From Candidatus Nanopusillus acidilobi (GTDB lineage: Archaea > Nanobdellota > Nanobdellia > Nanobdellales > Nanobdellaceae), in assembly GCA_001552015.1 (NCBI GenBank), contig CP010514.1, positions 480,001 to 512,000 of the forward strand: 32,000 nt of DNA. The letters are read 5' to 3'. Shown here in pieces: positions 1 to 32,000 of the stretch. Numbering within the stretch: the stretch's first letter is position 1; the number at the start of each line of letters is the position of its first letter. The notes beneath the pieces are model-generated. The model was given only the letters and a program-made list of their open reading frames with translations. It did not search any database and was not told the DNA's origin. The position numbers and the translations under genes are program-made.

Positions 1-741
1 TTCATCATCTGCAATTCCAATACCTACTATTGAAGCTCCTCCGACACCTAATACAGTTTTTACATCTGCGAAATCTAAGTTAATATATGAAGCTTTATCA
101 AATGTTTCTACCAAACCTTTTATCATTTGTCCTATTAAGTTATTTGCATATCCAAATGCTTGTGTAAATGGTAAATTACCAGCATATTGTAATATTTTGT
201 TGTTATCAATTAATATAACATTGTCTGCATATTTTCTTAATTGAGCTAAACCTTCTTCTGCTTTTTCTCTTCTTACTACACCTTCATTATAGAAAGGCAA
301 TGTTGCAACTGCTACTACAAGTGGTACTCCAACTTCTTTTGCTATTTGTGCAATAACTGGTGCTCCTCCTGTACCAGTTCCTCCGCCTAGACCTAATAAT
401 ATCCAAACCATATCTGCACCTTCTAATAATTTCCTTATATCTGATTGTGAAGATCTTGCAGCATCCATTCCTTTTGATGGTAATCCTCCAGCACCCAATC
501 CTCTTGTAACTTCCTTACCCAATAGAATCTTTTTATGAGCTTTAACTATCTTTAAATGAGCATAATCTGTATTTGCTGCAATTACTTCTGCACCTTTTAT
601 ATTCATCCTATATAACCAATCTGCCATGTTACTTCCAGCCCCACCAACACCTATTATTTTTATTGTTGGCAACAATTTAAACTCCTCCCCTGGCGATACT
701 CCTATTATTTCATCTTCTATTTTATTATTAATCTCTGCCAT
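1..741 (-). CDS. ftsZ: Cell division GTPase FtsZ, N-terminal 247 codons (C-terminus runs off the left edge)
   Basis: My own reverse-strand translation from the ATG at 741..739 gives MAEINNKIEDEIIG...KIIGVGGAGSNMADWL...LGLGGGTGTGGAPVIAQIAKE. It contains GxGGxGxN and the tubulin signature GGGTGTG. It is absent from the ORF track because it is open at the window edge. Confidence 0.9.
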   Translation of the reverse strand, partial: MAEINNKIEDEIIGVSPGEEFKLLPTIKIIGVGGAGSNMADWLYRMNIKGAEVIAANTDYAHLKIVKAHKKILLGKEVTRGLGAGGLPSKGMDAARSSQSDIRKLLEGADMVWILLGLGGGTGTGGAPVIAQIAKEVGVPLVVAVATLPFYNEGVVRREKAEEGLAQLRKYADNVILIDNNKILQYAGNLPFTQAFGYANNLIGQMIKGLVETFDKASYINLDFADVKTVLGVGGASIVGIGIADDE

Positions 742-1025
742 TTATAGTTATGGCATTTCATATATTAAAAATATTTCTATAAAAAAATAATGTTTTTTGA
801 AGATCTTAGTAAATTTCCATAAATTTAAGATAGCTTTTAACATAAAAAAATAAATTATTAAAATATATAAATATCTAACAAATTTTTCTGAATAGATAAA
901 AAATCATGTTAAGATAATCATTAATAGATAAGTTTTTAAATATTATATAGACCATTGCTATTAAATAATTTATAAGATAAACAAAAAATGTAAAATTTAT
1001 AAAAATTACTATAACTATTATTATT

Positions 1026-1319
1026 ATGAAGTCAGAATCTACCCTACCAATGTTTATATTACCAGCATTAATTATAGCAGCATCAATAGTAGCCACCACT
1101 CAATATTTATCAACAGATATTATTCACATGAACTCAAATATTATAGCATATGCTGATTGTGCACAAAATATGATGAATTATGCATTTCTTGGACAGGTTT
1201 ATAATTTCTCTCAATGTTATTTAAATAGTATAAATCAAACATATGTAAATTGCTATTATAATTCAACAGATATTATATGCAATATAAATGGAACCAATTA
1301 TATTTACTCATTAGGGTAA
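1026..1319 (+). CDS. Small membrane-anchored or secreted Cys/Asn-rich protein (97 aa), function unknown
   Basis: ORF track. The N-terminus MKS-ESTLPMFILPALIIAASIVATT is a short basic head followed by a hydrophobic helix. The rest has 4 Cys and 4 N-x-S/T sequons (NFS, NQT, NST, NGT), the same style as the small proteins at 12016-13240. No homolog recognised. Confidence 0.4.
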   Translation: MKSESTLPMFILPALIIAASIVATTQYLSTDIIHMNSNIIAYADCAQNMMNYAFLGQVYNFSQCYLNSINQTYVNCYYNSTDIICNINGTNYIYSLG

Positions 1320-1377
1320 TTTTGTTAAATATTATTTTTTATAAAAAGTTAAAATATTTTTTTATATAAAATCTTTT

Positions 1378-2658
1378 ATGAAATACGCAAAGATAAAAAC
1401 AAAAGATAACAAGGTATTTGAAGGATATTTAGTAAACGAAACATCGGAATTTATTATAATAAAATTAAAGAATGGCTATAATATTGGGATAAGAAATGAT
1501 GATATTTTGGAATTAAATAAAGAGGAAATAGAATCAAAATATGAAAATAGAGAATATAAAAAGCTAGAAAGTAGAAATAATAAAATATCAATATTAGCCA
1601 CTGGTGGTACAATATTATCAAAAATAGATTATAGAACTGGAGGAGTACATATGTTAACTAAACCAGAAGAATTAATTGATCTTGCACCAGATCTATTAGA
1701 TTATGTTGAAATTAAAAATATAGAAATACCATTTTCAATTGCTTCAGAAGATATGTTACCAGATAATTGGATAGAAATTGGAAAAATATTAGTAAGATTA
1801 CTAAATGATGACGTAAATGGAGTAACAATATTACATGGAACTGATACAATGCACTATACATCTTCAGCATTATCTTTTATTGTAAAAAATTTAAACAAAC
1901 CAGTTTCAATTACAGGATCTCAGAGATCTTCAGATAGACCGTCTTCAGATGCATTTTTTAATTTATTATCCTCTGCAGTATATGATAATTCTGATATAGC
2001 AGAAATAGCAATTGTAATGCATGGAAGTAGTTCTGATAGTTTTTCATATGCACATAGGGGAACAAAGGTTAGAAAAATGCATACAGAAAGAAGAGATGCT
2101 TTTCAATCAATAAATTCTTTACCATTAGCAAAAATATTTCCATATAATAAAAAGATAGAGATAATTGATAATTATTATAGGAAAAGAAACAATAATAATC
2201 CTTATTTAGATGATAAAATATGTAAAAAAGTTGCATTAATAAAAACATATCCAGGTTCAGATCCTGATATAATAAAATATTATGTAGATAAAAATTACAA
2301 AGGAATTGTAATAGAAGGAACTGGTTTTGGGCATGTACCAACAAATCCAACAGATAAAAAATATTCATGGATTGAAAATATAAAATATGGAATAGAAAGG
2401 GGTATAATATTTGTTATAACATCTCAAACAATATTTGGAAGAACTAATCCTTTTGTGTATAGTAATGCAAGATTATTATATAATTTAGGAGTTATATATG
2501 CAGAAGACATGCATCCTGAAACTGCATATGTAAAATTAATGTATGTTTTAGGACATACAGAAAATTATGAAGAAGTTAAAAAGATGTTTTTAACAAATAT
2601 TGCTGGAGAAATAAATGAAAAAAGCTCTTATGAATTCTTTAACTTTAATAAAGATTAA
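1378..2658 (+). CDS. gatD: Glutamyl-tRNA(Gln) amidotransferase subunit D (asparaginase-like)
   Basis: 426 aa, with a small N-terminal domain followed by an L-asparaginase fold. Motifs seen: ILATGGTILSKIDYRTGGV and ILHGTDTMHYTS. Size and architecture are typical of archaeal GatD. Confidence 0.9.
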   Translation: MKYAKIKTKDNKVFEGYLVNETSEFIIIKLKNGYNIGIRNDDILELNKEEIESKYENREYKKLESRNNKISILATGGTILSKIDYRTGGVHMLTKPEELIDLAPDLLDYVEIKNIEIPFSIASEDMLPDNWIEIGKILVRLLNDDVNGVTILHGTDTMHYTSSALSFIVKNLNKPVSITGSQRSSDRPSSDAFFNLLSSAVYDNSDIAEIAIVMHGSSSDSFSYAHRGTKVRKMHTERRDAFQSINSLPLAKIFPYNKKIEIIDNYYRKRNNNNPYLDDKICKKVALIKTYPGSDPDIIKYYVDKNYKGIVIEGTGFGHVPTNPTDKKYSWIENIKYGIERGIIFVITSQTIFGRTNPFVYSNARLLYNLGVIYAEDMHPETAYVKLMYVLGHTENYEEVKKMFLTNIAGEINEKSSYEFFNFNKD

Positions 2659-2661
2659 TTT

Positions 2662-2991
2662 TTAATGAACAGAAGATCCTTCTTTTATATCTCTATCAAC
2701 TGTTAATAATGATAAATTTCCATTTCCATCTTCTGCAGCTAATAACATTCCTTGTGATTCTATTCCCCTAAAATTTTTTGGCTGTAAATTATAAACAATT
2801 ATTATTTTTTTATTTAATAATTCTTCTTTCTTATACCATTGCTTTATTCCAGATACAATTTGTCTTACTTCATTTCCCAAATCAACTTTTAATATATACA
2901 ATCTATCTGCATTTGGATGATCTTGTACATCTATAACCTTTCCAACAACCAATTTTACTTTTGAGAATTCATCTATTGTTATATAATCCAT
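2662..2991 (-). CDS. Stand-alone tRNA-binding domain protein (Trbp111/CsaA/MetRS C-terminal-like OB fold)
   Basis: 109 aa. FSKVKLVVGKVIDVQDHPNADRLYILKVDLG...IVSGI...N...PKNFRGIESQGMLLAAED matches the EMAP/Trbp111-type tRNA-binding domain consensus as I remember it. Confidence 0.8.
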   Translation of the reverse strand: MDYITIDEFSKVKLVVGKVIDVQDHPNADRLYILKVDLGNEVRQIVSGIKQWYKKEELLNKKIIIVYNLQPKNFRGIESQGMLLAAEDGNGNLSLLTVDRDIKEGSSVH

Positions 2992-3020
2992 TTTAAAAAA
3001 TTTCTATATAAGTTTTATAA

Positions 3021-3962
3021 ATGGATCCAGTAAGAGATTTAAAGATAAATAAAGATATGAAAATAAAGGATTTAATTGAGCAATTTAAATATGTAGGGGG
3101 ATTTCAGGCACAAGAATTATATAGAGGATATGAAATATTGAAAGAAATGCTAAATGATAAGAATACAATCAAAGTATTGAGTTTTCCTGCAGATATTATT
3201 GCAACTGGAATAAGAGGTATAATTAAGGATATTATTAAAAATAAATTATTTGATATAGTTATTACAACAACAGGAACATTAGATCATGATATTGCAAGAT
3301 TAACAAAAGATTATTACTTAGGATATTTTGATTCTGATGATATAAAATTAAGAGAAGAGGGAATATTAAGATTGGGAAATATATATATACCAGAAGAAAA
3401 TTATGGTATAGCAATTGAAGATACATTAAGGCCAATTTTAGATGATATATTTAAGGAATTAAAAAATAAAAACAAGAATTTAATATCTACTCATGAATTA
3501 ATATTTGAAATTGGAAAAAGATTAGAAAAATTTGATAAAAAAGAAGAAAGTATAATATATTGGTCATATAAAAATAATATACCAATAATTGTACCAGGAA
3601 TTACAGATGGTGCAGTTGGAACACAAATATTGATGAAAGAATATGATTATCCAGACATACAAGTATCTGTATGGGAAGATGAAAAGTTTCTTGCATCAAA
3701 ATTCTTTGGAGAAAAAAAGGTGGGAGCATTAATTTTAGGAGGAGGAATATCAAAACATCATACAATATGGTGGGCTCAATTCTCCGGAGGATTAGAATAT
3801 GCAGTATATATTAGTTCTGCAAATGAATTGGATGGAAGTTTATCTGGAGCAAAAACAAAAGAAGCAATAACATGGAAAAAAATTAGAAAAAATGCAAAGC
3901 ATGTAAATATATGGGGAGATATAACAATTATATTGCCAATAATTATATCTGAATTTTTATAA
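3021..3962 (+). CDS. dys: Deoxyhypusine synthase
   Basis: 313 aa. Motifs TTTGTLDHDI, PGITDGAVG and LILGGGISKHH, together with the length, fit archaeal deoxyhypusine synthase. Confidence 0.9.
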   Translation: MDPVRDLKINKDMKIKDLIEQFKYVGGFQAQELYRGYEILKEMLNDKNTIKVLSFPADIIATGIRGIIKDIIKNKLFDIVITTTGTLDHDIARLTKDYYLGYFDSDDIKLREEGILRLGNIYIPEENYGIAIEDTLRPILDDIFKELKNKNKNLISTHELIFEIGKRLEKFDKKEESIIYWSYKNNIPIIVPGITDGAVGTQILMKEYDYPDIQVSVWEDEKFLASKFFGEKKVGALILGGGISKHHTIWWAQFSGGLEYAVYISSANELDGSLSGAKTKEAITWKKIRKNAKHVNIWGDITIILPIIISEFL

Positions 3963-4011
3963 TCTGAATACCCTCTTTTCATCATCTTTCAGTCGACATC
4001 GATTTCTTCAT
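3963..4011 (-). ncRNA. Candidate C/D-box sRNA with variant terminal boxes
   Basis: The minus strand reads AUGAAGA(C, 4011-4005) - 12 nt AAUCGAUGUCGA - CUGA(D', 3992-3989) - AAG - AUGAUGA(C', 3985-3979) - 12 nt AAAGAGGGUAUU - CAGA(D, 3966-3963). Both spacers are exactly 12 nt and the internal boxes are perfect. The terminal boxes each deviate at one position. Confidence 0.5.
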
Positions 4012-4048
4012 ATATAATTTTATAATTTCAAAAATATATAATAATTAT

Positions 4049-4100
4049 CGCACCTCCTAATCAATGAGGGATTCCGAGTATGAAGCTGGTGACACCGCGG
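4049..4100. other. Unassigned GC-rich island (about 52 nt) in otherwise AT-rich spacer; possible small structured RNA
   Basis: The sequence cgcacctcctaatcaatgagggattccgagtatgaagctggtgacaccgcgg is roughly 50% G+C against a background near 20%. It abuts the stop codon of the GTPase gene at 4101. I could not find a convincing tRNA, C/D or H/ACA fold. Confidence 0.25.
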
Positions 4101-4835
4101 TTAAAAGAAAAAAGCCTTTATTTTTCCTTTTTGCCAATCATATAATATAATCTTTGAAACCCTTTTTATCCAATCAGAATCTTTCTTTATATTATATTTT
4201 TCCCTTAATTCAGTAAATAAATCTTTTATATTTTCTATATTTATATTATAATATTCTTCAAATGGTTTTTTACCTATCTTTTTATATAAATATAAAACCG
4301 CTTTTTCAGGATATTCTAATTTATCTACATCATATGCTCCCAAAATCGCTAATAAATATTTATTTTTTGTTTCAACAATACCTGGAGAATCTATTAAATA
4401 ATATTTTCTAGATAACCTAATTATTTGTAAATGTTTTGTAAATCCTGGTTTTGGAGAAGTACCAGCACTTCTCCTTCCAACCAATATATTTATTATTGAA
4501 GATTTCCCAGTATTTGGATATCCAAATACACCAATATATGCCTTTTCATATTTTCTTCCAACTTTTTTTATTGCTTCTCTTAATTTTCTACTTCCTTTTC
4601 TATATATTGCCGACATATATACTGTTATATATTCTTTACTAAATTCTTCCACCACTTTTTTTAGAAAATCTTCACTTACTAAATCAGATTTATTTAAAAC
4701 TAATATTAGGTCCTTATTTTTATTTTTTATATATTTTTCTATATATTTTATTCTACATAATTTTGGAAACCTGGCATCCAATATTTCAAGCAATATATTA
4801 GATTTATTTATTAATTCTTTTATCTTAGTATCCAT
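4101..4835 (-). CDS. Circularly permuted GTPase of the YlqF/YawG (RbgA/Nog2-like) ribosome-biogenesis family
   Basis: 244 aa. The G4 motif LNKSDL precedes G1 GYPNTGKSS and G3 DSPG, which is the permuted motif order diagnostic of this family. Confidence 0.8.
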   Translation of the reverse strand: MDTKIKELINKSNILLEILDARFPKLCRIKYIEKYIKNKNKDLILVLNKSDLVSEDFLKKVVEEFSKEYITVYMSAIYRKGSRKLREAIKKVGRKYEKAYIGVFGYPNTGKSSIINILVGRRSAGTSPKPGFTKHLQIIRLSRKYYLIDSPGIVETKNKYLLAILGAYDVDKLEYPEKAVLYLYKKIGKKPFEEYYNINIENIKDLFTELREKYNIKKDSDWIKRVSKIILYDWQKGKIKAFFF

Positions 4836-4924
4836 AATATAAAATATTTTAGAAACATAAAATAAAATATTTTTTTAAAAATTGTTAATATAAATTTATA
4901 AATTAATTTTAACAATATTAATAT

Positions 4925-5119
4925 ATGGCAGCTAGAAGAAGAAAAACACTAAAAGAGCTTTTATTGGAATTATTAAAAACTCCAAAAACCGTTGATGAAG
5001 TAATAAAAGCTGTAAAATCTAAAAGACCAAGGACAAGAGTTAGGGTTATAAAAGCTCTAGTATCAAGATTATTAAGAGAAGGATCAGTAAAGAAGGTAGG
5101 AGATAAGTTACAAGCATAA
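4925..5119 (+). CDS. Small basic protein (64 aa), possible minimal winged-helix DNA/RNA-binding protein
   Basis: ORF track: MAARRRKTLKELLLELLKTPKTVDEVIKAVKSKRPRTRVRVIKALVSRLLREGSVKKVGDKLQA. It is very Lys/Arg-rich, predicted helical, and a little more GC-rich than its neighbours. No family recognised. Confidence 0.5.
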   Translation: MAARRRKTLKELLLELLKTPKTVDEVIKAVKSKRPRTRVRVIKALVSRLLREGSVKKVGDKLQA

Positions 5120-5157
5120 AAATTTTGATTTTTTATTTTATTTTAAATTTTTAAAAA
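5120..5157. terminator. Oligo-T rich spacer between convergent genes (probable bidirectional archaeal terminator)
   Basis: aaattttgattttttattttattttaaatttttaaaaa has T4-T6 runs on the + strand after 4925-5119 and a T5 run on the - strand right after the AOR stop. Archaeal termination commonly uses oligo-T. This is a weak call in AT-rich DNA. Confidence 0.3.
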
Positions 5158-7062
5158 TTAAGATAATAAATGCTTTTCTTCTAAAATATCTGCCAACCAT
5201 TTTAAATCCAATTCTTCTAACTTCTCTCTTGTAGGTCTTCCATTTATCCAACCTCTTGCTTTATAATATTCAGGTAACATTTCACTAATCTTTACTACAT
5301 AACCTGCAGAGGGACCTTCTTTAAATGGTTCTTCTAAAAACCTTTTTGGTAAATTATCATATTCTAAATTATCTCCAAATACTAAAATATTATATACTCT
5401 TTCTGCATTCCATATCCTTTCCCCAATTTTTAATAATTCTTGAGAGTTAATATCCCATCCAGTAACTGCAGATAATTGTTCAGCATATATTTCTTCATTC
5501 AATGCATATCTTGAAAATCTACATACAATCATACTATCAATTACTGCAGCTAAATCTTGTTCTTTTTTTATCAATTCTCCTTTACCCTTTGTTTCAAATC
5601 TATTAATATTATTATTTCCTAAATAAGTTGGTTCTGTAACTTCTTTAAATAATCCAAGTTGATCATAATCACCCGTATTACTTGTTGCATACCATAATCC
5701 ATAACCCTGCGCTCCTCTAGGATCAAAACCAAACAAAGGCATTCCTCTTTTATTTATCATTGCATATTCTTCTGAATTATATTTCTTTGCAAATTCTTTT
5801 GTACCTTCTGATAATTCATCTCCAATTCCATTTCTATTTGCAATTCTATATATTAATTCAATAATTAATTCTGGATCTCCCCAATTAACTTTTAATCCTT
5901 CTAATTTTTCTTTTGGTATTTTTCCTTTTTCTACCAATTCAATAAATGTTCCAATAACATGACCTGTTCCAACAATATCTAAACCCAATTCATTACATAA
6001 GTGATAAGCTCTTAAAACAGAAGGTAAATTATCATTATTTAGATTATATCCAAATCCCCATACACCCATATATTCTGGACCATCTCCTTCTGTACTAAAT
6101 AATGGTTCATCAGCCTTTGTATATTTTTTACATCCTATTGGACAACCCCAACATACTGATTCCCTTGTCTTTTCTTGATCTAAATATTCTTTTACAATTG
6201 TTTCTCCAGATAATTTATTAAAATCTGAAAATATATTTGTTTGATAATTTTTTACAGGTATCATGCCCTTTTCTCCTAAAGCTTTTGCTAAAAATCCTGC
6301 AGTTCCATATTTTGGTAATATTACAGATGTAATTGCCGAATTTCTTACAAATTGAGAAGATTTTAAAATAACTTCTCTAAATTTTTCCTGATTTGCAATT
6401 TGGGGTTTTAAATTTCCTCTTACAGCAATTGCCTTCAAATTCTTACTTCCAAATACTGCAGCAATTCCACCTCTTCCAACAGCACCTTTTCCTTTATCTT
6501 CAATTACTGCTGATATTTTAACTAATTTTTCACCCGCAGGTCCTATACTAATTACCTTAATATTTTTTGCATCATCTTTTCCAACAATAGATGATAATTC
6601 TTCCCTAATTAAATCTACAGTCTGATAAACTGTTTTTCCCCATAAATTTTTTGCATCTCTTATTTCTGCTTTTCCATTGTATATCCATAAATATACTGGC
6701 CTATTTGCTTTTCCTTCAATTATTATAAAATCAAAACCTGAAAATTTTAATTCTGCACCAAATTTTCCTCCAGCATTTCCTTCATAAACTGTATTAGTTA
6801 TTGGAGATTTAGTAACAATAGACCATCTTCCAGCAGTTGGAATTCCGACAATTCCAGTTACAGGTCCTGTAGCAATAATTAATTTGTTTTCAGGACTTAA
6901 AGGATCTACATTTGGTGGTACTTCTTTTATTATATAATATGTACCAATTCCTCTTCCTCCCAACCATTTTCTCAATATATCTTCTGAAGGTAAAGGTTCT
7001 ATGGAAATTTTTTCTTCAGTTAAATTCACTCTTAAAACTTTTCCCATATATCCATAAACCAT
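5158..7062 (-). CDS. aor: Tungsten-type aldehyde:ferredoxin oxidoreductase (AOR family)
   Basis: 634 aa. The N-terminus GKVLRVNLTEEKISIEPLP...WLGGRGIGTYY and the 4Fe-4S ligand cluster CWGCPIGC fit the AOR family, as does the length. The true start may be the internal Met (MGKVL). Confidence 0.9.
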   Translation of the reverse strand: MVYGYMGKVLRVNLTEEKISIEPLPSEDILRKWLGGRGIGTYYIIKEVPPNVDPLSPENKLIIATGPVTGIVGIPTAGRWSIVTKSPITNTVYEGNAGGKFGAELKFSGFDFIIIEGKANRPVYLWIYNGKAEIRDAKNLWGKTVYQTVDLIREELSSIVGKDDAKNIKVISIGPAGEKLVKISAVIEDKGKGAVGRGGIAAVFGSKNLKAIAVRGNLKPQIANQEKFREVILKSSQFVRNSAITSVILPKYGTAGFLAKALGEKGMIPVKNYQTNIFSDFNKLSGETIVKEYLDQEKTRESVCWGCPIGCKKYTKADEPLFSTEGDGPEYMGVWGFGYNLNNDNLPSVLRAYHLCNELGLDIVGTGHVIGTFIELVEKGKIPKEKLEGLKVNWGDPELIIELIYRIANRNGIGDELSEGTKEFAKKYNSEEYAMINKRGMPLFGFDPRGAQGYGLWYATSNTGDYDQLGLFKEVTEPTYLGNNNINRFETKGKGELIKKEQDLAAVIDSMIVCRFSRYALNEEIYAEQLSAVTGWDINSQELLKIGERIWNAERVYNILVFGDNLEYDNLPKRFLEEPFKEGPSAGYVVKISEMLPEYYKARGWINGRPTREKLEELDLKWLADILEEKHLLS

Positions 7063-7152
7063 AGATTATAATTATTTTCATACTTAAAAAATATTTAATA
7101 TTCTAAACATATTTTGATAAAATAATAGAGTTATTATGACATATGTAAATAG

Positions 7153-7296
7153 AGAAATAAAAGAATCAGTAAAGATTTTTATACATTTATTAAAAGATAT
7201 AAACCAGAGAAAGGATTAATAGTAACTTTAGATGAATTCGATATAAAAGATATTTATAATACAAAAGTATATACTATTCTAGCATATTATATATAA
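7153..7296 (+). pseudogene. Possible C-terminal remnant of a degraded gene (resembles tails of archaeal COG1373/DUF4143 AAA+ ATPases)
   Basis: A stop-free frame without a start codon reads ...ISKDFYTFIKRYKPEKGLIVTLDEFDIKDIYNTKVYTILAYYI*. An out-of-frame 28-codon ATG ORF at 7136 lies just upstream. The fragment sits in an unusually long (259 nt) spacer. The family resemblance is from memory only. Confidence 0.25.
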
Positions 7297-7321
7297 ACTT
7301 AAGGGATATTTAAAATTTATT

Positions 7322-7393
7322 GGGCCCGTAGTCTAGTCGTAGGATGTCGGCCTGGCTAGCCGGAGATCCCGGGTTCAAATCCCGGCGGGTCCA
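7322..7393 (+). tRNA. tRNA-Ala (anticodon GGC), no encoded CCA
   Basis: Hand-folded cloverleaf: acceptor GGGCCCG/CGGGTCC with a G3:U70 pair (alanine identity element), anticodon stem TCGGC/GCCGG, loop CTGGCTA, T arm CCGGG-TTCAAAT-CCCGG, discriminator A. It is a GC-rich island. Confidence 0.8.
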
Positions 7394-8110
7394 TTATTTT
7401 CCAAATCTCCTTTCCCTTTTCTTATACCATTCAATTGCATTTATAAAATCCTCTTTTGTAATCTCTGGCCAATATTTATCTATAAAATATAATTCAGAAT
7501 ATGCAGCTTGATATAATAAATAATTACTTATTCTATGTTCTCCACTTGTTCTTATTATTAAATCTGGCTCTGGATATGGAATTTCATCACCAAAATATAA
7601 ATATTTCATGAATAATGACTCATCTAAATTATTAATATCTATAATACCCTTTTTAAAATCTTCAAATAATTTTTTAATACCATCAATTATTTCTTGTCTG
7701 CTTCCATATATAACTGCCAAATTTAAATAATAATTAGAATTATTTTTTGTAAAATCTTCTACTAATTTTATTTCTTTCTGAACATCATCTGGTAAAAGAT
7801 TTGTCCTACCAATTATCTTTACTTTTACTTTATTTTCAATAATCCTTTTATCTTCTCTTATCATTTTTAATTTCTCTTTTAATAATTCTAATACAGGATC
7901 TACATCTTCCTTTGGTCTTTTTAGAAAATTATCATATGAAATAATAAAAATTGTAGCAACCTTTATACCAAATTCTATGCACCAATTTAAAAATTCTACA
8001 GCTTTATCAGAACCAATCTTATATGCTTCATATACAGATAAATTATATTTTTTAGCATACCTTCTATTGCCATCTGGTATAACTGCTATATGTTTTGGAA
8101 TATTATCCAT
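7394..8110 (-). CDS. uppS: cis-Prenyltransferase (undecaprenyl/dolichyl-type diphosphate synthase)
   Basis: 238 aa. Motifs HIAVIPDGNRRYA, the IIRTSGEHRISNYLLYQ block, and the C-terminal RRFG fit the UppS family. Confidence 0.9.
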   Translation of the reverse strand: MDNIPKHIAVIPDGNRRYAKKYNLSVYEAYKIGSDKAVEFLNWCIEFGIKVATIFIISYDNFLKRPKEDVDPVLELLKEKLKMIREDKRIIENKVKVKIIGRTNLLPDDVQKEIKLVEDFTKNNSNYYLNLAVIYGSRQEIIDGIKKLFEDFKKGIIDINNLDESLFMKYLYFGDEIPYPEPDLIIRTSGEHRISNYLLYQAAYSELYFIDKYWPEITKEDFINAIEWYKKRERRFGK

Positions 8111-8281
8111 AACTAATTTTATTTAATATTCTTTAAAAATATAAAATAATTTTTAATTACAAAGTTATATTTTCATTATATTAATTATAAAAATCCAAAA
8201 ATCATTATTCTTCCTTTTTAAAATACTTACTTAATAGGATTACAAAGTTTAATAATATTAACCTTATTAAGAATATATATT

Positions 8282-8352
8282 GCACCCGTCGTCTAGTGGC
8301 AGGATGCGGGCCTTCCAAGCCCGCGGCCCGGGTTCAAATCCCGGCGGGTGCA
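8282..8352 (+). tRNA. tRNA-Gly (anticodon UCC), no encoded CCA
   Basis: Hand fold: acceptor GCACCCG/CGGGTGC, D arm GTCT-AGTGGCA-GGAT, anticodon stem CGGGC/GCCCG, loop CTTCCAA, T arm CCGGG-TTCAAAT-CCCGG, discriminator A. Confidence 0.9.
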
Positions 8353-8495
8353 TAATATAATTTTCTATATATAATATTCTAAATTCAATAAACACTCAAA
8401 TGACTGATATGAAATGATTGAAATCTACCAATTAATAAGGCTACATATTTACTTTGCATTATTAATTTATTAATTATAAAAATTTACATAAAATT

Positions 8496-9794
8496 ATGGA
8501 TATTATTATAGGAAGATCAATAGATGATTTAGAAAAATATGGACTAGAAGGTTCAATTTTTATAGGTAAAGAATATATAAAAATGGAAAATGCTTTATCT
8601 TTAGCAAATACGGTATATTTAGATGTAAATCTTCCACATTTAATATTAATTGCTGGAAAAAGGGGACAAGGAAAAAGTTATACATTAGCTTCAATATTTG
8701 AAAGTTTATCAGATCTTGAAGAAGATTTATTAAAAAATTTCTCAGGATTAATATTTGATACAGCAGGAATATTTTGGACAATGAAATTTCCAAATTATAG
8801 AGATGCTGAATTATTAGAAAAATGGGGTTTAAAACCAAAATCAATAAAAAATTGTAGAATATTGGTTCCTAAAGGTTTATTAGATGAATATAGAAAAATA
8901 AATGTTCCTATAGATGATACTTTTCAATTAGATCCATCAGATCTTTCAGGAATTGAATGGGTTTTAACATTTAATTTAGATCCGGCATCAAATATTGCAT
9001 TATATATACAAAAAATTATAAAAAGAATGAAGGAAAATAATAATGGATATTCTATACAAGATATAATAAGTTATACAGAAAAAATGGATATAGATAGTAA
9101 TATTAAAAATGCTATAACTACATATTTTGAAAATGCAGATAGCTGGGGATTATTTTCTGAAAAAGCTGAAAGCATAAGAAATTTAACAAAACCTGGTTAT
9201 ATAAATATATTAGACATATCATTATATACTACAATAACTGGAGGATGGTCAGTAAAAAATCTAGTAATTGGATTAGTATCTAAAAAAATATTTTATCAAA
9301 GATTAATATATAGGAAAGTAGAAGAATTGGAAGAGATATATATTTCAAAAGAATTAGGTACAAGAGAATTTCCATTGATATGGATTGCAATTGATGAAGC
9401 TCACGAAGCAATTCCAAATGATTCAATTACACCAGCAACAGAACCATTAATACAGATAATAAGAGAAGGAAGACAGCCAGGTATAACATTAGTATTAGCA
9501 ACGCAACAACCTGGTAAAATGCATACAGATGTAATTACACAAAGTGATATAGTCATATCACATAGAGTAACTGCAGAAGAAGATTTAAAATCTTTAAATG
9601 AAATAATGAAAAACTTTACTGCGCAAGATATTGATATATATATGAATGAAAATATACCAAAGAAAAAAGGCGCTGCTTTAATTTTAGATGATAAATCTGA
9701 AAAAATATATCCAGTTCAAATAAAACCGAGGGTTTCCTGGCATGGAGGTTCAGATCCTACTTTAATTAGAAAAAGATTATGGCTAGAGGGATAG
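8496..9794 (+). CDS. HerA/FtsK-superfamily (DUF87-like) P-loop ATPase
   Basis: 432 aa. Walker A is LILIAGKRGQGKSYT and Walker B is LIWIAIDEAHEA (hhhhDEAH). The block IIREGRQPGITLVLATQQPGKMHTDVITQSDIVISHRVT matches the HerA-type REGRK-G...sQrP...Rl arrangement. There are no PilB/ArlI-type Asp/His boxes. Confidence 0.75.
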   Translation: MDIIIGRSIDDLEKYGLEGSIFIGKEYIKMENALSLANTVYLDVNLPHLILIAGKRGQGKSYTLASIFESLSDLEEDLLKNFSGLIFDTAGIFWTMKFPNYRDAELLEKWGLKPKSIKNCRILVPKGLLDEYRKINVPIDDTFQLDPSDLSGIEWVLTFNLDPASNIALYIQKIIKRMKENNNGYSIQDIISYTEKMDIDSNIKNAITTYFENADSWGLFSEKAESIRNLTKPGYINILDISLYTTITGGWSVKNLVIGLVSKKIFYQRLIYRKVEELEEIYISKELGTREFPLIWIAIDEAHEAIPNDSITPATEPLIQIIREGRQPGITLVLATQQPGKMHTDVITQSDIVISHRVTAEEDLKSLNEIMKNFTAQDIDIYMNENIPKKKGAALILDDKSEKIYPVQIKPRVSWHGGSDPTLIRKRLWLEG

Positions 9795-12019
9795 TAAAGG
9801 AAATAGAAGGAGTAATTGCAATAGTAATTTTTATTTCATTTTTAACATTTTATTTAACAATGTATAAAGAATATATGATAAATAACATTAACAATTATAA
9901 TCAAATAAATTATTATAATAATTATATAAACAATATACTGAATTCAATTGAAAGTGAATATTATTTATTATCATTAAATGTTTCAATACCATTGTCTATG
10001 TATTATCAATGTTTATCAAATTCTTCAATATATAAGAATTTAATTTTTGAAAATGCATATAATGATTTTTGTACATCTTTTCCAATCTATTATCCATTAA
10101 ATATATCCTTTTTAACAAATTATTCTGGAGTATTAAATAATACAAATAATACATATTTAGATCCAAATGTTGGAATATTCTTTTATGCAAATTTTACAAG
10201 TTTTAATATAAACAATAATCAACCACAATATGTTTTAATAAATGTTTCAAATCCTTCAAAACAAAATTTAACTAATTATCCTGTATTTATAACTTCTACT
10301 GATATTTTTTATTGGCTGCAAAATGGTTCTAATCTATCCGTAGAAGATTTGAATGGAAATAATTATTCTTTTTGTTATTTAAATAATAATCTAAATTGTA
10401 ATAGTTTTAATAATAATGCCTATGGAATTTGGGTTGATTTAAATATATCTCCATATGGTTATGTAATATTAAATATTTCTCCAATAAATGGAACAAATAA
10501 CTATTCAGTTGATGGAAAAGAAATATTTCCAGTATATGATATATTTAATTATACAAATTATCAACAATTTAGTCAATATTGGACAAATAATACTCCTATA
10601 AATATTATATATATGAATCCGGGAGACAATATTTATTCTTGTTCTCAATATTCAAGTATATTAAACTCATGCATCCAATATAATAACTTCAAAATTACTT
10701 ATAATACCGTTATTCCTAAAGGTAATTATTTAATATTATTTAATATTCAAAATGAGAGTTATTCTTATAATGCATATATACAATTAGGAGATAAATGTAA
10801 TATAAATCTACCATCTTCTGGAGACCAAAATTCTTTATATGTTTATTATTGTTATAATAATGACAATAATGATAATTTACAAATATCTGGTCAAAATATT
10901 ACTACATATTATATAAATTTAATTCCATATAATGTAATACCAAATATAAAAATACTTTATCAACCAAATTTAACCAATAATTATAAATTTATTATAGGTC
11001 CAAATTTAACTTATGATTTTTCTCAATATAATGATCTAGGATTGTCTAATTCTAATAATAACTTTGCAATATATAATAATAATTTAGCATATTTTTCTTA
11101 TATAACACAAATTATAACTAAAATTATAATAAATACAAGTGGTACTTATTTTTATTCTAATTCTATTTCATATTATTCTATTCCAGAAACATATTCTACA
11201 GACTGTTTTTCATATATCAAAATTGGATTTTCGTTTTATACTTCCGAATATGAGCCTTATAATTTAACTCCCTATGTTTATAATGATTCACTAGCTTTAT
11301 TATATCTATATAATTCCACAAATCTATCAATAAAAGACATAATATTTTCTAATACTTATTGGTATATATTTAATACAGAAAAATATTATAATTCAAATAA
11401 TATGATGTTTTGGAATACTTCACAATCTAGTTATGGTTTTATTTTAGACTCAACGAATATTTATAATAAAATATTCAATCTAAACAATTTATATAACGGA
11501 TATTTATATTATGAATATGAGAATGGTATAATACTAAGAAGATATATACAAACTACTTGCCCATACCTATATTCTATATTATATACAAATTATAATCCAA
11601 CAATATATATTTCAAATATTTCCTCATATGATAATTATAACAATCTTTATTTCTTAAATGCAACATTAAATAATAATTATAATTATCAAAATTATTACTT
11701 CTATTTATATTCAAATCCAAATTTAGATAAACAAACTGCATTATATTTAGCATTTTCTACTCAAATTCCATATATTGAAATAAACTATATTAAACCAATA
11801 AATGTAATAAATTTAAATAATTTAGTTAATTTATCAGAAAATTATCAAAATGTATATTTTTACTTTAATAATTTAAATATAACAATATTTAATGGGACAA
11901 TATCTCAAGGGAATATTGTAAATAATTATACATATTCAGAAAACTTCAATATATATGTATTGAATAATACAATGGTAAATACATTATATAAAGATCAATT
12001 AACAATATATATAAAATGA
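9779..12019 (+). CDS. Large (746 aa) Asn/Tyr-rich predicted surface glycoprotein with archaeal type-IV-pilin-like N-terminus and a DUF2341-like segment
   Basis: A 746-codon ORF in roughly 18% GC DNA is very unlikely by chance. Its start lies 16 nt inside the ATPase ORF. The N-terminus MARG-IVKEIEGVIAIVIFISFLTFYL resembles archaeal pilin N-terminal domains (RGxSEVIGVILLIAI type). There are dozens of N-x-S/T sequons. The segment YVLINVSNPSKQNLTNYPVFITS...LSVEDLNGNNYSFCYL...AYGIWVDLNISPYGYVILNISP resembles the DUF2341 consensus as I recall it. Confidence 0.7.
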   Translation: MARGIVKEIEGVIAIVIFISFLTFYLTMYKEYMINNINNYNQINYYNNYINNILNSIESEYYLLSLNVSIPLSMYYQCLSNSSIYKNLIFENAYNDFCTSFPIYYPLNISFLTNYSGVLNNTNNTYLDPNVGIFFYANFTSFNINNNQPQYVLINVSNPSKQNLTNYPVFITSTDIFYWLQNGSNLSVEDLNGNNYSFCYLNNNLNCNSFNNNAYGIWVDLNISPYGYVILNISPINGTNNYSVDGKEIFPVYDIFNYTNYQQFSQYWTNNTPINIIYMNPGDNIYSCSQYSSILNSCIQYNNFKITYNTVIPKGNYLILFNIQNESYSYNAYIQLGDKCNINLPSSGDQNSLYVYYCYNNDNNDNLQISGQNITTYYINLIPYNVIPNIKILYQPNLTNNYKFIIGPNLTYDFSQYNDLGLSNSNNNFAIYNNNLAYFSYITQIITKIIINTSGTYFYSNSISYYSIPETYSTDCFSYIKIGFSFYTSEYEPYNLTPYVYNDSLALLYLYNSTNLSIKDIIFSNTYWYIFNTEKYYNSNNMMFWNTSQSSYGFILDSTNIYNKIFNLNNLYNGYLYYEYENGIILRRYIQTTCPYLYSILYTNYNPTIYISNISSYDNYNNLYFLNATLNNNYNYQNYYFYLYSNPNLDKQTALYLAFSTQIPYIEINYIKPINVINLNNLVNLSENYQNVYFYFNNLNITIFNGTISQGNIVNNYTYSENFNIYVLNNTMVNTLYKDQLTIYIK

Positions 12020-12336
12020 GAAGCTGGATAATATTGGTAGAATTAGCATTTTCAATAATATTATTAACATTCTTTTTCTTATATACTTATTATAGTAAAT
12101 CTAGCAATTATAATATTTATTCTTTTGACCCAAATAATTTAATTTACCTAAATTCTTCATGTAACAATAATTTATATATATATGAAATAATAAATCTAAC
12201 AAATAATAATATCACAATATGTTATTTTGGAAAACAAGTAAATTCAACATATATACAAAATCATGAACCAATATTTGAATATTTATATGCAGGCCAAAAT
12301 TATTTTAATCCATATATATTAATTATATTTGGATGA
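12016..12336 (+). CDS. Small prepilin-like membrane/surface protein (106 aa)
   Basis: ATGA overlap with the upstream gene. The N-terminus is MRS-WIILVELAFSIILLTFFFLY, a basic head, a small residue, then a hydrophobic helix containing Glu. It has 2 Cys and 4 sequons (NSS, NLT, NIT, NST). Confidence 0.55.
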   Translation: MRSWIILVELAFSIILLTFFFLYTYYSKSSNYNIYSFDPNNLIYLNSSCNNNLYIYEIINLTNNNITICYFGKQVNSTYIQNHEPIFEYLYAGQNYFNPYILIIFG

Positions 12337-12773
12337 GATCTCAATATATATTATTAGCAACAATTGCAATTATCATTATTTTATCTTTTATTACATATTA
12401 CAATATTTCTCCAATAAAGAATATTAATCCAAATTTAATAGGAGAAAATTTTGAAGATCAAATAACATATATATATCAAAATTTTGGATATAATTATATA
12501 TCTAATTATACATTATATTTTGAAAATTATACAGAAGATATTAATTACAATTTTTCTTTTATTTGTATATCTTCATATAATTTATCAATTCAAGCATGTA
12601 ATGGAAATAATATAAATTGTTGTTATTATTTTAATGGATCTTTTTTTGTAAATCAAAATATATTAAAATATTGCAATGAAAACTTTATTTTATATAATCC
12701 ACCAAATTGGATTTGTTTTTGTTATAATGTAAATAATTCTAATAGTTATTATATTAATTTCTTTTGTGTCTAA
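12333..12773 (+). CDS. Small prepilin-like Cys-rich surface protein (146 aa)
   Basis: ATGA overlap with the upstream gene. The N-terminus is MRS-QYILLATIAIIIILSFITYY. The C-terminal half has 9 Cys, and there are about 7 sequons. Confidence 0.55.
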   Translation: MRSQYILLATIAIIIILSFITYYNISPIKNINPNLIGENFEDQITYIYQNFGYNYISNYTLYFENYTEDINYNFSFICISSYNLSIQACNGNNINCCYYFNGSFFVNQNILKYCNENFILYNPPNWICFCYNVNNSNSYYINFFCV

Positions 12774-13240
12774 CATAAGCTAATATATAAACCTGATTGA
12801 TTTTTATTTAATAATAAACATAAATTATTTGTAATTGTAAGATTAGAACTATTTATTATATTAAATGGGACTGTATTAATAGTAAAATTATATTCATAAT
12901 CATATGCAGATAATTGAGTTATATTTAAATTTATATATGGTGGAACTTGTAAAGAATAATTTATAGTAGAATAATATATACACATTATTTCTCCCGGATA
13001 AATATATATGATTGTTTTTGATGGTAAATTATTATAAGCTTTATAATTACATGAATAACAAGATCCAATTGTCTCTATTTGATAATTTAAATTTGTTAAT
13101 AAATTTACAATATATTTTAAGTTTAATTCATCCTGTTGATTTTGAACTGTTAAATGAACAAAATATATAACAAAAGATAATATAGAAAGAGCAAACGCAG
13201 TATATATTAAAAATTCAATCCATAAACTTATACCCTTCAT
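12770..13240 (-). CDS. Small prepilin-like surface protein (156 aa)
   Basis: The N-terminus MKG-ISLWIEFLIYTAFALSILSFVIYF is close to the classical KG/FTLIE-type class III signal. It has 5 Cys and 6 sequons. Its start overlaps the rps19e stop by 4 nt, and its stop overlaps the convergent 146-aa gene by 4 nt. Confidence 0.55.
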   Translation of the reverse strand: MKGISLWIEFLIYTAFALSILSFVIYFVHLTVQNQQDELNLKYIVNLLTNLNYQIETIGSCYSCNYKAYNNLPSKTIIYIYPGEIMCIYYSTINYSLQVPPYINLNITQLSAYDYEYNFTINTVPFNIINSSNLTITNNLCLLLNKNQSGLYISLC

Positions 13241-13746
13241 GAAACAGATTTAATATAATCAATTAAATTCTTATTTTCATTATTTAATTCTTTATATATT
13301 TCATTAGCTAATTTATCTAATAAACTTCTTCCATTATTTGTTACAACTCTTCCTTTTTTCTTTCCTTCATTTACTTTCATAACCAATCCAGCATTTTCCA
13401 ATTGATGCAATATTTCCCTTATTAATTTTCCATATCCTCTTACAACTTTTCCAGGTTCCATTCCCCTTTTTCTTAATCCAGAATATTTTCTTCTTAATCT
13501 AGAAATACCAATTGGCCCATATAAATATACTTTCCTTAAAATAGATGCTGCCCTATAATACCACCATCCAGGTCCTCCATTATAATCTAAATCCGCTGGA
13601 AAGTCTGGATTTCTTTCTTTATCTGGTCCTGTTTTAATAAAAAATGCCCAACTTGGTGGTTTTATTATATCTTTATAATTTTCGAATAAATATTTAGCTA
13701 ATCTTTCTACAAGTATTTGACCATTTACATCTCTTACAGATACCAT
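13237..13746 (-). CDS. rps19e: Ribosomal protein S19e (eS19)
   Basis: MVSVRDVNGQILVERLAKYL...PSWAFFIKTGPDKERNP...WWYYRAASILRKVYLYGPIGISRLRRKYSG matches eS19. The ORF track begins 3 codons earlier at a TTG (13755); I prefer the ATG at 13746. Confidence 0.9.
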   Translation of the reverse strand: MVSVRDVNGQILVERLAKYLFENYKDIIKPPSWAFFIKTGPDKERNPDFPADLDYNGGPGWWYYRAASILRKVYLYGPIGISRLRRKYSGLRKRGMEPGKVVRGYGKLIREILHQLENAGLVMKVNEGKKKGRVVTNNGRSLLDKLANEIYKELNNENKNLIDYIKSVS

Positions 13747-13789
13747 AATATGCAATATTTATAAAACATTTTTAAAATATATGTAAATT
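13747..13789. promoter_or_regulatory. Divergent promoter spacer with two opposed TATA-like boxes (rps19e / rpl37ae)
   Basis: TTTATAAAA at 13758-13766 lies 24-32 nt upstream of the rpl37ae ATG (13790). TTTAAAAT at 13771-13778, read on the minus strand, lies about 25-32 nt upstream of the rps19e ATG (13746). This is a weak call because the DNA is AT-rich. Confidence 0.35.
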
Positions 13790-14008
13790 ATGAGTCATAC
13801 TAAATTATTGGGTCCTGTTGCAAGATTCGGTTCTAGATATGGAAAAGGTATAAGGGAAAATTTAGTTGAGATTGAAAAGAAATATAGAAATAAAAAATTA
13901 AAATGTCCATTCTGCAATAGTGTATCAGTAAAAAGATTATCTTATGGAATATGGTATTGCACACATTGTGGCAAAAAATTTGCTGGAAAAGCTTATAGTA
14001 TACAATGA
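13790..14008 (+). CDS. rpl37ae: Ribosomal protein L37Ae (eL43)
   Basis: 72 aa. GPVARFGSRYGKGIRE...KCPFCNS..VKR...GIWYCTHCGKKFAGKAY is the CxxC...CxxC zinc ribbon typical of eL43. Confidence 0.9.
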   Translation: MSHTKLLGPVARFGSRYGKGIRENLVEIEKKYRNKKLKCPFCNSVSVKRLSYGIWYCTHCGKKFAGKAYSIQ

Positions 14009-14145
14009 CCCAATATATTTGCATAAATTGTAAAAGAATAATAGATGGAGAAACTGCATTAAAAAAGGTTAAATGTATATATTGTGGATCAAAGATATTA
14101 GTAAAACTAAGACCAAATACAATTAAAAAAATAAAAGCTGTATGA
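14005..14145 (+). CDS. rpoP: RNA polymerase subunit P (Rpo12/RpoP), 46 aa, not in the ORF track
   Basis: My own translation is MTQYICINCKRIIDGETALKKVKCIYCGSKILVKLRPNTIKKIKAV. This is a CxxC...CxxCG-ILxK-R zinc ribbon. It has ATGA overlaps with rpl37ae upstream and the next ORF downstream, and sits in the conserved position after L37Ae. Confidence 0.75.
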   Translation: MTQYICINCKRIIDGETALKKVKCIYCGSKILVKLRPNTIKKIKAV

Positions 14146-14342
14146 AAATAGTTATTAGTATTGAAGATAAAGATTTAATAGATATATTAAAATTTTTAGA
14201 ATCTCAAGAAGGAATAAAAATTGAGAATAATAGTATAATAATTAATAAAAAAGATATATCAAAGGCAAGAGCTCAGATAAACTTAATATTTAGATTATTA
14301 AATATATATGATAATCTTAACAGATTCTTGTCCAGTTTGTAA
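14142..14342 (+). CDS. Small protein (66 aa), possibly KEOPS subunit Pcc1-like
   Basis: ORF track. IIINKKDISKARAQINLIFRLLNIYDNL loosely resembles the Pcc1 C-terminal a-D---lRa--Ns-lr-l helix. Pcc1 is a member of the archaeal L37Ae/RpoP/prefoldin-beta neighbourhood. This is a low-confidence by-eye call. Confidence 0.35.
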   Translation: MKIVISIEDKDLIDILKFLESQEGIKIENNSIIINKKDISKARAQINLIFRLLNIYDNLNRFLSSL

Positions 14343-14796
14343 TTCAAAGGATATTGAAGTAAAAACAATTGAATATGATTTTCCAGAAATAGGTAAGTCA
14401 TTACTTTATGTATTTAAATGTAATTCTTGCGGTTATAAAACATATGAAATAATACCATTAGAAGATAGAGGCTATGTAAAAATAGAATATAAGATAGATA
14501 ATATAGAAAAAACAAGAAAGTTATTTTTAAAATCTCCTTATGCAAAAATAATATTAAAAGAAATTGAAATAGAGATAAATCCAGGTATTGAATCAAAATT
14601 TGAAATTAGAGCAATAGATGATTTTTTAATGAATGTAAAAAATAATTTAGAAAGCTTTAGGATACTATATTCTGATGATAAAGAAAAATATGACAAAATA
14701 GTAGAAAAAATAAATTATATAGAAGATGTATTGAATAATAAAAGGGAATTAACTATAATAATAGAAGATGAAAAGGGATTATCAAAAATATATTAA
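14308..14796 (+). CDS. ZPR1-type zinc finger protein (COG1779)
   Basis: 162 aa. CPVCNSKDIEVKTIEYDFPEIGKSLLYVFKCNSCGYKTYEI followed by KSPYAKIILKEIEIEINPG fits the ZPR1 zinc finger plus A-domain pattern. Confidence 0.8.
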   Translation: MIILTDSCPVCNSKDIEVKTIEYDFPEIGKSLLYVFKCNSCGYKTYEIIPLEDRGYVKIEYKIDNIEKTRKLFLKSPYAKIILKEIEIEINPGIESKFEIRAIDDFLMNVKNNLESFRILYSDDKEKYDKIVEKINYIEDVLNNKRELTIIIEDEKGLSKIY

Positions 14797-15185
14797 GATT
14801 CTTGACTTTCCTGTTTTACTTCCTCAACTACAGGCATTTGTTGCCCTCTCCAAATTCTTACATATGGTGGTGTAGCAATAATCCAATCCTTATTTACAGC
14901 AGCTATATCACCACCAATAGCATCTACAACAGACTTTATTCTAGATACAACTCTCTTTACTTCTACAAGATCCTTATCCGCATTTAATCCAGATATATCA
15001 ACAAATACTATATAATTTCTTTCCCTTAATGAATCCACAACTGCCTTAACTTCTGATGGATCTTTTATTCTAAATACTCTAACATAAATTTTTACCTCCT
15101 CAGCCTTCTGAGTAGGTATTACTTCTACATACTGATCAGAAGTTTCTTTCTTCTTTGACTTAAATATGTCTCCTAAAGATACCAT
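14793..15185 (-). CDS. sepF: Cell division protein SepF (FtsZ anchor)
   Basis: 130 aa. VFRIKDPSEVKAVVDSLRERNYIVFVDISGLNADKDLVEVKRVVSRIKSVVDAIGGDIAAVNKDWIIATPPYVRI aligns by eye with the SepF core (..vv-nl--l---------dfl-G---AiGGDI--i------tP--V-i). Confidence 0.8.
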   Translation of the reverse strand: MVSLGDIFKSKKKETSDQYVEVIPTQKAEEVKIYVRVFRIKDPSEVKAVVDSLRERNYIVFVDISGLNADKDLVEVKRVVSRIKSVVDAIGGDIAAVNKDWIIATPPYVRIWRGQQMPVVEEVKQESQES

Positions 15186-15254
15186 ATAAATATATATTTC
15201 TCTACCATTTTTATGCCTTTGGTTAATATTTTTGATTATCTTTTATGATATTAT

Positions 15255-15611
15255 TTACTTAGATTGTAAATTGGATTTCTTTAGTAAATCGTTTAATTCC
15301 TGCGTTAGAGAATTTAACTTTTCCTTATATATCTCAGACTGCTTTTTTAATTTTTCTGCTTCAACATTTAATATTTCTTTATCCTCATTTAGCTTATCTA
15401 TCAATTCTTTCTTATCTTTTTCTATTAATACATTACCTATCATGAAATAAACTTTCTTTCCATCTGGTAAGTTTGATAATTCCTTTAATGCATTCTCTGT
15501 TTCAGCTAGATCTTGTAAAACTTTTTGTCTTTTATTTTCTATTAATAAATATGCTTGTCTTAAATTTTCAAACTCTTCATACTTTGATGCTATTTCTTCT
15601 TCACTAACCAT
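15255..15611 (-). CDS. pfdB: Prefoldin beta subunit
   Basis: 118 aa with a two-coiled-coil architecture around a central beta hairpin (VYFMIGNVLIEKDKKELI). The size and pattern are typical of prefoldin beta. Confidence 0.8.
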   Translation of the reverse strand: MVSEEEIASKYEEFENLRQAYLLIENKRQKVLQDLAETENALKELSNLPDGKKVYFMIGNVLIEKDKKELIDKLNEDKEILNVEAEKLKKQSEIYKEKLNSLTQELNDLLKKSNLQSK

Positions 15612-15640
15612 CTTTATATATTATAAAATTCATTTAAAAA

Positions 15641-17353
15641 TTATTTATGCATATATATTAAGTAATCCTTTTCCCTCTTAAAGAAACCATATCTTATTCC
15701 ATGAATTACTTCCCCATCTTTTGTTAATTCTAATACATATTTTTCTGCAATTGCATCTATCATACCATCTTTTTCCCATATTTTTATATTAATTTTATAT
15801 TCTTCAGGTACCCATTGGACAATTTTTGCATTCAATTTTCTTGCATCTTCTATACCATCTGATAAATATTTAGCAATAATATAATCTTCCTTTTTATCTA
15901 TTATTTCAATATTAAATCCTTCAAATAATCTTAAATATTTATTATTTATATCATTTCTATCTATATAAATTATATTAGATTTTATTATAAATTCTCTATA
16001 TCCTAGATCTACTTCTGGATGATTTTTAACTTTTATTATTTTATTTGATGATAAATCATTTATTATAACTTTTATTGGATTTCTTATTATAAAAAATCTC
16101 TTAGCCTTTTTATCATATATTTCTCTATTATATGTATATATTTTATCCCAATTTATAATTACATCTACAGGATTTGGACCTATTTCTATTATATATTTTC
16201 TTATTGCCTCTCTATCAATTCCTCTTCTTTTTAATCCTTTTAATGTTGGTAAAAATGGATCATCCCATCCAGATATTTTTCCTTCTTTTATTAATTTCCT
16301 TATTTCAGATTTATGTAATGGTAAATCTTTTACTAATAGAGCCCCATAATTTATTATTGTTGGAAATTCCCAACCAAAATATTCATAAATATATTTTTGT
16401 TTATATGCATTTACTTCATGCTCTTTCATTCTCAAAACATGTGTTATTTCCATTAAATGATCATCTATTGATACAGAAAAATTATATGTTGGCCATAACC
16501 AGTATCTTTCTGCATAATTTTCTCCATATTTTTGTAATAAATATGGATGGGGATTTTTATTTGGATTAACAATCCTAAATGCAATCCAATCTCTTATAGA
16601 TGGATTTGGATGATTTAGATCAGTTTTAATCCTTATTACTGCCTTTTCTTCATCATAATATCCATTTAACATCTTTTCAAACTGTTCTAAATGCCATTCA
16701 GGTTCTTTTAATCTATATTCTGTAGGAATTCCTTCTGCTCTATATTTTGATATTATTTCTTTTGGAGAAAGATCTACATATGCAAATCCCTTTTCAATTA
16801 ATTCCTTTATATATTTATAATATATATCTAATCTTTCAGATTGTATATAAAATTCATCTACTTTATCATTTATTAACCATTCAACATCCTCCTTTATTGA
16901 TTCATATACATTTGGATCAGGTTTCTTAACCTTTGGATCTGTATCTTCAATCCTTAAAATAAATTTCCCTTTATACATTTTTGCATATTCATAATTCAAT
17001 ATAATTGCCCTTGCATGACCTATATGTAAATATCCTGAAGGATTTGGAGCAAATCTTGTCCTAACTTTACCTTCTATTGCATTCTTTAATGCTGGCAACC
17101 CTTTTCTTTCCTCTTTTTTCTTTTCTTCTAATAATTCTGGATATTCTTTTAATAATATATTATAAGCTTCTTCTCTAGATATATTAATTAAATTATTTAT
17201 TTCTTCTTTAACTTTTGGGATTATTTCTTTTATATTTTTCTTTAAATCAGGATTTTCATATACTATTTTTGATACAACAGAATTTAAATCTACATTTCCA
17301 TACTTATATTTATTATATAATACCCATTTTTTTATTAATTTATCTATATCCAT
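15641..17353 (-). CDS. gltX: Glutamyl-tRNA synthetase (archaeal type)
   Basis: 570 aa. It has the class I HIGH motif in RFAPNPSGYLHIGHARA. Its length and overall pattern fit archaeal GluRS, and GatD in the same window is consistent with a non-discriminating enzyme. Confidence 0.9.
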   Translation of the reverse strand: MDIDKLIKKWVLYNKYKYGNVDLNSVVSKIVYENPDLKKNIKEIIPKVKEEINNLINISREEAYNILLKEYPELLEEKKKEERKGLPALKNAIEGKVRTRFAPNPSGYLHIGHARAIILNYEYAKMYKGKFILRIEDTDPKVKKPDPNVYESIKEDVEWLINDKVDEFYIQSERLDIYYKYIKELIEKGFAYVDLSPKEIISKYRAEGIPTEYRLKEPEWHLEQFEKMLNGYYDEEKAVIRIKTDLNHPNPSIRDWIAFRIVNPNKNPHPYLLQKYGENYAERYWLWPTYNFSVSIDDHLMEITHVLRMKEHEVNAYKQKYIYEYFGWEFPTIINYGALLVKDLPLHKSEIRKLIKEGKISGWDDPFLPTLKGLKRRGIDREAIRKYIIEIGPNPVDVIINWDKIYTYNREIYDKKAKRFFIIRNPIKVIINDLSSNKIIKVKNHPEVDLGYREFIIKSNIIYIDRNDINNKYLRLFEGFNIEIIDKKEDYIIAKYLSDGIEDARKLNAKIVQWVPEEYKINIKIWEKDGMIDAIAEKYVLELTKDGEVIHGIRYGFFKREKDYLIYMHK

Positions 17354-17354
17354 C

Positions 17355-17558
17355 TTATAATACTCTTATTGCCCACTTACCCTCTTTTAAATTTAATTTC
17401 TTAGAGAATTCAGAATTATTTTGATTCACAATTACAATAAATCCAGAATAATCCTCAGATAAATCTGTAGAACCACAATATGGACATCTATCTACATCTT
17501 TATCAATTATTGCTTTACAATTTCTACATATTTTTCTTTTTGGTTTTTTATATGCCAT
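17355..17558 (-). CDS. spt4: Transcription elongation factor Spt4 (RpoE'')
   Basis: 67 aa. It has the zinc ribbon CRNC...CPYCGS, then DYSGFIVIVNQNNSEFSKKLNLKEGKWAIRV. It lies directly downstream of rpoE', the conserved arrangement. Confidence 0.85.
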   Translation of the reverse strand: MAYKKPKRKICRNCKAIIDKDVDRCPYCGSTDLSEDYSGFIVIVNQNNSEFSKKLNLKEGKWAIRVL

Positions 17559-18103
17559 TATTTACCAGATTTTTTCTTTTGTTCAAGCCACTCCAATTTC
17601 CCCAATCCTGGTTGTTTCATTGTCATTGCAATCCTTGCATTTGATACACCTTTATAACTTACTGTAACTATTCTTGCTTTTACCATATCATTTACTTTCA
17701 ATACTTTTCTGCTATTTTTTCCAATTAAAGCTTCCTTTCCAGAGACTGATACTTCATCATCCATTATTTGAGAAATATGAACTAATCCATCTATAGGTCC
17801 TATATTTATAAATGCTCCAAATTCTGTTATAGATGACACAAATCCATATGTTAATTCAGAAATAATTGGTAAATATGAAATTGCAGTAAATTTTACTTTA
17901 TAATATACTCCTCCATCTTCAAAAACCATTATACCTTCAGATATTTCATCTATAGATTTTATTGTTACAATTATCCCATATTCTTTTCCACTCATTCCAA
18001 CATAATTATTTAATAATATCTTTTCTATCATTTCATTTACATTATCTGTTATTTCATTTGGCGGTACCCTTACTACATCATATATTTGAACTTCGTAAAA
18101 CAT
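17558..18103 (-). CDS. rpoE: RNA polymerase subunit E' (Rpo7) with S1 domain
   Basis: 181 aa. The N-terminus MFYEVQIYDVVRVPP and the S1 fold region GFVSSITEFGAFINIGPIDGLVHISQI fit subunit E'. Confidence 0.85.
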   Translation of the reverse strand: MFYEVQIYDVVRVPPNEITDNVNEMIEKILLNNYVGMSGKEYGIIVTIKSIDEISEGIMVFEDGGVYYKVKFTAISYLPIISELTYGFVSSITEFGAFINIGPIDGLVHISQIMDDEVSVSGKEALIGKNSRKVLKVNDMVKARIVTVSYKGVSNARIAMTMKQPGLGKLEWLEQKKKSGK

Positions 18104-18171
18104 TATTAGAATGATTTTATAAATTTTTATAAATCTTTGTAATTTTTATTTTTTTGCAATAAAAAATTATT

Positions 18172-19563
18172 ATGAGCATAACAATAAATAATCTAATTAA
18201 ATTCTATCAAAATAATAAAGAGATTCTGGAAGATATGGTAAAAATTTCACAAAATAGAGAAGTTGGATATTTATTATCAAATAATAGTTTTGGACATAGA
18301 CCATCAAAAATAGAAACAGAAGATGATATAATAAATTATATTAAAAAGGGTGCTATTTCATTTCATATATCACTTGAGAGATGGATTGATCTAAATATTT
18401 TGAGTGAAAAAGTTTCAAAAAAAGATTTAAATGAATATAGATTAGGATGGGATTTTATAATAGATATAGATACAAAATCTTTAGATCTATCAAAAGTTAC
18501 TGCAAGAATTATCTTTGATTATTTAAAAGAAAAAAATATTAATCCTATATATATAAAATATTCTGGAGGAAAAGGATTTCATATAGCAATTCCATGGGAA
18601 GTATTTCCAGAAACAATAAATATATATAAAAAGGATAATGTTATAGAAGAAGAAACAAGGAAATTATTTCCGGATCTTGCAAGAATATTAGCATTATATA
18701 TATCAAAGGAAATAGAAGAGAAGTTAAAGAAAATAATATTATTGAAATTTAGTGAAGATGAATTAAAAGAATATGGGGTAAACGATATAGAAAAATTTAA
18801 TCCATATGATATAATTGAAATAGATACAATATTAATATCATCAAGACATTTAATTAGATGTTTATATTCAATAAATGAAAAAACAGGAAATTTATCTATA
18901 CCAATAAAAGAAAACTATATAGAAAAATTAAATCCTGAAGATTCCAATATAAATAATTATTCATATGAAGGTATACCATATTTAACTGAAGATTTAGAAA
19001 GAAAAGAATCAAAGGAATTAAAAAAATTAATTAATGATTCTTTATTATGGAAAATAAAAAATGAATTTGAAGTAAGAAAAATTAGTCAATTAGCAGAAAA
19101 TTACAAAAATCAGGAAGGGATTGAGGAAGCAAAAAAAGATGTAGAAGAAATAAAGAAAAGAAAAATAGAAATAACTGAAGATTTATTTCCCCCATGTATA
19201 AAAAATATATTAAATAATAAAGAAATGGATGATGGAAGAAAAAGATCTTTATTTATATTAATAAATTTCTTTGCAAATATCGGATGGGATTGGGATAAAA
19301 TTGAAAGATATATAAAAGAATGGAATGAAAGTTTACAGGATCCATTAAGAGATAGATATGTAGAATATCAATTAGAATGGCATAAGAAATTATATAAAAA
19401 TAATAAAAAATATTTAACTCCAAATTGCAATAATGAAATATATTATAAAGATATTGGAGTATGCACACCAGATAATATTTGTTCATTAATTAAAAATCCT
19501 TTGTCATATCCAATTAAAAAAATTAAAAATATAAAATCTTCTCAGGATTCTCAAAATAATTAA
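18172..19563 (+). CDS. Fused archaeo-eukaryotic primase: PriS catalytic domain plus PriL-type Fe-S C-terminal domain in one polypeptide
   Basis: 463 aa. The N-terminal half has the AEP motifs GWDFIIDIDTK (DxD) and YSGGKGFHIAIPW. The C-terminal half has LFPPCIKNILNN...GRKRSLFILINFFANIGW, which is the PriL FPPC region, plus three further Cys (TPNC, GVC, NIC) that could complete a 4Fe-4S site. Confidence 0.8.
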   Translation: MSITINNLIKFYQNNKEILEDMVKISQNREVGYLLSNNSFGHRPSKIETEDDIINYIKKGAISFHISLERWIDLNILSEKVSKKDLNEYRLGWDFIIDIDTKSLDLSKVTARIIFDYLKEKNINPIYIKYSGGKGFHIAIPWEVFPETINIYKKDNVIEEETRKLFPDLARILALYISKEIEEKLKKIILLKFSEDELKEYGVNDIEKFNPYDIIEIDTILISSRHLIRCLYSINEKTGNLSIPIKENYIEKLNPEDSNINNYSYEGIPYLTEDLERKESKELKKLINDSLLWKIKNEFEVRKISQLAENYKNQEGIEEAKKDVEEIKKRKIEITEDLFPPCIKNILNNKEMDDGRKRSLFILINFFANIGWDWDKIERYIKEWNESLQDPLRDRYVEYQLEWHKKLYKNNKKYLTPNCNNEIYYKDIGVCTPDNICSLIKNPLSYPIKKIKNIKSSQDSQNN

Positions 19564-19909
19564 TATAGAATTTTATTTCATCAATATGTTTTCTTAAATC
19601 TTCAACTTCTCTTACTCTAAAATATTTAAAGAATTTTCTTCTTTCAACATCATTTATAATCATTCCATCAGATTCTAACAAATTTCTTACATATTTGTAT
19701 AATATTCTTCCTTTATTATCATTATCTGTTAATATAATTGCCTCTCTATAATTTAAAAATACTCCATCATCCCTTCTTAATTCATATAGCGTATATACAT
19801 TATTAAATCCGAATTCTTTTAATACTTCCTTATCTTTTTTACCTTCCACAATTATAATAGAATCCTTTTTCTCCCTTAACCTATGCAAAAAAGATATTGC
19901 CTTATACAT
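19523..19909 (-). CDS. Small stand-alone Toprim domain protein (RNase M5/DnaG-core-like, COG1658)
   Basis: 128 aa. It has IIIVEGKKDKEVL (Toprim Glu) and AIILTDNDNKG (DxD). Its 3' end overlaps the convergent primase ORF by 41 nt. Confidence 0.75.
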   Translation of the reverse strand: MYKAISFLHRLREKKDSIIIVEGKKDKEVLKEFGFNNVYTLYELRRDDGVFLNYREAIILTDNDNKGRILYKYVRNLLESDGMIINDVERRKFFKYFRVREVEDLRKHIDEIKFYINYFENPEKILYF

Positions 19910-19953
19910 TATAAAAAGTTTAACTTTTAATTATTAAAGTTTTTTTATTTATT

Positions 19954-20439
19954 ATGCCACCAAAGGAAAGGGTTGTTGATGGTAAGACATTCTCATATAC
20001 TGGATTAATTGACTTTCAAAAATTCTATAAATCAATGAAAGAATATTGGGATAATAAAGGATTTGACTTTTTTGAAAATAAACATGAAGAGAAAGTAAAA
20101 GATGATGGATCTAGATCTATAAATTTAGAATGGCATATAGAAAAGAAAATAACGGATTACGTAACATATAGTTATGATATATATATTACAATAGATACAT
20201 TAAAATTATTAGATAATATGAAACAGTATGCAGAAAATCTAAATATAAAAATAAATGGGGATTTAATAACAGATTATCAAAAATATTTTGGAGACAAGCC
20301 ATTTACTATATTTCTTAGAGGATTATTTGAAAAATATTTATATGATAGTGAATTAAAGGATCATAAGAAAAGTATTGGAAAAATTGCAGATGATTTTCTA
20401 AATTTAGCAAAGGACTTTACAGCATCATTTAAACTATGA
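19954..20439 (+). CDS. Hypothetical protein (161 aa), first of a tandem pair
   Basis: ORF track. It appears soluble and is Lys/Glu/Tyr/Phe-rich. No family recognised. There is an ATGA overlap with the next gene. Confidence 0.5.
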   Translation: MPPKERVVDGKTFSYTGLIDFQKFYKSMKEYWDNKGFDFFENKHEEKVKDDGSRSINLEWHIEKKITDYVTYSYDIYITIDTLKLLDNMKQYAENLNIKINGDLITDYQKYFGDKPFTIFLRGLFEKYLYDSELKDHKKSIGKIADDFLNLAKDFTASFKL

Positions 20440-20978
20440 CTTGGGAAACGGTATATAAAACAAGGGTAAGGTCAAAAATAAAATTTGTTCCACAGGATTT
20501 TTATGAAAAATTCAAAAAATTCCTTGAAAATAATAAATGGGAAGGGATATTTAAAAAAGATAGATATGAAAAATATTATTTTCATAGATTAACTCCTGAA
20601 GGATTATTGTTTGTAGAAGCTAAATGGGAAGCTTATAAAAATTATTGGAAAGAAGAACCAAAAATTGATTGGAAAGTTGAATTAACAATAATTATTAACG
20701 CTTATAATATAAATACATCTATTGGTGATTTAGATATAAGTATAGAAGGTTCTCATAATGTAGAAGAATTTAACAATTTTGATATAAGTAAGGCTAGTAG
20801 AACTGAAAAAATTTTATTAAGGTTAGGATTTTCAAAAGTATTGAGTCTAATGAAATCTAATCTAGAAAAAGTTAGAGGAAAAAAGAAATTAATAGAGATG
20901 TCTGGAAGAGATTTATATAATGATTCTGAAAAGATAAAAAATTTTGTACTAGATTACTTCAAATTATATAAATATTAG
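20436..20978 (+). CDS. Hypothetical protein (180 aa), second of a tandem pair, apparently distantly paralogous to 19954-20439
   Basis: ORF track. Both share a by-eye pattern (dF---F-K----N-----F------EK ... W-------- ... I-I-I ... C-terminal amphipathic helix ending DF/YF). No family recognised. Confidence 0.5.
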   Translation: MTWETVYKTRVRSKIKFVPQDFYEKFKKFLENNKWEGIFKKDRYEKYYFHRLTPEGLLFVEAKWEAYKNYWKEEPKIDWKVELTIIINAYNINTSIGDLDISIEGSHNVEEFNNFDISKASRTEKILLRLGFSKVLSLMKSNLEKVRGKKKLIEMSGRDLYNDSEKIKNFVLDYFKLYKY

Positions 20979-21352
20979 ATATTAAAAATTTCTATATTTA
21001 ATTCCTTTGCCTTATTTATTATTTGTTCTCTTTTTCTTTTTCCAACATTAGAAGCAATTATTGCACATTCTTTTTCCTTATCTATTTTTTCTAATTCTTC
21101 TAAATTATGTACCAATACAGGCCTCTTACCATTTGGCAATAATCCCTTTACTTCTCTTGGAGAACCATATCCAACTTCTACCATAGAAACTCTACTTTTT
21201 AATTTCCTTCTTATCTTATTATGTATACCCCTTGGTCTTCTCCATGATTCTTTCCTATTTCTCAATTTTATTACTTTCCACCATTGAAACCTAAGATAAT
21301 CTGGTTTTTTCCTCTTAATTATTTTCCTTAGTTTTAATAATTTATTCATCAT
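20975..21352 (-). CDS. rpl32e: Ribosomal protein L32e (eL32)
   Basis: 125 aa. WRRPRGIHNKIRRK...VEVGYGSPREVKGLLPNG...VLVHNLEELE...IIASNVGKRKR matches eL32. Confidence 0.9.
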   Translation of the reverse strand: MMNKLLKLRKIIKRKKPDYLRFQWWKVIKLRNRKESWRRPRGIHNKIRRKLKSRVSMVEVGYGSPREVKGLLPNGKRPVLVHNLEELEKIDKEKECAIIASNVGKRKREQIINKAKELNIEIFNI

Positions 21353-21882
21353 GGTTTTTGGATAATATAAATTCCGTCCTGGAACTTTCTTAAATCCTTT
21401 TCTCTTGGTTTTACTGAATTTTCTATTAATCCTGCAAGATTTCCTAATAATTCTATATCATGTCCCTCCAATGTGATTTCATTTTCATTTAATGTTGCTT
21501 TTACTCCTTGAGGTATTTCTATTTCTTTTATATCCCTTCCACCCATATAATTTTCAATTATTAATTTATTATTTTGCAATTTTAATTTCAATGGGAAGTG
21601 TATTGAAACACCCCTTAATTTATATACAAATCCTTTTGTTACGCCTTCAATATCATTTTTTATATGCGCAACCATTGTATTCATATCTCTAATTATTTTC
21701 TTTGAAGGAAAATATACCTTGAATATTATTTTATTTTCTTTTATTTCAACTATAATATTTCTGTTATTTATATTTCTATATTTTTCCCCCTTAGGTCCCT
21801 TTATATGTATTTTTCCATCTTCTATTGATACACTTACACTATTTGGTATTTCTACATAATCTATCATAATTGGAAGTCTCAT
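21349..21882 (-). CDS. rpl6: Ribosomal protein L6 (uL6)
   Basis: 177 aa. IPNSVSVSIEDGKIHIKGPKGE and the duplicated uL6 fold pattern are present. It overlaps rpl32e by 4 nt. Confidence 0.9.
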   Translation of the reverse strand: MRLPIMIDYVEIPNSVSVSIEDGKIHIKGPKGEKYRNINNRNIIVEIKENKIIFKVYFPSKKIIRDMNTMVAHIKNDIEGVTKGFVYKLRGVSIHFPLKLKLQNNKLIIENYMGGRDIKEIEIPQGVKATLNENEITLEGHDIELLGNLAGLIENSVKPREKDLRKFQDGIYIIQKP

Positions 21883-21913
21883 CTTATCTTTATATTATAA
21901 AAAATATTAAAAA

Positions 21914-22444
21914 TTATTCTTTTACAATATTTGCACCAAAATTGTTTTTTAAATATTCTATAACCTCTTCTTTTGTAGTTCTATGTCTTTCAGGTATTCT
22001 TGACCTCTTAATTCTCCTATACATTACTCTATATCCAGGTCTCCTAACAGTTACTATAACATCCATACCATATATACCAATTGATGGATCATATTTCATA
22101 CCAGGTATCCATACATATTCTTTTATTCCGAATCCAAAGTTTCCATATTTATCAAATTGAGATTCCTTCAATGTATTATTTACTGCTTTTAATAACCATT
22201 TTAATGTTTCTTCAGCCTTTTTACCCCTTATTGTCAATTTAACTCCAATTTCCAATCCTGGTCTAATTCCCCAGGCTTGTACCCTTTTCTTTGCTTTCGT
22301 TCTAACAGGTTTAAGATCCGGAAACATCTTTTTTAATAGTTTTTCTGCCTTCTCTAAAGGTTCACCAGGTTTACCTACTCCAATATTTATTGTTACTTTA
22401 TCAATAACAATTCTTCTCATTATATTATTTTTATTTGAGTTCAT
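21914..22444 (-). CDS. rpl5: Ribosomal protein L5 (uL5)
   Basis: 176 aa. MRRIVIDKVTINIGVGKPGEPLEKA...GIRPGLEIGVKLTIRGKKAEE...YGMDVIVTV matches uL5. Confidence 0.9.
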   Translation of the reverse strand: MNSNKNNIMRRIVIDKVTINIGVGKPGEPLEKAEKLLKKMFPDLKPVRTKAKKRVQAWGIRPGLEIGVKLTIRGKKAEETLKWLLKAVNNTLKESQFDKYGNFGFGIKEYVWIPGMKYDPSIGIYGMDVIVTVRRPGYRVMYRRIKRSRIPERHRTTKEEVIEYLKNNFGANIVKE

Positions 22445-23172
22445 CTTACAGTAATTAAAGGTTTTTCTTCGCCTATTACAATCGAATAATCAAATATTGT
22501 TTCCTCCTTTTTATTATTATCTATATTTATATATTCTATAAATCTTGTATGTCCAAAGGGTTTTTTGAGTATTTTTATATTCTCTAATTTTCCAATTGTA
22601 CTTACTTTTGCCCCATAGAATATGTATATTAAACTTCCCTTATTCATTTTTATTATCTTTTCTATTTTATTTTCTTTTGTATTAAATAAAATACTATCTC
22701 CTGTTTTTATATCTTTATCATCAATTATAAAATTCCTCCCATCAATTCCAGTAACCTGTATTTTTCCTCCCTTAACAAGATTCTTCCTCACAATTTTTAT
22801 TATTTTCAAATCTTTTTCCTGTTCTGGAATTTCAATTAATCTTAATTTTAAATTATCAGACATAACAACCCTATAATTTTTATTTAAATCCTTAATTGAT
22901 ATAACATCAAACAATCCAACATTATATCCCAGATCTTTTATTTTTTTATTATTAACCAAAACTTTTTCATTTCTTAGCAAATATTTTGCTTCTCTCTTAT
23001 TTTTTACAATTTTTAAATAATCTCTTAACCATAATAATATTGGCATACCATATTCAAACTTATATCCATTTGTTGCTGGCCTAATAATCCAATAATATTT
23101 CTTTCTACTTATTGGCCATGTTTTTGGTATTGTAATATTTCTTAAATGCCTTTTATTGGAAACATGAGCCAT
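22441..23172 (-). CDS. rps4e: Ribosomal protein S4e (eS4)
   Basis: 243 aa. KRHLRNITIPKTWPISRKKYYWIIRPATNG...MPILLWLRDYLK matches eS4. Confidence 0.9.
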   Translation of the reverse strand: MAHVSNKRHLRNITIPKTWPISRKKYYWIIRPATNGYKFEYGMPILLWLRDYLKIVKNKREAKYLLRNEKVLVNNKKIKDLGYNVGLFDVISIKDLNKNYRVVMSDNLKLRLIEIPEQEKDLKIIKIVRKNLVKGGKIQVTGIDGRNFIIDDKDIKTGDSILFNTKENKIEKIIKMNKGSLIYIFYGAKVSTIGKLENIKILKKPFGHTRFIEYINIDNNKKEETIFDYSIVIGEEKPLITVR

Positions 23173-23209
23173 TTTATTATTTTTTAATAACTATTTTTAA
23201 AATATTTTC

Positions 23210-23734
23210 CTATTTAAATTTTTTGTTCAATTCCATTACTTTTGCCAATTCATCTTCCTTTATTGAGAAATTATTTAATAATTGATTTATTAATTCTTCT
23301 ATTTTACTTTCTTCAATATTTTTTGCCTTCATTTTTCTTTTTATAATTTCTATTCTATTTTTATCCTTTAAATTCAATCTTAATATTAATAATTTTGAAC
23401 TATGAAGAGGTCTATACACTTCTTTATTTGCCTTATTTGTAAATTTAACATTATCTACATATACCTTATATTTTTTTCTATCTATATATATTACAAATCC
23501 TTCAGTATTTCTATATTTACCTCTTAAAACTTTAACATAATCTCCAACCCTTAAGGGTAAAGAATTTATATTGATTAATTTTTTTATATCCTTTGATAAC
23601 ATTGAAGAAATTATCTTACCCCTAATATGCAAGGGAGCATTTATTATATATTTTCTCTGTTTTCTAGAACTTTTAGAAGATTTCCAAGATGAACTCCAAT
23701 CTTTATAATCAATATTTTTTATCTTTAGAACCAT
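23210..23734 (-). CDS. rpl24: Ribosomal protein L24 (uL24) with N- and C-terminal extensions
   Basis: 174 aa. The core SRKQRKYIINAPLHIRGKIISSMLSKD...LRVGDYVKVLRGKYRNTEGFVIYID (KOW) matches uL24. About 45 extra Lys/Glu-rich residues follow the conserved ...LILRLNLKDKNR end. Confidence 0.85.
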   Translation of the reverse strand: MVLKIKNIDYKDWSSSWKSSKSSRKQRKYIINAPLHIRGKIISSMLSKDIKKLININSLPLRVGDYVKVLRGKYRNTEGFVIYIDRKKYKVYVDNVKFTNKANKEVYRPLHSSKLLILRLNLKDKNRIEIIKRKMKAKNIEESKIEELINQLLNNFSIKEDELAKVMELNKKFK

Positions 23735-23735
23735 C

Positions 23736-24140
23736 TTATATAACTATACTTGCAATTTTTCCAATTTCTGGCCATCTTTCAACAACCTCTCTTGCTACAG
23801 GTCCTCTAATAACTGTACCTGCTGGTGTTCCAGTTTTTTCATCTTTTATAATTATACATGCATTATCCTCAAACTTTATCCTTGTACCATCCTTCCTTCT
23901 ATATTCTTTTCTCTGTCTAATTATAACTGCTTTCATAACCTTTCCAACTAATGATAAATCTCCATCTATTATTGATACAGAAACCATATCAGCAACTCCA
24001 GCTCTAGCATATCTTCTCTTTATACCCTTATATCCAATTACAGAAACTACTTTTGCTAGTTTTGCCTTTGAATTATCTGCAACCTTTAAAATTGTACCAA
24101 CAGTAATTCCCTTGGTTACTCTAGCACTAATTGGCTTCAT
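23736..24140 (-). CDS. rpl14: Ribosomal protein L14 (uL14)
   Basis: 134 aa. GTILKVADNSKAKLAKVVSV...AGVADMVSVSI...AVIIRQRKEYRRKDGTRIKFEDNACIII matches uL14. Confidence 0.9.
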   Translation of the reverse strand: MKPISARVTKGITVGTILKVADNSKAKLAKVVSVIGYKGIKRRYARAGVADMVSVSIIDGDLSLVGKVMKAVIIRQRKEYRRKDGTRIKFEDNACIIIKDEKTGTPAGTVIRGPVAREVVERWPEIGKIASIVI

Positions 24141-24472
24141 TTTTTACTAATTACAACAAAGTGAATTGTCTTTGATATTGGCCTTGTTTCTCCAATAATA
24201 ACTTCATCCCCTTCCTTTATATCTAAACATTTTGGAATATGAGCCTTAATTTTTGATCTTCTTATCATATATCTTTCATATTTTGGAATATAATAGTATC
24301 TATAAAAGGTTACTAAAGCAATTCTTCTTCTAACTCTCTCAACTTTTCCTTCAAATAAGAATCCTCTAATTCTTATTTCCCCATGCCATGGACACTTTTT
24401 ATCATCACAAACTTTTTCAGGTGGATTTATACCTTCAATTCCTATATTCTTAACATGAGTCTTCTGTACCAT
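24137..24472 (-). CDS. rps17: Ribosomal protein S17 (uS17)
   Basis: 111 aa. CDDKKCPWHGEIRIRGFLFEGKVE...YYIPKYERYMIRRSKIKAHIP...EGDEVIIGETRPISKTIHFVV matches uS17. Confidence 0.9.
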   Translation of the reverse strand: MVQKTHVKNIGIEGINPPEKVCDDKKCPWHGEIRIRGFLFEGKVERVRRRIALVTFYRYYYIPKYERYMIRRSKIKAHIPKCLDIKEGDEVIIGETRPISKTIHFVVISKK

Positions 24473-24519
24473 TTTATGATTAAATTATAAATAGATTTAA
24501 AAATAATATTTCTAGAGAA

Positions 24520-24568
24520 ATGATGATGGATCAACGATCTGAATGGTGATGATTGATGGGCAAACTGA
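24520..24568 (+). ncRNA. C/D-box sRNA (canonical archaeal architecture)
   Basis: C box AUGAUGA 24520-24526; 12-nt guide UGGAUCAACGAU; D' CUGA 24539-24542; C' GUGAUGA 24546-24552; 12-nt guide UUGAUGGGCAAA; D CUGA 24565-24568. It is intergenic, between rps17 and the 5S gene. Confidence 0.8.
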
Positions 24569-24703
24569 AAATTTATAAAGTTTTTAATAATAGTTTTAAA
24601 CCTTCCTTAATATAATCTTCATTTATTTTATCAATAGTATTTGAATTTGAATAACTTAAGTCAATAAAAATTCAATATTCATTTAAAAATCTTTATAAAT
24701 TTA

Positions 24704-24820
24704 GTCGGGCGGCTTCCGTGCTTTCCCAGCTACCGCCAGTACTCACACGGACGTGGGCCGGCTTAACTTCCGTGTTCGAAATGGGTACGGGTGTTTCCCG
24801 GCCACTTTGGCCGCCCTAAG
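24704..24820 (-). rRNA. rrf: 5S rRNA (orphan, not linked to 16S/23S in this window)
   Basis: The minus strand reads GGGCGGCCAAAGUGGCCGGGAAACACCCGUACCCAUUUCGAACACGGAAGUUAAGCC...GCCGCCCGAC. It has the conserved CCCAUUUCGAAC-CGGAAGUUAAGC core and a terminal helix GGGCGGC/GCCGCCC. The ends are approximate to within a few nt. Confidence 0.9.
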
Positions 24821-24843
24821 ATTATTTTTAAAATAAATATTTT

Positions 24844-25161
24844 TTAAATCTTTCTTATTATAAACCTTTTTACCCTATTACAATATAAACATTTATATAT
24901 AATTCTACCTTTTCTTACCCTTATCTGCAATGTTTTTCCAACAACCCAAGGAGTATAACATTTTTTACAAAATTTATTCCTCAATTCCTTTGGTAATTTT
25001 ATTCTTGCTTTATTTTTTATCTTCCATAGTATAAATATATATCTTCTAGCTAACTCAATATTATCTATATTTTCTAAAGCTAATTTATATAATTCAAAAA
25101 TTCTTCTTTTTGCTATATTTTTATAGATTGTATTGTATTTCCTTTTCTTCATTCTTATCAA
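24844..25161 (-). CDS. rnp4: RNase P protein component 4 (Rpp21/Rnp4)
   Basis: 105 aa. IAKRRIFELYKLA...ELARRYIFILWKIKNKARIKLPKELRNKFCKKCYTPWVVG...IRVRKGRIIYKCLYCNRVKR has the N-terminal helices plus the CxxC...CxxC zinc ribbon of Rpp21. The start may be the second Met (25152). Confidence 0.8.
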   Translation of the reverse strand: MIRMKKRKYNTIYKNIAKRRIFELYKLALENIDNIELARRYIFILWKIKNKARIKLPKELRNKFCKKCYTPWVVGKTLQIRVRKGRIIYKCLYCNRVKRFIIRKI

Positions 25162-25471
25162 GGTTCTTTACATAAAATACAATATTGTCTCCTAAATGAT
25201 GATTTACCTTTGGTATAAGAACCTCAATAGTTTCTTTCCTATATTTATCTATAGATATTACTACTGGAGAAGTTAAATTATAACGAATTCTAAATTTTAA
25301 TGCCTCATATTGATCTTTTATATTTATATATTTAGTTCCTACTTCAAATTTTCTAACATAAGGAGAATGATTTTTAATTGTAATTAAAACTTTCTTTTCA
25401 TAAATTATATTATTTACATCAAAAGATGTTTTTATTTCTACATTCCATACATCCATTAATTCTTCACTCAT
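25121..25471 (-). CDS. Hypothetical protein (116 aa)
   Basis: ORF track. It looks beta-rich and no motif was recognised. It overlaps pth2 by 4 nt upstream and the rnp4 ORF by about 40 nt downstream. Confidence 0.45.
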   Translation of the reverse strand: MSEELMDVWNVEIKTSFDVNNIIYEKKVLITIKNHSPYVRKFEVGTKYINIKDQYEALKFRIRYNLTSPVVISIDKYRKETIEVLIPKVNHHLGDNIVFYVKNLDKNEEKEIQYNL

Positions 25472-25821
25472 AATAATTTTAATGAACCAGTTACTTTATT
25501 AATCTTTTCTTCTATATCTGGGCCTATACCTATACAAGTAATAGTTCCAGGCTCTAATTGAGTTAATCCTGCATCTTTTATTAAAACAGTATTTAAATCT
25601 AAAGATATAGATTGATTATATATATTCATTAATTCATCTAAATTCCTTACATATACAACAATTTTCTTTGCACCTTCCTCCCTCCATTTTTCTACTATAT
25701 CTTTATCCTTTTCTAATTGATTTAAAACAGCTTCAACAGCAGCATGAGCTACCTGGGTACATAATTTCCCTTTTCCAATGTCCAAATCTTTTCTAACTAC
25801 AATTACTAATTTATATACCAT
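25468..25821 (-). CDS. pth2: Peptidyl-tRNA hydrolase, archaeal type (Pth2)
   Basis: 117 aa. KLVIVVRKDLDIGKGKLCTQVAHAAVEA...IKDAGLTQLEPGTITCIGIGP matches Pth2. Confidence 0.9.
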   Translation of the reverse strand: MVYKLVIVVRKDLDIGKGKLCTQVAHAAVEAVLNQLEKDKDIVEKWREEGAKKIVVYVRNLDELMNIYNQSISLDLNTVLIKDAGLTQLEPGTITCIGIGPDIEEKINKVTGSLKLL

Positions 25822-26173
25822 CTAATTCCTTTAATTTTTCCAATAATAATTTGTATCTATAATTATCTATCTTTTCATTTATATATTCTTCATTTAATTT
25901 CTTATTTATTTCATTTAGCTTTTTATTTATCTCATCTAATAAATTATATATGTTTTTTATATCATTTGAAATATTATTATATTTATCTTCTAACAAATTC
26001 AATCTATCTTCAATTCTTTTATTTTCTGCCTTGTTATTTTCAATTTCGGATTTTAATTTATCTATATCTTCTTTTATACTATCTAAATATTTTTTAAAAC
26101 CAAGTAGAACTTCATTATATTTTTCAAGTCCCAGTAAATTGTTAATTATTTTATCATAATCTGTATCACCCAT
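25811..26173 (-). CDS. Coiled-coil protein (120 aa), function unknown
   Basis: ORF track. It has heptad-like Lys/Glu/Asn/Leu periodicity and a tandem INKKLNE-INKKLNE repeat. No family recognised. Confidence 0.45.
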   Translation of the reverse strand: MGDTDYDKIINNLLGLEKYNEVLLGFKKYLDSIKEDIDKLKSEIENNKAENKRIEDRLNLLEDKYNNISNDIKNIYNLLDEINKKLNEINKKLNEEYINEKIDNYRYKLLLEKLKELDGI

Positions 26174-26195
26174 ATAGTTTAATATTTTTTAGATA

Positions 26196-26729
26196 TTGAT
26201 AAAAATTATGATAATTAGACTTCATCAAGCATTATCATCATTTATAACATATCTTATATTTTTCTATATATTTGATTTTGATAAAATATCTTCAATAATT
26301 ATATCAATAATAGTTGGGCTTATTTGCGTACTACCAGATTATGATTATAAAATTTATAACTGGGCAAATAAACAATATGAGATTATTAAAAAATCAAAAA
26401 TTTTAAAATATCTATTATATCCATATTATTTATTTATTTTATTTTTACTGAAATTATTTAAACATAGAGGCTTTACTCATTCTATATTCCCAATAATAAT
26501 ATTTTTTCTTTTAGGATTTTTTATAATGAAAATATTTTATTTATTTTCTTTAGCATTTTTATTACATATTATTGAGGATTCATTAACAGTATCTGGAATT
26601 ACTCCATTATATCCATTATCAAACTATAAATTTGTTATACCAATTTTAAATAATAGAAAAAATAGAAAATTACAAGAGTATCTATCCTATATAACTTATA
26701 TTATATTTTTTGCAATAATTCTCTTATGA
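26196..26729 (+). CDS. Membrane-bound metal-dependent hydrolase family protein (DUF457/YdjM-like)
   Basis: 177 aa and polytopic. The motifs HRGFTHS and HIIEDSLTVSGITPLYP are characteristic of DUF457. The track start is a TTG; the first ATG is at 26208. Confidence 0.7.
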   Translation: MIKIMIIRLHQALSSFITYLIFFYIFDFDKISSIIISIIVGLICVLPDYDYKIYNWANKQYEIIKKSKILKYLLYPYYLFILFLLKLFKHRGFTHSIFPIIIFFLLGFFIMKIFYLFSLAFLLHIIEDSLTVSGITPLYPLSNYKFVIPILNNRKNRKLQEYLSYITYIIFFAIILL

Positions 26730-27256
26730 GGATATTTATAGCAATAGATCTACCAGAAAAGATAAAAGATGAAATAGAGAAAATCAGAAAGGGTTTAAGA
26801 GGTATATATGGGAAACCTGTTGAAAGAGAAAATTTTCATATAACATTAAAATTTATTGGAGATGTACAGCCAAATATATTTGAAAAAATAAAAGAAGAAT
26901 TAAAAAATATAAATTATAATAAATTTAGTATAAAAATTGGTAATATTGGAACATTTGGAGATAGAGTAGTTTGGATAGGTGTATATGAAGGATATGAAGA
27001 TATAATTAATTTACATAATTTAATAGATGAACAACTATATAAAATAAAAATTGATAGAGACTACAATTTTTCTCCGCATATTACATTATATAGAATAAAA
27101 GAAATAATAAATAAAAAAGAATTTAAAGAATCAATTGAAAAATTATCTAAATATATATCTGATGATATTTTAATAGATAGATTTTATATAAAGCAAAGTA
27201 TATTAAGACCTGAAGGTCCCTTATATATAAATATGGCGGAATACAAATTATTATAA
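26726..27256 (+). CDS. thpR: RNA 2',3'-cyclic phosphodiesterase / 2'-5' RNA ligase (2H superfamily)
   Basis: 176 aa with the two H-x-T-x motifs HITLKF and HITLYR at typical spacing. Confidence 0.85.
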   Translation: MRIFIAIDLPEKIKDEIEKIRKGLRGIYGKPVERENFHITLKFIGDVQPNIFEKIKEELKNINYNKFSIKIGNIGTFGDRVVWIGVYEGYEDIINLHNLIDEQLYKIKIDRDYNFSPHITLYRIKEIINKKEFKESIEKLSKYISDDILIDRFYIKQSILRPEGPLYINMAEYKLL

Positions 27257-27281
27257 ATATTATTGATAATCTATTTCTATA

Positions 27282-27479
27282 ATGGCTTCAAACTTATTAC
27301 CAGAGATTAAAGCAAGAAAATTCGATAGGATATTTATATGCAGAAAATGTGGAGCTAGGATTAGAGCAAATCCTGAAAAAGTAAGAGCAGGTCTTGTTAG
27401 ATGTAGAAGATGTAAATCAACAGCATTAAGACCAAAGAAATCAGAAATTACGTTGGTTACTGGAAAAACAGCTAAGTAA
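27282..27479 (+). CDS. rpl40e: Ribosomal protein L40e (eL40)
   Basis: 65 aa. KARKFDRIFICRKCGARIRAN...RCRRCKSTALRPKK matches the eL40 zinc ribbon. Confidence 0.85.
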   Translation: MASNLLPEIKARKFDRIFICRKCGARIRANPEKVRAGLVRCRRCKSTALRPKKSEITLVTGKTAK

Positions 27480-27610
27480 ATGAGTTATAATCTATATATA
27501 TCAAACAGCAGTATTTTTAGCATATTAATAATTTTTTTAGCTATCATATAATATTTATACTTCTAAAAATTTTTAAAAAAGAAAATACTGATTATAAATT
27601 TATTTATGGA

Positions 27611-28583
27611 ATGTTTAGGACAAAAAAATTAATGGAAATAATGAAAAAAATATCTAATTCAAAATTTTCTAAATTTTTATCCATATCATCATTAATTTTA
27701 GGTCCTATATTAAATATCGTTAGCGGTTTTCTTCTTATTTTTTGGAATTTTAACAAAAACTCCAACATATGCCCCAGCATTACCTGGTATATCATATGGT
27801 CCTATAACATTACCTATAGCACAAACAATAATTGCAATCTTCATAGCAGCATTTATACATGAGTTCTCGCATGGTGTTTTAGTATATAAAAATAACTTAG
27901 ATTTAAAATCTTGGGGATTCTTTTATTTAGGACCATTAATAGGTGCTTTTGTTGAACCTGATGAGAAAGAAATTGAGAAATTGAATAAAAAAGAACAGAT
28001 AAAAATATATAGTGCAGGTGCTGCTATAAATATAATTGCTGGATTAATATTTCTACTACTATTTCTATTTTCTATATATATAATTTCTATATTTAATTTA
28101 GCAACACCATATGTAAAGATATTATATACTCTCCCAAATACATATGCATATAATGTTATCCCAAATAATACAATTTTATATTCTATCAATGGAAATCAAA
28201 TATTATACTTAAATCAAATTGAAAATGCTTTAAATAATACAGAACCTGGTGAATATATTTTATTGAATACAAGTGCAGGATTATTTAATATTAAGTTAAC
28301 TAATAAAGATGGTAAACCATTTATAGGAATTGTAACTGAACAAGAATATAATTATAAAATTCCTGGAACTGATTTTTTTGAATCATTATTATTTTGGTTA
28401 TTTGTAATAAATGTTGGACTTGGAATTGGTAATATGATACCAATATATCCATTAGATGGAGGAAAAACGATGGAATCTATATTAGAAATATTCTTGGATA
28501 AAAAAGAATCGAAAATGATTACTACATCTATATCTATAATATTATTAGTCCTAATATTATATAATATATCTTTTATTCTCTAG
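27611..28583 (+). CDS. M50-family site-2 protease with PDZ domain, reading frame interrupted by a 1-nt frameshift in the T6 run at 27738-27743
   Basis: Frame A (27611-) gives a plausible N-terminal TM segment, MFRTKK...LILGPILNIVSGFLLIF, then turns to junk and stops at 27862. Frame B, open from 27714, reads GILTKTPTYAPALPG...IAAFIHEFSHGVL (HExxH) and continues into the track ORF 27981-28583. That region carries a PDZ-like segment and NVGLGIGNMIPIYPLDGG. Frame B has no ATG/GTG/TTG before the HExxH. Deleting one T restores a 323-aa protein. Confidence 0.75.
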
Positions 28584-29145
28584 AAACTTTCCTCATAAAT
28601 ATTTTATCAGTTAATAGATTATATATATCACCAACATAATCTACCTTTCTTCTTATATCATAATTTTTAAATTCCATATATAACATGTTTTGATATATTT
28701 CATATATAATTTCTCTAGCTCTCTCAGCAAACTCTAAATTATTCTTTAGCATTTCTTCTATTGATTTTCTATATAGTTCCCCAACAAAATCCATCAATCC
28801 CATAATATATGAATACTCATCAACATTTAATTCATCATTTTTTGGTATTCTATTATTTAATATAAAATTATAGAATATTTTTGCTTCTGCATATTCTTGA
28901 TAACTTATCATGGCATTATTATATAATCTGGGTTCTTCTCTTACAATTTTGTCCATTTCTTCTTTATACTTATCCATTTCGATCATATATTCATTTGCAG
29001 ATTTTATATCACCTCTTATTACTGAATATATTATTGATTTTGATGTTCTATTTAATTTTACTCCTACTTCAATTATTTTATCTTTTTTATCTTCAAATTC
29101 TCTAAATTTTTCTTTTAAATTTTCTATATATTCTTTTTCTATCAT
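28573..29145 (-). CDS. Translin-family protein (COG2178)
   Basis: 190 aa and all-helical. YSYIMGLMDFVGELYRKSIE matches the translin GL-D--GEL-R motif. Confidence 0.7.
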   Translation of the reverse strand: MIEKEYIENLKEKFREFEDKKDKIIEVGVKLNRTSKSIIYSVIRGDIKSANEYMIEMDKYKEEMDKIVREEPRLYNNAMISYQEYAEAKIFYNFILNNRIPKNDELNVDEYSYIMGLMDFVGELYRKSIEEMLKNNLEFAERAREIIYEIYQNMLYMEFKNYDIRRKVDYVGDIYNLLTDKIFMRKVSRE

Positions 29146-29149
29146 TCCT

Positions 29150-30271
29150 TTATTTTGAGAATAAATGTTTTATATACATTGTGGCAAAAGAACCTTTATC
29201 CAAGATAAAAGAAATTGCTATAATATTATCCTTTATATTATATTCCAGGTTTCTTATTTCTGATAGAATATTTCTTTCTGTTGATAATAATGTTAAAGAT
29301 GGTTTATCTTCAAATTTTAGTTCTTCATAATTTATTCCTTCTTCATTTAATATATCTTTATATATATTCTTATCTTTTATATCATATCCAATTAATGGAA
29401 ATTTTATATCCTTTAATTTTTCAATTTCTTTTTTATCCTTAATTATATAAAATCTTCCAATTTTTGTTTCTATAAAATAATTTTCTCCATAATTATTTTT
29501 TATATAATTAGATAATAATTTATTCCATAAGTATGATTGATATGAATGAACAAACATCTTTAATATTCTCTTTGGTATATATTTTAATGCCCTTTTATAA
29601 TTTCTCTCTTTTGATAAATAATTTAATAATGATCTTTCAACATCCAAATAATTTGGAAATATTCTCAATGCTTCTTTAAATTTACTCCAATTTTCATATA
29701 AAAATTTTCTTGCCTTTATTGCGTCCTCGCTTTTTTCATTTTTATAATCTGTTAAAAATATTTTTATTGCATTTTCGTAATTCCTTTTAATTATATATTT
29801 CCCAATTATATAATTATTTCCCCTATTTCCAAATCTTTGATCATCAAAATAATTGAAATAATATTTATCAAATGTTTCTATATTTTTATTGAATATATTA
29901 ATTTCTTCATTGCTTAATTCTCTTATAGTTATTCTAAAATAGTTATATTTTATATCAGAAATCTTTAGTGGTTCATCATATGATCCTACATATTTTAAAT
30001 ATACATTCCCAAAATTATATTCATCTTTAAAATCATTAAAATTTCTTATAGCAATATATTGTTCTGATAATGTATTTTTATCTTTTTCTCCTGCAAAATA
30101 TATTTTTCTTTTTGAAATATGTAATTTCCTTGCAATTATTTTAATTGCATTTATTGTATTTATATTTCTTTTTCTCATTAAAAAATATCTAAATGTTTCC
30201 CCCTCTTTCTTTTTATCTAAATCAATTATTTCTTTAACAATAAAATCCTCTGGTTTTTCTTTTATTTTCAT
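29150..30271 (-). CDS. truD: tRNA pseudouridine synthase D (TruD/Pus7 family)
   Basis: 373 aa. N-terminal KPEDFIVKEI, the catalytic region FAGEKDKNTLSEQYI, and NYFDDQRFG fit the TruD family. Confidence 0.85.
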   Translation of the reverse strand: MKIKEKPEDFIVKEIIDLDKKKEGETFRYFLMRKRNINTINAIKIIARKLHISKRKIYFAGEKDKNTLSEQYIAIRNFNDFKDEYNFGNVYLKYVGSYDEPLKISDIKYNYFRITIRELSNEEINIFNKNIETFDKYYFNYFDDQRFGNRGNNYIIGKYIIKRNYENAIKIFLTDYKNEKSEDAIKARKFLYENWSKFKEALRIFPNYLDVERSLLNYLSKERNYKRALKYIPKRILKMFVHSYQSYLWNKLLSNYIKNNYGENYFIETKIGRFYIIKDKKEIEKLKDIKFPLIGYDIKDKNIYKDILNEEGINYEELKFEDKPSLTLLSTERNILSEIRNLEYNIKDNIIAISFILDKGSFATMYIKHLFSK

Positions 30272-31423
30272 TTATATTCTAAACTCCCATTCCCACATTT
30301 CCTTTGCTAACTTTCCATCATACATAAACTTATCAATATTAATATTCTTTCTTCTTTCTTGTATTTTACTTAGAAATTCCCATATCTTATTAACAGTATA
30401 TTCTTTCAATTCTCCTGTTGTTAATTCACCCATAATATATTTCTCCCTTATTTCCTTTAATTTATTATCATCTTCTTCAAATAATACAGATAACCAAAAA
30501 TATGAAACATCAATATCAGGATTTCCTCCATATTTTCTATGTTCTTCTAATGTACTTCTTCCACCAGAAAATGCATATTTAAATATTTTATATTTTATTG
30601 TATCATAATCATCATCAACAAATATAGCAGATTTTGGATCTGAGGCACTCATTTTTGTATATGGACCTTGTAATCCCCATACAAATTTTGATAAAATTGT
30701 AGAAGCTTTATAATATCCAAATTTTTCCGCAATATCTCTTTGTAATCTAAAATATGGATCTTGATCAATTCCACATGGAATCAACGGAATATTTCTTTCA
30801 AAGAATGTTGGAACAATTTGCAATGCAATATAAAATGGTAAACCAATTGTTGAACTATCATCAAATCCAAAAACAGATTTTGCAGTATTTAAATTTATTT
30901 CTCTTGCAATATAAATTGCAGCTTTATACATGTTTTTTATATATTCTGAATCTATAAATATGAATGTTTTATCAGGATCAAATCCTAAAGCTGCTATTGT
31001 TTTTGCATCTTCTAATGCATATTCTCTTATTTCTTCATAATTATTCGCTTTCTTTTCCCAATATTTTTCTTCATCAGGTATTTGTATATATACATTTACA
31101 TTAAATTTTTCTTGAAACCATTTAGTTAATAAAAATGGAATTAAATGACCAATATGCATCTTACTTTTAGAAGGTGCCCTTCCAGTATATAGAAAAAACC
31201 TTTTTCCCTCAATATATTTATTTAATAATAAATCAAAATCTCTATGCGCATAGAAAAATTTTCTTCTTAATAAAACATGTAAATCACCAGTTAGATATTT
31301 TAAATTATTTAATATAACATCATCAATTTCTTTAACACCAAAGAATTTTATTAATCTTTCATAATCTTTTTCTTCCTTTATATTTACATCATATATATTT
31401 ATAATATCTTTATATTCATTCAT
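30272..31423 (-). CDS. trpS: Tryptophanyl-tRNA synthetase (archaeal/eukaryotic type)
   Basis: 383 aa. LYTGRAPSKSKMHIGHLIPF (HIGH), QIPDEEKYW and KMSASDP (KMSKS variant) are present. The length and the N-terminal FG...RR-FF-HRDFD pattern fit TrpRS rather than TyrRS. Confidence 0.85.
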   Translation of the reverse strand: MNEYKDIINIYDVNIKEEKDYERLIKFFGVKEIDDVILNNLKYLTGDLHVLLRRKFFYAHRDFDLLLNKYIEGKRFFLYTGRAPSKSKMHIGHLIPFLLTKWFQEKFNVNVYIQIPDEEKYWEKKANNYEEIREYALEDAKTIAALGFDPDKTFIFIDSEYIKNMYKAAIYIAREINLNTAKSVFGFDDSSTIGLPFYIALQIVPTFFERNIPLIPCGIDQDPYFRLQRDIAEKFGYYKASTILSKFVWGLQGPYTKMSASDPKSAIFVDDDYDTIKYKIFKYAFSGGRSTLEEHRKYGGNPDIDVSYFWLSVLFEEDDNKLKEIREKYIMGELTTGELKEYTVNKIWEFLSKIQERRKNINIDKFMYDGKLAKEMWEWEFRI

Positions 31424-31455
31424 TTATCAAATATCAAAATTAATTATATAAATAT
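31424..31455. promoter_or_regulatory. 32-nt divergent spacer trpS / tRNA-Ser with opposed TATA-like boxes
   Basis: TTTATCAAA at 31423-31431 lies 25-33 nt upstream of tRNA-Ser +1 and touches the trpS start codon. ATTATATAAATAT at 31443-31455, read on the minus strand, lies about 20-32 nt upstream of the trpS ATG. This is a weak call in AT-rich DNA. Confidence 0.3.
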
Positions 31456-31539
31456 GCCGCGGTGCCCGAGCGGACCAAGGGGTATGGCTCGAGACCATAT
31501 CCCCGAAAGGGGGCGTGGGTTCAAATCCCACCCGCGGCG
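31456..31539 (+). tRNA. tRNA-Ser (anticodon CGA), type II with long variable arm, no encoded CCA
   Basis: Hand fold: acceptor GCCGCGG/CCGCGGC, anticodon stem TATGG/CCATA, loop CTCGAGA, variable arm TCCCCGAAAGGGGGC, T arm GTGGG-TTCAAAT-CCCAC, discriminator G. Confidence 0.9.
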
Positions 31540-31569
31540 CTTATAAAAATTTAAATTGAAAAATATAAA

Positions 31570-32000
31570 ATGGATGAAAATTTATCAGAATTCTTAAATA
31601 ACCTAAATATTTATTCAAAAATTGCATATATATCTAGTATTTTTGGTTTTTCATCATATTTATTATTTATAATTCTCTCTATTTTTTCCACATATAATAG
31701 TACTATGAGTCCATTTACATTAATATTTAGTCCATTTCTATCCTTATCAATATTATATATTTCTCTTAATTTAATTTCTCTAGGAACAATTTTAATTATA
31801 TTAATTATTATTTCAATTATTTCATACTTTATATCTATAGAATACTTAAAGAATATATTTAGGACAATTGAAAAAATAATAAATAAAGAATATTATCCAA
31901 ATAATTTGTTTTCAATAATATATATTGGAATACTTATATCTATTTTTATTACATATCCTGGATTAATAATTATTGGAATATCAAATTATTTAATATTAAA
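31570..32000 (+). CDS. Polytopic membrane protein, N-terminal part (runs off the right edge), function unknown
   Basis: My own translation from the ATG at 31570 is MDENLSEFLNNLNIYSKIAYISSIFGFSSYLLFIILSIF...LGTILIILIIISIISYFISIEY... It is stop-free to the window end and has several hydrophobic helices. Confidence 0.5.
   Translation, partial: MDENLSEFLNNLNIYSKIAYISSIFGFSSYLLFIILSIFSTYNSTMSPFTLIFSPFLSLSILYISLNLISLGTILIILIIISIISYFISIEYLKNIFRTIEKIINKEYYPNNLFSIIYIGILISIFITYPGLIIIGISNYLIL

Follow-up and report, generated by a model that had tools for sequence, protein, structure and literature searches.

The locus examined here, from Candidatus Nanopusillus acidilobi, a tiny symbiotic archaeon of hot springs, suggests two separate modules lying side by side rather than a filament machine of a new kind powered by the ATPase. 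The most probable reading is that a new pilin/adhesin family is encoded beside an orphan HerA-like ATPase. The ATPase would be the local copy of a soluble HerA-clade enzyme found throughout Nanoarchaeota, with a core job independent of the downstream genes. The four downstream proteins would form a Nanopusillaceae-specific, rapidly diverging, N-glycosylated set with type IV pilin-like N-termini, in which two or three small pilin-like subunits accompany one large protein of adhesin type. This set is most likely the pilin/adhesin module of a canonical type IV filament system whose T2SSE ATPase and T2SSF platform would be encoded elsewhere in the genome, and it would serve host or surface attachment. 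Taken as a whole, we regard this two-module reading as an even proposition. A first-pass annotation had proposed that the ATPase drives or assembles a non-canonical filament; its observation is confirmed and its interpretation, overall, partly supported.

Organization of the locus

Four forward-strand genes are chained by overlaps and a fifth converges on them (table 1), exactly as first described. Checked on the sequence of the window (the whole stretch of 32,000 nucleotides that was analyzed), the ATPase and large surface protein genes overlap by 16 nt, ATGA overlaps lie at 12016 and 12333, and the genes of the 146-aa and 156-aa proteins share a convergent 4-nt overlap at 12770–12773. Gene overlap is generic in this genome and nothing special to the locus, which weakens it as a sign of a non-canonical filament; in the window, 18 of 43 adjacent gene pairs overlap, unrelated pairs included. 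On the minus strand, an ATGA overlap also joins the start of the 156-aa gene to the stop of the gene for ribosomal protein S19e, which the first-pass annotation does not mention.

Table 1. Features of the locus, in window positions
Feature	Position	Strand	Size or placement
Candidate archaeal TATA-like element (TTTATTAA/TTATAAAAA)	8466..8482	+	about -30 to -14 of ATPase start codon
ATPase gene	8496-9794	+	432 aa
Large surface protein gene	9779-12019	+	746 aa
Small pilin-like gene	12016-12336	+	106 aa
Small Cys-containing pilin-like gene	12333-12773	+	146 aa
Small pilin-like gene, convergent with the + chain	12770-13240	-	156 aa

The candidate TATA-like element would direct transcription of a leaderless RNA that opens the forward-strand chain. 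Other first genes in the window (those of S19e, L37ae, an undecaprenyl diphosphate synthase-family protein, AOR, prefoldin, and a 97-aa protein) have similar elements of the TTTAWAAA type at -30 to -22. Neither the large gene nor the 156-aa gene is preceded by such an element. The large gene thus lacks its own promoter-like element, and in every case it overlaps the stop codon of the ATPase gene; co-expression of the two is therefore probable, presumably by co-transcription. We read this as operon packing in a compact genome, and a functional meaning is possible. Among the ORFs scanned against Pfam (most of the 32-kb window, outside the ~21–26 kb block), there are no PilB/PilC, NurA/Mre11/Rad50, or VirB-like genes, in agreement with the earlier claim that such partners are missing.

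The ATPase and its neighborhoods

The 432-aa ATPase is a soluble enzyme of the HerA/FtsK superfamily and falls in the HerA clade by sequence profile and fold, which bears out the assignment made from its motifs. It carries Walker A (AGKRGQGKSYT), Walker B (IWIAIDEAHEA), and the REGRQPG...ATQQPG...ISHRV block, has no hydrophobic segment, and matches Pfam DUF87 (1.8e-11) and HerA_C (4.3e-5). In a search of PDB profiles, HerA is the top match at 2.4e-16, followed by FtsK (0.012) and T2SSE (0.83). The AF2 model (pLDDT 89.9, pTM 0.91) has as its top Foldseek matches the HerA-NurA complex of T. kodakarensis (9x1m; 1.8e-20, TMq 0.67) and S. solfataricus HerA (4d2i). By analogy with HerA, the enzyme is presumably a hexameric ring translocase. 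It has more than 3400 homologs, with at least 576 GTDB species-level matches, and retains 43–50% identity throughout Woesearchaeota and other Nanoarchaeota.

No pilin-like, T2SS, or NurA/Mre11/Rad50 gene occurs among 105 immediate neighbors of the ATPase gene at ~60 loci outside Nanopusillaceae. Replication and repair genes are frequent neighbors (DnaG, RFC, FEN1, topoisomerase VI, an OB-fold protein, and DNA ligase). In Woesearchaeota, the commonest neighbor is a divergently transcribed gene for a membrane-anchored SurA/PpiC-type foldase, and 10 loci carry the gene of an M48 membrane protease near that of the ATPase. The foldase and protease hint at an envelope-related theme.

The four surface proteins

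Each surface protein has a single N-terminal hydrophobic segment, and K+E+R+D residues account for 7–8% of each versus 24–41% of the cytoplasmic proteins of the window. The prepilin-like N-termini are as reported earlier. The short basic head, small residue, and hydrophobic stretch are present, and [KR][GSA]-hydrophobic N-termini are kept among orthologs. A Glu within or just before the hydrophobic segment is found in three of the four proteins and is missing from the 146-aa protein. The small proteins begin with MR[SG]WI.L.E (106 aa, conserved), M[RK][SN]QYILL (146 aa), and MKG[IV]SLW[IV]EF (156 aa). In one ortholog, the residue at the putative -1 position is Asn (MRN|QY).

We compared counts of N-x-S/T with those in 2000 composition-matched shuffles per protein. 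Sites are above composition expectation in three of the four proteins, one of them borderline. The 746-aa protein has 35 sequons versus 20.6 expected (a count attained in 0 of 2000 shuffles), the 146-aa protein has 7 versus 2.9 (25 of 2000), and the 156-aa protein, the borderline case, has 6 versus 3.0 (108 of 2000). The excess in the 106-aa protein is not significant in this test. Judged from sequence, the four are N-terminally anchored surface glycoproteins with class III-like N-termini and predicted glycosylation. We infer that a class III signal peptidase cleaves them, that they are built into a filament, and that they act in adhesion.

All four proteins are found in Nanopusillaceae only and diverge fast. 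The 746-aa protein, a candidate adhesin or tip-type component, is rich in Asn and Tyr with 8% charged residues and has no match in Pfam, NCBIfam, PADLOC, or PHROG. Its 54 homologs, all from this family, diverge much faster than the ATPase, and likeness to its counterparts at three relatives' loci (L084, L010, and L085) is confined to an N-proximal domain of ~180 aa. Orthologs of the 106-aa protein are 65% identical in Nanobdella and 33% in the Nanoclepta-type locus L087. For the 146-aa protein, only 10 relatives emerged when HMMER was run exhaustively against 1.84 billion representatives. The 156-aa protein has 15 homologs, all in Nanopusillaceae; its AF2 model, the sole one for a small protein and at pLDDT 43 too poor as a test of pilin fold, has a helix over residues 2–58 and then strands. 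None of the four matched Pilin_N, Arch_flagellin, or any other profile, and this is uninformative because the control, the canonical DPANN filament locus L093, shows the same silence.

Filament context, alternative readings, and known systems

Canonical archaeal type IV filament loci ordinarily have a pilin module of this layout, with small pilin-like proteins after a large surface protein, which argues against a non-canonical filament. In L093, a large protein precedes several small N-TM proteins, and the N-terminus KG|ISFTLE of a small protein there resembles KG|ISLWIE of the 156-aa protein. In L084, a homologous module directly adjoins two T2SSF genes and one T2SSE gene, the one locus on which this adjacency rests. 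In L010, the pair of ATPase and large-protein genes lies beside ArlG/ArlF-like genes; the 156-aa gene is missing at L084 and L010. At 35 further T2SSE loci, there are neither HerA-like neighbors nor homologs of the four surface proteins. Two T4P systems and an archaellum are reported in Nanoarchaeota (PMC6142677), no cognate pilins could be assigned to the T4P ATPases of nanoarchaea (PMC4858521), and archaeal filament systems commonly include large adhesins and pilin loci that stand alone (bioRxiv 10.64898/2026.04.22.720090). The module is a candidate source of the pilins that have not been assigned to these canonical systems.

The ATPase and large-protein genes stay paired, overlapping every time, in three contexts (the window type, the L084/L010 type, and the L085 type) within a clade whose ATPases are at least 64% identical. 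This persistence exceeds background synteny, is the usual signature of a functional link, and is unexplained. It favors one apparatus, in which the HerA-type ATPase would replace PilB/ArlI and energize the four pilin-like proteins as a filament, adhesion, or transfer device, with uptake of host DNA, nucleotides, or protein as an example. The overlap and probable co-transcription of the pair, the lack of a promoter-like element before the large gene, the ring-translocase nature of HerA-clade enzymes, and the foldase and protease near the ATPase also fit. However, ATPase orthologs in ~60 other species have no such partners and no NurA/Mre11/Rad50 gene beside them, and the four proteins themselves are absent outside Nanopusillaceae. 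The pairing is lost in L086, a relative at 59% identity, and the ATPase of the pair-bearing clade has no extra domain relative to other ATPases. Each surface protein would have only 3–10 residues on the cytoplasmic side; therefore, a soluble ATPase would need a polytopic platform in order to act on them, and the operon has no platform or channel gene. Canonical filament genes exist in these organisms (PMC6142677) and adjoin the module in L084. We consider a single apparatus improbable.

Each half of the two-module reading has its own competitor, both somewhat unlikely. The four proteins could be surface glycoproteins held by ordinary uncleaved (type II) signal anchors, for example adhesins of the cell wall or for host contact, and their class III likeness would then be superficial. 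The leaders are very short (3–4 residues), the -1 residue varies and is Asn in one ortholog, a proline follows soon after the helix in the 146-aa protein, pilin profiles do not match, and there is no reliable fold model. Moreover, a study of two nanoarchaeal genomes detected no prepilin peptidase in either (PMC4858521), and Nanoarchaeota have a large, fast-evolving class of hypothetical proteins whose only helix of this kind is N-terminal (PMC6142677). But three of the four families conserve a small residue after the basic one and an early-helix Glu, the large-then-small arrangement mirrors canonical filament loci, the L084 module adjoins T2SSE/T2SSF, and the 156-aa protein is predicted, with low confidence, to have a long N-terminal helix and then strands. 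Equally doubtful is that the ATPase is a DNA-repair HerA partnered with NurA/Mre11/Rad50 encoded elsewhere and without an envelope role. It matches HerA-NurA complexes best in both structure and profile, its Nanobdella ortholog is called HerA in one database source, and replication and repair genes are often nearby. Yet the ATPase scores 28–31 bits on NCBIfam HerA equivalogs (cut-offs of 800–970), has only ~45 residues before Walker A, modeled as a short three-strand beta element, where HerA has the HAS barrel, and has orthologs with none of these partners among their 105 immediate neighbors.

Relative to archaeal HerA (PDB 9x1m, 4d2i), the translocase of HerA-NurA DNA end resection, the ATPase shares the RecA-like core, Walker A and B, EGRxxG, (S/T)Q(R/Q)P, and a near full-length fold (Foldseek E 1e-18 to 1e-20, TMq 0.58–0.67). 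It differs in being ~100 residues shorter with a three-strand stub before Walker A, in falling far under the equivalog cut-offs, in lacking NurA/Mre11/Rad50 linkage, and in forming its own family, which spans Nanoarchaeota at 43–50% identity. Anti-phage HerA systems (Sir2-HerA, DUF4297-HerA, MADS mad8) show fold similarity and profile matches (PADLOC mad8 4e-22, HerA models 1e-15), but the gene here has no adjacent effector and is single, vertically conserved, and set amid housekeeping genes across the phylum. Ced/Ted and bacterial type IV secretion (CedB/VirB4, CedD/VirD4; CedA1/TedC/VirB2 pili) likewise combine a HerA/FtsK-superfamily ATPase with small pilus-capable membrane proteins (PMC11823120). 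In contrast, this ATPase is of the HerA clade and not VirB4/VirD4 type (CedD 14.6 bits against a cut-off of 600; no VirB4 match), the small proteins have one N-terminal helix and not a two-helix hairpin, and there is no polytopic CedA/VirB6-like protein. Archaeal TFF pilin/adhesin modules (DPANN subsystem 4A/system 1; UpsA/B/C) differ in that the four proteins here match no known pilin/adhesin family by sequence and have putative cleavage, T2SSE/T2SSF are absent among the window ORFs scanned (most ORFs), and the operon is shared with a HerA-clade ATPase. Those modules nevertheless have the same arrangement of one large anchored protein and then several small ones, with a short basic leader, a small residue, ~20 hydrophobic residues, and N-glycosylation sites, and their pilin genes may sit apart from the ATPase and platform genes (bioRxiv 10.64898/2026.04.22.720090; PMC11823120).

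Layout and composition of the locus

Translation places the five open reading frames of the ATPase locus precisely at the coordinates claimed in the first-pass annotation (table). The overlaps it described are likewise present in the sequence: the ATPase gene and the gene of the large protein share 16 nt, ATGA overlaps occur at 12016 and 12333, and the convergent gene of the 156-aa protein overlaps its neighbor by 4 nt at 12770-12773. Gene overlap is not peculiar to the ATPase and surface-protein locus: of the 43 pairs of neighboring genes in the window, 18 overlap, and some of these are unrelated, for example ZPR1/SepF. The start of the 156-aa gene also overlaps the stop of the gene for ribosomal protein S19e (ATGA at 13237-13240; region 12770-13755). 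Because this gene starts within the S19e stop and lacks its own promoter-like element, it is probably expressed as part of the S19e transcript. The arrangement with S19e is retained in Nanobdella and in three other compared loci (L005, L087, and L123). A TTTAWAAA element at -30 to -22 precedes other first genes and is missing ahead of the large gene. A scan for bacterial sigma-70 promoters and terminators gave counts equal to those in shuffled sequences and is uninformative for an archaeon.

The G+C content of the window is 24% and drops to 17.6-20% over the four surface-protein genes (10000-13000), with flanks at ~24-25%. The low values fit the Asn/Tyr/Ile-rich composition of the encoded proteins, and synteny of these genes across genera argues against a recent foreign origin. 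The best matches of the window are to Nanopusillus, Nanobsidianus, and Nanobdella.

Features of the window and of compared loci, with locations in the respective sequence
Feature	Sequence	Location	Strand	Matches or properties
97-aa protein	window	1026-1319	+	N-terminal hydrophobic segment MKSESTLPMFILPALIIAASIVA; 5% charged; no Pfam match
Aldehyde:ferredoxin oxidoreductase, full length	window	5158-7062	-	AFOR_N 1e-78, AFOR_C 2e-117
Undecaprenyl diphosphate synthase-family gene	window	7394-8110	-	Pfam Prenyltransf
HerA-like ATPase, 432 aa	window	8496-9794	+	Pfam DUF87 1.8e-11, HerA_C 4.3e-5, marginal Zot
Large protein, 746 aa	window	9779-12019	+	
Small protein, 106 aa	window	12016-12336	+	
Small protein, 146 aa	window	12333-12773	+	
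Small protein, 156 aa	window	12770-13240	-	
DNA primase, 463 aa	window	18172-19563	+	small and large primase subunit families
152-aa and 461-aa (DUF2341) proteins	L123	5677-7517	-	152-aa protein starts MKGIATVISYVLLF
152-aa and 461-aa (DUF2341) proteins	L124	2031-3871	-	DUF2341 gene appears broken into pieces
Second, tandem ATPase paralog	L037	8601-9941		
Second, tandem ATPase paralog	L043	8413-9708		
Second, tandem ATPase paralog	L061	5992-7329		
M48 (HtpX-like) membrane protease	L084	5881-6741		
M48 (HtpX-like) membrane protease	L010	6141-7001		

Several other genes in the window have features of their own. The aldehyde:ferredoxin oxidoreductase gene sits between GTPase and undecaprenyl diphosphate synthase-family genes. 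It is missing where synteny would place it in Nanobdella (L001) and L087, and its local G+C content of 28-31% exceeds the window average, which suggests a lineage-specific insertion. The undecaprenyl diphosphate synthase-family gene is divergent from the operon of sequon-dense proteins; its product is a cis-prenyltransferase, the type of enzyme making the dolichol carrier for archaeal N-glycosylation. Homologous-looking prenyltransferase genes are also near the ATPase in two Woesearchaeota loci (L034 and L058). The 463-aa protein matches both primase subunit families and is thus a fused PriS-PriL primase, shared with L085, L123, and L124. Equal-sized open reading frames occupy the position of the 97-aa gene in Nanobdella and L087, and the 97-aa protein is possibly one more surface protein or pilin-like protein.

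Family, fold, and distribution of the ATPase

The Walker A, Walker B, and REGRQPG...ATQQPG...ISHRV segments quoted in the first-pass annotation can all be read in the translation of the ATPase, as can the EGRxxG and (S/T)Q(R/Q)P motifs of HerA type. NCBIfam models of HerA match weakly and partially (28-45 bits vs cut-offs of 800-970), and the ATPase falls below the HerA equivalog cut-offs (NF040937 / NF040819; 31.2 bits vs 800, 27.9 vs 970). Matches to CedD, PilT, and EssC are negligible, and PADLOC and PHROGs returned generic ATPase matches only. When a profile of 16 ATPase sequences was compared with PDB sequences, HerA proteins ranked at the top (2.4e-16 to 2e-10), followed at lower ranks by FtsK (0.012), a VirD4-like coupling protein (0.11), and T2SSE (0.83). 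An AlphaFold2 model built from 63 homologs is confident (pLDDT 89.9, pTM 0.91), and in a Foldseek search of the PDB its best 50 matches are all translocases of HerA type or closely related to them. These are led by Thermococcus kodakarensis HerA-NurA (1.8e-20, TMq 0.67) and Sulfolobus solfataricus HerA, with anti-phage HerAs, Deinococcus radiodurans HerA, TdpA, and DndH next. Walker A starts at residue 54; only ~45 residues precede the motif, compared with the ~100 of the HAS barrel of HerA, and the model has only three strands ahead of the core (2-5, 20-30, and 33-43). The ATPase has no hydrophobic segment. Given searches and a fold that place HerA first, the missing HAS barrel, and the lack of a hydrophobic segment, the ATPase is a soluble HerA-clade enzyme and not a canonical HerA.

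The family has more than 3400 matches at 43-50% identity in Woesearchaeota, Pacearchaeota, Parvarchaeota, and other Nanoarchaeota. We collected 80 GTDB loci and examined the neighborhoods of the ~60 from outside Nanopusillaceae, in which a pilin-like gene was never found downstream of the ATPase. Clustering of neighbors within 5 kb recovered a 76-aa membrane protein (19 loci), Trm5 (17 loci), and a presenilin-type signal peptide peptidase (10 loci), as well as recurrent TrpRS, DnaG, RFC, and FEN1. A membrane-anchored SurA_N/PpiC rotamase is divergent from the ATPase in 14-20 Woesearchaeota-type loci (20 by clustering), lying ~200 bp upstream on the opposite strand (L003, L016, L041-L047, L060, L062, L076, and others); a Pfam scan of 105 immediate neighbors confirmed SurA_N/Rotamase with 11-14 members. 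A 99-aa protein of unknown function (MAFSKSFPK...) follows on the ATPase strand in 15 loci, and in seven loci an OB-fold protein is directly upstream. Among the 25 commonest families of the 105 neighbors, NurA, Mre11, Rad50, T2SSE, T2SSF, and pilins are absent.

The first-pass annotation asked whether orthologs of the ATPase sit with NurA, Mre11, and Rad50 or are linked to pilin-like genes. None of the three repair proteins was found among the scanned open reading frames of the window or the 105 immediate neighbors in ~60 related loci, and in these loci the ATPase is therefore not an operon partner of NurA; among the loci examined, linkage to pilin-like genes is confined to Nanopusillaceae. 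From the neighborhoods outside this family, the core function of the ATPase is independent of the four proteins. The ATPase defines a strongly conserved, uncharacterized, phylum-wide HerA-clade family in organisms with few genes to spare, with DNA repair, chromosome handling, or an envelope-related function as candidate roles.

Two further arrangements were observed around the ATPase. A second, tandem paralog is directly downstream in three loci (table). In two others, L084 and L010, the last base of an M48 protease gene abuts the ATPase start codon, and M48 genes are near the ATPase in 10 loci altogether.

The four surface proteins and related loci

Each of the four proteins has a single N-terminal hydrophobic segment and 7-8% K+E+R+D, compared with 24-41% in cytoplasmic proteins of the window. 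The N-x-S/T sequons said to fill all four ectodomains are in clear excess in two. The large protein has 35 where 20.6 are expected (reached by none of 2000 composition-matched shuffles) and the 146-aa protein has 7 where 2.9 are expected (25 of 2000 shuffles); for the 156-aa protein the surplus is borderline, and the 106-aa protein shows none that is significant. On a direct reading of their sequences, the four proteins would be extracellular and N-glycosylated.

A class III-like signal pattern (basic leader of a few residues, G/A/S at -1, then ~20 hydrophobic residues) is conserved among orthologs, with an early Glu in three of the four proteins, but the leaders are very short and Asn stands at -1 in one ortholog. 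Orthologs of the large protein keep M-x-[KR]-[GSA]/I... (MKRA/ISHIEW in L085, where / marks the putative cleavage site), and those of the 106-, 146-, and 156-aa proteins keep MR[SG]/WI.L.E, M[RK][SN]/QYILL, and MKG/[IV]SLW[IV]EF, respectively. Models of Pfam, NCBIfam, PADLOC, and PHROG matched none of the four, the Pfam Pilin_N profile included. A pilin fold packs a long N-terminal helix on a beta-rich globular domain; an AlphaFold2 model of the 156-aa protein, from a 10-sequence alignment, has a helix at 2-58 followed by strands, but at a mean pLDDT of 43. No prepilin peptidase was found among the open reading frames scanned in the 32-kb window, and Makarova et al. (2016) did not detect one in two nanoarchaeal genomes (PMC4858521).

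Homologs of the large protein (54) and of the 156-aa protein (15) are confined to Nanopusillaceae, as are the 10 relatives of the 146-aa protein that turned up when 1.84 billion representatives were searched exhaustively. The partners diverge far faster than the ATPase: in the Nanoclepta-type locus L087, the ATPase is 68% identical and the partners are 30-46% identical, with the large protein aligning over only ~200 residues. Population data showed that, among nanoarchaeal genes, those for hypothetical proteins with one N-terminal helix diversify fastest (PMC6142677).

A resemblance to DUF2341 was considered for the N-proximal domain conserved in the large protein and was dropped (BLAST E only 0.86; missed by a family HMM among 2470 open reading frames), although L123 does have a true DUF2341 protein upstream. 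In L123 and L124, genes for a 152-aa protein and a 461-aa DUF2341 protein lie upstream of the ATPase operon and are transcribed away from it, a second small-plus-large pair of surface proteins (table).

Nanobdella, L005, L087, and L123/L009 share the layout of five genes, and these loci add little because they are syntenic across the whole region. Rearranged relatives are more informative. The locus L084 (ATPase 68% identical) is arranged differently, with the M48 protease, the ATPase, a 541-aa homolog of the large protein, and small proteins of 92 and 130 aa, directly adjoined by two convergent T2SSF genes and then T2SSE. In L010, the ATPase and large-protein genes are followed by unrelated genes and then by ArlG/ArlF-like genes; in L085, a methyltransferase is upstream and the large-protein homolog is again downstream of the ATPase; L086 (ATPase 59% identical) no longer has the two genes paired. 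When metagenomes were scanned with the T2SSE of L084, 35 loci were returned, none with a HerA-like neighbor or a homolog of the four proteins, which leaves L084 as the sole case of adjacency to T2SSE/T2SSF. Neither a T2SSE/PilB/ArlI ATPase nor a T2SSF/PilC/ArlJ platform was found among the open reading frames scanned in the window, which cover most of its 32 kb.

The T2SSE query also recovered a canonical DPANN filament locus, L093, consisting of T2SSE, a KaiC-like gene, two T2SSF genes, a 1022-aa beta-helix/CBM protein, and seven small proteins. The 1022-aa protein and the small proteins have N-terminal helices, and one small protein reads KG/ISFTLE. This layout indicates that a large protein with small pilin-like proteins is what the pilin module of an archaeal filament locus ordinarily looks like. 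Only two of the seven small proteins match Pilin_N or Arch_flagellin, and those weakly, so silence of profiles is no argument against pilin identity.

Relationship of the ATPase to its neighbors and to known systems

The first-pass annotation proposed that the ATPase drives the four proteins as a non-canonical filament. In keeping with one functional unit, the overlap between the ATPase and large-protein genes is always present, the two genes stay paired in three genomic contexts, and the large gene lacks the promoter-like element of other first genes. But the ATPase is phylum-wide and its partners are family-specific, and just four discriminating columns and small indels separate ATPases of the clade with the paired genes from the rest. 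Moreover, the ATPase is soluble, each partner shows the cytoplasm only 3-10 residues, the operon has no polytopic platform, and canonical filament machinery is reported for this group of organisms (PMC6142677, PMC4858521). A HerA-driven filament is thus unsupported and, in our view, unlikely; the arguments against coupling favor juxtaposition and co-expression of the ATPase and surface-protein genes.

Slightly less probable again is that the ATPase is an envelope-associated translocase throughout Nanoarchaeota which, in Nanopusillaceae, works together with the co-transcribed large and the small pilin-like proteins as a host-directed uptake device. It is just as doubtful that these would form a competence-like pseudopilus or conduit, with a HerA-type ring motor, and not one of PilB or VirB4 type, pulling substrate in. 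Host DNA, nucleotides, or protein would be the substrate, at similarly long odds, and elsewhere in Nanoarchaeota the ATPase might, no more probably, act with different partners at the envelope, for instance the divergent SurA/PpiC-type foldase.

With juxtaposition and co-expression favored, the best-supported reading is of a new, unannotated pilin/adhesin family beside an uncharacterized, phylum-spanning HerA-clade family. A host archaeon carries the Nanoarchaeota attached to it, and the four proteins are concrete, testable candidates for the missing nanoarchaeal pilin/adhesin parts and for host attachment. Two type IV pilus systems and an archaellum are reported for Nanoarchaeota of this group (PMC6142677), and pilins for the type IV pilus ATPases of nanoarchaea could not be identified (PMC4858521). 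No description of the five-gene set was found in the papers searched on HerA and DUF87 in DPANN, on NurA in Nanoarchaeota, and on the Nanobdella, Nanopusillus, and Nst1 genomes.

Analogy to Ced/Ted or type IV secretion systems (PMC11823120) breaks down at the type of ATPase, the topology of the pilins, and the lack of a channel. The ATPase scores 14.6 bits against CedD (cut-off 600) and VirB4 is absent from its PDB-profile and Foldseek lists; a VirB2-like pilin has two helices, whereas each partner has just one, at its N terminus; and a CedA/VirB6-like polytopic channel is missing from the operon. Anti-phage systems pair HerA with an effector (Sir2, DUF4297, or a nuclease) in a variable defense island. 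Here, PADLOC matches the ATPase only, housekeeping genes surround it, and synteny of the locus extends across genera, and we rejected this candidate also. The ATPase folds like HerA and presumably works like it but differs in the HAS barrel, the equivalog score, and, in the loci examined, NurA linkage. For the four proteins, the resemblance suggested by sequence is to the pilin/adhesin modules of type IV filaments, and archaeal filament systems often include large adhesins and pilin loci that stand alone (bioRxiv 10.64898/2026.04.22.720090).
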